Shown one piece after another: positions 1 to 63,019 of a stretch of DNA of 63,019 bases (position 1 is its first letter; each line of letters opens with the position of its first letter). The DNA lies in the NCBI GenBank assembly GCA_007117695.1, contig SKFZ01000014.1:1-63019 (forward strand). The letters are read 5' to 3'. This DNA is from Bacilli bacterium (GTDB taxonomy: Bacteria > Bacillota_I > Bacilli_A > RF39 > UBA660). The position numbers were made by a program, and so were the translations under genes. The notes under the pieces were generated by a model that worked only from the letters and a program-made list of their open reading frames with translations, searched no databases and was not told the origin of the DNA.

Positions 1-220
1 CACTTGGTTCTGCAAACAACATAAAACCAAGTAGAAAACCTAGATAAACACCTAGTCCTCCTAGTCTTGGCATAATTTTAGTATGTACTTTTCTTTTGTC
101 CGGTACATCAACAGCATTTATATGTAAAGCAACACCTTTTATATAAGGTGTTATCAAGGTAACAAAAATAAAAATTGATGAGGATATAGCTAAAGCTCTT
201 ACAATGATTTCGTCTAACAT
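1..220 (-). CDS. Glycosyltransferase family 4 (TagO/WecA/MraY-like undecaprenyl-phosphate sugar-phosphate transferase), N-terminal fragment; continues beyond the window
   Basis: My own translation of the minus strand from ATG at 220: MLDEIIVRALAISSSIFIFVTLITPYIKGVALHINAVDVPDKRKVHTKIMPRLGGLGVYLGF. The DxPxxRKxH...PRLGG signature is typical of this family. Confidence 0.6.
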   Translation of the reverse strand, partial: MLDEIIVRALAISSSIFIFVTLITPYIKGVALHINAVDVPDKRKVHTKIMPRLGGLGVYLGFLLGFMLFAEPS

Positions 221-248
221 AATTTTTCACCTACAAAAATTATACCAC

Positions 249-275
249 AAAAAAAGAAACCTACAAAGGTTTCTA
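249..275 (-). terminator. Intrinsic terminator of mreB
   Basis: Minus strand reads AGAAACCTTTGTAGGTTTCT followed by TTTTTTT. The hairpin overlaps the mreB stop codon. Confidence 0.75.
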
Positions 276-1262
276 CTTATCTACTAAGTGTAAGTTGTCA
301 AGTAACAACCCTGTTCCTTCTGCAACACAAGTAAGTGGGCTTTCTGCCATAAATACAGGAACCTTTAGTTCGTGTGCTAATAGTTGGTCAAAACCAGCCA
401 TTAATGCTCCACCACCTGTTATAACAATCCCTTTGTCAATTATATCTGCTGATAACTCTGGAGGAGTTTGTTCAAGAACTGACTTTGCAGAATTAACTAT
501 AATATAAACGCTTTCCCTTAGTGCTTCTTCAACTTCATCTGAAGTTATAGTTATTGTATGCGGAAGTCCAGTAACCAAATCTCTGCCTCTTACGTCCATC
601 TTGTCTTGCTTTAAATTTGGAAACACTGTTCCGATAGTGAGTTTTATTTCTTCTGCGGTTCTATCTCCAATTAAAAGTTTGTATTTCTCTTTTATATACT
701 TAATTATGTCATTATCAAAGACGTTTCCTGCCACTTTTATCGAGGAAGATGTTACTATTCCACCTAATGATAAAATTGCTATATCGGTAGTTCCACCACC
801 AACATCGATTACCATGTTTCCGCTCGGCTTAGATATATCCATCCCCGCTCCAATTGCAGCCACTTTAGGTTCTTCTGCTAAAAAAACTTTTCTAGCACCT
901 GTTCTTTCTGCTGCTTCTTTTATAGCGTTTTTTTCTACTTGCGTAATGTTCGATGGACAGCAAATCAAAATTCTAGGCCTTGATAAAAAACTTTTACCAT
1001 TGACTTTTCTAATAAAGTGATTTAGCATTATTTCGGTAATTTCAAAGTCCGCAATAACGCCATCTTTCATCGGTCTAATCGCTTTTACTCTCCCTGGCGT
1101 TCTCCCAAGCATTTCACGAGCTTCAGACCCAACAGCCAAAGCTTTTTTTGTTTCTGAATCTATAGCTACTACGCTTGGCTCATTAAGAACAATTCCTTGC
1201 CCTTTAATATATATAAGTATATTTGCGGTACCTAAATCAATACCAATATCTTTTGCAAACAT
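273..1262 (-). CDS. mreB: Rod-shape determining actin homologue MreB
   Basis: Contains MFAKDIGIDLGTANILIY and DVGGGTTDIA actin-fold phosphate motifs. SD GAAAGAGG lies upstream of ATG at 1262; the ORF-track start at 1325 is an extension. Confidence 0.9.
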   Translation of the reverse strand: MFAKDIGIDLGTANILIYIKGQGIVLNEPSVVAIDSETKKALAVGSEAREMLGRTPGRVKAIRPMKDGVIADFEITEIMLNHFIRKVNGKSFLSRPRILICCPSNITQVEKNAIKEAAERTGARKVFLAEEPKVAAIGAGMDISKPSGNMVIDVGGGTTDIAILSLGGIVTSSSIKVAGNVFDNDIIKYIKEKYKLLIGDRTAEEIKLTIGTVFPNLKQDKMDVRGRDLVTGLPHTITITSDEVEEALRESVYIIVNSAKSVLEQTPPELSADIIDKGIVITGGGALMAGFDQLLAHELKVPVFMAESPLTCVAEGTGLLLDNLHLVDK

Positions 1263-1296
1263 GACATCGCCTCTTTCTCGAATAATTATAACATTT

Positions 1297-1491
1297 TTAT
1301 GATGCAGTTGATATGAAAAAATCATAGAAAAAATTTGTTACTAAATATGACATTGCAATTACTAATATTAAATATGCAATTTTTGCTTGATTGTTTCTAT
1401 TTTTTTTAAATATTTTGTTAATGTTTATACTGTCAAACGCCCACACAACAATTGGAACAATCAATAAATACAACATTGCTTTAACTGACAT
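1297..1491 (-). CDS. Small two-TM membrane protein, DUF1146 (YwzB-like)
   Basis: 64-66 aa hydrophobic ORF overlapping the rpiB stop. The pattern LLIVPIVVWAF...NQAKIAYLILVIAMSYLVTNFF resembles DUF1146. Confidence 0.45.
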   Translation of the reverse strand: MSVKAMLYLLIVPIVVWAFDSININKIFKKNRNNQAKIAYLILVIAMSYLVTNFFYDFFISTAS

Positions 1492-1915
1492 TGTCAATCA
1501 TCTCTACTCTTCTATTATGTCGTTCTTCGTTCGAAAAAGGTGTGTTTATGAAAATATCGACAATTTTTATAGCATCTTCTATTTTAATATCTGATGACAA
1601 AGCTAATACATTTGCATCATTATGCAATCTCGACATTTTAGCTTCATCTACGCTTTGGACTTTAGCACACCTTGCACCTCTTACCTTATTACAAGCGATA
1701 GAAACACCTATCCCTGTTTTACAAATAACAATTCCAAAATCAGACTCTTTTGAAGACACAGATTTCCCTACACTTTGGGCATATTGTGGATAATCTACAC
1801 TTTCATCAGAATTAGTCCCTTTATCAATGGTTTTGACGCCTTTTGAGACTAAGTATCTTCTTATTAACTCTTTTAATTCATAACCTCTATGATCAGACCC
1901 TAAAGAAACTAACAT
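1481..1915 (-). CDS. rpiB: Ribose-5-phosphate isomerase B (LacAB/RpiB family)
   Basis: N-terminus GSDHRGYELK and motifs ICKTGIGVSIACNK and ERHNRRV. Confidence 0.85.
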   Translation of the reverse strand: MLVSLGSDHRGYELKELIRRYLVSKGVKTIDKGTNSDESVDYPQYAQSVGKSVSSKESDFGIVICKTGIGVSIACNKVRGARCAKVQSVDEAKMSRLHNDANVLALSSDIKIEDAIKIVDIFINTPFSNEERHNRRVEMIDNVS

Positions 1916-1924
1916 ATTACACCT

Positions 1925-3148
1925 CTACTTATTTTTTTTATAATATTTTGTAAAATTTCTATACTCCGTAGCCTTTAATCTCATGACTACCAAAAATCTT
2001 TTAAAACTCATGTCTTTTTTATAAAAAATAGTTCCCCCACACTTCATTTTTAAAATGAGGTTCTCAACTTTCGATTTCCATTTCTTATTTATCTTACGCA
2101 TTAATACAATTTTCGGTATAGAGTGCCATAACCACTCATTTTCATTATAAACTGGTTCACTATCTTTGTTTAAGACTAAGTCTTCAACAATAAACCTTGA
2201 TAAATTTAACCCCGCACCTGTAACATAATAGCTGCTTCTTCCTTGACGAACATTTATTTCAAATAATTTATATTTTTTATCTCTATAATCATATTTCATA
2301 TCAATATTTGCATAACCAACATAACCAAATGATTCTAAAAACTTTTTCATTTTTTCATAAATTGCTTTATCATGATCAGCCATAATAGTAACATAGTTAC
2401 CTATTTCAGTTGGAAAAGGATTTTGAAGTAAAACATGTCCTAATGACATCATTTTCACTTTTCCTTTTCTATTTGAGTATGTGTTTAGTACATATGAATA
2501 ACTATCGTCACCAGGAATATATTCTTGAATGATAAGATCGCCTCTATACTCTGAACTATATATCTCATAAATTGCTATCTCAAGTTGTTTAGAATTATCA
2601 ATTTTATAAGCCTTTTTCTTGCCTGGAAAATTAATATTAGAGTAAGAAATGCTATCTGCAGCTTTTAGCATTACTGGGAAATCAATGTCTAAAACATAAT
2701 TTTCCCTACTTTCAAAATTTATTATCATTGTTTTTGGATAGTCTAACCCATACTTTTCACAAGTTTTATAAAACTTGTCCTTATCTTCTAAACTCACTCT
2801 TTGATTTTCACTTAAAGTCGAAGTGTAAAAATACTTGCTTAAAAACTTTTGATTTTGAATGATAAGCCTAGCATACAGATCTCCACAAGGTATTAAAATT
2901 AATTTTTCATAGTTTTGGTGATGCTTTCTATATATTTCTAGCATTTTTTTCAAAAAAACTTCGGTATTTTGAATTCCTTCGCAATTATCCGAAAAGACAA
3001 TTTTACTTTCACTAGATTCTATATATTTTGCAGTTCGTTTTTTTCCAACAGAAACCGATATCACACCATATTCCTCATGAAATGATCTAGCCATCCCATA
3101 TACATTAGCATCGCTTCCTAACAATATTGGTAAAAATTGTTTTTTCAT
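1925..3148 (-). CDS. ATP-grasp carboxylate-amine ligase (COG3919-like; D-aspartate-ligase-like)
   Basis: N-terminus ILLGSDANVYGMARSFHEEYG and central ATP-grasp signature LIIQEYIPGDD...FEINVRQGRSSYY. ATG at 3148. Confidence 0.6.
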   Translation of the reverse strand: MKKQFLPILLGSDANVYGMARSFHEEYGVISVSVGKKRTAKYIESSESKIVFSDNCEGIQNTEVFLKKMLEIYRKHHQNYEKLILIPCGDLYARLIIQNQKFLSKYFYTSTLSENQRVSLEDKDKFYKTCEKYGLDYPKTMIINFESRENYVLDIDFPVMLKAADSISYSNINFPGKKKAYKIDNSKQLEIAIYEIYSSEYRGDLIIQEYIPGDDSYSYVLNTYSNRKGKVKMMSLGHVLLQNPFPTEIGNYVTIMADHDKAIYEKMKKFLESFGYVGYANIDMKYDYRDKKYKLFEINVRQGRSSYYVTGAGLNLSRFIVEDLVLNKDSEPVYNENEWLWHSIPKIVLMRKINKKWKSKVENLILKMKCGGTIFYKKDMSFKRFLVVMRLKATEYRNFTKYYKKNK

Positions 3149-3203
3149 ACTTATCATCTCCATTAATATTATAACATGATACATTTATTTAAAACAATAA
3201 AAT

Positions 3204-3229
3204 ACAAAAAAAGTAGATATATTCTACTT
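3204..3229 (-). terminator. Intrinsic terminator of rpmE
   Basis: Minus strand AGTAGAATATATCTACT followed by TTTTTTT; overlaps the rpmE stop. Confidence 0.7.
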
Positions 3230-3427
3230 TTCAAGTCCGTACTTACGGTTAAATTTCTCAACATTTCCTGTTTTTTTACTTTTTCCTTGTTGTCCAGTGT
3301 AAAATGGATGGCAGTTACTACAAACCTCTACTTGAAGTTCCTCTTTGTTTGATTTAACTTCAAACTCGCTACCACATGAGCATTTCACATGAGTATCAAC
3401 AAATGATATACTTTTTTCTTTTTTCAT
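3224..3427 (-). CDS. rpmE: 50S ribosomal protein L31, zinc-binding type A
   Basis: MKKEKSISFVDTHVKCSCGSEFEV...CSNCHPFYTGQQ. Both Cys pairs are present. Confidence 0.9.
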   Translation of the reverse strand: MKKEKSISFVDTHVKCSCGSEFEVKSNKEELQVEVCSNCHPFYTGQQGKSKKTGNVEKFNRKYGLEK

Positions 3428-3482
3428 ACGTATTACTCCTTCCGCCATGATTTAATTAAATCATAGTAATTTGTGCTTATTA

Positions 3483-3511
3483 ATTATAACAATAATTATA
3501 TTGTTTTGCAA
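3483..3511 (-). promoter_or_regulatory. Sigma-A type promoter of rpmE
   Basis: Minus strand TTGCAA, 17 nt spacer, TATAAT. Confidence 0.6.
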
Positions 3512-3518
3512 GAAGAAA

Positions 3519-4772
3519 TTAAACTTCTTCTATTTTTATATCTGCTCCAATATTTTGAAGCTTTTCTACTATATTTTCATATCCTCTAAGAATGTGCTGT
3601 GCATCCTCAATCACGGTTGTACCATCAGCAAATAAAGCAGCAAGAACAAGGCAAGCTCCAGCTCTCAAATCCGTTGCTCTAACCGTTGTACCTTTAAATT
3701 TTGTTGGTCCTGTAATTTTAATTGTTTGACCTTTAACTCTTATCTTCCCCCCCATATCGATTAAATATGGAACGTGTTGAAATCTATTTTCATAAATTGT
3801 TTCTTCAAGCTCACTTGTACCTTTTATCATCATTAAAAGTGGCGTTATTGGTTGTTGTAAATCAGTTGGGAACCCTGGATAAACTTGAGTCCTAACAATA
3901 ACCGGTCTTTCAACTTTACTCTTTTTAACAGTTATTGAGTCAACCTCATCATCAACATCATAACCTAACTCAAACAATTTAATTAGTAACGAGTCAAGGT
4001 GTCTTGGTATTAGATCTTTTACTTTTACATTTTTTCCTACCATCGCAGATAAAACAACATAAGTCCCAGCTTCTATTCTGTCAGGGATAACTTCAGTGTT
4101 ACAACCTTTTAGTTCTTTAACACCGGTAATCCTTATTTCAGCAGTTCCAGCTCCAGTTATTTTGGCCCCCATATTATTTAAAAAAGTTGCTACATTAGAT
4201 ATTTCAGGCTCCTTAGCAGCATTCTCTATTACTGTTTCACCTTCAGCCATAACAGCAGCAAACATAATATTAATAGTTGCACCAACACTTGGAAAATCTA
4301 AATATATTTCATTTCCTTTAAGCTTTTTTGCGCTTATAGTATACTTATTTCCATCTTCCTTAATTTTAGCGCCTAGAGCCTCAAAGCCTTTTAAATGTAA
4401 GTCAATCGGTCTAGAGCCAATTGAACATCCACCTGGAAAATACATTTCAACTTCCCTATATCTACCTAGTAAGGCTCCCATAAAATAATATGAAGCTCTT
4501 AATTTTTTTGAAATATCTTCTGAAATAACTAATTTTTTTACTTTTGAAGTGTCTATTTCGAGTGTAGAGTTTCCCCTTCTCACTTTAGCACCAAGATTAT
4601 CTAAAATTTCTGACAAAGAATCAATATCTGAGATATTTGGAACATTCTCTATTGTCACTTTATCTTTAGCTAATATTGAAGCAGGAACAAGCGCTAAAGC
4701 ACTATTTTTTGCTCCACTTACACTTATTTCACCTTTTAATTCTTTTTTGCCTCTTATAATGATTTTTTTCAT
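3519..4772 (-). CDS. murA: UDP-N-acetylglucosamine 1-carboxyvinyltransferase
   Basis: 417 aa. SGAKNSAL N-terminal motif and catalytic-loop Cys in PGGCSIGSRPIDLHL. Confidence 0.95.
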   Translation of the reverse strand: MKKIIIRGKKELKGEISVSGAKNSALALVPASILAKDKVTIENVPNISDIDSLSEILDNLGAKVRRGNSTLEIDTSKVKKLVISEDISKKLRASYYFMGALLGRYREVEMYFPGGCSIGSRPIDLHLKGFEALGAKIKEDGNKYTISAKKLKGNEIYLDFPSVGATINIMFAAVMAEGETVIENAAKEPEISNVATFLNNMGAKITGAGTAEIRITGVKELKGCNTEVIPDRIEAGTYVVLSAMVGKNVKVKDLIPRHLDSLLIKLFELGYDVDDEVDSITVKKSKVERPVIVRTQVYPGFPTDLQQPITPLLMMIKGTSELEETIYENRFQHVPYLIDMGGKIRVKGQTIKITGPTKFKGTTVRATDLRAGACLVLAALFADGTTVIEDAQHILRGYENIVEKLQNIGADIKIEEV

Positions 4773-4780
4773 GTTTCCTC

Positions 4781-5629
4781 CTATGCTTTATTATTAGAAC
4801 CTAATAATTTTATTTTATCTCTAACAGCTTTTTTTAGACTAATTTCCCCAGATTTAATAACCTTTCTTGGGTCATATACATCTTTATTTTTTGTAACGAA
4901 TTTTACTACATCATTGTGCCACGTTATTTGAAGCTCTGTGTTGATGTTTATTTTGCAAATCCCATTATTAATAGCTTCTCTAATAAGATTGTCCGGAATA
5001 CCACTTCCTCCATGTAATACTAGGGGAATTCTAGTTAACTCCTTTATTTTATTCATTCTAATAAAGTCTAACTTCGGTTCGCCATCATAAAGTCCATGAA
5101 CACTCCCCAAAGCAGGAGCAAATAAATCTACATTTGTTTGTTTATATAATTCAACAGCGTCTTCAACTTTGGCGTAAGCTACATCTGCAACAACTCCATC
5201 TTCTTCGCCGCCGATATGACCTACCTCTGCTTCTACTGTAACTCCTCTTTTGTGAGCATAGTCAACAACTTCTTTAGTAATTTTTATATTTTTTTCTAAC
5301 TCATATTTTGAAGCATCTATCATAACCGAAGGAAACCCAGAATCTATGGCTTTTTTACAACTTTCAAAGCTGCTACCATGATCTAAATGCAAGCAAACTG
5401 GAATGTTTATCTTTAATTCTTCGATTAAAGATTTTACTATAGCAACAACAACGCCATATCCTCCCATGTATTTTGCAGCCCCTTCACTAACGCCCAAAAT
5501 AACAGGGGATTGCTGTTCTTCACAGACTTCTAAAATAAATTTAGCCCACTCTAAGTTATTTATATTAAATTGTGGAATAGAATATTTCTCTTCCATTGCT
5601 TTATTAAGTATTTTTTTTGTATTTTCCAT
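4781..5629 (-). CDS. fba: Class II fructose-1,6-bisphosphate aldolase
   Basis: QFNINNLEW, LHLDHG and LVLHGGSG motifs. Confidence 0.9.
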   Translation of the reverse strand: MENTKKILNKAMEEKYSIPQFNINNLEWAKFILEVCEEQQSPVILGVSEGAAKYMGGYGVVVAIVKSLIEELKINIPVCLHLDHGSSFESCKKAIDSGFPSVMIDASKYELEKNIKITKEVVDYAHKRGVTVEAEVGHIGGEEDGVVADVAYAKVEDAVELYKQTNVDLFAPALGSVHGLYDGEPKLDFIRMNKIKELTRIPLVLHGGSGIPDNLIREAINNGICKININTELQITWHNDVVKFVTKNKDVYDPRKVIKSGEISLKKAVRDKIKLLGSNNKA

Positions 5630-5682
5630 CTAATCACCCATAACAATTATATATTTTTTTTAGAAAAAACGCAATAAAGCTG

Positions 5683-6117
5683 TTATTTATGATAAGACTC
5701 ATTGTTTTCAATCTTAAACGCTCTATATAATTGCTCTAAAAACATTATTTTAAAAAGTTTATGTGGGAAAGTTAATTTTGAAAAAGAGATTTTATAATCA
5801 CACCTTTTCAACACATCTTCCCCTAGTCCATAAGAACCGCCAATAACAAAAGTGATGTTTGTATTGCTAGCTAACTTATTATTTATAAATTTTGATAACT
5901 CCACAGAGTCATACTGCTTTCCATTAATGTCAAGGCCAATAACGGTATCTTTTTCTTTTATTGATTTCATTATTTTTTCTGACTCTTCTTCGATATCACT
6001 ATCTTTTATTTCAATTACTTTTAAATTCACATATCTTGATAATCTTTTAACATACTCATCACTTGCATCATTGAAGTAATTTTCTTTTGTTTTTCCAACT
6101 ACTATTAATTTTATCAT
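5683..6117 (-). CDS. rlmH: 23S rRNA (pseudouridine1915-N3)-methyltransferase RlmH (SPOUT)
   Basis: MIKLIVVGKTKE...FVIGGSYGL...SFSKLTFPH...EQLYRAF. Confidence 0.85.
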   Translation of the reverse strand: MIKLIVVGKTKENYFNDASDEYVKRLSRYVNLKVIEIKDSDIEEESEKIMKSIKEKDTVIGLDINGKQYDSVELSKFINNKLASNTNITFVIGGSYGLGEDVLKRCDYKISFSKLTFPHKLFKIMFLEQLYRAFKIENNESYHK

Positions 6118-6878
6118 ATTTCACAAACCTCAGTACTATTGTCAAAAGTAGAAATAATAATTTTATCTACTTTCTTATTAACTTTAACAAGGCCTTGCTC
6201 CAATGTTTTTAGTGCTAAATCAGGGGTATTATTATTTTCGCTCAAATGGAATAAAATAATACACTTTGTTTTTGAACCTACAAAATTACATAAGTATTTG
6301 GCGCTTGTTTCATTTGACATATGCCCTTCATCACTTAAAACTCTTCTTTTTAAGTGATGTGGATAATTCCCATTCATAAGCATTTCTACATCATGATTAC
6401 TTTCAAATATATATATATCTTTATTCAAAAGTTTTTTGAAGTTTTTTTCGTTTATGTATCCAGTGTCTGTAACATAAGCAATTTCTTTTCCATTTTTTTC
6501 AAATACATATAAATTCACATCGCCACTGTCATGAGATCCTTTTAAAACTGTTGTTTTTAATTCTCTTAAGCAAATAGACTCATTAATAAAAACAACTCGA
6601 TCTAAATCAAGGATATTCTTAATATAATCATACATGCTTGCCGTTAAAACTACTTTTACGTCTGTTTTTTTTAATAGCTGTCTTAGCCCTGCGACATGAT
6701 CATCATGTATATGCGTTATAAATACATATTCTATATTTACCCCTTCATATCCAATGTTTTTCAATCTACTTAAAATCTTTTTATAACTTATCCCTGCATC
6801 TATTAAAATTTTTAGGTCACCAAAGTCTATAAAAGTACAATTTCCTTTACTACCTGATGCTAAAACTGATAATTTCAT
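6114..6878 (-). CDS. MBL-fold metallo-hydrolase (YycJ/WalJ-like)
   Basis: ITHIHDDHVAG metal-binding motif. ATGA overlap with the rlmH start. Confidence 0.7.
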   Translation of the reverse strand: MKLSVLASGSKGNCTFIDFGDLKILIDAGISYKKILSRLKNIGYEGVNIEYVFITHIHDDHVAGLRQLLKKTDVKVVLTASMYDYIKNILDLDRVVFINESICLRELKTTVLKGSHDSGDVNLYVFEKNGKEIAYVTDTGYINEKNFKKLLNKDIYIFESNHDVEMLMNGNYPHHLKRRVLSDEGHMSNETSAKYLCNFVGSKTKCIILFHLSENNNTPDLALKTLEQGLVKVNKKVDKIIISTFDNSTEVCEI

Positions 6879-6885
6879 CTTATTC

Positions 6886-6909
6886 CTCCTTAAATAGAAA
6901 AAAGGGAAT
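6886..6909 (-). terminator. Intrinsic terminator of the M23 peptidase gene
   Basis: Minus strand AAGGGAATGCATTCCCTT followed by a T-run. Confidence 0.75.
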
Positions 6910-6917
6910 GCATTCCC

Positions 6918-8378
6918 TTATCTATATAGATCCCATGGATTAATTGTTTGACCTCCACCGCCAAATGGGGCTCCTCTAAATACTGAGAAATGCAAGTGGA
7001 CACCGGTTGCAAGTCCAGTACGTCCCATATAACCAACAACTTCTCTTTTTTGAACAACATCTCCAACATTTACATTAATCTTATTTAGATGCGAGTACAA
7101 AGTATAATATCCATTATTATGATTTATTACTACTGTTAATCCGTACGATGAGTAATAGCCTGCATTTACAACCTCGCCGTTATTTGCAGCGTATATATTA
7201 GAACCAAGTCCTGTTCCTGCTAAATCAATACCATTGTGGAATTCACGAGTTCCTCTAATAGGATGGATTCGATATCCATAATTAGAAGTTAAACGCCATC
7301 CAGGATTAGTAGGCCATACCCAGTCACCATAGGCAACTCTAGTAGGTACTCTTCTTTGTCCTATTCTAATAACTTCATTAACAGGCGCCACAATTTCTTC
7401 TTTACTTTCTGGATCAGATACAATCGTAATTGTTCCATTTACAGAAGTAACTTTTTGTGAAACTCTTACAACACCTTTTTCTCCTTCTCGCTCAACAGTT
7501 GACTGATTTTCATATAAATTAGGGTCTAATATATAATCCGTTTCATAATCACTATCTAAGTCTTCAACTATGTGCTCCAACATTACCACCCTTAATTGTG
7601 GATCTGTTTGGCTTATTTGAACTTCTTGACCAGGATACAATAAACTCCTAGGGCTTCTAATGTCTTGGTTATTAATCATAAACTCTTCGACACTTATTTC
7701 ATGATCAAAAGATACGCTTTCAATGGTGTCGCCGTCTTTTACTATGTAAGTTTCTTGCGTATTATCTTCTGCAAACAAAAGATAATGCGCTAATTCTTGT
7801 GAATCATTAAAAATTTTCTGATCAACGGGTATTTTCATCTCTCTAACAGATATATCTTCTTCTACATATACTGTTTCTATAATTTTACCAGTATCAACAA
7901 TTTCTTCTTGCTCATCGTTCTTATATTTCTCATAGTTTTCACTACCTACAAAGGCTTTTATTGCTTCCTCTATAGCTTCTTTAAAAATTTTTTCATTTGT
8001 TACATAAACTCTTTGAGCTTCTTCTTCACCTCTTAGTGTGAATTGATAACCTTTAACAGTAAAAGGTTTTTCTTGTTCTATATATCCAAAAACTTCATCG
8101 ACGCTTATTGGTTCACCGTTAAATGTATTAACTCTCTTTATTTCAAGGCCATTTGGTTCATAAACATTATCCACCGAAAATGTTTCCTTATAATAATCCC
8201 CAGACATTTTTATTCTATTATAAAGTTCTTCCTCTGAGTTAATTACGCCTATAACTTTTTCATCCAAATATACTTTGTACATAACATTTGGTTCATGTAT
8301 TTGCCTATAATTAAAACCTAACAAGAAAACACTAACACTTAAAATAGAAACCATTAAAATGTTTTTTAGTTTCTTCAC
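6918..8378 (-). CDS. Secreted/anchored M23 family metallopeptidase with LysM-like and G5-like modules
   Basis: C-terminal HNGIDLAG...GVHLHFSV M23 motifs, N-terminal TM segment, GTG start after AGGTGA. Confidence 0.8.
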   Translation of the reverse strand: MKKLKNILMVSILSVSVFLLGFNYRQIHEPNVMYKVYLDEKVIGVINSEEELYNRIKMSGDYYKETFSVDNVYEPNGLEIKRVNTFNGEPISVDEVFGYIEQEKPFTVKGYQFTLRGEEEAQRVYVTNEKIFKEAIEEAIKAFVGSENYEKYKNDEQEEIVDTGKIIETVYVEEDISVREMKIPVDQKIFNDSQELAHYLLFAEDNTQETYIVKDGDTIESVSFDHEISVEEFMINNQDIRSPRSLLYPGQEVQISQTDPQLRVVMLEHIVEDLDSDYETDYILDPNLYENQSTVEREGEKGVVRVSQKVTSVNGTITIVSDPESKEEIVAPVNEVIRIGQRRVPTRVAYGDWVWPTNPGWRLTSNYGYRIHPIRGTREFHNGIDLAGTGLGSNIYAANNGEVVNAGYYSSYGLTVVINHNNGYYTLYSHLNKINVNVGDVVQKREVVGYMGRTGLATGVHLHFSVFRGAPFGGGGQTINPWDLYR

Positions 8379-8386
8379 TATATCAC

Positions 8387-9733
8387 CTATTCTTCTTTAT
8401 CTATATAATTTAAGAAAGTACTCATATTATCTTTAAATATCAATTCTACTTTGCCAGTAGGACCATTTCTATGCTTACCGATAATAAATTCACTTTTACA
8501 TACGTTATCGGCAATTTCATTTTCTTTATCTTTATTATAATAAGAATCTCTATACAAAAAAGCAACTAAATCTGCATCTTGCTCTATCGAACCAGATTCC
8601 CTTAAATCACTCAACATTGGTCTTTTATCTTCTCTTGCTTCAACAGACCTTGATAGTTGAGCTAATGCAATAACGGGAATATTTAATTCCATAGCTAACA
8701 TTTTTAAAGACCTTGAAATTTCTGAAACCTCTTGTTGTCTATTCCCTGCATATTTTGCAGTTCCACTAATAAGCTGCAAATAATCAATAATAACAATTCC
8801 AAGTCCATCTTCTGAACTTGCCAATCTTCTACATTTTGCTCTTATCTCGCTTATGTTCATACCAGGAGTGTCATCTACAAACAACTTGGTATCTGCAAGT
8901 ATACTAATTGCTTCGTTAACCTTTTTCCAGTCTTTGTTTTCTAATCTTCCGTTTCTAAGTCTATTACCTTCAATTTGTCCTACCGATGATAACATTCGCA
9001 TAGCAAGTTGCTCTGCTCCCATTTCCATATTGAAAATAGCAACTGTTTTTTCACTGTTTATAGCAATATTTGTTGCAACATTAAGTGCAAAAGCTGTTTT
9101 ACCCATCGCTGGTCTTGCTGCTACTATTATTAATTCGTTTTCATGAAACCCTGTCGTTATTCTATCAATATCATAAAAGCCTGAGGCCAAACCAGTGATT
9201 TCGCCTTTATTTTTAGCTAATTTTTCAAGATCGTCTTGAGTTTTACTAAGTACTTCCTGGATTGTTCTAAATTCTGATGCTTTTCTGTTTTTAACTACAT
9301 TTAAAATTCTTTGCTCAGCTTTATCTAAAATCTCATTAATATTTTCTTTAGGGTTGTAGCTTTCGCTAGCAATAGCAGATGTCTCTTTGATCAAATTTCT
9401 TAAAACTGCTTTTTCATTAACAATCCTTATATATTCATCAACATTTGCTGCTGATGGAACTGCATTTACAACTTCTGCTAAATAATCAACATCACCTACT
9501 TGAGATAACCATTCTTTATTTTTTAATTCTTCAGTTACCGTAGCAATATCAATTTCTATCTTTTTTTCATCTAGTTCCAAAAGCACAGTAAAGATTTTAC
9601 CATGCTTATCTAAATAAAACAAATCGACAGTTAAACCTTCCACAGCCTTTTGTAGCGCATATTTATTAATAAACATTGATCCTAAAACTGCTTGCTCTGC
9701 TTCTAAACTATGCGGCATTGTTCTTTCAATCAT
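8387..9733 (-). CDS. dnaB: Replicative DNA helicase (DnaB family; called DnaC in Bacillus)
   Basis: PHSLEAEQAVLG N-terminus, Walker A ARPAMGKTAF, IIDYLQL, and RSVEAREDKRPMLSDLRESGSIEQDAD. Confidence 0.95.
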   Translation of the reverse strand: MIERTMPHSLEAEQAVLGSMFINKYALQKAVEGLTVDLFYLDKHGKIFTVLLELDEKKIEIDIATVTEELKNKEWLSQVGDVDYLAEVVNAVPSAANVDEYIRIVNEKAVLRNLIKETSAIASESYNPKENINEILDKAEQRILNVVKNRKASEFRTIQEVLSKTQDDLEKLAKNKGEITGLASGFYDIDRITTGFHENELIIVAARPAMGKTAFALNVATNIAINSEKTVAIFNMEMGAEQLAMRMLSSVGQIEGNRLRNGRLENKDWKKVNEAISILADTKLFVDDTPGMNISEIRAKCRRLASSEDGLGIVIIDYLQLISGTAKYAGNRQQEVSEISRSLKMLAMELNIPVIALAQLSRSVEAREDKRPMLSDLRESGSIEQDADLVAFLYRDSYYNKDKENEIADNVCKSEFIIGKHRNGPTGKVELIFKDNMSTFLNYIDKEE

Positions 9734-9740
9734 TAGACAC

Positions 9741-10187
9741 CTAACTTTCTTTTTCTACTTTTATTTTTAATTTAGCAACTACATCTTTGTATAGTTCTAT
9801 TTCAACTAAGTGAAAGCCTAAACTTTCTATATTTTTTTCTATATTAATTTTTTTCTTATCAACTTCAAACCCTTTTTCTTTTAAAGTTAAAACAATTTGC
9901 TTACTACTAACACTTCCAAAAACCTTATCATTGTCTCCTGCTTTTAAGTTGAAAAATAACGTTTCACTTTCTAAAGCTTCTTTCTTTTTAATTGCTTCAG
10001 ATTTTTTCTTTTTTTGCATTTCTGCTTCTTTTTCATTATTTTTTTCTAAAAGGTCAACGTTGCTTTTAGTAGCAAGAACTGCGTACCCTTTTTTTATTAA
10101 AAAGTTTTTCCCAAATCCGTCTTTGACTTCTTTGATTTCCCCTTTACTTCCATGTCCTTTTACGTCTTTCATAAATATAACTTTCAT
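9741..10187 (-). CDS. rplI: 50S ribosomal protein L9
   Basis: [30 protein letters not shown]. Confidence 0.9.
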
Positions 10188-10223
10188 GCGCTCACCTCTT
10201 CAACTTTAATTATACTATATTTT

Positions 10224-11141
10224 TTAATCTATGTCTTTATCCCTTATTTTTTTTGCAAGGTTATTAATTTTTTTTAACCGGTGATAAACACCTGATTTTG
10301 TAATGTTTTGTCCCGTTTCAACGCTAATAATATTACTAAGTTCTAAAATAGAGACATCTGGGTACTTTTTCCTATAAACACAAACTTGTCTTACTTTTTC
10401 GCTTAAAATATCAAGTCCATATCTTTCTTCTATTAGTAAAATGTCTTTAATTTGATCAGTTGCAGTTTTTATAGTCTTATCTACATTGGCCTGCTCACAA
10501 TTATTCAGCCTATTTGTCATGTTTTTGTGATCTCTATATATTCTAATATCTTCAAAATATAGTAAAGACTCACTCGCTCTAATTATTTTTAAAAAATCAC
10601 TTATTTTTTCAGCTTCTTTTACATAAACCATATATTTTTTTTCCCTTTTCAGAACTTTACTATTTAAATTAAATTCATTTAACAAAGAAGAAATAAACTC
10701 TGCATAGTTTTTATCTATAAATAAAAATTCTAAATGATACCTTGATTTTTTTGGATCATTTATACTGCCAACTGACAAAAAAAGCCCTCTTATATAAGCC
10801 TTTTTAAGTTCATCATCATCAATTAAATATGATGGCGGAATACTATTTTTATTAGTTACTCTTAATTCGTTCAATATTTTTTTATTATTGATTATAACTA
10901 AATATTTATACCCTTTGCTGAAATTATTCGCTTTTCTAACTGATACATTTGGATTTATATCATATATGTCTTTAACTAATGAAAAAACTCTTCTAGCAAC
11001 ACTTGCATTTTCAGAATGAACCTCAATTTTATCTTCTAATTTGGACACATTATTTATTATAGCCGACAATTCACTTATCTTATCACTTTTTGTAATATCT
11101 AATTTGCTCACTTCATTTTTTACATTTGTTGTAAATGACAT
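10224..11141 (-). CDS. whiA: DNA-binding sporulation/cell-division regulator WhiA
   Basis: MSFTTNVKNE..., LAGLIDADG-like YIRGLFLSVGSINDP, and C-terminal HTH ITKSGVYHRLKKI. Confidence 0.9.
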   Translation of the reverse strand: MSFTTNVKNEVSKLDITKSDKISELSAIINNVSKLEDKIEVHSENASVARRVFSLVKDIYDINPNVSVRKANNFSKGYKYLVIINNKKILNELRVTNKNSIPPSYLIDDDELKKAYIRGLFLSVGSINDPKKSRYHLEFLFIDKNYAEFISSLLNEFNLNSKVLKREKKYMVYVKEAEKISDFLKIIRASESLLYFEDIRIYRDHKNMTNRLNNCEQANVDKTIKTATDQIKDILLIEERYGLDILSEKVRQVCVYRKKYPDVSILELSNIISVETGQNITKSGVYHRLKKINNLAKKIRDKDID

Positions 11142-11153
11142 TTTAACACCTCA

Positions 11154-12089
11154 TTAAATTAAATTTGAGAATATATGAAAAGCTAATTTCAAATAATCAT
11201 GCCTTATCATTTCATCTTCTACCAAAATAAAGTCATCTGCAACAACTTCTACTTCAGTTAAATTTTCTTCATCAATCAATACAGGATCTTTTTGTTCTAA
11301 GACTTCATATTTCTTTCTAAGTTCATCACTTATTTCCCCGTCATTAGCAATAACAATATCTACCTTTCTCTTTTGTAAATATCTATTTAAAACTTTTATA
11401 TGATCACTTACATTAAATCCGTCAGTTTCTCCAGGCTGAGTCATCATGTTGCTAACATACATTATTTGAGAATTACTTTCGTTCATTACATCTATTATTT
11501 CTTGACAAATTAAGTTTGGAATGATACTTGTGTACAAACTACCCATACTCAAGACAATTAAGTCTGCTTCTTTAATTGCTACAAGTGCGTCTTCGTTAAT
11601 AGTAGGCGTCTTTTTATAATAAATTTTATCTATTTTTTTATTTGCTGCAGTTATTTGATTTTCACCTTCAACGATTGTCCCATCAGTCATTATCCCCATT
11701 AATGTTACGTCATCTTCTGTTAAAGGTATAACTTTTCCTTTTAAATTGAATACATCACTTAAAGATTCGACTGCACTTGATAAGTTACCTGTTATATCAG
11801 ACATTGCAGTTAAAAGAAGATTCCCTATTGTATGTCCATTTAAATCACTTGTTGTTGAAAATCTGTAATTTAAAAGCTTTTGAACTAGAGGTTCTGTTTC
11901 AGACAAGGAAATCAAGACTTGCCTTACATCTCCAACAGCAGGAGTCTTAAATTCCTCCCTTAGCCTTCCTGTGCTTCTTCCATCATCACTTACAGAAACA
12001 ATAGCACTTATATCTAAAGGAAATTGCTTTAATCCTCTAAGCAAAGTCGAAAGGCCTGTCCCGCCTCCTAAAACTACAACTTTTTTCAT
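11154..12089 (-). CDS. yvcK: YvcK/GlmR family (CofD-like) gluconeogenesis/cell-shape factor
   Basis: VVVLGGGTGLSTLLRGLK, DDGRSTGRLR and GSLYTSIIPNL. Confidence 0.85.
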   Translation of the reverse strand: MKKVVVLGGGTGLSTLLRGLKQFPLDISAIVSVSDDGRSTGRLREEFKTPAVGDVRQVLISLSETEPLVQKLLNYRFSTTSDLNGHTIGNLLLTAMSDITGNLSSAVESLSDVFNLKGKVIPLTEDDVTLMGIMTDGTIVEGENQITAANKKIDKIYYKKTPTINEDALVAIKEADLIVLSMGSLYTSIIPNLICQEIIDVMNESNSQIMYVSNMMTQPGETDGFNVSDHIKVLNRYLQKRKVDIVIANDGEISDELRKKYEVLEQKDPVLIDEENLTEVEVVADDFILVEDEMIRHDYLKLAFHIFSNLI

Positions 12090-12123
12090 AATATCACCAC
12101 AATCATTATACTATATTTTTATA

Positions 12124-12152
12124 AAAAAGAAAAAAGAACCTTAACAGTTCTT
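12124..12152 (-). terminator. Probable intrinsic terminator of trxB
   Basis: Minus strand AAGAAC, 7-nt loop, GTTCTT, then TTTTTCTTTTTT. Confidence 0.5.
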
Positions 12153-13034
12153 CTTTATAGCAAGTGATGCGATTGTTGCTTCACCAATAGCTGTTGATAT
12201 TTGGTAAAACTCCTTTTTTACAACATCACCACACGCATAAATGCCTTTAACATTAGTTTCCATGTTTTCATCAACTAAAACATACCCATTATCCAAATCA
12301 ATTTTAGCAGTTTGTAAAAAATCTGTTTCTGGGATGTTTCCAATATAAATAAAAAGCCCATCTACTTTTAATTTTTCGCCTTTTTTCAATGCTACTCCGC
12401 TCAACTTACCGTTTTCTTCCAAAAATTCAACAACTTCATTATTATATAAAATCTCAACTTTTGATTTGGAGAGTCTAATTTTAGCTTTTTCATCTGCACT
12501 AAAAGCATCTCTTTTGTGTATTAAGTATACTTTTTCACATATTTCATCTAAATAAGCAGCTTCTTCGACGGCGCTATTACCTCCGCCAACAACCGCAGTA
12601 ATCTTATTTTTATACAATGGACCGTCACAAATTGCGCAGTAACTAATTCCATTGTTTGTTAATTTCTCTTCATTTGAAAGGCCTAATTTTCTTGGTTTTC
12701 TACCCGTTGCTATAATTATATTCTTACAAGTAAAAGTATCTTCATCTGTTACGATTTCTTTATAATTTTCATGTATTTTGATATCTTTAACATTTCCATA
12801 ATTATATTTGATTTCTAATTGATTTATTTGCTCGAATATTTTAAAGGCCAAATCAGGCCCTTTAATTGAAGTGAATCCTGGGTAGTTTTCTATATCGCTT
12901 GTTCTATTAACTTGCCCCCCTGGAGCCTCTTTTTCTAATATCATAACATCTATATTAGATCTTTTTAAATAAATAGCCGCGGTCATTCCTGCAACTCCTG
13001 AGCCAATTATTATTGTATTATACTGATATTTCAC
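12141..13034 (-). CDS. trxB: Thioredoxin-disulfide reductase
   Basis: FAD motif IIGSGVAGMTAA, redox CAICDG, and NADPH motif VVGGGNSAVEEA. Confidence 0.85.
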   Translation of the reverse strand: MKYQYNTIIIGSGVAGMTAAIYLKRSNIDVMILEKEAPGGQVNRTSDIENYPGFTSIKGPDLAFKIFEQINQLEIKYNYGNVKDIKIHENYKEIVTDEDTFTCKNIIIATGRKPRKLGLSNEEKLTNNGISYCAICDGPLYKNKITAVVGGGNSAVEEAAYLDEICEKVYLIHKRDAFSADEKAKIRLSKSKVEILYNNEVVEFLEENGKLSGVALKKGEKLKVDGLFIYIGNIPETDFLQTAKIDLDNGYVLVDENMETNVKGIYACGDVVKKEFYQISTAIGEATIASLAIKKNC

Positions 13035-13833
13035 TCATATCTCTCCAATCATTATATAAGTTGTCAAAAGCAGATTCCTTTTTCTTTTTAAATAACAAGT
13101 ACCCACCAACTAATATCATTATAATAGACACAATTTGGGCTGCTTTTATATCGAAAATCATTAAACTATCCGTTCTTAATATTTCAATAAGATATCTGAC
13201 CACTCCATACCAAATTAAATAGAAACTAAGAGCATACCCTTTTTTAAACATCTCTATTCTTCTTAAGAAAAATATAATTGCAAACCCTATTAATAAAAAT
13301 AATGACTCATATAAAAATGTAGGGTGATGATAGTTTCCATTTATGAACATTCCTTCAATTATAAACTCCGGAATAAAAATAGATTGTAATTGATCTTTAC
13401 TAACTATACTTCCGTAAGCTTCTTGGTTAAAGAAATTTCCCCATCTTCCAATCGCTTGTCCTAATAGTAGTCCAACAACAGATATATCAAGCATTCTAGT
13501 GACCTCTACCTTGTATTTTTTTGAATAATAGATTATCCATAGTAGTCCAAATAGTATTCCTCCGTGAATTGCTAGTCCGCCTCGCCAAACTTGAATTATC
13601 TCGATTCTATTTAAGTTGTAATACTCAAAATTAAATGCTACATAGTATAATCTAGCACCTACTAAAGCTATTGGGACTAAATAAAATATCATGTTTATTA
13701 AAAAATCTTCATTGATTCGAAATCTTCTGGCTTCACCTAAAACTACTAGCCCTCCGAAAAATAAACCTAGAAAAATGAAAAGTGAATACCACTGTATTTG
13801 AATTATACCTAAATCGATTAATGTACTATTCAT
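13018..13833 (-). CDS. lgt: Prolipoprotein diacylglyceryl transferase
   Basis: Polytopic membrane protein with GARLYYV, WRGGLAIHGG and GRWGNFFNQEAYG motifs. Confidence 0.9.
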   Translation of the reverse strand: MNSTLIDLGIIQIQWYSLFIFLGLFFGGLVVLGEARRFRINEDFLINMIFYLVPIALVGARLYYVAFNFEYYNLNRIEIIQVWRGGLAIHGGILFGLLWIIYYSKKYKVEVTRMLDISVVGLLLGQAIGRWGNFFNQEAYGSIVSKDQLQSIFIPEFIIEGMFINGNYHHPTFLYESLFLLIGFAIIFFLRRIEMFKKGYALSFYLIWYGVVRYLIEILRTDSLMIFDIKAAQIVSIIMILVGGYLLFKKKKESAFDNLYNDWRDMSEISV

Positions 13834-14269
13834 GTCTCTTCCTCCTTATAATGATGTCTGCTACAAAATTATCAATTAATTCATTCATTAATGAAATTAA
13901 AATTGCTATAAAAAATGGAATTATTATGCCGTTAACTGTTACTCCCGGCAATAATTCTCCAACTATCATTAATATAATTACATTAATAAAAGGGTAAAAC
14001 AACCCTAAAGTTATAATTGTCAGCGGCAAGGTTAAAAAAATCAATACTGGTTTAATAGTTTTGTTTAAAAAGTATATTATAATAGCCGCTAAAAGGCCCC
14101 ATAAACCAAAGTAATCAGGTTCTATTATAAACGAATTTCCACCTAATATTGAAGCCGTGATTAAAACTATTGCATAACCCACCATATAAATCAACCAATC
14201 TATAAACCTATTTAATCTATAATTGTTTTTTTGTTTTTTATTATTTTTTTCTTCGATAATAATTTTCAT
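13826..14269 (-). CDS. Phage_holin_4_2 / DUF360 family membrane protein (YvlD-like)
   Basis: Four TM segments. NKTIKPVLIFLTLPLTIITLGLF matches the family core. Confidence 0.6.
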   Translation of the reverse strand: MKIIIEEKNNKKQKNNYRLNRFIDWLIYMVGYAIVLITASILGGNSFIIEPDYFGLWGLLAAIIIYFLNKTIKPVLIFLTLPLTIITLGLFYPFINVIILMIVGELLPGVTVNGIIIPFFIAILISLMNELIDNFVADIIIRRKRHE

Positions 14270-14323
14270 GTTACCACTCCTTAACTATATTAATAGTATA
14301 TCATTTTTTATATAAATTAAAAA

Positions 14324-16276
14324 TCATTTACTTTTTAACTCAAACAAAACATCTCGCAATTCCATTGCTCTTTCAAAATCAAGGTTTTTAGCTGCTTTAT
14401 TCATTTCATCTTCTATTTCATTTAACATTTTCTCTTTTTCAAGCTTAGACAACTTCTCTTTTTTAGCCTTTTCAATAATTTCTTTATTAGATATTACATC
14501 TCTAATTTCTTTTATTATTGTTTTTGGTTCAATATTGTTTTTAATATTAAACTCAATTTGCCTTTTTCTTCTTCTCTCTGTTTCATTTATCGCTATTTCC
14601 ATTGCTTCGCTAGTTTTGTCTGCATACATAATTACATGACCATTTTTGTTTCTAGCTGCTCTTCCAATTGTTTGAATTAAACTTTTTGAACTTCTTAAAA
14701 ACCCTTGCTTATCAGCATCCATTATACAAATCAAGCTAACTTCTGGAATATCTAAACCTTCCCTTAATAGATTTATTCCGACAATAACGTCATATTTCCC
14801 TTTTCTTAAATCAGAGATTATTTGAATTCTTTCTAAAGTTTTTATTTCATTATGTAAATATGTTACTTTTATATCACTTTTTCGCAAATATTCGGTTAAT
14901 TCCTCAGCCATTCTTATTGTTAATGTTGTAATCAAGGTTCTTTCGTTGTTTTTAATTCTTTTTTCAATTTGGTTCATCAAATCATCTATTTGATGAATAG
15001 TTGGTTTCACTTCAATAGTCGGATCCAATAATCCTGTTGGCCTTATTATTTGTTCCACAACTATATTATTGCTTTTTTGAATTTCATATTCACTTGGTGT
15101 AGCAGATACACAAATAACCTTATTAAGCTTATTTTCGAATTCTTCAAAAGTCAAAGGCCTATTATCTAAAGCGCTAGGAAGCCTAAAACCATAATCGACT
15201 AAAGACTGCTTTCTTGCTCTATCGCCATTATACATCCCTTTTACTTGGGGAATTGTTACATGTGATTCATCTATGACCATTAAAAAGTCATCACCAAAAA
15301 AATCTATTAATGTGGTAGGAGTTTCACCCTCCTCTTTTAAAGACATATGTCTTGCATAATTTTCTACTCCTCGGCAAATACCTGTTTCCTTAAGCATCTC
15401 CAAGTCATAATTTGTTCTCTCTTTTAGGCGCTGATATTCCAAAAGTTTTTCTTCTTCTTTTAATTCACTAAGTCTTACCTCTAATTCACTTTCAATTCGT
15501 TTTATAGCTTCTTTCATTTTTTCATCACTTTTTACAAAGTGTGATGCCGGGAAAATTGTTATAGTTTTTTTATCCGACATTATAACCCCCGTTAAAGGAT
15601 CAAATTCACTCACTCTATCTATTTCATCACCGAAAAATTCAATTCTATAACCTTTTTTATGCTGATTAATTGGTATAACTTCTAGTACATCTCCTCTTAC
15701 TCTAAAGCTTCCTCTTTTTAAGTCAATGTTGTTTCTTTCATAGAGCATATCAACCAATTTATCTAATACCTCATCACGATCAATTGTTTCCCCTTTAGAA
15801 AGGGTTATGGTTTTTTTTAAATATTCCTCAATTTCACCTATACCATATATACATGATACCGAAGCAACAACAATGGTATCATCATAGTTTAAAATTGAAG
15901 ATGTTGCTGAGTGCCTGAGTTCATCTATTTCATCATTAATCGAAGCATCCTTTTCAATATATGTATCAGTAGTTGCAACATATGCCTCAGGTTGATAGTA
16001 ATCATAGTAAGAAACAAAGTATTCAACATGATTATTTGGAAAGAGTTCTTTTAACTCACTAAATAACTGGCCAGCCAAGGTCTTATTGTGTGCTAAAACT
16101 AATGTTTTTTTTCCTGTTTCTTGTATGAGTTTTGCTATCGTAAATGTCTTTCCTGTTCCAGTCGCTCCTAATAAAACTTGTCTATTATAACCATTTTTAA
16201 AGTTTTTAATTAATCCATTCAACGCTTTTGGTTGATCTCCTGCTAAATCAAAATTAGTTTTTATATCGAAATTCAT
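14324..16276 (-). CDS. uvrB: Excinuclease ABC subunit B
   Basis: [21 protein letters not shown], and C-terminal UVR domain [11 protein letters not shown]. Confidence 0.95.
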
Positions 16277-16316
16277 AATATCACCTAATCAATTTTATCA
16301 CTTTTTTTAATATTAC

Positions 16317-16341
16317 ACAAAAAAAAGGCATATGCCTTTTT
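16317..16341 (-). terminator. Intrinsic terminator of noc
   Basis: Minus strand AAAGGCATATGCCTTT followed by TTTTTTTT; overlaps the noc stop. Confidence 0.8.
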
Positions 16342-17635
16342 ATTTATCTACTTTAATAATAAGTTGGATCATATCTCCCAAATCAAATTCTTCTACTTTT
16401 ATGTTTGCACCACTATTATTCATTTCATTTATTGTTGTCTTTATTTTATCAATTGAATGGGTTTTTGAAAATTTTTCTGATTTTTCATTAGAATTTGAAT
16501 CTAATTTACTAAAATCAAAGTTAAAATCATAATTTGTATCAAGTTCGTTATTATCTTTTGTCTCTTCTTTACTTTCTTCAACTAGATTATCTATTTGTTC
16601 TTCTTTTTCATCATTTAATTCACTAAAACTAAAATCAAAATTCGGAGAATCTATGTTTTCTTCAGGTTTTAACGAATCAAAATTAAATTCTTCTTTTTCT
16701 GGTTTTTCTTCTATTTCTTTTTCATCAACTTTAACATTTAAGTCTAACCCTTCATATATATTCTCGTTTCTGTCCGAATTAATTTTATCATCCTCAGATG
16801 CAAAAGTGAAAAATTTGTTTGTTTGAAATTCTTCTTTTTCTTTCTTTTCATTTAAAAGTTCATTAACATCCTTTTTAGGCTTTTCAGGCTGAAAAATGTC
16901 TTTTGCTTCACTTTCAATTTTATCTACATCTACAAATCCAGGATTTTGAACAGGTTTTTCAGGTTGCAAATTATCTTTCTTAATAGCAGCATCTATGTCT
17001 AAAAAATCTAAAACTTCAGTTTCTTCTTCAGAATTCGATCCTAAAAACTTTTTAATTTCATCATCTGTTTTTCTTACCGTTAATCGTTCGTTTATAACCC
17101 TTTTGCACATATCTACTTGATCAATTTTATCTAATTTTAATAAAGATCTCGCGTGTCTTTCTGATATTTTTCCATTTAGCAATGATTGCTGCACTTCTTC
17201 ATGAAGGTTTAACAGTCTTAATTTATTAGATATAGTAGATTGTTCTTTCCCCAACTTTGTTGCTAATTCTTTCTGTGTTAAATTGCCAATTTCCAATATT
17301 TTTTGATATGAAACAGCTTCCTCAAGAGGAGTTAAATCTTTTCTTTGAATGTTTTCAATTAGTGCAACTTCTGCACTTTGTTCATCATCATAATCATTAA
17401 TTATAGCCGGTATTTTTGTTAGGCCTGCTAAAACACTTGCTTTATATCTTCTTTCACCAGCAATAATTTCATATTTATCTCCGATACTTCTAACCACTAT
17501 TGGTTGAATTACTCCGTGCTGTTTTATTGATTCCGATAATTCATTAATTGCTTTTTCGTCAAATGATATTCTCGGTTGAAACCTGTTTGGCATAACACTT
17601 TCAACTTCTAATTGCATAATTTTCTTTTCATTCAT
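16340..17635 (-). CDS. noc: Nucleoid occlusion protein Noc (ParB family) with a long acidic internal insertion
   Basis: PNRFQPR, GERRYKAS and HTH LTQKELATKLGKEQSTISNKLRLL. ISERHARSLL and the C-terminus NSGANIKVEEFDLGDMIQLIIKVDK closely match B. subtilis Noc (ITERHARALI; DSGVKLNTEEEEFEEYIQLTIRIPK). SD AAGAGGGA precedes ATG at 17635. Confidence 0.8.
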   Translation of the reverse strand: MNEKKIMQLEVESVMPNRFQPRISFDEKAINELSESIKQHGVIQPIVVRSIGDKYEIIAGERRYKASVLAGLTKIPAIINDYDDEQSAEVALIENIQRKDLTPLEEAVSYQKILEIGNLTQKELATKLGKEQSTISNKLRLLNLHEEVQQSLLNGKISERHARSLLKLDKIDQVDMCKRVINERLTVRKTDDEIKKFLGSNSEEETEVLDFLDIDAAIKKDNLQPEKPVQNPGFVDVDKIESEAKDIFQPEKPKKDVNELLNEKKEKEEFQTNKFFTFASEDDKINSDRNENIYEGLDLNVKVDEKEIEEKPEKEEFNFDSLKPEENIDSPNFDFSFSELNDEKEEQIDNLVEESKEETKDNNELDTNYDFNFDFSKLDSNSNEKSEKFSKTHSIDKIKTTINEMNNSGANIKVEEFDLGDMIQLIIKVDK

Positions 17636-17661
17636 ATTTATCCCTCTTATTCTATATTTCA

Positions 17662-17690
17662 ATAGTACTATAATTCGGGAAATATTTCAA
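17662..17690 (-). promoter_or_regulatory. Sigma-A type promoter of noc
   Basis: Minus strand TTGAAA, 17 nt spacer, TACTAT. The spacer begins with the NBS half-site TATTTCCCG. Confidence 0.55.
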
Positions 17691-17714
17691 CACTTAAACT
17701 TCTTTTTTGGGAAA

Positions 17715-17730
17715 TATTTCCCAGGAAATA
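17715..17730. promoter_or_regulatory. Noc-binding-site (NBS)-like 16-mer TATTTCCCAGGAAATA
   Basis: 15/16 match to the B. subtilis NBS TATTTCCCGGGAAATA. Overlaps the perfect palindrome GGGAAATATTTCCC at 17709-17722. An identical 16-mer occurs at 32988-33003. Confidence 0.6.
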
Positions 17731-17757
17731 AAAACAACCTAATGTAACGGTTGTTTT
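17726..17757 (-). terminator. Intrinsic terminator of rsmG
   Basis: Minus strand ACAACC, 9-nt loop, GGTTGT, followed by TTTTTATTT. Confidence 0.6.
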
Positions 17758-18446
17758 TTTATTTCTGAAGGACTTCTTGGAAACTCTTTTTTTGTTTTCT
17801 CGTTCTTTCTAAACATTAAAATAGTTCTAGAACTATTTTCTTTTGGAAGAGAAAAAACTTCTTTTTTCTCCAATGATACTTTTAATTCACTCATAGCTCT
17901 TTTAGAACTTCTTATTTCCTCTTCGGCATCAGCTTTCATAGAAATGAAAACTCCACCTACTTTTACTATTGGAACGCATAGTTCTAATAACTTTGGTAAC
18001 TGTGTTACAGCTCTTGCTGTTACTACATCAAATTTTTCTTTATTATTTTTACCATAGTCTTCAGCTCTCGAGTGAATAGTATACACATTTTTTAATTTTA
18101 AACTGCTGATAACTAAGTCTAGAAACTTTATTCGTTTATTCAACGAGTCAACCAAAGTTAATTCAGTTTCAGGATATAATATTTTCAAAACTAAACCTGG
18201 AAACCCTGCGCCTGTTCCCACATCACATATTTTTTGCTTTTGATTAAAATCAACAACTTTGGTAACAGTTAAACTATCAAAAAAGTGTTTTAAAAACACC
18301 TCTTCCTTATTAGTTATAGCTGTTAAATTTACTTTTTTATTATAATCAACTAATAATTCAAAATATTTCTCTAATTGGGAAAATTGATGATCATCTATCT
18401 TAATATTTTCTTTTTCAAGTAATAATATAAATTCTTTTTTAGTCAT
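17739..18446 (-). CDS. rsmG: 16S rRNA (guanine527-N7)-methyltransferase
   Basis: SAM motif DVGTGAGFPGLVLKI. SD AAAGGTGA precedes ATG at 18446. Confidence 0.9.
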   Translation of the reverse strand: MTKKEFILLLEKENIKIDDHQFSQLEKYFELLVDYNKKVNLTAITNKEEVFLKHFFDSLTVTKVVDFNQKQKICDVGTGAGFPGLVLKILYPETELTLVDSLNKRIKFLDLVISSLKLKNVYTIHSRAEDYGKNNKEKFDVVTARAVTQLPKLLELCVPIVKVGGVFISMKADAEEEIRSSKRAMSELKVSLEKKEVFSLPKENSSRTILMFRKNEKTKKEFPRSPSEIKKQPLH

Positions 18447-20310
18447 AAAAATCACCTTTTTTTAAATACACCATTAGTATTGAAACATCAGATGGATTAA
18501 CACCACTTATTCTAATTGCTTGCCCAATTGATGTAGGCCTTATTTCTTCAAGTTTTTGACGTGCTTCGGATGCAATGTTTTTAACCTTGCCATAATCTAT
18601 ATTTTGTGGAATTTTCTTATTTTCAAGTCTAACCATTTTTTCAGCTTCTCGATAAGCCTTTTTTATATAGCCTTCGTACTTAGAGTTTATTACAACTTGC
18701 TCAATTACTTCTTCTTTATAATCAATATTTATTAATTTTTTTATAAATTCAATATTAATCTCTGGCCTTTTTAACAAATCAAAATAATTAATACCATCTT
18801 TTATTTTTGAACTTCCTACCTTTAACAATATTTCATCTGCTTCTTTACAAGGCTTCAGTTTGTTTTCTTTTAATTTTTTTTCCAATTCTTTTATTTCTGC
18901 TTCTTTTTTTAAAAATGCTTTGTACTCTTTTTCGTTTATTAACCCATATTTATTTGCGTATTTTCTTAACCTAATATCAGCATTATCATGCCTTAATATA
19001 AGTCGAAACTCCGCTCTTGAAGTCAATAATCTATATGGATCTTGAACCCCTTTAGTTATTAAATCATCTATGAGCACCCCAGTATAAGCTTCATTTCTTT
19101 TTAAAACAAAAGGCGATTTTTTTTCAATGGTCAAAACAGCATTAATGCCCGCCATAAGGCCTTGGCATGCGGCCTCTTCATATCCGCTTGTACCGTTTAT
19201 TTGACCAGCGGTGAATAAATTTTTAATATTTTTTGTTTCTAAGTTTTGTTTCAATTGGGTTGGTTTCAATGCGTCGTATTCGATTGCATATGCATATTTT
19301 AATATTTTTGCAGATTCTAATCCCGGTAATGTTTGTACTATTTTTTCTTGTATATCATGTGGAAAACTTGTCGATAGCCCTTGTATATAAATTTCGTCAT
19401 AGTATCTACTTTCCGGTTCTAAAAACAATTGATGTTTTTCTTTATCAGCAAACCTAGTTATTTTATCTTCAATAGATGGACAATACCTAGGTCCTACTCC
19501 TTCTATATCAGCAATTCCTCCGTACATACTTGATTTAGATATATTTTCATTAATTATATTGTGAGTTTCTTTGTTTGTGTATATAAGATGACAACTCATT
19601 TGATCACTAATATTATAATCCTTTTCTTTTCCAAAACTAAAATTATATTTTTTATCTAGACTACCCGGTTCTTCTTTTGTCTTAGTGAAATCTATGGTGC
19701 TTTTGCTAACTCGTGGTGGTGTTCCTGTTTTTAATCTAATAAGATCAAACCCTAACTTTTTAAGAGAATTACTTAAATCTGGGATAGTTTTTTCACCATG
19801 AGGACCACTTTTTGTCCTTTTACTACCGACTAAAATATCAGAATCCATGTATGTGCCTGTTGTTAATATTACAGCATTTGACTTAATAGTTTTCCCACTT
19901 AGAGTTTCAACGCCCATAACTTTATTTTTTTCAACAATTAAATTTATTACAAAATCTTCTAAAATAGTGAGATTTGGTATTTCTTTCAAAGTTTTTAGCA
20001 TTTCTATAGGGTAAATTTTCTTATCTACTTGCGCTCTCAAAGCTTTTACTGCTGGCCCTTTTTTATCGTTTAACATTTTCATTTGAATTTGAGACTCATC
20101 CGCTACTTTTCCCATTAATCCACCTAGTGCATCTATTTCCCTAACAACAATGCCTTTAGCACTGCCTCCAATCGAAGGATTGCAAGGCATATCGGCAATA
20201 TTATTAACATTTGATGTTACAAGCAGGGTTTTTTTATTCATTTTTGCGGCGGCTGCAGCAGCCTCACAACCAGCATGACCGCCCCCAACTATTATTACTT
20301 CATAACTCAT
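18439..20310 (-). CDS. mnmG: tRNA uridine 5-carboxymethylaminomethyl modification enzyme MnmG (GidA)
   Basis: VIIVGGGHAGCEAA, GPRYCPSIEDK and TSRAEFRL. Confidence 0.95.
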   Translation of the reverse strand: MSYEVIIVGGGHAGCEAAAAAAKMNKKTLLVTSNVNNIADMPCNPSIGGSAKGIVVREIDALGGLMGKVADESQIQMKMLNDKKGPAVKALRAQVDKKIYPIEMLKTLKEIPNLTILEDFVINLIVEKNKVMGVETLSGKTIKSNAVILTTGTYMDSDILVGSKRTKSGPHGEKTIPDLSNSLKKLGFDLIRLKTGTPPRVSKSTIDFTKTKEEPGSLDKKYNFSFGKEKDYNISDQMSCHLIYTNKETHNIINENISKSSMYGGIADIEGVGPRYCPSIEDKITRFADKEKHQLFLEPESRYYDEIYIQGLSTSFPHDIQEKIVQTLPGLESAKILKYAYAIEYDALKPTQLKQNLETKNIKNLFTAGQINGTSGYEEAACQGLMAGINAVLTIEKKSPFVLKRNEAYTGVLIDDLITKGVQDPYRLLTSRAEFRLILRHDNADIRLRKYANKYGLINEKEYKAFLKKEAEIKELEKKLKENKLKPCKEADEILLKVGSSKIKDGINYFDLLKRPEINIEFIKKLINIDYKEEVIEQVVINSKYEGYIKKAYREAEKMVRLENKKIPQNIDYGKVKNIASEARQKLEEIRPTSIGQAIRISGVNPSDVSILMVYLKKGDFYD

Positions 20311-20319
20311 TTTTTTCAC

Positions 20320-21678
20320 CTACTTCCCTAAACAAAACTGACTAAATAATTGATTTATTAGTTCATCTTGAAATGTTTCGCCTGTTATTTCACCTAAGTT
20401 GTTCCAAATTTGCTTCAAGTCAATTTCTAATAAATCTATAGGAATATCATTTTCTAAACCTGTTTCAATATTTTCTATCTCTTTTAATGATTTTTTTAAT
20501 AAAGATAAACTTTTAGTGTTTGTAATATATGTCATTTCATTAGTATTTATAATATCTAATTTATATAATTCTTTTATTTTTTCTTTTAACTCTTTTAAAC
20601 CTTGTTTATCTATTGTGTTCATATATATTATGTTTTTAAAATGGTTCAATTTGTTTATATCTATTTTAGAGTGAAGATCATTTTTATTAATAATTATAAT
20701 ATAATTTTTATTTTTTATTTTATTTAAAATTTCTAAATCTTCTTCACTTATATTTTCATTGTTATTTAGAATATAAAGAATTAAATCATTTTTCTCTAAT
20801 AACTCTAGACTTTTTTCCACACCTATTTTTTCTACAACATCCTCAGTTTTTCTAATACCTGCTGTGTCAATTAAGTTGATCAATATTCCTTCTAAATTTA
20901 TTTGGCCTTCTACGATGTCTCTTGTTGTTCCTGCTATCTCAGTCACAATAGCTTTATCTTGTTCAAGAAGCATATTTAATATGCTACTTTTACCAACGTT
21001 TGGTCTACCTATGATTACTGTATCAATACCTTCTTTTATTATTCTCCCGTGTTCACTATCTGTTATAATTTTTTTTAGTTCTTCTTTTACTTTATATAAT
21101 TTTGGTTTCAAATGTTCGTTTTCTAATTGCTCTATATCTTCGTATTCAGGGTAATCAATATTAACTTCTATTTGCGCTATTATTTCAATTAAAAATTGCC
21201 TTAATTCTTTTATTTTAAAGGCTGACTTTCCATTTAATTGGTTTATTGACATTTTTCTTGCTTGTTCTGTTTTCGAATTAATAAGGTTCATTACTCCTTC
21301 TGCTTGTGTTAAGTCGATACGACCATTCAAAAAGGCTCTTTTAGTAAATTCTCCTGGTTCTGCAAGTCTTGCACCATTTAATAAACACATTTCTAAAACT
21401 TTGTTTGTCGAGGAAATTCCACCATGGCAATTTATTTCAACGATGTCTTCTTTAGTATATGTATTAGGCTTCTTCATTACACTTACTAATACTTCGTCTA
21501 TTTTTTCTTTTTCATTAACAATATAACCATAATTTATTGTGTGAGTATCAACTTCATTTAATTTTTTTCCTAAAAAAATTTTTGAAGCCACATTTATTGC
21601 ATCTTTACCACTCAGTCTAATTATTGAAATTGCCCCAACCCCTTGTGTTGTTGAAATTCCTACAATTGTATCATCCAT
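20320..21678 (-). CDS. mnmE: tRNA modification GTPase MnmE (TrmE)
   Basis: GRPNVGKSS, DTAGIR, NKND, and C-terminal FCLGK. Confidence 0.95.
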   Translation of the reverse strand: MDDTIVGISTTQGVGAISIIRLSGKDAINVASKIFLGKKLNEVDTHTINYGYIVNEKEKIDEVLVSVMKKPNTYTKEDIVEINCHGGISSTNKVLEMCLLNGARLAEPGEFTKRAFLNGRIDLTQAEGVMNLINSKTEQARKMSINQLNGKSAFKIKELRQFLIEIIAQIEVNIDYPEYEDIEQLENEHLKPKLYKVKEELKKIITDSEHGRIIKEGIDTVIIGRPNVGKSSILNMLLEQDKAIVTEIAGTTRDIVEGQINLEGILINLIDTAGIRKTEDVVEKIGVEKSLELLEKNDLILYILNNNENISEEDLEILNKIKNKNYIIIINKNDLHSKIDINKLNHFKNIIYMNTIDKQGLKELKEKIKELYKLDIINTNEMTYITNTKSLSLLKKSLKEIENIETGLENDIPIDLLEIDLKQIWNNLGEITGETFQDELINQLFSQFCLGK

Positions 21679-21725
21679 AGTTTCACCTCTTTCTCGTTTA
21701 TTTTATATTATATATTCTTTTTTAG

Positions 21726-21751
21726 CAATAAAAAAGGCTTTAAGCCTTTTT
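21726..21751 (-). terminator. Intrinsic terminator of jag
   Basis: Minus strand AAAAGGCTTAAAGCCTTTT followed by TTATT. Confidence 0.65.
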
Positions 21752-21752
21752 G

Positions 21753-22367
21753 TTATCCTTTATACTTTATAGTTATTTTTCTTTCTTTTCCTGCGCCTGT
21801 ACTTTCGCTCATTAAATCTTCATGTTCTGAAACTAAATTATGAACAAACCTTCTTTCAAAAGAATTCATTGGATCTAATGTTGCATCTTCTTTTGTACTT
21901 TTTATTTCTCTTATAATATTTTTTATATCTCTTTCTAAATATTTTAATTTCTTATTTTTATAATTTGCTGCATCAATATTAATTTTGATGTTCTGGCCTG
22001 TTTGATTAGTTAATGCTGTTCTCAACATCATCTGTATTGAATTTAAATTTTTCCCATCTTTACCTATTAAAACTGGATTATTATTAGAAACCAATATAAC
22101 TGAGATAATATCTTCATTTTCCCTAACTTCTGATTTTATATTTATATTAGAAAAATATGAGAGGTGGTTAAAATAATTTTTGATATATTCTATAACTTCC
22201 TCTTTTTTTACAGCATTGATTTTATATTTCTTCTTTTTTATTATACTACCTGATTCTACTTCTTGTTCACTGAAATATAATTCATTTAATTCTTTCTCTG
22301 TAATTATTTTTAGTTCTTCCAATGCATCTTCTTTTGTTTTTTCAACTACTTCATATTTATTTATCAT
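21753..22367 (-). CDS. khpB: RNA-binding protein Jag/KhpB (Jag_N, KH, R3H)
   Basis: KH GKDGKNLNSIQ and R3H LDPMNSFERRFVH. SD AAGGAGA precedes ATG at 22367. Confidence 0.85.
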   Translation of the reverse strand: MINKYEVVEKTKEDALEELKIITEKELNELYFSEQEVESGSIIKKKKYKINAVKKEEVIEYIKNYFNHLSYFSNINIKSEVRENEDIISVILVSNNNPVLIGKDGKNLNSIQMMLRTALTNQTGQNIKINIDAANYKNKKLKYLERDIKNIIREIKSTKEDATLDPMNSFERRFVHNLVSEHEDLMSESTGAGKERKITIKYKG

Positions 22368-23292
22368 TAGCAATTCTCCTTTTACTTAAAATATTTTGAT
22401 AAATAGTAAATGTACTATTTGTTATCCAATATACAGCTAAAGCTGTTGGAAAATTTATTGAAGCAAACAATATAAATACTATCATTATTTTCATCATAAA
22501 CTGCATTTGATTTTCTTGTTCCTTAGATGTTGCAGCAGATCCTGTTAATTTAAATGAATAATATGTTGTAATTAAAAGTATTATAATAGTTGCAACATAA
22601 TAGTATTGTCCATTTGAAAAAGCTGTTGCTGGATTTGTTCCTAAACTTAATCCTAAAAAAGTTTCTTCATATATAACTGGGATTCTCATTAAAGCTTGAT
22701 AATATGCAAAAAATAAGGGTATTTGAATAAATCCAAATATACATCCAGAAGCTGGAGAAATTCCATATTTTTTGTAAACTGCCATTGTTTCTTGACTTTT
22801 TTGCAACATAGCATCTCTATCGTTATTAGGCTTGCCTTTATATTTTTGTTCTATCTTATCTAAATCTGGTCTGGCTTTTTTCATTTTCTCTGATTGATCA
22901 GCAGATTTTTTAGTGATTGGGCTCATAGCAAATCTTATAATTAATGTTGCTATAATTATAGCTAAACCATAATTTCTAACATTTTCTCCAACGAAAATAA
23001 TTAAAAATGCTAATGGTTTTACGAATATCGAAGACCATATTCCTTCATAGCCTCCACTAGTTACTTTAAATTCCTTACACTCAGGCAATTCTTCTAAATC
23101 AACATTATTTTCTTCATAAAGTTCTAATATTTCAGTATCAGTTGGCTTACATAGTATGTTTTCTGTTAAGTTTTGCCCTGTTTTTGGTTCTTTTACAACA
23201 TTTCCTTCGGCATCTTCTAACCTATTAACACATCCTGAAACAAATAACACCATTAATATTATTAAAAATAATTTAACTTTCTTATTCTTCAT
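22357..23292 (-). CDS. yidC: Membrane protein insertase YidC (lipoprotein type)
   Basis: Lipobox LFVSGC. QKYGISPASGC...PLFFAYYQAL core. Start is 23292 (ATG) or 23298 (TTG). Confidence 0.9.
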   Translation of the reverse strand: MKNKKVKLFLIILMVLFVSGCVNRLEDAEGNVVKEPKTGQNLTENILCKPTDTEILELYEENNVDLEELPECKEFKVTSGGYEGIWSSIFVKPLAFLIIFVGENVRNYGLAIIIATLIIRFAMSPITKKSADQSEKMKKARPDLDKIEQKYKGKPNNDRDAMLQKSQETMAVYKKYGISPASGCIFGFIQIPLFFAYYQALMRIPVIYEETFLGLSLGTNPATAFSNGQYYYVATIIILLITTYYSFKLTGSAATSKEQENQMQFMMKIMIVFILFASINFPTALAVYWITNSTFTIYQNILSKRRIANDK

Positions 23293-23620
23293 ATTCAATT
23301 ATCCCTGTCTTTCCAAGTAAGTATATTAACCTTTTTCTTTTTTCATTATACGATAAACTATTAATTTGTTTTTTTGTAATAATTACACATTTAAAATTCC
23401 CTTTATAAGTTAAACTTTGTACAATACTTTTTAACTGTCTTCTTAACTTATTTCGTTCAACCGCATTTCCTATTTTTTTCCCAACGGAAAATCCAAACAA
23501 TTGTGAGTCATTTACATCATTATCTACATAAATAACATAATATTTATCTGAAACAGGTTTTTTTGTTTCAATTATACGATTAAATTCTCTATTTGATTTT
23601 AAAATATACTTTTTTTTCAT
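23282..23620 (-). CDS. rnpA: Ribonuclease P protein component
   Basis: LKSNREFNRI...FGFSVGKKIGNAVERNKLRRQLK. Confidence 0.85.
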   Translation of the reverse strand: MKKKYILKSNREFNRIIETKKPVSDKYYVIYVDNDVNDSQLFGFSVGKKIGNAVERNKLRRQLKSIVQSLTYKGNFKCVIITKKQINSLSYNEKRKRLIYLLGKTGIIEYEE

Positions 23621-23637
23621 ATAACTCCCACAATAGT

Positions 23638-23660
23638 AAAAAACCACTGACTTTCAGTGG
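23638..23660 (-). terminator. Hairpin plus T-run between rpmH and rnpA (attenuating terminator)
   Basis: Minus strand CCACTGA-AAG-TCAGTGG followed by TTTTTT. Located between the rpmH stop and the rnpA SD. Confidence 0.65.
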
Positions 23661-23663
23661 CTT

Positions 23664-23786
23664 CTATCTAGATAAAACTTTACGTCCTTTTTTTCTTCTT
23701 CTTTTTATTATATTTGTTTTCATTCTAGCAAAAAAACCATGTTTTTTACTTCTTTTTCTAGTATTTGGTTGATATGTTCTTTTCAT
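23664..23786 (-). CDS. rpmH: 50S ribosomal protein L34 (40 aa; below the ORF-track cutoff)
   Basis: My own translation: [49 protein letters not shown] lies upstream. Confidence 0.9.
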
Positions 23787-24152
23787 TAATGACACCTCCT
23801 ATTATCTTGCTTATGTCCGGTTGCTTTAATAATTATATATATATTTATATGCTTTGTCAAACTTTTTACAAATACTTATTTAACATCTTTTTCCACACAA
23901 GTTTTAGCTTAATTTTTATAGTATAATTTGTTTTTTCCAAACTTTCCACATTAATACATATTGTTTATAAAATTATTAACTTTTTATTTTCCACATTTAT
24001 GTTAATAAGTTTGTTTAACATTACAGTTTTTAATGTTTTGCTGTGGAAAAAACTGTTTAAAAAAAGTTTTCCACACTTTAGTGAGTTTTTCTTTGATTTT
24101 ACTATAAAAATATTGTAAAATATTAATTAGACTTTGAAGTAGGTGTTATATT
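23787..24152. other. oriC, upstream DnaA-box cluster
   Basis: TTTTCCACA at 23889-23897, 23987-23995 and 24067-24075. CTTTCCACA at 23942-23950. Inverted TGTGGAAAA at 24042-24050. Degenerate TTTTCCAAA at 23933-23941. ATATCCACA-type box overlapping the dnaA start. Gene-strand switch point. Confidence 0.85.
23832..23860 (-). promoter_or_regulatory. Consensus sigma-A promoter of rpmH-rnpA
   Basis: Minus strand TTGACA, 17 nt spacer, TATAAT (perfect consensus). Confidence 0.75.
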
Positions 24153-25508
24153 GTGGATATTAATAATATTTGGAATTCTTTTTTAGATAAAATTAAAAAT
24201 AATGAAAATGTTTCACCAATGTCTTATGAAACTTGGTTTAGCAAAACTATATTATATGAATTAGATGAAAATCTAGCAACAGTCATTGTTCCTATGCATG
24301 TACATAAAAAACATTTAAAAGAAAACTATAATGATATTATTGAAGAAACATTTACTGATGTTACGGGTTCTAATTTTAAAATTAATTATTTAACCGAAGA
24401 AGAGGTTGAAAAAAATATTAATATAAATACAGATGATGTTGGTGTTCCTAATATTGATTCATTTGAATCAAATTTGAAAGACCATTATAATTTTGATAAT
24501 TTTGTTGTTGGGGAAAGTAATAAGTTTGCTCATGCTACTGCTCTTGTTGTTGGGGAGAAGCCTGGAACTATGTACAATCCACTGTTTATATATGCAAGTA
24601 GCGGATTAGGAAAAACACACTTAATGCATGCAATTGGAAATTATATCACAATCAACAATAAAAAAAGAGTTTTATATGTTTCAAGTGAAAAGTTTGTTTC
24701 TGACTTCATAAATATAACTAAAAAAACTAATAAAGATAATTTTGATAATGTAGAGTTTTTCAAAAGAAAATATCGGGATGTTGATGTTTTAATGATAGAT
24801 GATATTCAATATTTAGGTAACGCTGAAAAAACTCAACAAGAATTTTTTAACACTTTCAATGACTTATACGGAAATAATAAACAAATTATAATTTCTTCTG
24901 ATCGTTCTCCAGATGATTTAAAATTGTTAGAGGATAGATTAAGAACAAGGTTTAATTGGGGACTAACAATCGATATAAAACCTCCTGACTTTAGTCATAG
25001 AATGGATATTATTAATAAAAAAATTGAATCTAACGGGTTAAACACAAATTTTCCACAAGATGTAAAAGAATATATTGCTTCAAATTGTACTTCAGATATT
25101 AGAAAGATAGAAGGAGCTATTACTAGAGTTGTAGCATATGCAACTATGATGAATGGGTCTAACATTACATTTGATTTAGCTATGGAATCTTTAAAAGATT
25201 ATTTTGGGGAGTGTATATCAAGTAAAAACAAAATTGATCAAGTTCAACAATTAGTTGCGAAAAATTACAATATTACTGTGGAAGACTTAAAAAGCAAGCG
25301 TAGAACTTCTAATATTTCTGTCCCAAGACAAATTGCTATGTATATATGTAGAGTTTTTTTAGAAAAACCCTTACCAAAAATAGGTATTGAATTTGGTGGG
25401 AAAGACCACACAACTGTTATGCATTCTGTTGATAAAATAAAGAAAGAATTAAAAACTAATAAAGAATTAGAAAAAGAAATAAATAAAATTATAAGTAAGA
25501 TAAGATAA
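24153..25508 (+). CDS. dnaA: Chromosomal replication initiator DnaA
   Basis: GTG start. YNFDNFVVGESNKFA, Walker A GLGKTHL, and C-terminal DHTTVMHS. Confidence 0.97.
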   Translation: MDINNIWNSFLDKIKNNENVSPMSYETWFSKTILYELDENLATVIVPMHVHKKHLKENYNDIIEETFTDVTGSNFKINYLTEEEVEKNININTDDVGVPNIDSFESNLKDHYNFDNFVVGESNKFAHATALVVGEKPGTMYNPLFIYASSGLGKTHLMHAIGNYITINNKKRVLYVSSEKFVSDFINITKKTNKDNFDNVEFFKRKYRDVDVLMIDDIQYLGNAEKTQQEFFNTFNDLYGNNKQIIISSDRSPDDLKLLEDRLRTRFNWGLTIDIKPPDFSHRMDIINKKIESNGLNTNFPQDVKEYIASNCTSDIRKIEGAITRVVAYATMMNGSNITFDLAMESLKDYFGECISSKNKIDQVQQLVAKNYNITVEDLKSKRRTSNISVPRQIAMYICRVFLEKPLPKIGIEFGGKDHTTVMHSVDKIKKELKTNKELEKEINKIISKIR

Positions 25509-25656
25509 TGTGGAATAAAAATTATTTTCAACAATTTTATACATTTTAAATCACAAATTTTTCATTATAAAACAAAGAAATTATACTTTTTCCACATATT
25601 CCACCTTAATAATAAAAATACTTATTAATAAAAACTAATAAAAGGAGTTGTTTTTT
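25509..25656. other. oriC, downstream DnaA-box cluster with AT-rich candidate unwinding region
   Basis: TGTGGAATA at 25509-25517, TTTTCCACA at 25587-25595, TATTCCACC at 25597-25605. These are followed by T-TAA-TAA-TAA and an almost pure A/T tract up to the dnaN SD. Confidence 0.7.
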
Positions 25657-26778
25657 ATGAAATTAAAAATTAAACAAAATATACTTATGGAAAATTTAAA
25701 TAATTCTATTAGAGGGATATCTAATAAAAATTTAATTCCAATATTACATTGTATAAAATTTGAATTAACTGAAGACGGTTTATATTTAGAAAGTACAGAT
25801 AATGAAATAGCTATCAAGACTTTTATAAGCAAAAATCAAATAGAACTTATAGAAGAACTAGGTAGTTTTGTTGTAAGCGGGAAATATATATATGAAATAG
25901 TTAAAAAATTACCTAATACAATAATAAATATAGAGGAAACAGTAGATTCAAAATTATCATTATATACTGATAACTCCTCTTTTAATTTAAATTTAAATAA
26001 TGTACATGATTTTCCACAATTAGATCTTGATGAAATAAAAAAACCAGTTATTTTAAAAAATGAAGTTTTAAAAACAATAATAAATCAAACATCCTTTGCA
26101 ACATCAACACAAGAATCTAGACCTGTTTTAACAGGGATAAATTTTAAAGTTGAAAATAATATTTTAGAGTGTATTGCTACCGATTCTTATCGTTTATCTA
26201 AGAAGAGTTTAAAATTAAAAGAAAAATATGCTGAAAAAATCAATATAATAATCCCTAATAAAAATTTAATTGAATTAATAAGAATGTTAAATACAGAAGA
26301 TGGTGAAATAGAAATACATACATTTAGTAATAAAGTTGTATTTAAATTTGATAATATTATAATGATGTCTAGGCTTATTAGTGGAACTTATCCTGATGTA
26401 TCAAAATTAATACCAGAAAGTTTTAATTTAACAGTATCAACAGACTATAGTGAAATTTACAATGCAATTGATAGGGCATCACTATTAACAAATGAATCTG
26501 ACAAAAATACAATAAAATTTGAAACTTTGAACCAAGAAGCTAAAATTTATTCAAACATACCAGAGATAGGTAACGTTGAAGAAAGTATAAAAATCAATAA
26601 AAACAATGAAGAACAAATCAAAATTGCATTCAGTTCAAGATATATGTTGGAAGCACTAAAAGCTTTAGAAAGTAGTGAAATTGAACTTTTATTTAACGGT
26701 GATGTTAAACCTATAATATTAAAAAATAGTTCAAACGATAGTTTAATCCAATTGATTTTACCTATAAGAACATACTAA
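25657..26778 (+). CDS. dnaN: DNA polymerase III beta sliding clamp
   Basis: SD AAAGGAG precedes ATG at 25657. Contains SRPVLTGINF, ATDSYRLS and C-terminal LILPIRTY. Confidence 0.95.
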   Translation: MKLKIKQNILMENLNNSIRGISNKNLIPILHCIKFELTEDGLYLESTDNEIAIKTFISKNQIELIEELGSFVVSGKYIYEIVKKLPNTIINIEETVDSKLSLYTDNSSFNLNLNNVHDFPQLDLDEIKKPVILKNEVLKTIINQTSFATSTQESRPVLTGINFKVENNILECIATDSYRLSKKSLKLKEKYAEKINIIIPNKNLIELIRMLNTEDGEIEIHTFSNKVVFKFDNIIMMSRLISGTYPDVSKLIPESFNLTVSTDYSEIYNAIDRASLLTNESDKNTIKFETLNQEAKIYSNIPEIGNVEESIKINKNNEEQIKIAFSSRYMLEALKALESSEIELLFNGDVKPIILKNSSNDSLIQLILPIRTY

Positions 26779-26810
26779 AAACTTAGAATTTCTAAGTTTT
26801 TTTATTTTTT
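26778..26810 (+). terminator. Intrinsic terminator of dnaN
   Basis: AAAACTTAGA-ATT-TCTAAGTTTT followed by a T-run. Confidence 0.8.
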
Positions 26811-26815
26811 TGCCC

Positions 26816-26891
26816 TTTTTCGACATTTTTCGACATTTTTTTTCATAAAAGTGTTGTATAAATGAAGGAGATTGAGACACTTTTGTCGAAA
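26816..26891. promoter_or_regulatory. comK-like promoter region with three TTTCGACA motifs
   Basis: Tandem TTTTTCGACA at 26816-26825 and 26826-26835. Extended -10 TGTATAAAT around 26855-26863. Inverted TGTCGAAA at 26884-26891. Confidence 0.5.
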
Positions 26892-26913
26892 TCTATAGTA
26901 AGGAGGTGAAAAA

Positions 26914-27363
26914 ATGATAAATGAATACGAAATTAATCAGTCTACTGTTGCTATAATTCCAATAGAAACAAAAGTATCAAAAGTAATAGAAGAAGATCGT
27001 ACATTTTTAGTTTCAAAATCAACAACTCAAATCGTAGATGAAAGTTGTAAGTTTTTTGGTAGTTCTTACTTAGGTAGACATGAAGGAACTAAAAGTTTAA
27101 TTGGAGTCAATTACAAGTCTCCAATTATTGTTGAAGAAACAACAGAAATGATTTTTTTTCCAACATCATCACCAAGGTTTGATGGCTGTTACTGGATAGC
27201 ACTAGACAAAGTAAAAGAGCATAACGAAAGTAAACATGGTTCTATATTGAAATTTACAAATGGTGAAGAAGTGGAAATTAATATATCTAGCAGATCATTA
27301 GAAAATCAAGTTTTAAGAGCAACAAAATTAAGTTGTGTTTTAAGAAAAAGAAAAGAATTTTAA
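26914..27363 (+). CDS. ComK family protein (short, 149 aa)
   Basis: IVDESCKFFGSSYLGRHEGT, FFPTSSPRFDGCYWIAL and SLENQVLRATKL align with B. subtilis ComK IVDRSCRFFGSSYAGRKAGT, FPTLSSTRPQCGWISH and SFENQVYRTAWL. Strong SD AAGGAGGTG. Confidence 0.8.
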   Translation: MINEYEINQSTVAIIPIETKVSKVIEEDRTFLVSKSTTQIVDESCKFFGSSYLGRHEGTKSLIGVNYKSPIIVEETTEMIFFPTSSPRFDGCYWIALDKVKEHNESKHGSILKFTNGEEVEINISSRSLENQVLRATKLSCVLRKRKEF

Positions 27364-27371
27364 GTTTAGAA

Positions 27372-27407
27372 AAACAAAAATAATAATTTAATTATTTTTG
27401 TTTTTTT
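27372..27407 (+). terminator. Intrinsic terminator after the comK-like gene
   Basis: 13-bp perfect stem AAACAAAAATAAT / ATTATTTTTGTTT followed by a T-run. Confidence 0.75.
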
Positions 27408-27408
27408 A

Positions 27409-27437
27409 TCGTTTTTTTAGGCTATATGTGGTATAAT
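27409..27437 (+). promoter_or_regulatory. Extended -10 promoter of recF-gyrB-gyrA
   Basis: TGGTATAAT at 27429-27437; weak -35. Confidence 0.55.
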
Positions 27438-27514
27438 GTTATATATGTATAGAGGTACTAGAAAACTGTTTTTTTTTGATAAATAGCCTCTAAAAAGATA
27501 ATAAGGTGATGTTG

Positions 27515-30551
<3,037 letters not shown>

Positions 30552-30560
30552 GAGGTAACA

Positions 30561-32987
30561 ATGGATAATAATACAGATAAATTAAAAGATATAAATTTAC
30601 CAGAAGAAATAGAAAAATCTTTTTTAGATTATGCAATGAGTGTTATTGTTTCTAGAGCTTTGCCAGACGTAAGAGATGGTCTAAAACCTGTTCATAGAAG
30701 AATTATATATTCCATGTACGAATTGGGATTGATGCCAGAGAAGCAACATAGAAAATGTGCTAGAATTGTCGGAGATGTTTTAGGTAAATATCACCCACAT
30801 GGAGATACTTCAGTATATGATGCATTAGTTAGATTAGCTCAGAATTTTTCTATAAGATATCCATTAGTTAATGGACATGGTAATTTTGGTTCTATAGATG
30901 GAGATGGAGCTGCAGCAATGCGTTATACAGAAGCAAAAATGGCTAAAATAGCTGCAGAAATGATAAGAGATATAAATAAAAATACTATAGACTTTAATGA
31001 AAACTTTGATGGAAGCGAGAAAGAACCATCAGTTTTACCATCAAGAATTCCAAATCTACTTATTAATGGAGCAACGGGTATTGCGGTCGGTATGGCAACA
31101 AAAATACCGCCACATAATTTAGGTGAGTCAATTGATGCAATTATTGAATACATTGACAATCACGATATTGAAATTCATGAATTGATGGAACATTTAAAAG
31201 GACCAGATTTTCCAACAGGAGCGACTATTTTAGGTAATAGTGGAATTAAAGATGCTTATGAGACTGGAAAAGGAACTATTACAATAAGATCAAAAGCAGA
31301 AATAGAAGAAATGAAAAATGGAAAATCAAGAATAATTGTAACAGAAACACCATATCAAGTTAATAAATCAATTTTAATAACTAAAATAGCAGAATTAGTC
31401 AGAGATAAAGTGATAGATGGAATTGTAGATCTGAGAGATGAGTCAAATAGAGATGGAACAAAAATAGTAATTGAATTACGAAAAGATGCAAATTCCAATG
31501 TAATTTTAAATAATTTATACAAACATACTCAACTTCAAGTTACATATAGTATTAATATGCTTGCTTTAGTAGATGGTGAACCAAGAGTTTTAACATTAAA
31601 AGAAATTATTGAAAAATACGTAGATCATCAAAAAGAAATTATTATTAGAAGAACAAGATTTGATTTAGATAAAGCAATTAATCGTCAACACATTTTAGAA
31701 GGTTATAAAATAGCACTTGATAACATTGATGAAATCGTTCAATTAATTAAAAAATCTTCTTCAGATGATGAAGCTTTAAAAGGGTTAATTAGCAAATTTA
31801 ATTTAACTGAAATTCAATCTAAAGCTATACTAGAAATGAAATTAAGAAGATTAACAGGCTTAGAGCGAAAAAAAATTGAAGATGAATTAGAAGAATTGAA
31901 AAAACTTATTGAAGACTTAAAAGATATTTTATTAAACCAGCAGAGAGTATTGAATATTATAAAAGAAGAATTAAAAGAAATAAAAAACAAATATAACGAT
32001 GAACGAAGAACTCAAATCGATATGACAGCAATCGATTATATAGAGGACGAATCATTAATTCCAGTTAATAATATTGTCGTTACTATTACCAACAAAAATT
32101 ATATAAAAAGAATGAATATAGAAAATTATAGGACTCAAAATAGAGGCGGAGTTGGTATAAAAGGTATGACAACAAATGAAGAAGACTTCGCTGAAAAAAT
32201 TATATCAATGACAACGCATGATTACTTACTTTTCTTCACTAACCAAGGAAAAGTATATAGAATAAAAGGATATGAGATACCTGAATTTAGTAGGCAATCA
32301 AAAGGAATTCCTATTGTTAATATACTGCCTATTAGTAAGGAAGAAAAAATAACTTCAATGTTAAAACTAGAACAAAGTGAACAAAATAAATATATTGTAT
32401 TTAGTACACAAAAAGGACTGGTTAAAAAAACGAAAATTGAAGAATTTGATAGTATTAGATCAAATGGTAAGATTGCTATTAAAATGAAAGATAATGATAA
32501 TTTAATAGCTGTAAGAAAAACAAATGGTAATTCTGAAATATTGTTAGCCTCATCAAATGGTAGAATGGTAAGATTCGATGAAAGCGAGATTAGACCTATG
32601 AGTAGAAATGCTTCTGGAGTTAAGGGTATTAACTTAGATAATTCATTTTTAGTAGGATGTGAAGTTTCAAATGCAGATGACAAAGTTCTAGTGGTAACTG
32701 AAAATGGGTACGGTAAAAGAACTTGCAAAAATGAATATAGAAACACTAAAAGAGGAAGTAAAGGTGTTAAAGCATTGAACATAACAGATAAGAACGGTGA
32801 ACTTGTAGCTTTCAAAATACCACAAGGGGAAAGTGATTTGATGTTAGTAACTAATAACGGAGTAATAATAAGACTGCCACTTTCTCAAATCCCATCAATT
32901 GGAAGAGTTTCGCAAGGCGTAAAATTGATCAATTTAAAACCACAACAAAAAGTGAGCACGATTGCATTAATAAATAATGAAGAATAG
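30561..32987 (+). CDS. gyrA: DNA gyrase subunit A
   Basis: [23 protein letters not shown] active-site Tyr, and GyrA-box [10 protein letters not shown]. Confidence 0.97.
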
Positions 32988-33003
32988 TATTTCCCAGGAA
33001 ATA
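32988..33003. promoter_or_regulatory. NBS-like 16-mer TATTTCCCAGGAAATA; may also act as the gyrA terminator stem
   Basis: Starts immediately after the gyrA stop and is followed by CTTTTTCTTTTT. Identical to 17715-17730. Confidence 0.6.
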
Positions 33004-33020
33004 CTTTTTCTTTTTATTAG

Positions 33021-33038
33021 ATGTTCCACGTGGAACAT
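33021..33038. promoter_or_regulatory. parS site 1 (ATGTTCCACGTGGAACAT)
   Basis: The core TGTTCCACGTGGAACA is a perfect palindrome and matches the Bacillota parS consensus TGTTNCACGTGAAACA at 15/16. Confidence 0.85.
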
Positions 33039-33075
33039 CATTCTAAAATCCTTAAAATCGTCATAACATTATCAA

Positions 33076-33093
33076 ATGTTCCACGTGGAACAT
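33076..33093. promoter_or_regulatory. parS site 2 (ATGTTCCACGTGGAACAT)
   Basis: Identical 18-mer, 37 bp after site 1. Confidence 0.85.
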
Positions 33094-33115
33094 TTATAAA
33101 ATGAACATAAAACCA

Positions 33116-33133
33116 ATGTTCCACGTGGAACAT
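33116..33133. promoter_or_regulatory. parS site 3 (ATGTTCCACGTGGAACAT)
   Basis: Identical 18-mer, 22 bp after site 2. Confidence 0.85.
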
Positions 33134-33143
33134 TGCTAATAAT

Positions 33144-33172
33144 TTGATAAATAAGTAAAAAAATAGTATATT
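33144..33172 (+). promoter_or_regulatory. Sigma-A promoter of the SRP RNA gene
   Basis: TTGATA, 17 nt spacer, TATATT. Confidence 0.65.
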
Positions 33173-33178
33173 GGTTGT

Positions 33179-33256
33179 GCACAACAATTAAGTGTTAACC
33201 TGGTCAGGATCGGAAGATAGCAGCCATAAACACCTCTGATTGTGTGTGCTTTTTTA
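33179..33256 (+). ncRNA. ffs: Small signal recognition particle RNA (4.5S/scRNA type), about 77 nt
   Basis: Domain IV signature CCTGGTCAGGATCGGAAGATAGCAGCC (compare E. coli CCAGGUCAGGUCCGGAAGGAAGCAGCC), with a GGAA tetraloop and CAGG/AGCA symmetric loop. The 5' GCACAACAATTAAGTGTT pairs with the 3' AACACCTCTGATTGTGTGTGC and is followed by a T-run. Ends are approximate. Confidence 0.75.
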
Positions 33257-33268
33257 TTAGGAGGTAAA

Positions 33269-33694
33269 ATGAAAACTCAAATAGCAAAATTGATGAAGCT
33301 TGTAAATAAAGCATACAAGGCCGATGAAGTGCCTGTTGCTGCCATGATTATTAAAAATAATAAAATTATAACCAAAAAATATAACAAAAAACAAAAAAGA
33401 AAAGACGTAACAGCTCATGCAGAAATATTAGCTATTAGAAGAGCCGCTCAAAAAGCAAAAACATGGAACTTAGAAGGTGCTGAACTCGTAGTTACTTTAG
33501 AGCCTTGCTTAATGTGTATTATTGTAGCTGAAGAAGCAAGAATAAAAAAAATTTATTATATGAATCAAAATAAAAAAAGTGGCGGAATAGAAGAATATAA
33601 AAAAATTAGAAATAATGTAGAGTTTATTAAATTAGATACTAACATTGAATACGAGAAAAAAATGAAAAAATTTTTTAAAAACAAAAGAGAGTGA
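33269..33694 (+). CDS. tadA: tRNA-specific adenosine deaminase
   Basis: Zinc motifs HAEILAI and TLEPCLMC. SD AGGAGG precedes ATG at 33269. Confidence 0.85.
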   Translation: MKTQIAKLMKLVNKAYKADEVPVAAMIIKNNKIITKKYNKKQKRKDVTAHAEILAIRRAAQKAKTWNLEGAELVVTLEPCLMCIIVAEEARIKKIYYMNQNKKSGGIEEYKKIRNNVEFIKLDTNIEYEKKMKKFFKNKRE

Positions 33695-33749
33695 TCTCTT
33701 TTTTTAAAGTTGTAAAAATGTTATAATTTATATGTTATGGAGGTGTAAA

Positions 33750-35420
33750 GTGAATAAAACATTATATAGAAAATATAGGCCCCAAAAATTTTCTGATGTA
33801 TATGGGCAAGAACCGATTGTTCAAACATTAACGAACGAAATTAAAAACGAAAAAATAGGACATGCATATTTGTTTACAGGCTCCAGAGGTACAGGTAAAA
33901 CTAGTGTCGCTAAAATATTAGGTAAAATGCTCAATTGTACTAATTTAAACGAACAAACTTATGAAGTTTGTAACAAGTGTGTCTCTTGTACACAAATAAA
34001 TAATAATAATAGTAACGACATTATAGAAATAGATGCTGCTTCTAATAATGGAATAGATGAGATAAGAGAATTAAAGAGTAAAATTAATTTAGTTCCATCA
34101 AATAGTAAATATAAAATTTACATAGTAGATGAAGTTCATATGATGACAACACAGGCCTTTAACGCATTGTTAAAAACTCTAGAGGAACCTCCAAGTCACG
34201 TTGTTTTTATATTAGCAACTACGGATCCTGAAAAGCTTCCAATGACAATTCTATCTCGTTGTCAAAGGTTTGATTTTAAAAGAATTCCAAACGATGAAAT
34301 AGTAAAAAACTTAGAATTAATTTGTAAAAAAGAGAAAATTAATTTTGAAAAAGGTGTTTTAAACGAAATTGCTCAACTATCTGAAGGCGGAATGAGAGAT
34401 GCATTAAGCATCTTAGACCAGGTAAGTTCATATTCAGTTAAAAATATTAAGTTGAAAGATGTACATTATGTGAACGGAACATTGACGAAAAAAGAACTTA
34501 GTAAGTTCATTATTGATATAGCTACAGGTGATTTAGATTCGATGTTAATAAAGTCAAAACAATTTGTAAACAGTGGAAAAAACTTAGTAAAAATTACAGA
34601 AGAATTAATTTTTTTCTTAAGAGACATTAGTTTTTACTTTAAAGCTCCAAACTATTTTAAAGAGGCAAACAACAATTATGATATTTTTGAAAAAATAGAA
34701 AAAAAATATAACATAAAAAACACAAATGAAATAATGGATGTTTTGATTATGAAATTATCTGAGTTAAAGAAAACAAATGATCAAATATTAGTTTTTGAAT
34801 TAATGTTATTACAAGTTTATGATTCGGTAAACAAAGAAAAAAAATTAAAAATCAACATGCCAAAAATTTCTAAAAATGAATCGCAGACAGTAACAAAACA
34901 AGAAAAAAAAGAAGCGAACCAAGAAGAAAAAGAAGTAAAACAAAGTTCAAATGATAATGATCATGATATAAACGAATTGAAAAGCATCAGAATAAATAAT
35001 GCTTTAGCTGGACTGAATAAAAGCCAAATGATTCATTATATAAAGGCCTTCCCATCAATAAGAACAAAAACTTTTGATTCTAAGTTTAATTATTTAATAT
35101 CAATGCTAATTGACGGGGAAATAAAAGCTTTTGGAAATAATATTGTTATTATGGTATTTAAAGATTCAACCACTGTTGATGAATTAAATTCAAATTTTGT
35201 TCTTTTAGATGAACTATTTAGCACTTTGTTTAATATTAATACAAAGTTTGTTTGTGTAAATAAAAATGAATGGGAAGAAATAAAAGATAACTTTAATAAA
35301 AAGAAAAAAGAATACAAATTTATAGAGGAGAAAATAGACATTCAAAAATTTGCTCAGAAAACAATTATTGAAAATTCTGAAATAGCAGATACTTTTGGAG
35401 ATTTAGTGGAAATTAATTAA
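33750..35420 (+). CDS. dnaX: DNA polymerase III subunit gamma/tau
   Basis: LYRKYRPQKFSDV, GSRGTGKTS, zinc module CNKCVSC, DEVHM and SRCQRFDF. GTG start after GGAGGTG. Confidence 0.9.
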   Translation: MNKTLYRKYRPQKFSDVYGQEPIVQTLTNEIKNEKIGHAYLFTGSRGTGKTSVAKILGKMLNCTNLNEQTYEVCNKCVSCTQINNNNSNDIIEIDAASNNGIDEIRELKSKINLVPSNSKYKIYIVDEVHMMTTQAFNALLKTLEEPPSHVVFILATTDPEKLPMTILSRCQRFDFKRIPNDEIVKNLELICKKEKINFEKGVLNEIAQLSEGGMRDALSILDQVSSYSVKNIKLKDVHYVNGTLTKKELSKFIIDIATGDLDSMLIKSKQFVNSGKNLVKITEELIFFLRDISFYFKAPNYFKEANNNYDIFEKIEKKYNIKNTNEIMDVLIMKLSELKKTNDQILVFELMLLQVYDSVNKEKKLKINMPKISKNESQTVTKQEKKEANQEEKEVKQSSNDNDHDINELKSIRINNALAGLNKSQMIHYIKAFPSIRTKTFDSKFNYLISMLIDGEIKAFGNNIVIMVFKDSTTVDELNSNFVLLDELFSTLFNINTKFVCVNKNEWEEIKDNFNKKKKEYKFIEEKIDIQKFAQKTIIENSEIADTFGDLVEIN

Positions 35421-35431
35421 GGAGGAATAGT

Positions 35432-35728
35432 ATGAATATACAAGCAATGATGAAACAAGCACAAAAATTACAATCAGATATGGGGAAAGTAAAAAAAGAA
35501 TTAGATGAAACTTTGTATAATGGTAAATCTGGAATAGTTGAAATAGAAATTTATGGTAATTTAAATGTAAACAAAGTAAATATTCATGAAGAAGATTTAA
35601 CAGATGTTGATAAAGAAATGTTAGAGGATATGATAAATATTTCATTGAACCAATGTCTTGAAAAAATAAAAAATGATAAAGAAAGTAAACTTGGCCAATT
35701 TGGGCAAGGAATGCAGGGATTATTATAA
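35432..35728 (+). CDS. ybaB: Nucleoid-associated protein YbaB/EbfC
   Basis: MNIQAMMKQAQKLQSDM N-terminus and conserved dnaX-ybaB-recR context. Confidence 0.85.
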   Translation: MNIQAMMKQAQKLQSDMGKVKKELDETLYNGKSGIVEIEIYGNLNVNKVNIHEEDLTDVDKEMLEDMINISLNQCLEKIKNDKESKLGQFGQGMQGLL

Positions 35729-36330
35729 TGAATTATCCTAAACCAATAATTAATTTAATAGAATGTTATAAAAAACTTCCGGGTGTTGGTGAAAAAACTG
35801 CAGAAAGAATGGCCTTATCTACATTGGAAATGGAGCAAGATCTTTTAGATATGTTTTCTAATTCGATACTTGAAAGTAAAAGTAAAATAAGAAGGTGTGA
35901 GCGTTGTAACAACTTATCAGAAAACAGTTTGTGTGAAATATGCACAAACAAAGATAGAGCAAGCAAAGTCTTATGTGTGGTGGAGGAGCCTAAAAACGTA
36001 TTTGCATTTGAAAAAGTAGGTTCCTATCAAGGTGTTTACCATGTTTTGGATGGCCTGATATCTCCATTGGATGGGATAAATCCAGAAGATATTAATATAG
36101 ACTCACTTGTGAAAAGAATTAAAAATGAAGAAATTGAAGAAGTTATAATAGCTGTTAGGCCAAGTATAGAAGGTGAGACTACTTCACTTTATATTTTAAA
36201 AAAATTAGAAAAATTAAACGTCACAGTATCAAAAATAGCGCATGGTATACCATTGGGTGCCGATATGGATTACATAGATAGTATGACCTTAGAAATGGCT
36301 TTGGACGATAGAAAAAAGATTTCTAATTAG
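35728..36330 (+). CDS. recR: Recombination protein RecR
   Basis: LPGVGEKTAERMA HhH, zinc finger CERCNNLSENSLCEIC, and a Toprim domain. Confidence 0.95.
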   Translation: MNYPKPIINLIECYKKLPGVGEKTAERMALSTLEMEQDLLDMFSNSILESKSKIRRCERCNNLSENSLCEICTNKDRASKVLCVVEEPKNVFAFEKVGSYQGVYHVLDGLISPLDGINPEDINIDSLVKRIKNEEIEEVIIAVRPSIEGETTSLYILKKLEKLNVTVSKIAHGIPLGADMDYIDSMTLEMALDDRKKISN

Positions 36331-36344
36331 AAAGAGATGATTTT

Positions 36345-37202
36345 ATGGATGGTAAAGAAATTCTTCAACCAATTGCAACCAAAATAATTAACAATATTTG
36401 TAATAATAAAAGTCATTCTCATGCCTATTTACTTGAAGTAAATGATTTTAGCGAAAATGAGGATATAATAAATGGGTTTTTAAAATACTTACTTAATGAT
36501 TGTGATATTGGTTGTAAATGCGAAAATTGTGAAAAGATTATTCGAAAGCAACATCCAGAAATAAAATATATAAAACCAGCAGGGCAATTTTTAAAAAAGG
36601 AACAAGTAATTGAGTTACAAGATGAATTTTCAAAAAAACCTGTTTTTTCTAAGAGAAAAGTTTATTTGATATATGGTGCTGAAAAATTTAATCAATCCTC
36701 GGCAAACACAATTTTAAAATTTTTAGAAGAGCCAGATGAAAATATAATTGCTGTTTTACTAACAAACAATATATATAATGTAATTAACACTATTAAAAGT
36801 AGATGCCAAGTGATCAGGTTTATTCCAAATGAAAAGTATAAGCATGATAACTTTATTGATCATGCTAATATATTTTTTAAATACGAGGAAATTGGAAAAG
36901 AGTTTATTTATTTTGAAAACAGCTATAAAGAATATTTTTCGAATAAAGATGAAATATTACACTTTTTTGAATCAGGGATTTATTTATATAAAGAGGCGCT
37001 AAATAAAGTTATTAATGCTGAGAAAATTGAAGATAAGGAAATATCTTTGATTGTAGATTTGATAATTAGCAACAATAGCAAAATGAAATTGGTGAAAAAA
37101 ATTAATTTATTAAAAGAAAAAATGGAAAACATAAAATATAACCCAAATACAAATTTGTTAATTATGGACTTGTTTTTAAGATTGGAGAATGATTATGAAT
37201 AA
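36345..37202 (+). CDS. holB: DNA polymerase III subunit delta-prime
   Basis: HSHAYLL, Cys cluster CKCENCEKI, ILKFLEEP and SRCQVIRF. Confidence 0.75.
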   Translation: MDGKEILQPIATKIINNICNNKSHSHAYLLEVNDFSENEDIINGFLKYLLNDCDIGCKCENCEKIIRKQHPEIKYIKPAGQFLKKEQVIELQDEFSKKPVFSKRKVYLIYGAEKFNQSSANTILKFLEEPDENIIAVLLTNNIYNVINTIKSRCQVIRFIPNEKYKHDNFIDHANIFFKYEEIGKEFIYFENSYKEYFSNKDEILHFFESGIYLYKEALNKVINAEKIEDKEISLIVDLIISNNSKMKLVKKINLLKEKMENIKYNPNTNLLIMDLFLRLENDYE

Positions 37203-37989
37203 CATTGTTGGTATAACTTTCGAAAAAAAAGCTAAAGCTTATAACTTTGTTACTAATGAAGAAGGTTTAAATATTGGCGATTATGTGTTAGTAGAAACTT
37301 CAAAAGGTAGGCAAATCGGAATTGTCAAAACTGATTTTTTAAAAATAAAAAAAGAAGAAGAAATTAATGCATTTAAACCTATAATTAGAAAAGCAACAAC
37401 TGCTGATTTAAAAAAGCATGAGGATAACAAAATAGAAGCAAAAGATGCCTTGAAGACTTGCAAGCAAATTGTCGATAGAAGAAAGATGAAAATGTTAGTA
37501 ACAAAAGCTGAATATACTTTCGATAAAGAAAAATTAATTTTTAGCTTTTTATCTGATAGTAGAGTAGATTTTAGGGAATTAGTAAAAGAATTAGCTTCTA
37601 TTTTTCATACTAGAATAGAATTACTTCAAATCGGCGTTAGAGATAAAGCAAAAGAAGTTGGTGGCGTTGGCTCCTGTGGTCAAGTACTATGTTGTCATAG
37701 ATATATGGAAAAGTTCGACAACATATCGATTAATATGGCTAAGAACCAAAATATCGCTTTAAACCCTAATAAAATTAATGGTCAATGTGGAAGACTGTTA
37801 TGTTGTTTAAAATACGAAGATGAATGTTATAAAGAGTGCAAAAAAGGAATGCCAAAGGTAGGGAGCAGTTATGAAACCAAAGAGGGCGTTGGTAAAATTA
37901 TTTCTGTTGATGTTTTGAACGGCACATTATTAGTAAATGTTCCAGGCCATGGAAATGTGGAGGAAAAAAGTGGAACTTGTTGTAAATGA
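37195..37989 (+). CDS. ricT: PSP1 domain protein RicT (YaaT)
   Basis: PSP1 core with Cys clusters GSCGQVLCCHRY and GQCGRLLCCLKYE. Confidence 0.8.
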   Translation: MNNIVGITFEKKAKAYNFVTNEEGLNIGDYVLVETSKGRQIGIVKTDFLKIKKEEEINAFKPIIRKATTADLKKHEDNKIEAKDALKTCKQIVDRRKMKMLVTKAEYTFDKEKLIFSFLSDSRVDFRELVKELASIFHTRIELLQIGVRDKAKEVGGVGSCGQVLCCHRYMEKFDNISINMAKNQNIALNPNKINGQCGRLLCCLKYEDECYKECKKGMPKVGSSYETKEGVGKIISVDVLNGTLLVNVPGHGNVEEKSGTCCK

Positions 37990-38695
37990 CTTATTAAACT
38001 ACGAAAATATTAAAATAGTCCAAAGCAAGGAAATGTTTAATTTTTCCCTTGATTCGATTTTATTGCCAAATTTTGTTAATTTGAATAAAAGTGTAAGCAA
38101 AATATTAGATATTGGTACTGGAAATGCTCCAATACCTCTTATTTTATATCGCAAGACTACAGCAAAAATAGATGCTGTAGAAATTCAGAAAGAGGTTTAC
38201 GAATTAGCATTAAAAAGTATTGATATGAACAACTTTTCCGATAGAATAAGCGTTTTTAATTGTGATATAAGAGATTTTGCACTAAAGTGTGAATCAGACA
38301 CATATGATGTTATAACGTGTAATCCACCGTTTTTTAATACAAATCAAGAGGGTAACTTTAATAAAAGTTCTGCTAAAAAAATTGCTAGGCATGAAACACA
38401 GTTAAATTTGGAAATTATTTTTATGGTAGCTAAGAAAATTTTAAAAAACAAAGGCAAGATAGCTATAGTACATAGAAGTGATAGATTAGTAGATATCATA
38501 TTTAAAATGAGAAAACATAATATTGAACCGAAAAAAATTATGTTAGTTTATCCTAAGCATGGAAAGAATAGTAATATTGTTTTAGTTGAAGGATCTAAAA
38601 ATGGGGGACCAGGGTTAACCATTAACGATCCATTATATGTTCATGAAGATGATGGTTCATATAGTGAGCAAGTAAAAAAATATTTTGGATGGTGA
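37970..38695 (+). CDS. SAM-dependent methyltransferase, tRNA1(Val) m6A37 TrmN6/YabB-like
   Basis: DIGTGNAPIPL SAM motif and NPPFF catalytic motif. GTG at 37970 after GGAGGA; the start is uncertain. Confidence 0.7.
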   Translation: MELVVNDLLNYENIKIVQSKEMFNFSLDSILLPNFVNLNKSVSKILDIGTGNAPIPLILYRKTTAKIDAVEIQKEVYELALKSIDMNNFSDRISVFNCDIRDFALKCESDTYDVITCNPPFFNTNQEGNFNKSSAKKIARHETQLNLEIIFMVAKKILKNKGKIAIVHRSDRLVDIIFKMRKHNIEPKKIMLVYPKHGKNSNIVLVEGSKNGGPGLTINDPLYVHEDDGSYSEQVKKYFGW

Positions 38696-39521
38696 TATTA
38701 TCAAAAAATTATATTTAATTCCAACGCCAATCGGTAATTTAGACGATATAAGTGAAAGAATGATAAAAACAATTAAAGAGTCAGACATTTTACTTGCTGA
38801 AGATACGAGAAATGCGCAAAAATTATTGAATCATTTAAATATTTCAAAAAAAGTTTTGTCTAACCACCATTTTAATGAATCGAAAAACATATCAAAAATA
38901 ACTAATTTGTTAAAAGAAGAAAAAACAATAGGTTTAATGAGTGATAGAGGAACTCCTTTAATCAGTGATCCGGGTAGCTATGTTGTAGAAGTCGCAATAA
39001 AATATGGGTATGAATTAATTTGCATACCTGGTCCAACTGCTATTATTCCAGCTCTTGTGGTATCAGGATTAAAAACTCAGCCATTTAAATTTATTGGATT
39101 TCTTGATAGCAAAAAGAGTAAACGAATAAAAGAACTTGAAGAACTTCAAAATGAGGACAGTACGATGGTTTTTTATGAATCTCCACATAGGTTAGAAGTG
39201 TCATTAGAAGATATGCTGAAAGTTTTTGGAGATAGAAAAGTTTCAATTACAAAAGAAATAAGTAAGAAATATGAAAAAACTTATAGATCTAAATTAAGTC
39301 AAATAAATGAAATGATTCATCCCATAAAAGGAGAATATGTAGTTGTCGTTGATGGAAATAAAGAGATTATAGATTTTTCAAGTCTCAACTATGTAGAACA
39401 CGTTAATTTATACTTAAACCAAGGAATGGTTTTAATGGATGCAATAAAAAAAGTTGCAAAGGAAAGAAAAAAATCAAAAAGCTATGTATATAAAATTTAC
39501 CACCAAAATGGAGATGATTAA
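38685..39521 (+). CDS. rsmI: 16S rRNA (cytidine1402-2'-O)-methyltransferase
   Basis: LYLIPTPIGNLDDIS, AEDTR and FYESPHRL. TTG start. Confidence 0.9.
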   Translation: MDGDIIKKLYLIPTPIGNLDDISERMIKTIKESDILLAEDTRNAQKLLNHLNISKKVLSNHHFNESKNISKITNLLKEEKTIGLMSDRGTPLISDPGSYVVEVAIKYGYELICIPGPTAIIPALVVSGLKTQPFKFIGFLDSKKSKRIKELEELQNEDSTMVFYESPHRLEVSLEDMLKVFGDRKVSITKEISKKYEKTYRSKLSQINEMIHPIKGEYVVVVDGNKEIIDFSSLNYVEHVNLYLNQGMVLMDAIKKVAKERKKSKSYVYKIYHQNGDD

Positions 39522-40079
39522 ATGAAAATGATAGTAGGAATCGGTAATCCTGGAAACAAATATGAAAAAACTAGGCATAATGTTGGGTTTATGGTTTTGG
39601 ATAAATATGCACAAGAGAAAAAAGTGGAGTTTTCGAAAAGTAAGTTTGGAGGAACGTATGTTCAAACTCAAATTAATGGCGAAAAGGTGATTTTGTTAAA
39701 ACCTGAAAAATATGTAAATTTATCTGGGGAAGTAGTTAGAGAGTTTATCGAATATTTTAAAATTAGCATTGATGATATATTGGTTATTCATGATGATTTG
39801 GATTTAGAGTTAGGAAGTTATAAACTAAAAGCTTCTGGTGGAAGCGCTGGTCACAATGGTATTTCTAATATAATATTACATTTAGCCTCAGATAATTTTA
39901 AAAGATTTAAGGTTGGTATATCGAAAGATAAAAATATTGAAACTAGTAATTATGTTTTATCAAAATTTTCAAAAGATGAATTAGATTTAATATCTGAAAT
40001 TATAGACAAATCTTCAAAAGTAATTGATGATTTTATAAAAACAGATTTCTTAAAGCTGATGAATAAGTCTAATAAATAA
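39522..40079 (+). CDS. pth: Peptidyl-tRNA hydrolase
   Basis: MIVGIGNPGNKYEKTRHNVGF and GGSAGHNG. Confidence 0.95.
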   Translation: MKMIVGIGNPGNKYEKTRHNVGFMVLDKYAQEKKVEFSKSKFGGTYVQTQINGEKVILLKPEKYVNLSGEVVREFIEYFKISIDDILVIHDDLDLELGSYKLKASGGSAGHNGISNIILHLASDNFKRFKVGISKDKNIETSNYVLSKFSKDELDLISEIIDKSSKVIDDFIKTDFLKLMNKSNK

Positions 40080-40102
40080 AGTGATACATAGTATCACTTT
40101 TT
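40080..40102 (+). terminator. Possible terminator or attenuator after pth
   Basis: AGTGATAC-ATA-GTATCACT followed by TTTT. Confidence 0.5.
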
Positions 40103-40118
40103 AAAAGGAGGTGTTAAC

Positions 40119-43100
40119 ATGTTTGATAAGTTTTTCAATGTTAGTGATAATAACATTAATGTAATAGGGCTAACTGAAGAGTTAAAAAGCATATATATAC
40201 ATAACTTGTTTCTTGAAAATAAAACCAAAAATATAATTTATGTAAAAAATACGCTTTATGATATTAATAAAGCATATAGTAGTATAAGTAATTATAATCC
40301 AAATACTCTTATGTATCCCATCGAAGATATGAATTTACGGAGATTAGATGCTATTAGTCCTGAATTGAAAACAATCAGAATGGAAACAACTTCCAATTTA
40401 AAAGCAAAACCGAATGGCAATATTTTAATTACTAACTTGTCAGGATACTTAAAGTGTATTTCTAATTTTTTTGATCATAAACCTATAATTATCAAAACAG
40501 GCAGCAATAATATGGTGGAACTCATAAATAAGTTAAATGATTTTGGTTATGAGAAGCAAAGCTTTGTAAATCAAACAGGTGAGTATGCTGTTAAAGGTTA
40601 TATTCTCGATATTTTTTCTGTCAATAAGGATAATCCAATTAGAATTGAATTTTTCGGTGATGACATTGTATCGATTAGAGAGTTTAATATAGATAGTCAA
40701 AAGAGTTTGAAAAAAGTAACAGAATCATCAGTTTTTTTAAATGTAGAAAATAATGGCGAAACTAATCTCGCAGGAATTTTAGAAAATATTATTTTAGTAT
40801 ATGATGATTTTAATAATCTTTTAAACACCTTCAAACAAAATGTAAACTTTGATTCTAAATATTATGACCTAAACTTAGAAGAAGAATTTAAAAAGCAGGA
40901 TTTTAAAATAAACTTTAGTTTAATAGAAGACCCGTACTTTAAGTTTAAAGAAAGCCATCGCGCTGAGAAGAATGTATTTTTAAGCGAGAGTGAAGATAAA
41001 AACATTAAAGAGATGGTAAAATTGTTAGCTAGTAAGAAAAAAGTGTTATTATGTGTTGAAAATGAAAATAAGGCTAGAAAATTATATAATTACTTGTCTC
41101 TTAAAAGCGAAGTCTTTATATTAACTAATGAAAACAATTTAAGAAATGATAAGATAAACATAATAGCTAAAGAAATATCAGAAGGCTTTACAATTGATGA
41201 TTTAGTCGTTATTAATCATAATGAATTAATAGGTGTTAAAGGACATACCAAAGTATATAAGTCAAAGTATAAAGTTGGGACAAAAATTAAAGAAATAACA
41301 GATTTAACTATTGGTGATTATGTTGTTCACGAAATTTATGGTATTGGGCTATATAAAGGAATAAAAACTATAAAAAAGGCAGACCTCTTAAAAGATTTTT
41401 TACAAATAGAATATAAAAATAGTGATAAAGTTTATATACCTGTTGAAAAAATAGAATACATAAATAAATACGCAAATGGAGATACCAAGGGCGTTAAAAT
41501 AAATAGAATCGGTACTACTGATTGGGAAAAAGCAAAAATAAAAGCTCAAAATAGGGCTAAGAAGGTGGCGTATGACCTTTTAAATCTATATGCAGTTAGA
41601 GAAAAGGAAATAGGTTTTGCTTTCAATCCAGATGATAACAACCAGCAAGAGTTTGAAAGAGATTTTAGATTTATCCCTACAGAGGACCAAGTTAAAGCAA
41701 TGCAAGATATAAAAACAGATATGGAAAACCCCAAACCAATGGATAGATTACTTTGTGGTGATGTGGGATTTGGTAAAACTGAAGTGGCATTTAGAGCAGC
41801 TTTTAAAGCAGTTAATTCAGCTAAGCAAGTTATGATTTTATGTCCCACAACAATTTTGTCAAGACAGCATTACGCAAACGCGAGAGAAAGGTTTAGTTTT
41901 TACCCTATCAACTTTGCTATTTTGAATAGGTTTACAACTAGTAAGGAAGCTAAATATATAATCAAGAAATTTAGTGAGGGAAAAATAGATGTTTTAATAG
42001 GAACGCACCGAATTTTAAGCGATGATGTAACTGCAAAGGATTTAGGGTTGTTAATCGTAGATGAAGAACAAAGGTTTGGTGTTAATCATAAAGAAAAAAT
42101 AAAAGATCTTAAAAAGGGTGTGGATGTTCTTAGTTTGTCAGCAACACCAATACCTAGAACTATTCAAATGACAATGTCAGGTATGAGAGATTTGAGCACA
42201 ATTGAAACACCGCCATTAAATAGATATCCTGTTCAAACATATGTTTTGCAAGAGGATTATGAATTAATTAAAAGTGCAGTGTATAATGAAATATCTAGAG
42301 GTGGGCAGGCATTCATCTTAAACAATGATGTTAAAAGTATGGAACTGGTGAAAAACAAATTGCTTGATATAATGCCTGATATTAAAATAGGAATAGCACA
42401 TGGAAAAATGAATAAGCATCAAATTGAAAATGTCATGAATGATTTTTCAAATAATGATTATAATGTTCTTTTATGTACAACAATCATTGAAACTGGAATA
42501 GATATTCCAAACGTTAATACATTAATTATATTAGATTCAAATAATTTTGGACTATCTCAGTTATACCAACTAAGAGGGAGAGTTGGAAGAAGTGATAAAG
42601 TAGCCTATTGTTATTTAATGTACAAAAAAAACAAAATATTAACAGAATTAGCAACAAAGAGGTTGAAAATAATCAAAGATTTCACAGCATTAGGCAGTGG
42701 TCTATCTATAGCAATAAGAGATTTATCTCTAAGAGGCGCTGGAGATATACTTGGAAGCGAGCAATCCGGCTTTATTTCAAGCGTTGGTGTAGAGTTATTT
42801 TTGAAGATGGTTAAAGAAGAAGTTGCAAAATTAAAAGGTGAGACTATAATTGAACAAAAAGAGCAAAAGCCAATATTAGATGTTTATACGCACATCGATG
42901 GCGAATTTGATGAACAAACAAAAATTGAAATGCACCAAAGAATAAACGATATAAATACTAAAGAAGATATTATAGACTTGAAAAGCGAATTTAAAGATCG
43001 ATTTGGTGATGTTAGTGAAAACCTCTTAATTTATATGCACGAAGAGCTTTTAGAGAAAAGAGCAATGAAACTTGGAATTAGCACAATTAATAGAAAAAGA

Positions 43101-43313
43101 AACTATATAGAAATAGTTTTAGAAAAAGATTTGCATCAAAAACTTAAAATAGATGAATTATTTCATTTGTTATACAATGTTGAAAAATCAATTGAATTAA
43201 TTAATAGGGGTAATCAAGTTTTAATAACATTCGATAAAAATAAACTCAATAAACACTATGTTTATGTTGTAATAAATATTTTAGAAATGATTGAACAATG
43301 TTGGACTCCCTAA
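40119..43313 (+). CDS. mfd: Transcription-repair coupling factor
   Basis: 1064 aa. RNAP-interaction and CarD-like region VVHEIYGIG, helicase motifs GDVGFGKTEVA and DEEQRFG, and a TRG motif. Confidence 0.95.
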   Translation: MFDKFFNVSDNNINVIGLTEELKSIYIHNLFLENKTKNIIYVKNTLYDINKAYSSISNYNPNTLMYPIEDMNLRRLDAISPELKTIRMETTSNLKAKPNGNILITNLSGYLKCISNFFDHKPIIIKTGSNNMVELINKLNDFGYEKQSFVNQTGEYAVKGYILDIFSVNKDNPIRIEFFGDDIVSIREFNIDSQKSLKKVTESSVFLNVENNGETNLAGILENIILVYDDFNNLLNTFKQNVNFDSKYYDLNLEEEFKKQDFKINFSLIEDPYFKFKESHRAEKNVFLSESEDKNIKEMVKLLASKKKVLLCVENENKARKLYNYLSLKSEVFILTNENNLRNDKINIIAKEISEGFTIDDLVVINHNELIGVKGHTKVYKSKYKVGTKIKEITDLTIGDYVVHEIYGIGLYKGIKTIKKADLLKDFLQIEYKNSDKVYIPVEKIEYINKYANGDTKGVKINRIGTTDWEKAKIKAQNRAKKVAYDLLNLYAVREKEIGFAFNPDDNNQQEFERDFRFIPTEDQVKAMQDIKTDMENPKPMDRLLCGDVGFGKTEVAFRAAFKAVNSAKQVMILCPTTILSRQHYANARERFSFYPINFAILNRFTTSKEAKYIIKKFSEGKIDVLIGTHRILSDDVTAKDLGLLIVDEEQRFGVNHKEKIKDLKKGVDVLSLSATPIPRTIQMTMSGMRDLSTIETPPLNRYPVQTYVLQEDYELIKSAVYNEISRGGQAFILNNDVKSMELVKNKLLDIMPDIKIGIAHGKMNKHQIENVMNDFSNNDYNVLLCTTIIETGIDIPNVNTLIILDSNNFGLSQLYQLRGRVGRSDKVAYCYLMYKKNKILTELATKRLKIIKDFTALGSGLSIAIRDLSLRGAGDILGSEQSGFISSVGVELFLKMVKEEVAKLKGETIIEQKEQKPILDVYTHIDGEFDEQTKIEMHQRINDINTKEDIIDLKSEFKDRFGDVSENLLIYMHEELLEKRAMKLGISTINRKRNYIEIVLEKDLHQKLKIDELFHLLYNVEKSIELINRGNQVLITFDKNKLNKHYVYVVINILEMIEQCWTP

Positions 43314-43319
43314 CTAAAC

Positions 43320-43348
43320 TTGAATTATTAAAAGTAATATGTTAATAT
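43320..43348 (+). promoter_or_regulatory. Promoter of the T-box leader
   Basis: TTGAAT, 17 nt spacer, TAATAT, with TGT extending the -10. Confidence 0.6.
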
Positions 43349-43354
43349 ATACTC

Positions 43355-43575
43355 ATCAATTAAAAAAGTTGTGAAAGAAAGAAAATTGTGGATTTTTTTA
43401 AGAGAGCTTGTGTCAGGTGCAAACAAGTAAATGAAACAGTTGAAATGGTTCTGGAACTGCTTGACCGATATTTAGGTCAAGACGTTGTGCGCGTTAAGCA
43501 TTTGAGGCAGTTATACTGTAAATTAAGGTGGTACCACGTAATCACGTCCTTATAATTAGGATGTGATTTTTTTAT
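43355..43575 (+). promoter_or_regulatory. T-box riboswitch leader, Met specifier (ATG)
   Basis: AGAGAG box at 43401. Specifier loop AGTAAATGAAA with ATG at 43431-43433. T-box sequence AAATTAAGGTGGTACCACG at 43519-43538. Terminator AATCACGTCC / GGATGTGATT followed by TTTTTTT. Confidence 0.85.
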
Positions 43576-43595
43576 TTAAGCAAGGAGGTAAAAAC

Positions 43596-45650
43596 ATGGA
43601 AAGATTTTTTGAAAAAATAAGTTTTGAGCAATTTGAAAAAGACCTTATTAATGATCCGATTTTGTATGCGAACATAGAATTACCAAAAAGAAGTACGAAA
43701 AATAGTGCAGGATATGATTTTTTTAGCCCTATAGACATTAAAATTGAGAAAGGGAAAGTAGCCCTAATTCCGACAGGCATAAAAGCATCTATGTTGGATG
43801 ATGAAGTTCTTCATTTATATGTTAGAAGTAGCTTAGGGATTAAGAAATCAGTTGTTTTAGCTAACCAAGTTGGAGTTATAGATGGAGATTATTATAATAA
43901 TGATAATAATGAAGGGCATATTTTTATAGCACTTAAAAATGAAGGAGATGAAGAATTCCATTTAAAAAAGGGTTCTGCATTTGCTCAAGGTGTGTTTATG
44001 AAATTTTTAAAAGCAAGTAATGAGGTGGAAGTTATGAATGAAAGATTTGGTGGAATCGGAAGTACGGATGAAGAAGAAAAAAAGCCGTATTATATTTCAA
44101 CAGCAATTGCGTATGCTACAGCTAAGCCACATATCGGAAATACATATGAAATAGTATTAGCAGATGCAATTGCTAGGTTTAAAAGAGAAGAAGGATATGA
44201 TGTTTATTTTCAAACTGGCTCTGATGAACATGGGCAAAAAGTTGAAGAAAAAGCGGCTATAGAAGGTTTGCCGCCACAAAAATATGTTGATAATGTTAGT
44301 TTGGAAATCAGAAGAATTTGGGATGTCATTAATACTAGTTACGACAAGTTTGTTAGGACTACTAACCTTAATCATAAAAAAGTAGTTTCAAACATTTATA
44401 AAAAAATTTATGAAAATGGAGATATATATAAAGGAGAATATGAAGGTTTATATTGTAAGCCTTGCGAATCTTTTTATACTAAGAGCCAACTCGAAGAGGA
44501 AAAGTGTCCTGATTGTCATAGGGAACTAACAAAAGTAAGTGAAGAAGCATACTTCTTTAAATTATCGAAATATCAAGACAGACTGCTTGATTATATAAAC
44601 GAGAACCCAGAGTTTATAAAACCTGATTCCCGAAGAAATGAAATTGTATCATTTATCAATCAAGGCCTTGAAGACCTTTGTGTATCTAGGACATCATTTA
44701 AATGGGGAGTTCCAATAGAGTTTGATGAAGGGCATGTAGCTTATGTATGGATTGATGCTTTAAGCAACTATATAACATTTTTAGGTTATGACCCATACAA
44801 AGAACAATCAGAGGAATTCAAAAAATATTGGCCAGCGGATGTCCACCTTATTGGGAAGGATATTACTAGATTTCATGCGATATATTGGCCGGCATTTTTA
44901 ATGTCTTTAGGGTTAGAATTACCAAAACAAGTTTTTGGACATCAGTTCATCACAGTTAATAGTGAAAAAATAAGTAAATCGACTGGGAATGATATTTATG
45001 CAGATGATTTAGTAAAGCACTTTTCTGTTGATGTTGTTAGATATTATTTGTTAAATGAAATACCATATTCATCTGATGGGAATCTTTCTTATGAATTGAT
45101 AATAGAAAGAAATAATTCTGATTTGGCGAATGTATTAGGGAATTTAGTTAATAGAACTATTTCTATGAGTTACAAATATTTTGACGGAATTGTTACTAAT
45201 GGAACGACTACTCATGATGTGGATGAAGAATTAAAAGATGTTGTTTTATCTGCTAAGGATAAAGTCTCAAAAGAAGTTGATGCATTAAAAGTTTCTAATG
45301 CAACAAAGGAAGTTTTCAAAATATTTAATAGAGCTAATAAATACATTGACGAGACAACGCCATGGTTGTTAGCAAAAAATGAAGAAGATAAAGATAGGCT
45401 CTCAGTAGTAATATACAATTTACTTGAATCAATTAGGCATGGAGCAATTTTACTAAAACCTTTTTTGCCAGAGACTTCAGAAAAAATCTTATTACAATTG
45501 AACACACAAAATGATAACTTCGATTCTTTGAAAACTTTTGAAGGATTAGATTTGGGCACTAAGTTAAAGGAACCAAAACCTCTTTTTGAAAGATATAACA
45601 AAGAAGAAAAATTAGAGTCTATAGAAAAAGGGATAGATCAGTTAGATTAA
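43596..45650 (+). CDS. metG: Fusion protein: trimeric-type dUTPase (N-terminal, about 165 aa) joined to methionyl-tRNA synthetase (about 515 aa)
   Basis: dUTPase motifs SAGYDF, VRSSLG, GVIDGDYYNNDNNEGHI, SAFAQGVF and ERFGGIGSTD. Linker DEEEKK. MetRS PYYISTAIAY, KPHIGN (HIGH), CKPCES...CPDCHR, and KISKS (KMSKS). One uninterrupted ORF. Confidence 0.85.
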   Translation: MERFFEKISFEQFEKDLINDPILYANIELPKRSTKNSAGYDFFSPIDIKIEKGKVALIPTGIKASMLDDEVLHLYVRSSLGIKKSVVLANQVGVIDGDYYNNDNNEGHIFIALKNEGDEEFHLKKGSAFAQGVFMKFLKASNEVEVMNERFGGIGSTDEEEKKPYYISTAIAYATAKPHIGNTYEIVLADAIARFKREEGYDVYFQTGSDEHGQKVEEKAAIEGLPPQKYVDNVSLEIRRIWDVINTSYDKFVRTTNLNHKKVVSNIYKKIYENGDIYKGEYEGLYCKPCESFYTKSQLEEEKCPDCHRELTKVSEEAYFFKLSKYQDRLLDYINENPEFIKPDSRRNEIVSFINQGLEDLCVSRTSFKWGVPIEFDEGHVAYVWIDALSNYITFLGYDPYKEQSEEFKKYWPADVHLIGKDITRFHAIYWPAFLMSLGLELPKQVFGHQFITVNSEKISKSTGNDIYADDLVKHFSVDVVRYYLLNEIPYSSDGNLSYELIIERNNSDLANVLGNLVNRTISMSYKYFDGIVTNGTTTHDVDEELKDVVLSAKDKVSKEVDALKVSNATKEVFKIFNRANKYIDETTPWLLAKNEEDKDRLSVVIYNLLESIRHGAILLKPFLPETSEKILLQLNTQNDNFDSLKTFEGLDLGTKLKEPKPLFERYNKEEKLESIEKGIDQLD

Positions 45651-45680
45651 TTTTTTGAGTAAACTACGGGAGGTGTTCAA

Positions 45681-46436
45681 ATGAGTAAATATGTTGATTC
45701 CCATGCGCATTTAATAAACAAATATTATAATGACTTAGAGGATTTAATTAATAACATTGATGACACTATTGTGATTATTAATGGAATTGATTATGAGTCG
45801 AATGCAGAAATTTTAAATATAATTGATAAAAAACCTAACTTATATGGGGCATTGGGAATTCATCCAACAGACGTTGATAACCATTCTTTTGAGGAATTAA
45901 AAGAAGTATTTAAAAAAACAAAAAATAAAAAAGTTATAGCAATTGGGGAGACTGGGTTGGACTTGTATTGGGATAAAAATAATCTTGAAAAGCAAAAAAA
46001 ATTTTTCAAGCTACACCTAGATGAGGCGAGGAAAAGAAAGAAACCTGTAATAATTCATAGCAGAGGTGCTGAAGAAGAAGTTTATGAGATATTAAAAGAT
46101 TACAAAGATGTTAAAAGCATCCTACATTGTTTTGGTGGGGATTTAGAAACAGCGGAAAAGTTTATCGGACTTGGAGCTTTAATTGGCATTGGAGGAGTGG
46201 TAACTTTTAAAAATGCTAAAGAACTACAAAAAATTGTTAAAAGTATTGATATTGAGAATATTATAACTGAAACTGATAGCCCTTTCCTTTCTCCAGAACC
46301 TAATAGAGGTAAAAGAAATGAACCTTCAAATATCAAGTATATTGTCAGAAAAATTGCTGACTTAAAAGGCCTTAACGATATTGAAGTTAAAGAAGCTATA
46401 TATAAGAATTTTAAACGTCAATTTGACTTAAAATAG
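45681..46436 (+). CDS. tatD: TatD family metal-dependent hydrolase/DNase
   Basis: VDSHAHL, IGETGLD, IIHSR, LHCF and ETDSPFL. Confidence 0.9.
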   Translation: MSKYVDSHAHLINKYYNDLEDLINNIDDTIVIINGIDYESNAEILNIIDKKPNLYGALGIHPTDVDNHSFEELKEVFKKTKNKKVIAIGETGLDLYWDKNNLEKQKKFFKLHLDEARKRKKPVIIHSRGAEEEVYEILKDYKDVKSILHCFGGDLETAEKFIGLGALIGIGGVVTFKNAKELQKIVKSIDIENIITETDSPFLSPEPNRGKRNEPSNIKYIVRKIADLKGLNDIEVKEAIYKNFKRQFDLK

Positions 46437-46488
46437 GTCATATGCTAACATTTAATTATCATATTATATTATGATTTAGAGGTGAAAA

Positions 46489-47190
46489 ATGAGTATTTTT
46501 TTATTAGATTTACTATCAAAATGGGTAGGTATATTGGTAATCTCTATACTTGCAATCATGCCTATTAGTATTTCTGAAACAACATATGAAGTTGAAAGTA
46601 ATAATGATATGGTTTTATCAGTTGAAACAAAAGTAATAGAAAAAGAAGTTAATCAAAGATTTTCATCAAAAATTCCAAGTAATAAAACTAAAGTCTTGGA
46701 TTCCGGACAGCATGGTATTATTTATATTGATCGAATTACTGGTGAAAAACTAACCATTAGAGACATGGTACCAAAAGAAGTATTGGTTGGAACGGGCAGA
46801 AACGGAAATTTCACAGGTGTATTAACTGGTTATGGTCCAGATTGTCCTGGTTGTAGTCCAGTAGGGAATGTAGCGTGCCGAACAAGAGAAGGAACTGCGC
46901 ATAGTTTAATTAATGATGGTTTGTATTATGATGATGCTGAGGCCGGTAAATTAAGGATTGTAGCAGCAAGTTTAAACGGATTCCCTTGTGGAACTGTCGT
47001 TAAAGTTGATAATGGTTCATTAAAGCCATTTTATGCAATTGTTTTAGATACTGGATATACGATGAGAAAATCATGGAATGAAGATAGAAGGGTTTGGATG
47101 GATTTAGCATTCAATACACAAGAAGAAGCGCGTAATGGAAATGCAACTAGTTATAATACTAAGTATAATGTACAAAGATGGGGATGGTAA
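46489..47190 (+). CDS. Membrane-anchored G5 plus 3D-domain cell-wall protein (YabE-like)
   Basis: N-terminal TM segment, G5-like segment VLDSGQHGIIYIDRITGEK...VLVGT, and 3D-domain core RIVAAS...GTVVKVDN...YAIVLDTGYTM...WMDLAF. Confidence 0.65.
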   Translation: MSIFLLDLLSKWVGILVISILAIMPISISETTYEVESNNDMVLSVETKVIEKEVNQRFSSKIPSNKTKVLDSGQHGIIYIDRITGEKLTIRDMVPKEVLVGTGRNGNFTGVLTGYGPDCPGCSPVGNVACRTREGTAHSLINDGLYYDDAEAGKLRIVAASLNGFPCGTVVKVDNGSLKPFYAIVLDTGYTMRKSWNEDRRVWMDLAFNTQEEARNGNATSYNTKYNVQRWGW

Positions 47191-47205
47191 ACCATCCTTT
47201 TTTTC
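47182..47205 (+). terminator. Intrinsic terminator
   Basis: GGATGG-TAAA-CCATCC followed by TTTTTTT; includes the stop codon. Confidence 0.75.
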
Positions 47206-47253
47206 TTGTCTGATATTATTTTATTTAGTATAATTACTAAACGAGGTGGTTTT

Positions 47254-48087
47254 ATGAAATATTCGCCAAAAGAAGTTAAAGATATTAATGAAAAGTTTAA
47301 TTTTAATTTCAAAAAAAAATTTGGTCAAAACTTTATAATAGACGAAAACATTATAAATAAAATAGTAGATAAATCTAACATAGATTCCAAGTCTTTAGTT
47401 GTGGAAATAGGTCCGGGAGGCGGATCATTAACGAATAAGCTTTCATTGACGGCCAAAAATGTGTTATGTTATGAAATAGATGAGCAATTAAAACCCATTT
47501 TAGAGGAACAGTTTAAAAATAAAACTAACGTTGATGTAATATATCAAGATTTTTTAAAAGCAAACTTAGCAAAAGATATAGAAAAATATTCTTATGAAAA
47601 ATTGTATGTCATTGCCAATTTACCTTACTATATTACCACCCCGATAATTATTAAATTAATTGAAAGCAAAGTTTGTATAGATAAAATTATAGTTATGGTG
47701 CAAAAAGAGGTGGGAGAAAGATTTTCGGCTTCAATTGGGAGTAAAAATTATGGGTCATTAACGGTTTTTTTAAACTATTATTTCAATATAAGCAAAATAG
47801 CAAATGTAAGTAGACATGTTTTCATCCCAGTTCCTAATGTAGATAGTGTTGTAGTGTTATTCGAACCCAAAAGTAATTTGATTAAGGCACGAAATGAAGA
47901 TCACTTCTTTGAATTAGTTAGGAAAAGCTTTAGGCAAAAAAGAAAAACCTTGAAAAACAATTTAAGAGAGTATGATTTAGAAATTGTTGAAAAAGTTTTA
48001 GAAAAAAGGGGCGAAAGTTTAAATACAAGAGCAGAGGCCCTGCCTTTGGATTTTTATGTGGAGTTGTCAAATGAATTATCTGATTAA
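47254..48087 (+). CDS. rsmA: 16S rRNA (adenine1518/1519-N6)-dimethyltransferase
   Basis: KKFGQNFI, EIGPGGGSLT and NLPYYITTPI. Confidence 0.95.
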   Translation: MKYSPKEVKDINEKFNFNFKKKFGQNFIIDENIINKIVDKSNIDSKSLVVEIGPGGGSLTNKLSLTAKNVLCYEIDEQLKPILEEQFKNKTNVDVIYQDFLKANLAKDIEKYSYEKLYVIANLPYYITTPIIIKLIESKVCIDKIIVMVQKEVGERFSASIGSKNYGSLTVFLNYYFNISKIANVSRHVFIPVPNVDSVVVLFEPKSNLIKARNEDHFFELVRKSFRQKRKTLKNNLREYDLEIVEKVLEKRGESLNTRAEALPLDFYVELSNELSD

Positions 48088-48718
48088 TAAAGAGTGGGAT
48101 GAGATTATTGACAAAAAAATGCTAAAAAGGATTTTAAAACAATTGGATTGTATATATAATGATAGTGAAGTTTTTCCGGAGAAACAGAATTTATTTAAAG
48201 CGTTTGAATTAGTAAAACCAAATGATGTTAAAGTAGTAATCATAGGTCAGGACCCATACCATAACGTAGGTCAAGCAAATGGATTGGCATTTTCTTTAAA
48301 CGAAGGAACTAAGGTTACGCCTTCATTAAGAAACATATTTCTTGAGTTAGAAAGAGATTTAGACATAAAGAGAGAAAAAGTAGATTTATCTGATATATCT
48401 AGCCAAGGCGTTTTGCTTTTAAATAGTATATTATCTGTTGAAAAGGGTAAACCTCTTTCTCATAAGAAACTAGGCTGGGAAATGTTCACAGATGATGTTA
48501 TAATGAAACTTCAAGAAGATAACTATCCAATTATTTTTGTTTTGTGGGGAAATTACGCAAAATCTAAAAAACCATTAATAAATAAGGAAGTAAATTATAT
48601 TGTCGAGGCTTCACATCCTTCCCCATTTTCTGCTAGGAGAGGTTTTTTTGGGAGTAAGCCTTTTTCAAAAATAAATAAAATTTTAAAGAAAGAGCATGAT
48701 TTAGAAATCAGGTGGTAA
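48071..48718 (+). CDS. ung: Uracil-DNA glycosylase (family 1)
   Basis: GQDPYH water-activating loop and HPSPFSA. Confidence 0.9.
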   Translation: MNYLINKEWDEIIDKKMLKRILKQLDCIYNDSEVFPEKQNLFKAFELVKPNDVKVVIIGQDPYHNVGQANGLAFSLNEGTKVTPSLRNIFLELERDLDIKREKVDLSDISSQGVLLLNSILSVEKGKPLSHKKLGWEMFTDDVIMKLQEDNYPIIFVLWGNYAKSKKPLINKEVNYIVEASHPSPFSARRGFFGSKPFSKINKILKKEHDLEIRW

Positions 48719-48719
48719 T

Positions 48720-50042
48720 ATGAAAAGTGTATTCGATATTATAAATTCAGAGATTCCTAATGACCAAACTATTGTTTTGGCAATTTCTGGTGGCCCTGAT
48801 TCAATGGCTTTGTTCAATTTGCTGATGGAAATTAGTGAAACAAAAAAATTCAGATTAGTTTGTGCGCATGTAAATCATAAAGTAAGATCTGAAAGTGATG
48901 AAGAAGAAAAAAAACTAAGGGAGTTTTTTCAAAACAAAAATGTTATTTTTGAAAGTACCCAAATTGATATTGAAATAAATGATAACTTTCATAATGAGGC
49001 GAGGAAAATTAGATATGACTTTTTCAATGACGTTTTAAACAAATATAATTCTAATTTCTTATTAACCGCGCACCACGGTGATGACTTACTTGAAACAATT
49101 TTAATGAGAATTGTTAGAGGCTCAACTTTGAAAGGGTATGCAGGGTTTAAAACTAAAAGTAAAAGTAACAATATTGCTATAATTAGACCATTAATCAAAT
49201 TAGAAAAGCAAGACATTTTAAATTATTGTGAAAAACATGAAATTCTCTTTTTTAATGATTCTTCAAATGAAAAGGATGATTACTTTAGAAACCGCATTAG
49301 AAAAAGAATTATTCCGATCTTGAAGTCAGAGAACCCTAAGATAGTTATGAACACATTAAAGTTTTCTGATGAAGTTAACGATGCTAATGATTTTATAGAA
49401 GGCATTGCCAAAAAAGAATATGAGAATGTTGTTGAAAACAACATTTTAAAAATAAAAAAATTTAATGAGTTACACAGTGTAATTAAAAAGCAAGTTTTAA
49501 GAATATATCTTTTAAATAACTATGGTGATAATATTAATAAATTGGGTGATTGCAATATTCGAGGGATTATTGCAATAATAAACAGCTCTAAACCTAATTT
49601 GGAATTGAATTTACCATATAATAAAAAAATAGTTAGATCATATGACAAACTATTTTTTGAAGAAGAGGTAAAAAAAATTGTAGTTAATGACATTTTAGAT
49701 AGCGATTATAATAGTGAAAAATTTAAAATTTTTTATAACTATCAAGGAAGCGCTGAACAAAACAACGATTTTATGAAATTAGATTCAAGAGAAGTAAAAT
49801 TACCGCTTCATATTCGAAACAGGGAAAACGGTGATAAAATCAAATTAAAAGGTGGGGGCACCAAAAAAGTTAAGGATATTTTGATAGATAAGAAGGTACC
49901 TTTAATCATCAGGAAAAATGTGATTGTAATAGTTGATTCAAAAGGAGACATACTATGGATACCAGGATTGTATAAAAGCAAATATGATAAAAAAATTAGT
50001 GAAAAATATGATATAATACTTAAGTACGCCAAAAAAGATTAG
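48720..50042 (+). CDS. tilS: tRNA(Ile)-lysidine synthase
   Basis: PP-loop ISGGPDSMAL and TAHHGDDLLET. Confidence 0.9.
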   Translation: MKSVFDIINSEIPNDQTIVLAISGGPDSMALFNLLMEISETKKFRLVCAHVNHKVRSESDEEEKKLREFFQNKNVIFESTQIDIEINDNFHNEARKIRYDFFNDVLNKYNSNFLLTAHHGDDLLETILMRIVRGSTLKGYAGFKTKSKSNNIAIIRPLIKLEKQDILNYCEKHEILFFNDSSNEKDDYFRNRIRKRIIPILKSENPKIVMNTLKFSDEVNDANDFIEGIAKKEYENVVENNILKIKKFNELHSVIKKQVLRIYLLNNYGDNINKLGDCNIRGIIAIINSSKPNLELNLPYNKKIVRSYDKLFFEEEVKKIVVNDILDSDYNSEKFKIFYNYQGSAEQNNDFMKLDSREVKLPLHIRNRENGDKIKLKGGGTKKVKDILIDKKVPLIIRKNVIVIVDSKGDILWIPGLYKSKYDKKISEKYDIILKYAKKD

Positions 50043-50052
50043 GAGGAATATA

Positions 50053-52032
50053 ATGAAAAATAAAATTAATATGAAAATGAAGAAAAAAAACAATTATTCA
50101 TACATTGCAATTTTTATTGTTATGTTAGGGATATTGTTTGTTATGAACGCTCTTAACCAAACAACTAATGTTTTGAGTTATGATGAGTTTTTAAATGAAA
50201 TAAAAAATGAGACTGTAACCGAGGTTGAAATAACGCCTAGAAGCAGAGCAAATTTATTTGAGTTGACAGGAAAGTTAGAAGATTATGCCGATAATGAAAC
50301 ATTTATAGTTAGAATTCCTATGTCAGAGGAATTTATGAATAGATTGGTATTATTCCAAGAGGAGCAAGGCTTTAAAATGACAACATCTGCTGACCCTGAT
50401 TCATCTGCTTTCTTGATATTTTTAGTAAATGTGTTACCACTTATTTTAATAATTGGTATTGCTTTTATGTTTGTTTCTAGGCAAATGGGAGCAGCAAACA
50501 AATCTATGGATTTTGGTAAAAGTAGAGCAAAAATGAATGAAAAAGATAACAAAATAACTTTCAAAAATGTAGCGGGGCTTACAGAGGAAAAAGAAGAAGT
50601 TTCTGAACTTATAGATTTCTTGAAAGATCCGAAGAGGTTTCAAAGTTTAGGTGCTAGAATACCTAAAGGTGTTTTGCTATTTGGTCCACCAGGGACGGGT
50701 AAAACGTTACTTGCAAGAGCAGTAGCTGGCGAAGCTGAAGTTCCTTTTTACTTTATAAGTGGTTCAGACTTTGTTGAACTATTTGTAGGTGTTGGAGCAA
50801 GCCGTGTTAGAGATATGTTTAAACAAGCAAAACAAAATGCACCGTGTCTTATATTTATAGATGAAATAGATGCAGTAGGTAGACAAAGAGGGGCCGGACT
50901 TGGCGGAGGTCATGATGAAAGAGAACAAACACTTAATCAATTATTGACTGAAATGGATGGATTTGGCGTTAATGAAGGAATAATCATTATAGCTGCTACT
51001 AATAGAGCAGATGTATTAGATCCAGCATTGCTTAGACCTGGACGTTTTGATAGACAAGTTACTGTTAATTTACCTGATTTACATGGTAGAGAAGAAATTT
51101 TAAAAGTTCATTCAAATGGCAAAAAATTTAGTCCAAATGTAACGCTTGAAAATGTTGCGAAAAGAACAGTAGGGTTTAGTGGAGCGGATTTAGAGAATTT
51201 ACTGAATGAATCAGCCTTGCTAGCAGTTAGAAGGAATAAAGATACAATAAGTATGTCAGAAATAGATGAAGCACATGACAGAGTGTTGATGGGTCCAGCT
51301 AAGAGAACGAAAAAATATACTGAAAAAGAAAAAGAATTAGTTGCTTACCATGAAGCAGGGCACGTTGTTTTGGGCTTGAAGTTAAATGATGCAAATGATG
51401 TCCAAAAAGTAACTATAATACCTAGAGGACATGCAGGTGGTTATGCGATGATGCTTCCTAGAGAAGAAAAGTATACATCAACAAAAACTGAACTTTTGGA
51501 AAGAATTTCTGGATTGTTAGGAGGACGAGTTTCAGAAGAACTTGTTTTTGGTGAAATAAGTACTGGGGCTCATAATGATTTTGGTCAAGCAACAAAAATA
51601 GCGAGAGCTATGGTTACTGAGTATGGTATGAGCAGTCTTGGACCAATTCAATATGAAGAACCAGAAGCTAGAGTTTTCTTAGGTAGAGATTATAATAAAA
51701 GAAAGAATTTTTCTACAGAAGTCGCTAATAAAATTGACATTGAAGTTGGGAAAATTATTAATAAGCAATATGATGTGGCGAAATCAATTTTAACAGAAAA
51801 TAAAGATCTATTAGATTTAGTTGCTAAAGCTTTAGTTGAGTATGAAACATTAACAAAAGAACAAATTGAATATTTGGCACAACATAAAAAAATGCCTGAA
51901 GAAACAAAAGATTTTAGTTATATGGATATGACGCTAAACGAATTAAAAGATCTTGCCAAAGAAAAAAAGATAAAAGGCTATTCTAAAATGAATAAAGAAG
52001 AATTGGCAAAAGAATTAGAGAAATCTGTCTAA
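50053..52032 (+). CDS. ftsH: ATP-dependent zinc metalloprotease FtsH, with a C-terminal Rho_N/SAP-like tail
   Basis: [17 protein letters not shown], zinc site HEAGHVV, and the tail [28 protein letters not shown]. Confidence 0.97.
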
Positions 52033-52045
52033 TTCTTTTTTCTCT
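52011..52045 (+). terminator. Probable terminator of ftsH
   Basis: AGAATTAG, 10-nt loop, CTAATTCT, followed by TTTTTCTCTTTT. The 5' arm lies inside the coding sequence. Confidence 0.5.
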
Positions 52046-52116
52046 TTTAGTGATAGATTTATGCGTATAATTATGATAAAATGATATATAGAAAATAATT
52101 AGAAAATGGTGAAATT

Positions 52117-52902
52117 ATGGGAAAGATAATATCTCTAGTTAATCAAAAAGGTGGCGTTGGTAAAACGACATCTAGTATTAATTTAGCGGCATCTCTTGGG
52201 GAACTTAAAAAAAGAGTATTATTGATAGATTTAGATCCGCAAGGAAATACTACAACAGGTATTGGAATAAATAAGGCAGAAATAAAAAAGAGTATTTATG
52301 ATTTGCTTTTAGATGAGGCAACGATGACAGATGTGGTTGTTAAAACTAAGTTTAAAAATTTATATGTTATACCTGCAACAATTAATTTGGCAGGTGCAGA
52401 CATTGAGTTGATGGAAAAAAGTAAAAGTGAAGATGGTTTTATGAAAGCTGGTCAGCTAAAGAAACACTTGGATACAGCTAAGGATAAGTTCGATTATGTA
52501 ATAATTGACTGCCCTCCTTCGTTAGGGCTTTTGACTACAAATGCTTTAACTGCATCTGATTCTGTTATAATACCTGTTCAATGTGAATTTTTTGCGCTTG
52601 AAGGAATTATGCAACTTTTGAATAGTATTATGTTAGCTCAAAAGAAATTAAACCCAAGCTTGGATATCGAAGGGGTTTTGCTAACAATGTTGGATTCTAG
52701 GACTAACTTAGGCTTAGAAGTAGTTGAGGATGTCAAAAAATATTTTAAAGAAAGAGTTTATGACACAATTATACCAAGGCTTGTAAGACTTTCAGAGGCG
52801 CCAAGTCATGGTAAGCCTATAATTGCATATGACCCTACAAGTAGAGGGACAATGGCATATTTAAATTTGGCTAAGGAAGTGATTGAAAGAAATGGAAAAT
52901 AA
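52117..52902 (+). CDS. parA: Chromosome partitioning ATPase ParA/Soj
   Basis: Deviant Walker A NQKGGVGKTT and IIDCPPSLG. Confidence 0.95.
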   Translation: MGKIISLVNQKGGVGKTTSSINLAASLGELKKRVLLIDLDPQGNTTTGIGINKAEIKKSIYDLLLDEATMTDVVVKTKFKNLYVIPATINLAGADIELMEKSKSEDGFMKAGQLKKHLDTAKDKFDYVIIDCPPSLGLLTTNALTASDSVIIPVQCEFFALEGIMQLLNSIMLAQKKLNPSLDIEGVLLTMLDSRTNLGLEVVEDVKKYFKERVYDTIIPRLVRLSEAPSHGKPIIAYDPTSRGTMAYLNLAKEVIERNGK

Positions 52903-53767
52903 AAAGAGAGCTTTAGGAAAAGGTTTAGAGCAGCTATTTGATACTGATAACATAAATGTTGAAGAAATTGAAGATAAAATTTATGAAAGTTCAACAAATG
53001 AAGAAATAATTGATATTCCGCTTGAAGAACTTAGGCCAAACCCATATCAACCTCGTAAAGAGTTTGATGATGAAGCGTTGAAAGAACTTTCAGAATCTAT
53101 TAAAACTCACGGTGTTTTTCAACCTATAATTGTTAAAAAAAGCATAAAAGGTTACGAAGTAATTGCCGGTGAAAGAAGATTAAGAGCAAGCAAGGATGCA
53201 GGGTTGGAAACTATACCGGCAATTGTTAGGCCATTCAATGATGAACAAATGATGGAAATTGCTATATTAGAAAATTTGCAAAGAGAAAACTTAAACCCTA
53301 TGGAAGAAGCAAAAGCATATAAACAAATGATTGAAAGGTTAAGTTTAACTCAAGACCAACTTTCAAAAAGGTTGGGGAAAAGCCGAGTTTATATAACAAA
53401 TATGCTTGGATTGCTTAGGCTTCCTATTGAAGTTCAAAAAATGGTTACAGATGAAAAGATTTCTATGAGTCACGCAAAAATTTTAAGTAAGTTAGAAGAC
53501 GAACATCAAATTATAGAAATTGCGAACAAAATAGATATAAATAAGCTTCCGGTGCACGAGGTTGAGAGCCTTACTAGCGAAGAAAAATATAAAAAGAAAA
53601 ATAAAATTACTAGAAAACCACAAAATACAGAGTATAAATATGTCGAAGAATTACTTAGAGAAAAGCTTGACTCAAAAGTAAAAGTAAAAGATAGAAAAAT
53701 AGAAATTGAATTCACAAATGATGCGGATTTAAATAGAATATTAGAAATTATCGATGTTAAAGAGTAG
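52892..53767 (+). CDS. parB: Chromosome partitioning protein ParB/Spo0J
   Basis: ALGKGLEQLF, PNPYQPRKEFD, GERRLRAS, HTH LTQDQLSKRLGKSRVYITNMLGLL, and C-terminal KIEIEF. Confidence 0.95.
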   Translation: MENKKRALGKGLEQLFDTDNINVEEIEDKIYESSTNEEIIDIPLEELRPNPYQPRKEFDDEALKELSESIKTHGVFQPIIVKKSIKGYEVIAGERRLRASKDAGLETIPAIVRPFNDEQMMEIAILENLQRENLNPMEEAKAYKQMIERLSLTQDQLSKRLGKSRVYITNMLGLLRLPIEVQKMVTDEKISMSHAKILSKLEDEHQIIEIANKIDINKLPVHEVESLTSEEKYKKKNKITRKPQNTEYKYVEELLREKLDSKVKVKDRKIEIEFTNDADLNRILEIIDVKE

Positions 53768-53776
53768 GTGTTATTT

Positions 53777-53962
53777 ATGAAAGAAAACTATGTTTTAAAT
53801 AGCATTGTGGAAATGAAAAAACCACACCCGTGTGGTTTTAACGAATGGCAAATTACTAGGCTAGGAGCAGACATAAAAATCAAATGTTGTAATTGTGGCC
53901 GAAGTATTATGATGCCGAGGATCGAGTTTAATAAGAAATTAAAAAAAGTATTAAAGGAGTAA
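53777..53962 (+). CDS. DUF951 family small protein
   Basis: MKKPHPCG...WQITRLGADIKIKCCNCGRSIMMPR. Conserved position after parB. Confidence 0.7.
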   Translation: MKENYVLNSIVEMKKPHPCGFNEWQITRLGADIKIKCCNCGRSIMMPRIEFNKKLKKVLKE

Positions 53963-53963
53963 G

Positions 53964-55517
53964 ATGAAGATGTCGAAAAAAACAAAAAAGGTTATTAGTC
54001 CAATTTATGCAATTTTTCTCTTAACAGTGGCTATAATATTTTTGAGTTATATATTTTCGCTTTTGGGCTTAGAGGGTCAAAGAGCGAATATAATAAGTAT
54101 AAGACAAGGTGATTTGAATTATGGACTTGAAATGAGTTTGGTAACCGTTAGAAATGCCTTGAGTATGGATGGGTTGTATTTTATGATTGAAAATGCAACA
54201 TCCAATTTAAGTGTTTTTAGTCCAATGATTTTATTAATAATTGCTTTAATCGGAGTTGGAGTTGGAGAAAGCAGTGGCTTATTTGGATTTTGGTTCAAAA
54301 AATTAAAAAAATTAAAGCAACCAATTTTGATTTTTTTAACATTACTCATTACTATTATTTTAACCTCATTTGGCCAGTATATATTTTTAATCACAATTCC
54401 GCTTTTTGCACTTTTGTTTAAGCATGCAAATAAAAGTCCGGTTTTGGGAATATTTGTAGCTTTTTTAGGCGGATTAGTTGGTTATGGAACAGGATTTTTA
54501 GTGGATTATGAGAATTTGTCTTTAGGTGAATACACAGAAATATCGGCTAATTTGGAAATAATGACTAATTACGCCTTTAACAATATGAATACTGCTTTTA
54601 TTTCTATAGGATCTATAGTTATTTTAAGTTCTTTAGGTACCATTATTGTTAATAAAACTTTAGTCCCAAAAATCAAAAAAATAGAGTGTAAAGAAGAATG
54701 TGAAATTGAAGATCCTGATGTGGATATAAGTAAAAAGAATATTGTTATTACGCATATGGTTTTATTTATTTTAATTGCAGGCTTTTTGTATTCTTTAATA
54801 CCGAATTTACCTTTTTCTGGTGCTTTATTAGACGATAGTCAAAATAGATACATTTCAATGTTATTTGGAGAAGGTTCTATGTTCTCGGTTGGATATATAT
54901 ATATATTTACAATAATTTTAATTATAACGGGATTCACTTTTGGAATGTTAAACAAAAGGTTTAAAGATAATCATGATTTTAATGTTGGGTTATCGAGTTC
55001 ATTCAAAGATTTAGGGTATTTATTTGTAGTTGTATTTTTTGCAATCCAAATGGTGTATTTATTTGAGTGGACAAATATCGGGTTGGTATTTGCTACGATT
55101 TTGATTGAAACACTTTATGAATTTCAATTATCGGGTATGCCAATGATTGTAGGGTTTGCTGCTATAACATTTTTAACAAGCGTGTTAATTACAAATCCGG
55201 TTTTAAAATGGGAATTAATGTCCCCGCTTTTAGTTCCATTATTCATGCGTTCAAATATCACGCCTGATTTTACGCAATTTATGTTTAGGGCGTTTGAAGG
55301 TGTTAGCCGAGGGTTTACGCCGATGTTTATAATTTTAATTATTACAATAGGTTTTATTCAAAAATATAGTTCTGATAGTGAAAAAACAACTATTTTCGGT
55401 ACTATAAAAATACTGTCTCCAACGCTTTTTGCATTCTTAGGGTTGTGGTTGTTGATAGTTATTGGGTGGTTCTTAATTGGGTTGCCAATAGGACCTGGGA
55501 TTTATCCCACAATATAA
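53964..55517 (+). CDS. AbgT family (p-aminobenzoyl-glutamate / antimetabolite) transporter, divergent
   Basis: Polytopic, 517 aa. ALIGVGVGESSGL and PLFALLFKHANKSPVLGIFVAFLGGLVGYGTGF resemble the AbgT cores GVGVAExSGL and PLGAxxFxxxGRHPLAG. Confidence 0.55.
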   Translation: MKMSKKTKKVISPIYAIFLLTVAIIFLSYIFSLLGLEGQRANIISIRQGDLNYGLEMSLVTVRNALSMDGLYFMIENATSNLSVFSPMILLIIALIGVGVGESSGLFGFWFKKLKKLKQPILIFLTLLITIILTSFGQYIFLITIPLFALLFKHANKSPVLGIFVAFLGGLVGYGTGFLVDYENLSLGEYTEISANLEIMTNYAFNNMNTAFISIGSIVILSSLGTIIVNKTLVPKIKKIECKEECEIEDPDVDISKKNIVITHMVLFILIAGFLYSLIPNLPFSGALLDDSQNRYISMLFGEGSMFSVGYIYIFTIILIITGFTFGMLNKRFKDNHDFNVGLSSSFKDLGYLFVVVFFAIQMVYLFEWTNIGLVFATILIETLYEFQLSGMPMIVGFAAITFLTSVLITNPVLKWELMSPLLVPLFMRSNITPDFTQFMFRAFEGVSRGFTPMFIILIITIGFIQKYSSDSEKTTIFGTIKILSPTLFAFLGLWLLIVIGWFLIGLPIGPGIYPTI

Positions 55518-55531
55518 AGGAGTGTTATAAA

Positions 55532-56635
55532 ATGAGTTTAAAAGCTGGAATAGTTGGTTTGCCAAATGTTGGTAAATCAACTTTATTTAATGCAATAACT
55601 AACAAAAAAATCTTAGCTGCAAACTTTCCTTTTGCAACTATTGAACCAAATGTTGGTGTTGTGAATGTTCCTGATGAGAGGCTTTCGTCTTTGAGCGAAA
55701 TTTACAAACCGGAAAAAACAATTGCAACAACTTTTGAGTTTACGGACATTGCGGGGTTGGTTAAAGGAGCTTCTTCAGGTGAGGGTCTTGGGAATAAATT
55801 TTTATCACATATTAGGGAAGTTGATGCTATTTGCGAAGTTGTTAGATGTTTCGAAGATGAAAACATAACTCATGTATCTGGCAAAATAGACCCTATATCA
55901 GATATAGAAGTTATTAATATTGAATTAATCCTATCCGATTTAGAAGTTGTTGAAAACAGAATTTCGAAGTTAGGTAAAAAAGTTAAGCAAAACACCGACA
56001 AAGATGTAGTTAAAGAATATGAATTACTAAATATTATAAAAGAAGCATTACTAAATGATAAGCCTGTTAGAGCTATAGAGTTTAACGATGAGGAGTTAAG
56101 ACTAATTAAACATTTTAACTTATTAACTTCTAAACCTATAATATATATGGCAAATATACACGAAGATGAAATATTAGATTACGAAAATAATAAGTATGTT
56201 AAAGAAGTTGAAAAATATGCAGAAAAAGAAGGTGCTGAAGTCATAGTTTTGAGTGCTAAAATAGAATCAGAACTAAGTGAATTAGACGAGGAGTCTAAAA
56301 AAACTTTTTTGGAAGAACTAGGCATTTTGGAAAGTGGATTAGATAAGCTTATAAAGGCGACATATAGCCTGCTTGGACTAGCAACTTACTTTACTGCAGG
56401 TCCCAAAGAAGTTAGGGCATGGACTTTTAAAAAAGGCATGAATGCTAAGCAGTGTGCAGGTATAATACATACTGATTTTGAAAAAGGTTTTATTAAAGCT
56501 GAAATAATGAGTTATGATGATCTTATAAACAATGGAACCGAAAAAAAGGTGAAAGAAGCTGGAAAAGTTAGGTTAGAAGGAAAAGACTATATAATGAAAG
56601 ACGGTGACATTTGTCATTTTAGGTTTAATGTATAA
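55532..56635 (+). CDS. ychF: Ribosome-binding ATPase YchF
   Basis: GIVGLPNVGKSTLFNA, DIAGLVKGAS and RAWTFKKG. Confidence 0.95.
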   Translation: MSLKAGIVGLPNVGKSTLFNAITNKKILAANFPFATIEPNVGVVNVPDERLSSLSEIYKPEKTIATTFEFTDIAGLVKGASSGEGLGNKFLSHIREVDAICEVVRCFEDENITHVSGKIDPISDIEVINIELILSDLEVVENRISKLGKKVKQNTDKDVVKEYELLNIIKEALLNDKPVRAIEFNDEELRLIKHFNLLTSKPIIYMANIHEDEILDYENNKYVKEVEKYAEKEGAEVIVLSAKIESELSELDEESKKTFLEELGILESGLDKLIKATYSLLGLATYFTAGPKEVRAWTFKKGMNAKQCAGIIHTDFEKGFIKAEIMSYDDLINNGTEKKVKEAGKVRLEGKDYIMKDGDICHFRFNV

Positions 56636-56641
56636 TAAAAC

Positions 56642-56670
56642 TTGTAAATGAATGAGATGTTTGCTATAAT
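56642..56670 (+). promoter_or_regulatory. Sigma-A promoter of rpsF-ssb-rpsR
   Basis: TTGTAA, 17 nt spacer, TATAAT. Confidence 0.7.
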
Positions 56671-56743
56671 TGGTTTCGAGTATTAATTTACTCCTTGCTT
56701 TTGACAATTGTCGAAAGCCAATAGACCATAAGGAGGTGTTGAA

Positions 56744-57034
56744 ATGAATAAGTACGAAATTATGTACATTGTTAAAGCAACATTGAGTGAGGATGAAATC
56801 AAGGCGGTTAAAGAGCGTTTTGAAGGTATTTTGACTAAAAATGATGCTAAGATCATCGATTCTAAAAAACTAGGACAAAAAGAACTAGCATATGAAGTTA
56901 AAAAACAAAAAACAGGATATTATTTTCTAGTTACGATTGAATCTAAAGATGATAAAGCAATTAACGAATTTGATCGTTTAGCATTGATTAGTAAAGATGT
57001 TTTGCGTCATTTAGTTACTAAATTAGAAAACTAA
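56744..57034 (+). CDS. rpsF: 30S ribosomal protein S6
   Basis: MNKYEIMYIVKATL... Confidence 0.95.
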   Translation: MNKYEIMYIVKATLSEDEIKAVKERFEGILTKNDAKIIDSKKLGQKELAYEVKKQKTGYYFLVTIESKDDKAINEFDRLALISKDVLRHLVTKLEN

Positions 57035-57050
57035 TGGAAGGGTGAATAAT

Positions 57051-57509
57051 ATGAATAGAGTATCACTAGTAGGAAGATTAACGGCAAAGCCGGAGCTAAG
57101 ACATACTGGTTCTAATTTACCATATACAAAATTTACAGTTGCAATTAATAGAACTTATACTAATCAAGCTGGTCAAAGAGAAGCTGATTTTATAAATGTA
57201 ACGGCTTGGAGAAAACAAGCAGAAAATGTATGTAACTTTTTAGATAAAGGAAGTTTAGTTTCTATTGATGGAAGATTACAAACTGGAAGTTATGAAGATA
57301 AAGATGGAAATAAAAGATATACTATGGATGTAGTTGCTGATAATGTTCAATTTTTAGAAAGTAAGCAGCAAGCAAGAGAGAGAAGCAATGATAATGTTAC
57401 ACCATATGATTATCAAAACAATCAACCGAAAAACAATGTTAATGTGGAAAATGATCCTTTTGCAGAGTTCGGTGATAGTGTTTCTATCGATGATAACTTC
57501 TTAGATTAA
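57051..57509 (+). CDS. ssb: Single-stranded DNA-binding protein
   Basis: MNRVSLVGRLTAKPELRHT OB fold and an acidic C-terminus. Confidence 0.95.
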   Translation: MNRVSLVGRLTAKPELRHTGSNLPYTKFTVAINRTYTNQAGQREADFINVTAWRKQAENVCNFLDKGSLVSIDGRLQTGSYEDKDGNKRYTMDVVADNVQFLESKQQARERSNDNVTPYDYQNNQPKNNVNVENDPFAEFGDSVSIDDNFLD

Positions 57510-57524
57510 TGTTAGGAGGATATT

Positions 57525-57743
57525 ATGAGAGATAATTTTAGAAGAAGCAGAAAAATTTGCCAAATGTGTGCAGGTAAGTCTGTTGATTATAAAGATACAG
57601 AGATTATAAAAAAGTATATTAGCAATGATAAGGGTAAAATATTACCAAGAAAAGCAACGGGAGCTTGTTCAAAGCACCAAAGACATATTGCTAATGAAAT
57701 CAAAAAAGCTAGATTTATGGCTTTAGTGCCATTTGTAAAATAG
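57525..57743 (+). CDS. rpsR: 30S ribosomal protein S18
   Basis: VDYKDTEIIKKYIS..GKILPRKATGACSKHQR. Confidence 0.95.
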   Translation: MRDNFRRSRKICQMCAGKSVDYKDTEIIKKYISNDKGKILPRKATGACSKHQRHIANEIKKARFMALVPFVK

Positions 57744-57767
57744 AAAAACAATTTTCTATTTTTTTTT
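57741..57767 (+). terminator. Intrinsic terminator of rpsF-ssb-rpsR
   Basis: TAGAAAA-ACAA-TTTTCTA followed by TTTTTTTTT. Confidence 0.75.
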
Positions 57768-57778
57768 GCAAAAAAAGG

Positions 57779-57807
57779 TTGTTTTTTCTTTAGTAATCGA
57801 GTATAAT
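57779..57807 (+). promoter_or_regulatory. Promoter of the S10 operon
   Basis: TTGTTT, 17 nt spacer, TATAAT. Confidence 0.55.
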
Positions 57808-57932
57808 TTTGAATGTGTGACAAGCATTGATGTGTGAGGTTGCCGACACGCCGGGTTAAGTTGTTAACTGTTGTGTGGGGGTATTTACGCGGAGCTAGTC
57901 TATACAAAGATATAGGCGAAAGGAGGATGGAG

Positions 57933-58241
57933 ATGTCAAAACAAAAAGTACGTGTTAGATTAAAAGCTTTTGAACACAAAAGTTTAGATAAGGCTTGTGC
58001 GAAAATTGTAGAAACTGTTAAAAGAACTGGTGGTAAAGTTAGTGGACCTGTGCCATTACCAACAGAAATAGAAAAAATTACTATTTTAAGAGCAGTTCAC
58101 AAATACAAAGATTCTCGTGAGCAATTTGAAAGAAGAACACATAAAAGATTAATTGATATCGAAAATCCTAGCAAGGAAACGATAGATGCGTTATCGCATT
58201 TAGATATTCCAAGCGGGGTTGACATTCAAATTAAATATTAA
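57933..58241 (+). CDS. rpsJ: 30S ribosomal protein S10
   Basis: [29 protein letters not shown]. Confidence 0.97.
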
Positions 58242-58264
58242 TTTATAAAATTAGGAGGAATATT

Positions 58265-58987
58265 ATGAAAAAAGGAATCTTAGGTCGTAAAGTTGGAATG
58301 ACACAAGTATTCACTGAATCAGGGAACTTAATTCCTGTTACTGCAATAAGCGTTGAGCCTAATGTTGTAACACAAATTAAAACTACTGATAATGATGGAT
58401 ATGATGCTATCCAATTAGGTTTCGAAGACAAAAGAGAAAAACTAGCGACTAAAGCTTCGATTGGTCATACCAATAAAGCTAAAACTGCACCTAAGCGCTT
58501 CTTTAGAGAAATCGCAGGTGTTGATGTTAATAACTACACTTTAGGTCAAGAATTATCGATAGATATTTTTGAGGAAGGTGAAGTTGTTGATGTGACTGGA
58601 ACTTCTAAAGGTAAGGGGTTTCAAGGATCTATTAAACGTCACAATCAATCAAGAGGTCCTATGAGTCACGGTTCACACTATCATCGTGGTCCGGGTTCAA
58701 TGGGAACTATGCTGCCAAAACGTGTTTTAAAGGGTAAGAAGCTTCCAGGTCATATGGGAACGCTTACTGTTACTGTGCAAAATTTAGAAGTTGTTTCTGT
58801 TGATAAAGAAAACAATGTTATTTTAGTTAAAGGGAATGTACCTGGACCTAAAAAATCAATGGTTTTCATTAAGTCATCAGTAAAAACTCCGGGTAAAGTT
58901 AATGAAAAACCTGAGTTAGTATCTTATAAAATAGTAGAAGAAACACCAGTGGCAGAAGAAAAAACTACTGATGAAAGTCAAGAGTAG
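58265..58987 (+). CDS. rplC: 50S ribosomal protein L3 (with an acidic C-terminal tail)
   Basis: [16 protein letters not shown] and FQGSIKRHN. Confidence 0.97.
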
Positions 58988-58997
58988 GAGGTAGAAT

Positions 58998-59630
58998 ATG
59001 TCAAAGGTAAAAATGGTTAATGTTAATGGAGAAAAGATAAAAGATTTAACATTAAATAAAAATGTTTGGGGTGTTGAACCAAACGATTCTGTTTTATATG
59101 ATGCTATTAAGTTAACAAGAAATGCACAAAGACAAGGTACAAGTAGTACAAAAACACGTTCAGAAGTAAGAGGTGGAGGAAGAAAGCCATGGAGACAAAA
59201 AGGGACAGGTAATGCCCGTCATGGAACTATCAGATCGCCACTTTGGACAGGTGGGGGGATCACATTTGGTCCTAAACCAAGAAAATATGACATTAAAATG
59301 AACAAAAAAGAAAGACGTCTAGCGTTATTATCAGCACTTAGTTATAAAGCGTTGGATAAAGAATTGATTGTAGTTGACAATCTAGAGGTTAAAGAACCAA
59401 AAACAAAAGAGATGATTAACATCTTAAATAATTTAAAAGTAGATAAAAAAGTTTTGATTGTAGTTGAGGAATTAACTGATAATTTAGTTTTAGCTGCTAG
59501 AAATTTAGAAAGAGTTTTAGTTCTTCAAGCGGATGAAATCAATACATTTGATGTAGTTAACTCAGATAATATGATAATTACAGAGAATGCATTAAAATCA
59601 ATTGAGGAGGTGCTAGGTTATGAAAAGTAA
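58998..59630 (+). CDS. rplD: 50S ribosomal protein L4
   Basis: [19 protein letters not shown]. Confidence 0.97.
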
Positions 59631-59904
59631 TTACAGAGATATTATTAAGGCACCAATAATTACGGAAAAAAGTGCTGATTTAGCACAAAACGAAAACACT
59701 ATTACATTTAGTGTTGATGTTAAAGCAAACAAAACACAAATAAAGCAAGCTGTAGAATCTTTATTTGATGTTGAAGTTGAAAAAGTAAATACAATTAACG
59801 TTAAACCTAAGAAAAGAAGAGTTGGACGTTACGAAGGTAAAACAAGTCGTGTAAAAAAAGCAATTGTTAAGTTGAAAGAAGGAAGTTCAATCGAACTTAA
59901 CTAG
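59620..59904 (+). CDS. rplW: 50S ribosomal protein L23
   Basis: [11 protein letters not shown]...[15 protein letters not shown]. Confidence 0.97.
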
Positions 59905-59918
59905 AAGGAGGATTGAAT

Positions 59919-60749
59919 ATGGCTATTAAGAGTTATAAACCAACTACTAATGCTCGTCGTGGTATGACTACATTGGATAACAGTGGGTTATCTAAAAAAG
60001 GACCAGAGAAGTCATTAGTTGTTACATTGAAAAAACAAGGTGGACGTAATAACCAAGGTCGTATTACAGTTAGACACCGTGGTGGTGGAGCAAAAAGAAA
60101 ATACCGTCTTATTGATTTTAAAAGAAATAAAGATGGTGTTATTGGAACTGTATCGGCACTTGAGTATGATCCAAATAGAACTGCAAACATAGCTTTAATA
60201 ACTTATGCTGATGGAGAAAAAAGATATATTTTAGCTCCTAAAGGTTTAAAAGTTGGAGATAAAGTGGAAAGTAGTTCAACAGCCGATATTAAAGCAGGAA
60301 ATAGCTTACCACTGGAAAACATTCCGGAAGGGACTATGGTTCACAATGTTGAACTTAGACCTGGAAAAGGTGGGCAACTTGCTAGATCTGCAGGAAACGC
60401 AGTTCAAATATTAGGTAGAGAAGGAAAATATACATTACTTAAATTAGGTAGTGGTGAAGTTCGTAAAGTACTTAGTGTTTGTAGAGCAACTATCGGAGTT
60501 GTTGGAAACGAAGACCATGAGTTAGTAAATTATGGTAAAGCAGGAAGAAAGAGACATATGGGTATTAAGCCGACTGTTCGTGGTTCGGTTATGAATCCAA
60601 ATGATCACCCACACGGTGGTGGTGAAGGACGTGCGCCAATTGGTCGTAAGAGTCCAGTTACTCCTTGGGGTAAACCAACACTAGGGTATAAGACTAGAAA
60701 AAATAAAAAGGCTTCAAACAAGATGATTGTTCGTCGTCGTAAAAAATAG
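59919..60749 (+). CDS. rplB: 50S ribosomal protein L2
   Basis: [10 protein letters not shown] and [16 protein letters not shown]. Confidence 0.97.
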
Positions 60750-60763
60750 GAAGGATGATTTAA

Positions 60764-61027
60764 ATGGCTAGAAGTTTAAAAAAAGGACCTTTTATTGATG
60801 AGAGTTTAAAATCAAAGGTTGAAAAAGTAAAAAAATCTGGAAAAAAAGAAGTTATTAAAACTTGGTCGCGCCGTTCAACAATTTATCCTGACTTTGTAGG
60901 GCTTACATTCGCTGTTCACAACGGAAAAGAGTTTATTCCGGTGTATGTGACTGAAGATATGGTAGGTCATAAGTTAGGTGAATTTTCACCAACAAGGAAG
61001 TTTGGCGGACACGGAAACGAAAAATAA
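60764..61027 (+). CDS. rpsS: 30S ribosomal protein S19
   Basis: [12 protein letters not shown] and [11 protein letters not shown]. Confidence 0.97.
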
Positions 61028-61059
61028 GTTAGGAAGTAAAGTTTGGAAGGAGGACTAAA

Positions 61060-61395
61060 ATGGAAGCAAAAGCAATTGCAAAAGGTGTTAGAATACCACC
61101 TCGCAAAGCTCGTTTAGTTTTAGACTTAGTACGTGGAAAAAGTGTAATTGAAGCTGATAAAATTTTAAGTAATTTAAACAATAAAGCAGCAAGAATCACT
61201 AGAAAAGTACTTGTTTCAGCAGTAGCAAATGCTGAAAATAATTATGATATGAAAAAAGACAATTTATTCATTAGTCACATAGTTGCTGATGAAGGAATGG
61301 TTATGAAAAGAATACGTGCTGGTGCGAGAGGCCAAGCAAAGCGTATTAATAAAAGAACAAGTCACATTACAGTTGTGGTAAGTGAGAAAGTTTAA
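61060..61395 (+). CDS. rplV: 50S ribosomal protein L22
   Basis: [18 protein letters not shown]. Confidence 0.97.
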
Positions 61396-61412
61396 GCAAA
61401 GGAGGTAAACTA

Positions 61413-62093
61413 ATGGGACAAAAAGTTAGTCCAGTAGGACTTAGAATCGGAATCAATAAATCGTGGGAAGCTAAATGGTATGCAAATAAAAAAGAATTTG
61501 CTAAATATTTAGAAAACGATGTTAAAATTAGAAAGTATTTAGACAAAAAATTAAAAACAGCTTCAGTTTCGAGTGTGATAATTGAAAGAACTAATAAGAA
61601 AACAGAAGTTACTATTAATACTGCAAAACCTGGTGTTGTTATTGGACATGGTGGAGAAGAAATTGAAAAGTTAAGAAAAGAGCTTAGTAAACACGTTGGA
61701 GAAGAAATCCAAATTTCTATTATGGAAGTTAAAAACCCGGTTATGGATGCAGCTTTAGTTGCTGAAAACATTGCACAACAAATTGAAAATCGTGTTTCAT
61801 TTAGAATTGCTCAAAAAAGAGCTATAAATAACACAATGAAAGCAGGAGCAAAAGGTATCAAGACTGCAGTTTCAGGACGTTTAGGAGGAGCCGACATGGC
61901 AAGAACTGAAGGTTATACTGAAGGCATGGTACCACTTCATACTCTGAGAGCTGATGTAGACTATGCATTGAAAGAAGCAGATACTACATATGGTAAAATC
62001 GGAGTGAAAGTATGGATTTACAAAGGAGAAATCCTTCCTGAGAAAAAAGAGTCGGGAGGTAATAGAGATGGCGTTAATACCAAAAAGAACTAA
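61413..62093 (+). CDS. rpsC: 30S ribosomal protein S3
   Basis: [13 protein letters not shown], with a KH domain. Confidence 0.97.
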
Positions 62094-62496
62094 GTACCGC
62101 AGAATGCACCGCTTATCTTACGAAGGTAAGGCAAGAGGAAATACTGAATTACACTTTGGTGAATATGGATTGATGGCTACAGAAGGAGCTTGGGTTTCAC
62201 AACAACAAATTGAAGCTGCTCGTGTTGCTATGAATCGTTATATGAAGCGTGGAGGAAAAATTTGGATCAATATTTTCCCACACCTTTCATTAACTAGAAT
62301 ACCTTTAGAAACTCGTATGGGTAAAGGTAAAGGGAGCCCTGAATTATGGGTTGCTGTCGTTAAAGAAGGGAAGATAATGTTCGAGGTTGCTGGTGTTAGT
62401 GAAGAAGTAGCAAGAGAAGCGCTACGTTTAGCAATGCACAAACTACCAATCAAGTGTAAGTTTGTCAAGAAGGAAAGTGGTGAGGCTAATGACTAA
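62068..62496 (+). CDS. rplP: 50S ribosomal protein L16
   Basis: PKRTKYRR and [10 protein letters not shown]. Overlaps the rpsC end; SD GGGAGG. Confidence 0.95.
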
Positions 62497-62686
62497 TAAA
62501 GAAATTAGAGAATTAACTACTGAAGAGTTAATGAAAAAAATCGATGAAAACAAAGAAGAATTATTTAATTTACGTTTTAGCCAAGCAACTGGAAGTCTTG
62601 AAAAACCTTCAAGAATCCCTGAATTAAGAAAAGAAGTTGCACGTATGAAAACAATCATTCGTGAACGTGAATTGAAGAAAGATTAA
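62489..62686 (+). CDS. rpmC: 50S ribosomal protein L29
   Basis: [17 protein letters not shown]. Confidence 0.95.
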
Positions 62687-62697
62687 TGGAGGTAAGT

Positions 62698-62958
62698 ATG
62701 GAAAAAACAAGAAAGCAAGAACTAGTTGGTCGTGTTGTTAGTGACAAAACTGATAAAACAATTACGGTTTTGGTTGAATCTTACAAAAATGACCCATTAT
62801 ATAAAAAGCGTTTTAAGCGTTCTACTAAATATACTGCACATGATGAAAAGAATGAAGCAAAAATTGGAGATAAGGTTCGTATTGAAGAAACTAGACCATT
62901 GTCTAAAACGAAAAATTTCCGTTTAGTTGAAATTATCGAAAAAGCAGTTATTTTATAA
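62698..62958 (+). CDS. rpsQ: 30S ribosomal protein S17
   Basis: [19 protein letters not shown] and [23 protein letters not shown]. Confidence 0.95.
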
Positions 62959-62984
62959 TTGTAACCGTAAAGGAGGAAAAGAAT

Positions 62985-63019
62985 ATGGTTCAACAACAAA
63001 GTTTATTAAAAGTTGCTGA
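62985..63019 (+). CDS. rplN: 50S ribosomal protein L14, first 11 codons (runs off the window)
   Basis: My own translation MVQQQSLLKVAD after SD AAAGGAGG. Confidence 0.8.
   Translation, partial: MVQQQSLLKVA

What the first reader, a model, noticed from the sequence alone, without database searches (positions are those of the whole stretch)
43596..45650. Complete dUTPase fused in-frame to methionyl-tRNA synthetase under a Met T-box
One uninterrupted 684-codon ORF carries two enzymes.
- The N-terminal part has all five trimeric dUTPase motifs: SAGYDF, VRSSLG, GVIDGDYYNNDNNEGHI, SAFAQGVF and ERFGGIGSTD.
- After a six-residue DEEEKK linker comes a full class I MetRS core: PYYISTAIAY, HIGN, one CxxC...CxxC knuckle and KISKS.
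- There is no in-frame Met near the MetRS start. As sequenced, the essential MetRS can only be made as a fusion.
- The only upstream control element is a T-box whose specifier is ATG. dUTP sanitation would therefore be co-regulated with tRNA-Met charging.
- ung lies 2.4 kb downstream.
- I do not know of a described dUTPase-aaRS fusion. aaRS fusions usually involve editing, tRNA-binding or GST-like modules.
Basis: partly seen in the sequence, partly recalled or inferred. Interest (0 to 1): 0.7.

Follow-up and report, generated by a model that had tools for sequence, protein, structure and literature searches.

The report
Natural dUTPase–methionyl-tRNA synthetase gene fusion
A real, evolutionarily conserved gene in a few uncultured gut/soda-lake-type Bacilli joins a DNA-sanitising enzyme (dUTPase) in frame to the essential methionyl-tRNA synthetase. 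It arose when two overlapping neighbour genes of a widespread tRNA-sensing (T-box) operon merged, and it probably keeps an internal start that can still make free synthetase.

Summary
The 684-codon ORF (43596-45650) is real and encodes a complete trimeric-type dUTPase domain followed by a full MetRS core, behind a Met-specifier T-box. It is not an A-tract sequencing error. Two other lineages (77% identical, synonymous sites saturated) carry the same in-frame fusion with different linkers in the same synteny.

The fusion is a rare derived state. In 59 of 60 related species representatives, dut and metG are separate but abutting or overlapping genes behind the same T-box. In another 15, dut abuts tyrS instead. 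A roughly 10-nt deletion in an ATGAATAA-type overlap explains the fusion.

Both domains are under strong purifying selection.

All three fused genes conserve GAGGTG-N6-ATG (Met147), built from rare codons, 17 codons before the MetRS core. It is the strongest internal ribosome-binding site in each gene.

Co-regulation with tRNA-Met charging and the nearby ung are ancestral to the clade, not consequences of the fusion.

No paper describing this was found in the searched library. The closest precedent is the Mycoplasma penetrans aminotransferase-MetRS chimera. This is a new variant of a known kind, of moderate interest.

The parts
43362..43554 (+). T-box leader RNA. The specifier AUG is at 43445-43447 (GAA-AUG-G) and the T-box sequence GGTGGTACCACG is at 43527-43538.
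   Evidence: Rfam RF00230 scores 120.3 bits against a gathering score of 93. The specifier was read from the model alignment. The same A-AUG-G is seen in relatives.
43540..43577 (+). T-box intrinsic terminator: an 11-bp stem followed by a T run. It overlaps the antiterminator/T-box 3' side.
   Evidence: terminator scan; sequence.
43582..43589 (+). Shine-Dalgarno AAGGAGGT for the full-length product.
   Evidence: Anti-SD duplex dG is -13.2 kcal/mol, the best in the gene.
43596..45650 (+). dut::metG fusion ORF, 684 aa plus stop.
   Evidence: Orthologous fused ORFs are P0002 (685 aa) and P0003 (687 aa).
43596..44069 (+). dUTPase domain (aa 1-158). The core is aa 1-137. The flexible C-terminal arm carrying motif V (ERFGGIGST) is aa 138-158.
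   Evidence: Pfam PF00692. PDB 3h6x matches at E 5e-33 with all motifs aligned. AF2 pLDDT is 84-94 for the core and below 50 for 152-160. dN/dS is 0.09-0.12.
44022..44036 (+). Candidate internal translation start: SD-like GAGGTG (44022-27), a 6-nt spacer, and in-frame ATG (Met147, 44034-36). It would give a 538-aa MetRS with a 17-residue leader.
   Evidence: - It is conserved as AGTAATGAGGTGGAAnnnATGAA in all three fused genes and is absent in the unfused sister L004.
- dG is -10.3, the best internal SD-start in each of the three genes.
- It uses the rare codons GAG (19%) and GTG (12%), which are 2 of only 7 conserved-rare codon columns out of 466.
- In the background, 8 of 311 internal in-frame ATGs reach dG <= -10.
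- The region is predicted unstructured.
44067..44084 (+). Linker D158-K163 (DEEEKK). It contains the A7 run at 44077-44083 and an A AAA AAG heptamer at 44078-44084.
   Evidence: The linkers of relatives differ (SEKTEN / STDTEKP) and lack the A run.
44085..45647 (+). MetRS domain (aa 164-684): Rossmann core with HIGN and KISKS, one Zn knuckle, and an anticodon-binding helical domain. There is no C-terminal tRNA-binding/dimerisation domain.
   Evidence: NCBIfam NF008900 scores 712.8 bits over model positions 2-522 of 648. Pfam PF09334 and PF19303 match. dN/dS is 0.05-0.10.

Best explanation
This is a genuine bifunctional gene, made by fusing two neighbouring genes of a T-box-controlled operon.

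Origin. In the wider clade of uncultured low-GC Bacilli, dut is the first gene behind a tRNA-Met-sensing T-box leader. It abuts or overlaps metG, as in ATGAATAA in the sister lineage. In one sub-lineage a small deletion of about 10 nt (3n+1) removed both the dut stop and the metG start. This put MetRS in frame eight residues after dUTPase motif V.

Expression. Transcription of the whole unit reads through the leader terminator only when uncharged tRNA-Met pairs with the AUG specifier. This step follows from established T-box knowledge.

Products. Translation from ATG 43596 gives a 684-aa Dut-MetRS polypeptide. Its dUTPase cores would trimerise and carry three monomeric MetRS bodies on a roughly 27-residue flexible arm plus linker.

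Inferred, about 0.55-0.6: a second, in-frame initiation at the conserved GAGGTG-N6-ATG (Met147) additionally yields free MetRS with a 17-residue leader. MetRS supply would then not depend on the fusion, while dUTPase would exist only as the fusion.

Both catalytic domains remain functional, inferred from intact motifs and strong purifying selection.
For: Shown:
- The ORF and its domains are as described.
- The same in-frame fusion occurs in P0002 (two assemblies, ENA and NCBI) and P0003, at 77% aa identity. The synteny is identical and the linkers differ.
- Synonymous sites between the three are saturated (pS 0.6-0.77). dN/dS is 0.05-0.12 in both domains.
- The sister lineage L004 has T-box-dut-metG with an 8-nt overlap. 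It aligns to the fused genes with a 10-nt gap exactly at the junction.
- 59 of 60 species representatives with dut next to metG keep two genes.
- In an NJ tree the fused trio is monophyletic and nested within the unfused dut-metG lineages.
- T-box leaders lie upstream of dut in relatives.
- The internal SD+ATG is supported as follows: conserved sequence, best internal anti-SD energy in all three genes, conserved rare codons, low background rate and no masking structure.
- AF2 gives a confident dUTPase core and a disordered arm and linker at 140-163. The first MetRS strand is at 164-168.
Against: - There is no expression, proteomic or enzymatic data.
- Only three fused lineages exist, and they share ancestry, so conservation of the internal SD/ATG rests on few independent observations.
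- There are four invariant runs of 14 nt or more in the gene, so nucleotide conservation alone is not exceptional.
- Motif V normally sits 2 residues from a free C-terminus (3h6x). Tethering a 60-kDa body 8 residues after it could impair arm closure and dUTPase turnover.
- The NCBIfam dUTPase equivalog scores are below their cut-offs.
- I could not check whether the fused genomes carry a second dut or metG elsewhere.
Confidence: 0.8

Rival explanations
1. Obligate fusion. The only MetRS in the cell is the 684-aa Dut-MetRS polypeptide. The GAGGTG-ATG147 element is a coincidental coding feature and is not used for initiation.
For: - There is no start codon at the canonical MetRS N-terminus, and the ancestral metG ATG is deleted.
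- SD-like sequences plus in-frame ATG do occur by chance, in 8 of 311 internal ATGs in this window.
- Only three related sequences support conservation.
Against: - The element is the strongest internal SD-start in each of three genes whose synonymous sites are saturated.
- It uses two rare codons conserved in all three, which are 2 of 7 such columns out of 466.
- It lies exactly upstream of the MetRS core.
- Both the Met and the SD are absent from about 59 unfused relatives.
Confidence: 0.35
2. Artefact. A miscounted A-tract (44077-44083) or a mis-assembly joined two separate genes.
For: A 7-A homopolymer sits exactly in the linker. Homopolymers are error-prone on some platforms.
Against: - Two other lineages have the same in-frame junction without an A7 run (GAAAAAACTGAAAAT and GATACTGAAAAACCT).
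- One of them was recovered in two separate assemblies.
- No ATG or SD for a separate metG exists at the junction.
- All three ORFs are intact for about 2 kb under purifying selection.
Confidence: 0.02
3. The dUTPase moiety is no longer a dUTPase. It is retained as an N-terminal oligomerisation or expression module for a MetRS that lacks the usual C-terminal dimerisation/tRNA-binding domain.
For: - MetRS here lacks the C-terminal domain (model positions 523-648 unmatched).
- The M. penetrans MetRS dimerises through a fused N-terminal enzyme domain (PMC13215547).
- Motif V is tethered close to MetRS.
- Some unfused relatives have lost motif V (L026, L030, L084, L013, L064).
Against: - All five catalytic motifs, including motif V, are intact in all three fused proteins.
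- dN/dS of the core is about 0.1.
- Unfused relatives also lack the MetRS C-domain (521-aa proteins), so no special need for oligomerisation arises in the fused clade.
Confidence: 0.1
4. Programmed -1 ribosomal frameshifting at A AAA AAG (44078-44084) releases free dUTPase (163 aa plus a 13-aa tail, stop at 44123-44125), as in dnaX.
For: The heptamer is in the correct zero-frame register, and the -1 frame stops 13 codons later (my reading).
Against: - It is not conserved. L001 and L003 have no X XXY YYZ site at the junction.
- There is no downstream stimulatory structure (z = +0.67).
Confidence: 0.03

Closest known systems
Mycoplasma penetrans chimeric MetRS (NTase-like NTD - alanine-glyoxylate aminotransferase - MetRS; PMC13215547)
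   Same: A MetRS core lacking its own oligomerisation module is fused at its N-terminus to an unrelated, self-oligomerising metabolic enzyme. The host is a low-GC, reduced-genome Bacilli/Mollicutes-type organism. The domains are expected to act independently.
   Different: - The partner here is a trimeric dUTPase (nucleotide sanitation), not a dimeric PLP aminotransferase that makes methionine, so no substrate-channelling logic is apparent.
- The linker is only about 8 residues.
- The fusion is traceable to an adjacent-gene operon.
- A conserved internal start may still yield free MetRS.
T-box-regulated aminoacyl-tRNA synthetase operons of Firmicutes (RF00230)
   Same: The leader has a specifier loop (AUG), a T-box sequence and a terminator/antiterminator directly upstream of the aaRS coding unit.
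   Different: A non-translation gene (dut) is inserted between leader and aaRS, and here it is fused to the aaRS. In sister clades the same dut sits in front of tyrS. I found no paper describing dut as a T-box-controlled gene. The search covered open-access text only.
Genes with in-frame tandem translation starts giving long and short isoforms (e.g. E. coli infB IF2-alpha/beta, clpB, cheA; from general knowledge)
   Same: There is one ORF with a strong internal SD plus in-frame ATG. The short product would equal the C-terminal functional module.
   Different: Use of the internal start is inferred from sequence only. Here the long form carries a whole extra enzyme rather than an accessory domain.
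Stand-alone trimeric dUTPases of Firmicutes (closest solved: PDB 3h6x)
   Same: All five motifs are present, including the long DYYNNxxNEGHI motif III insert and GGxGST motif V (E 5e-33).
   Different: The chain does not end 2 residues after motif V but continues into a 521-residue synthetase.

Membership tests
Trimeric dUTPase (Pfam PF00692) | Profile match above the curated cut-off | tested here: met
   51.3 bits against 22, aa 26-145.
Trimeric dUTPase (Pfam PF00692) | Five conserved motifs, including the catalytic Asp of motif III and the P-loop-like motif V | tested here: met
   SAGYDF, RSS, GVIDGDY, AQG and RFGGIGST align with PDB 3h6x. They are invariant in the 3 fused proteins.
Trimeric dUTPase (Pfam PF00692) | NCBIfam equivalog-level score (PRK13956 / TIGR00576) | tested here: not met
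   139.8 against 223, and 83.2 against 102.55. It is a divergent subfamily, as are its stand-alone relatives at 60% identity or less.
Trimeric dUTPase (Pfam PF00692) | Homotrimer assembly and dUTP hydrolysis | not testable with these tools
   Only a monomer AF2 model is available. There is no biochemistry.
Methionyl-tRNA synthetase, class Ia (NCBIfam NF008900 / TIGR00398) | Equivalog profile above the cut-off | tested here: met
   712.8 against 598, and 524.6 against 336.
Methionyl-tRNA synthetase, class Ia (NCBIfam NF008900 / TIGR00398) | HIGH and KMSKS signatures, Zn knuckle, MetRS anticodon-binding domain | tested here: met
   HIGN, KISKS and CKPC...CPDC are in the translation. PF19303 matches.
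Methionyl-tRNA synthetase, class Ia (NCBIfam NF008900 / TIGR00398) | C-terminal tRNA-binding/dimerisation domain of long bacterial MetRS | tested here: not met
   Model positions 523-648 are unmatched. The same is true of the 521-aa relatives. It is not required for membership.
T-box leader (Rfam RF00230) | Covariance-model score above gathering; specifier loop, T-box sequence, terminator | tested here: met
   120.3 bits against 93. GAA-AUG-G specifier, GGUGGUACCACG, and terminator at 43540-43568.
T-box leader (Rfam RF00230) | tRNA-Met-dependent antitermination | not testable with these tools
   Inferred from the family mechanism.
In-frame dual-start (isoform-producing) genes | Internal SD at proper spacing plus an in-frame start codon, conserved among orthologues | tested here: met
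   GAGGTG-N6-ATG, dG -10.3, in all three fused genes.
In-frame dual-start (isoform-producing) genes | Demonstrated initiation at the internal site / presence of the short isoform | not testable with these tools
   Needs ribosome profiling or proteomics.
dnaX-type programmed -1 frameshift | Conserved slippery heptamer with a stimulatory element | tested here: not met
   The heptamer occurs only in the window and is absent in L001 and L003. There is no downstream hairpin.

The most novel reading that the evidence does not exclude
The fusion is a 'Rosetta stone' for a real functional partnership between dUTPase and class I aminoacyl-tRNA synthetases in this clade. dut is translationally coupled to metG or tyrS behind T-box leaders in about 75 species. 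In three lineages it is covalently joined. The dUTPase trimer may therefore act as a scaffold or regulator of the synthetase, or it may link dNTP-pool sanitation and replication to tRNA charging status. The two-start architecture would tune the ratio of scaffolded to free MetRS.
Probability: 0.12. Interest if true: 0.75.

Novelty: new variant of a known kind. Interest (0 to 1): 0.45.

Why it matters
- Fusions of aaRS to unrelated enzymes are rare in bacteria. [quoted passage not shown]
- This adds a second, independent type of N-terminal enzyme-MetRS chimera. Its evolutionary origin is unusually clear: an overlapping operon pair merged by a small deletion.
- It also uncovers a broader pattern that I did not find described in the searched papers. 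In a large clade of uncultured Bacilli, dUTPase is the first cistron of T-box-controlled metG or tyrS operons. dUTP sanitation is therefore transcriptionally slaved to tRNA charging.
- The conserved internal ribosome-binding site makes this a tidy test case for how an essential enzyme tolerates capture by an upstream ORF.
- It is not a new mechanism, and the physiological benefit may be nil, for example neutral fixation of a fusion in a tightly coupled gene pair.

Tried and rejected
- **Sequencing error at the A7 run.** Rejected because of conserved fusions with different linkers.
- **Search for more fused genes.** Searching the 5.8-billion-protein set with the dUTPase domain alone listed only stand-alone dUTPases and did not even return the query's own protein, so it was uninformative for enumerating fusions. 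Three other searches found no further fused gene: the HMMER scan of 1.84 billion representatives, the species-representative genomes and the metagenome contigs.
- **-1 frameshift at A AAA AAG.** Not conserved, and no stimulatory structure.
- **Internal promoter in front of the MetRS part.** The scan gave only weak 9/12 matches, fewer than in shuffles.
- **Nucleotide conservation alone as proof of the internal RBS.** Insufficient, because there are 4 invariant runs of 14 nt or more. Rare-codon and background-rate tests were therefore added.
- **ung proximity as a functional link.** The same synteny exists where dut is absent.
- **Specifier codon of the dut-tyrS T-boxes.** L085 reads GAA-UAU-A (Tyr), but the register in L078 is ambiguous. 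Left unresolved.
- **Fold search of the AF2 model.** Not run, because sequence-level assignment of both domains is unambiguous.
Full report
**1. Observation**

The window contains one uninterrupted ORF on the + strand, from ATG 43596 to the stop at 45648-45650 (684 aa). The mechanically longest ORF starts at GTG 43563. That codon lies inside the T-box terminator hairpin (43540-43568). ATG 43596 is preceded by AAGGAGGT (43582-43589) and gives the N-terminus MERFFEKI shared by relatives.

- Pfam assigns dUTPase (aa 26-145, 51.3 bits), tRNA-synt_1g and the MetRS anticodon domain.
- NCBIfam's MetRS equivalog PRK12267 scores 712.8 (cut-off 598) over aa 161-679. It matches only model positions 2-522 of 648, so the C-terminal tRNA-binding/dimerisation domain is absent.
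- The dUTPase part aligns with PDB 3h6x at E 5e-33 with all five motifs in register. In that enzyme the chain ends two residues after GFGST.

Rfam finds a T-box leader at 43362-43554 (120.3 bits against a gathering score of 93). GAA-AUG-G sits at the specifier position (AUG = 43445-43447). ung (PF03167) is at 48056-48718.

One statement is wrong. There is an in-frame Met near the MetRS start: Met147, ATG 44034-44036, 17 codons before Pro164.

**2. The fusion is real**

A search of 5.8 billion protein clusters returned two further proteins with both domains. They are P0002 (685 aa) and P0003 (687 aa), each 77% identical over the full length.

Their loci have the same gene order: pth, mfd, T-box, dut::metG, (a greA-like gene), tatD, a 233-aa ORF, ksgA, ung, tilS, ftsH. 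P0002 occurs in two assemblies, an ENA metagenome and the NCBI MAG GCA_007116525.1 'Bacilli bacterium CSBr16_55'.

The junction peptides differ: GSTDEEEKKPYY, GSTSEKTENKFY and GSSTDTEKPKYY. The relatives have no A7 run.

Pairwise synonymous differences are saturated (pS 0.6-0.77). dN/dS is 0.09-0.12 for the dUTPase core and 0.05-0.10 for MetRS. The frame has therefore been kept open, and both halves kept under purifying selection, over a long time. This excludes an A-tract miscall.

**3. Where it came from**

The closest unfused relative, L004, has a MetRS 69% identical. Behind mfd it carries a T-box, then a 165-aa dut whose last codons overlap the metG start by 8 nt (...CATGAATAA...). Aligned to it, the three fused genes show a 10-nt gap exactly over that overlap. 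This removes the dut stop and the metG ATG and shifts the frame by one.

A scan of one genome per bacterial species returned 80 dut loci. My tblastn/ORF script gave the following.
- 60 loci have dut directly upstream of metG.
- Only one of these (L008, which is P0002) is fused.
- The other 59 have a stop 0-10 codons after GxGST and a separate metG ATG. The genes usually overlap or lie within about 30 nt. A few have inserts.

In a neighbour-joining tree of the MetRS part, the fused trio is monophyletic. It is sister to L004 and nested within the unfused dut-metG radiation (no bootstrap). The fusion is thus a single, derived event.

Neither the metagenome-contig scan nor an exhaustive HMMER search with the dUTPase domain found another fused gene. 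In the HMMER search, only the window's own protein among the 150 best cluster representatives exceeds 400 aa.

**4. Regulation is ancestral, not a product of the fusion**

- The T-box signature GGTGGWACCRCG lies 52-74 nt upstream of dut in 51 of 64 dut-metG loci.
- Rfam confirms full T-boxes in L001, L003, L004, L017, L031, L042, L049 and L054, with A-AUG-G at the specifier.
- In 15 of the 19 remaining dut loci, dut instead abuts or overlaps tyrS. A reduced T-box lies upstream in L078 (78.7 bits, E 1.6e-17).
- dut is therefore habitually the first cistron of T-box aaRS operons in this clade.
- More distant relatives (Fimihabitans-like, L005-L007) have T-box-metG without dut. They still have ung downstream, so the ung neighbourhood is plain synteny.

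**5. A probable internal start**

All three fused genes share AGTAATGAGGTGGAAnnnATGAA. This is GAGGTG, six nucleotides, then an in-frame ATG at codon 147. The unfused sister has neither the SD nor the Met, and none of the 59 unfused dUTPases shows a Met at that position.
- With a Bacillus-type anti-SD, the site has dG -10.3 kcal/mol. It is second only to the annotated start and is the best internal SD-start pair in each of the three genes.
- The SD is built from GAG (19% of Glu codons) and GTG (12% of Val codons), conserved in all three despite saturated synonymous sites. Only 7 of 466 aa-invariant degenerate columns keep an identical rare codon, and two of them are these adjacent codons.
- Across long ORFs of the window, only 8 of 311 internal in-frame ATGs reach dG <= -10. 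That is about one per 2,500 codons.
- The region is predicted unstructured.

Caveats remain. There are only three related sequences. The gene contains four invariant runs of 14 nt or more and another conserved-rare pair at codons 360-361.

I put the probability that this site initiates a free 538-aa MetRS (MNERFGGIGSTDEEEKKPYY...) at about 0.55-0.6. If it does, MetRS is not hostage to the fusion, whereas dUTPase exists only fused.

**6. How the protein would work**

The AF2 model was built from an 80-sequence alignment (mean pLDDT 81.9). It gives a confident dUTPase beta-core (aa 1-137, pLDDT 84-94). There is a low-confidence stretch at 140-163 that includes motif V and the linker. The first MetRS strand is at 164-168.

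About 27 flexible residues therefore separate the two folded bodies, with motif V in the middle. This is compatible in principle with the arm closing over a neighbouring active site in a trimer while dragging MetRS. Trimer assembly and activity could not be tested.

T-box control by uncharged tRNA-Met is inferred from the family's established mechanism.

A dnaX-like A AAA AAG heptamer lies in register in the window's linker (44078-44084). It is not conserved and has no downstream structure, so I treat it as chance.

**7. Comparison with what is known**

Full-text searches found no paper on a dUTPase-aaRS fusion or on dut as a T-box-regulated gene. The search was limited to the held open-access library.

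The closest precedent is the Mycoplasma penetrans MetRS. It is fused N-terminally to an NTase-like domain and a dimeric aminotransferase, and it dimerises through the appended enzyme. [quoted passage not shown]

The present case shares the architecture: an N-terminal oligomeric enzyme plus a C-terminally truncated MetRS in a reduced low-GC lineage. It differs in three ways. The partner enzyme is different. There is no obvious metabolic link to methionine. A conserved internal start is present.

Mechanistically, the two-start idea resembles infB, clpB and cheA. This resemblance comes from general knowledge and was not tested.

**8. Verdict**

The artefact hypothesis is refuted.
This is a genuine bifunctional fusion under a Met T-box. 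The 'only as a fusion' claim is doubtful, and the co-regulation and ung arguments are ancestral features of the clade.
- Novelty: a new variant of a known kind, namely an enzyme-aaRS chimera arising by adjacent-gene fusion.
- Interest is moderate (0.45). The case is tidy and previously unreported. The wider dut-aaRS T-box operon pattern is worth a note, but no new mechanism is implied.

Noticed in passing
L067, L070, L071, L073-L080, L083, L085-L087 (e.g. L078 3968-5685): In 15 species the same dUTPase subfamily gene directly abuts or overlaps tyrS (TyrRS) instead of metG. A T-box lies upstream in L078 (78.7 bits, lacking stem II). dut therefore seems to be a recurrent first cistron of T-box aaRS operons in this clade.
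   Followed up: partly
window 44078-44084: A AAA AAG, a dnaX-type -1 slippery heptamer, lies in the zero-frame register inside the Dut-MetRS linker. The -1 frame stops at 44123-44125. It is not conserved in L001 or L003, and there is no downstream hairpin.
   Followed up: yes
L026, L030, L084, L013, L064 (dut 3' ends around locus positions 4450-4495, or 3223-3262 in L026): Some unfused dut genes upstream of metG have lost the canonical motif V (e.g. ...ERTGWSSLGKSGDLDE*). This suggests degenerate or altered dUTPases in parts of the clade. In L046 and L084, 0.8-1 kb is inserted between dut and metG.
   Followed up: no
P0004 (637-aa MetRS homologue, NCBI source): It contains two internal duplicated MetRS segments relative to all other homologues. 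It looks like an assembly or repeat artefact rather than a domain gain.
   Followed up: no
window 43596-43627 and the equivalent in L001 and L003: A 32-nt run at the 5' end of the fused genes (codons 1-11, MERFFEKISFE) is invariant in all three lineages although synonymous sites are saturated. This may reflect a constraint from the translation-initiation region, or it may be codon bias on low-degeneracy residues.
   Followed up: no
window 33169-33265 (+) and 3436-3466 (-): Small bacterial SRP RNA (63.9 bits) and an L31-Firmicutes ribosomal-protein leader (34.9 bits, just above gathering).
   Followed up: no
L001 8097-8654; L003 7554-8081: The two other fused lineages have a 175-185-aa GreA/GreB-like gene between dut::metG and tatD. 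The window lacks it: the metG stop at 45650 is followed by the tatD start at 45681.
   Followed up: no
window 45650-50042: There is no terminator-like site after the fusion ORF. The same-strand genes tatD, a 233-aa ORF without a Pfam hit, ksgA, ung and tilS follow with short gaps or overlaps. Some T-box-controlled read-through into ung is therefore possible.
   Followed up: partly
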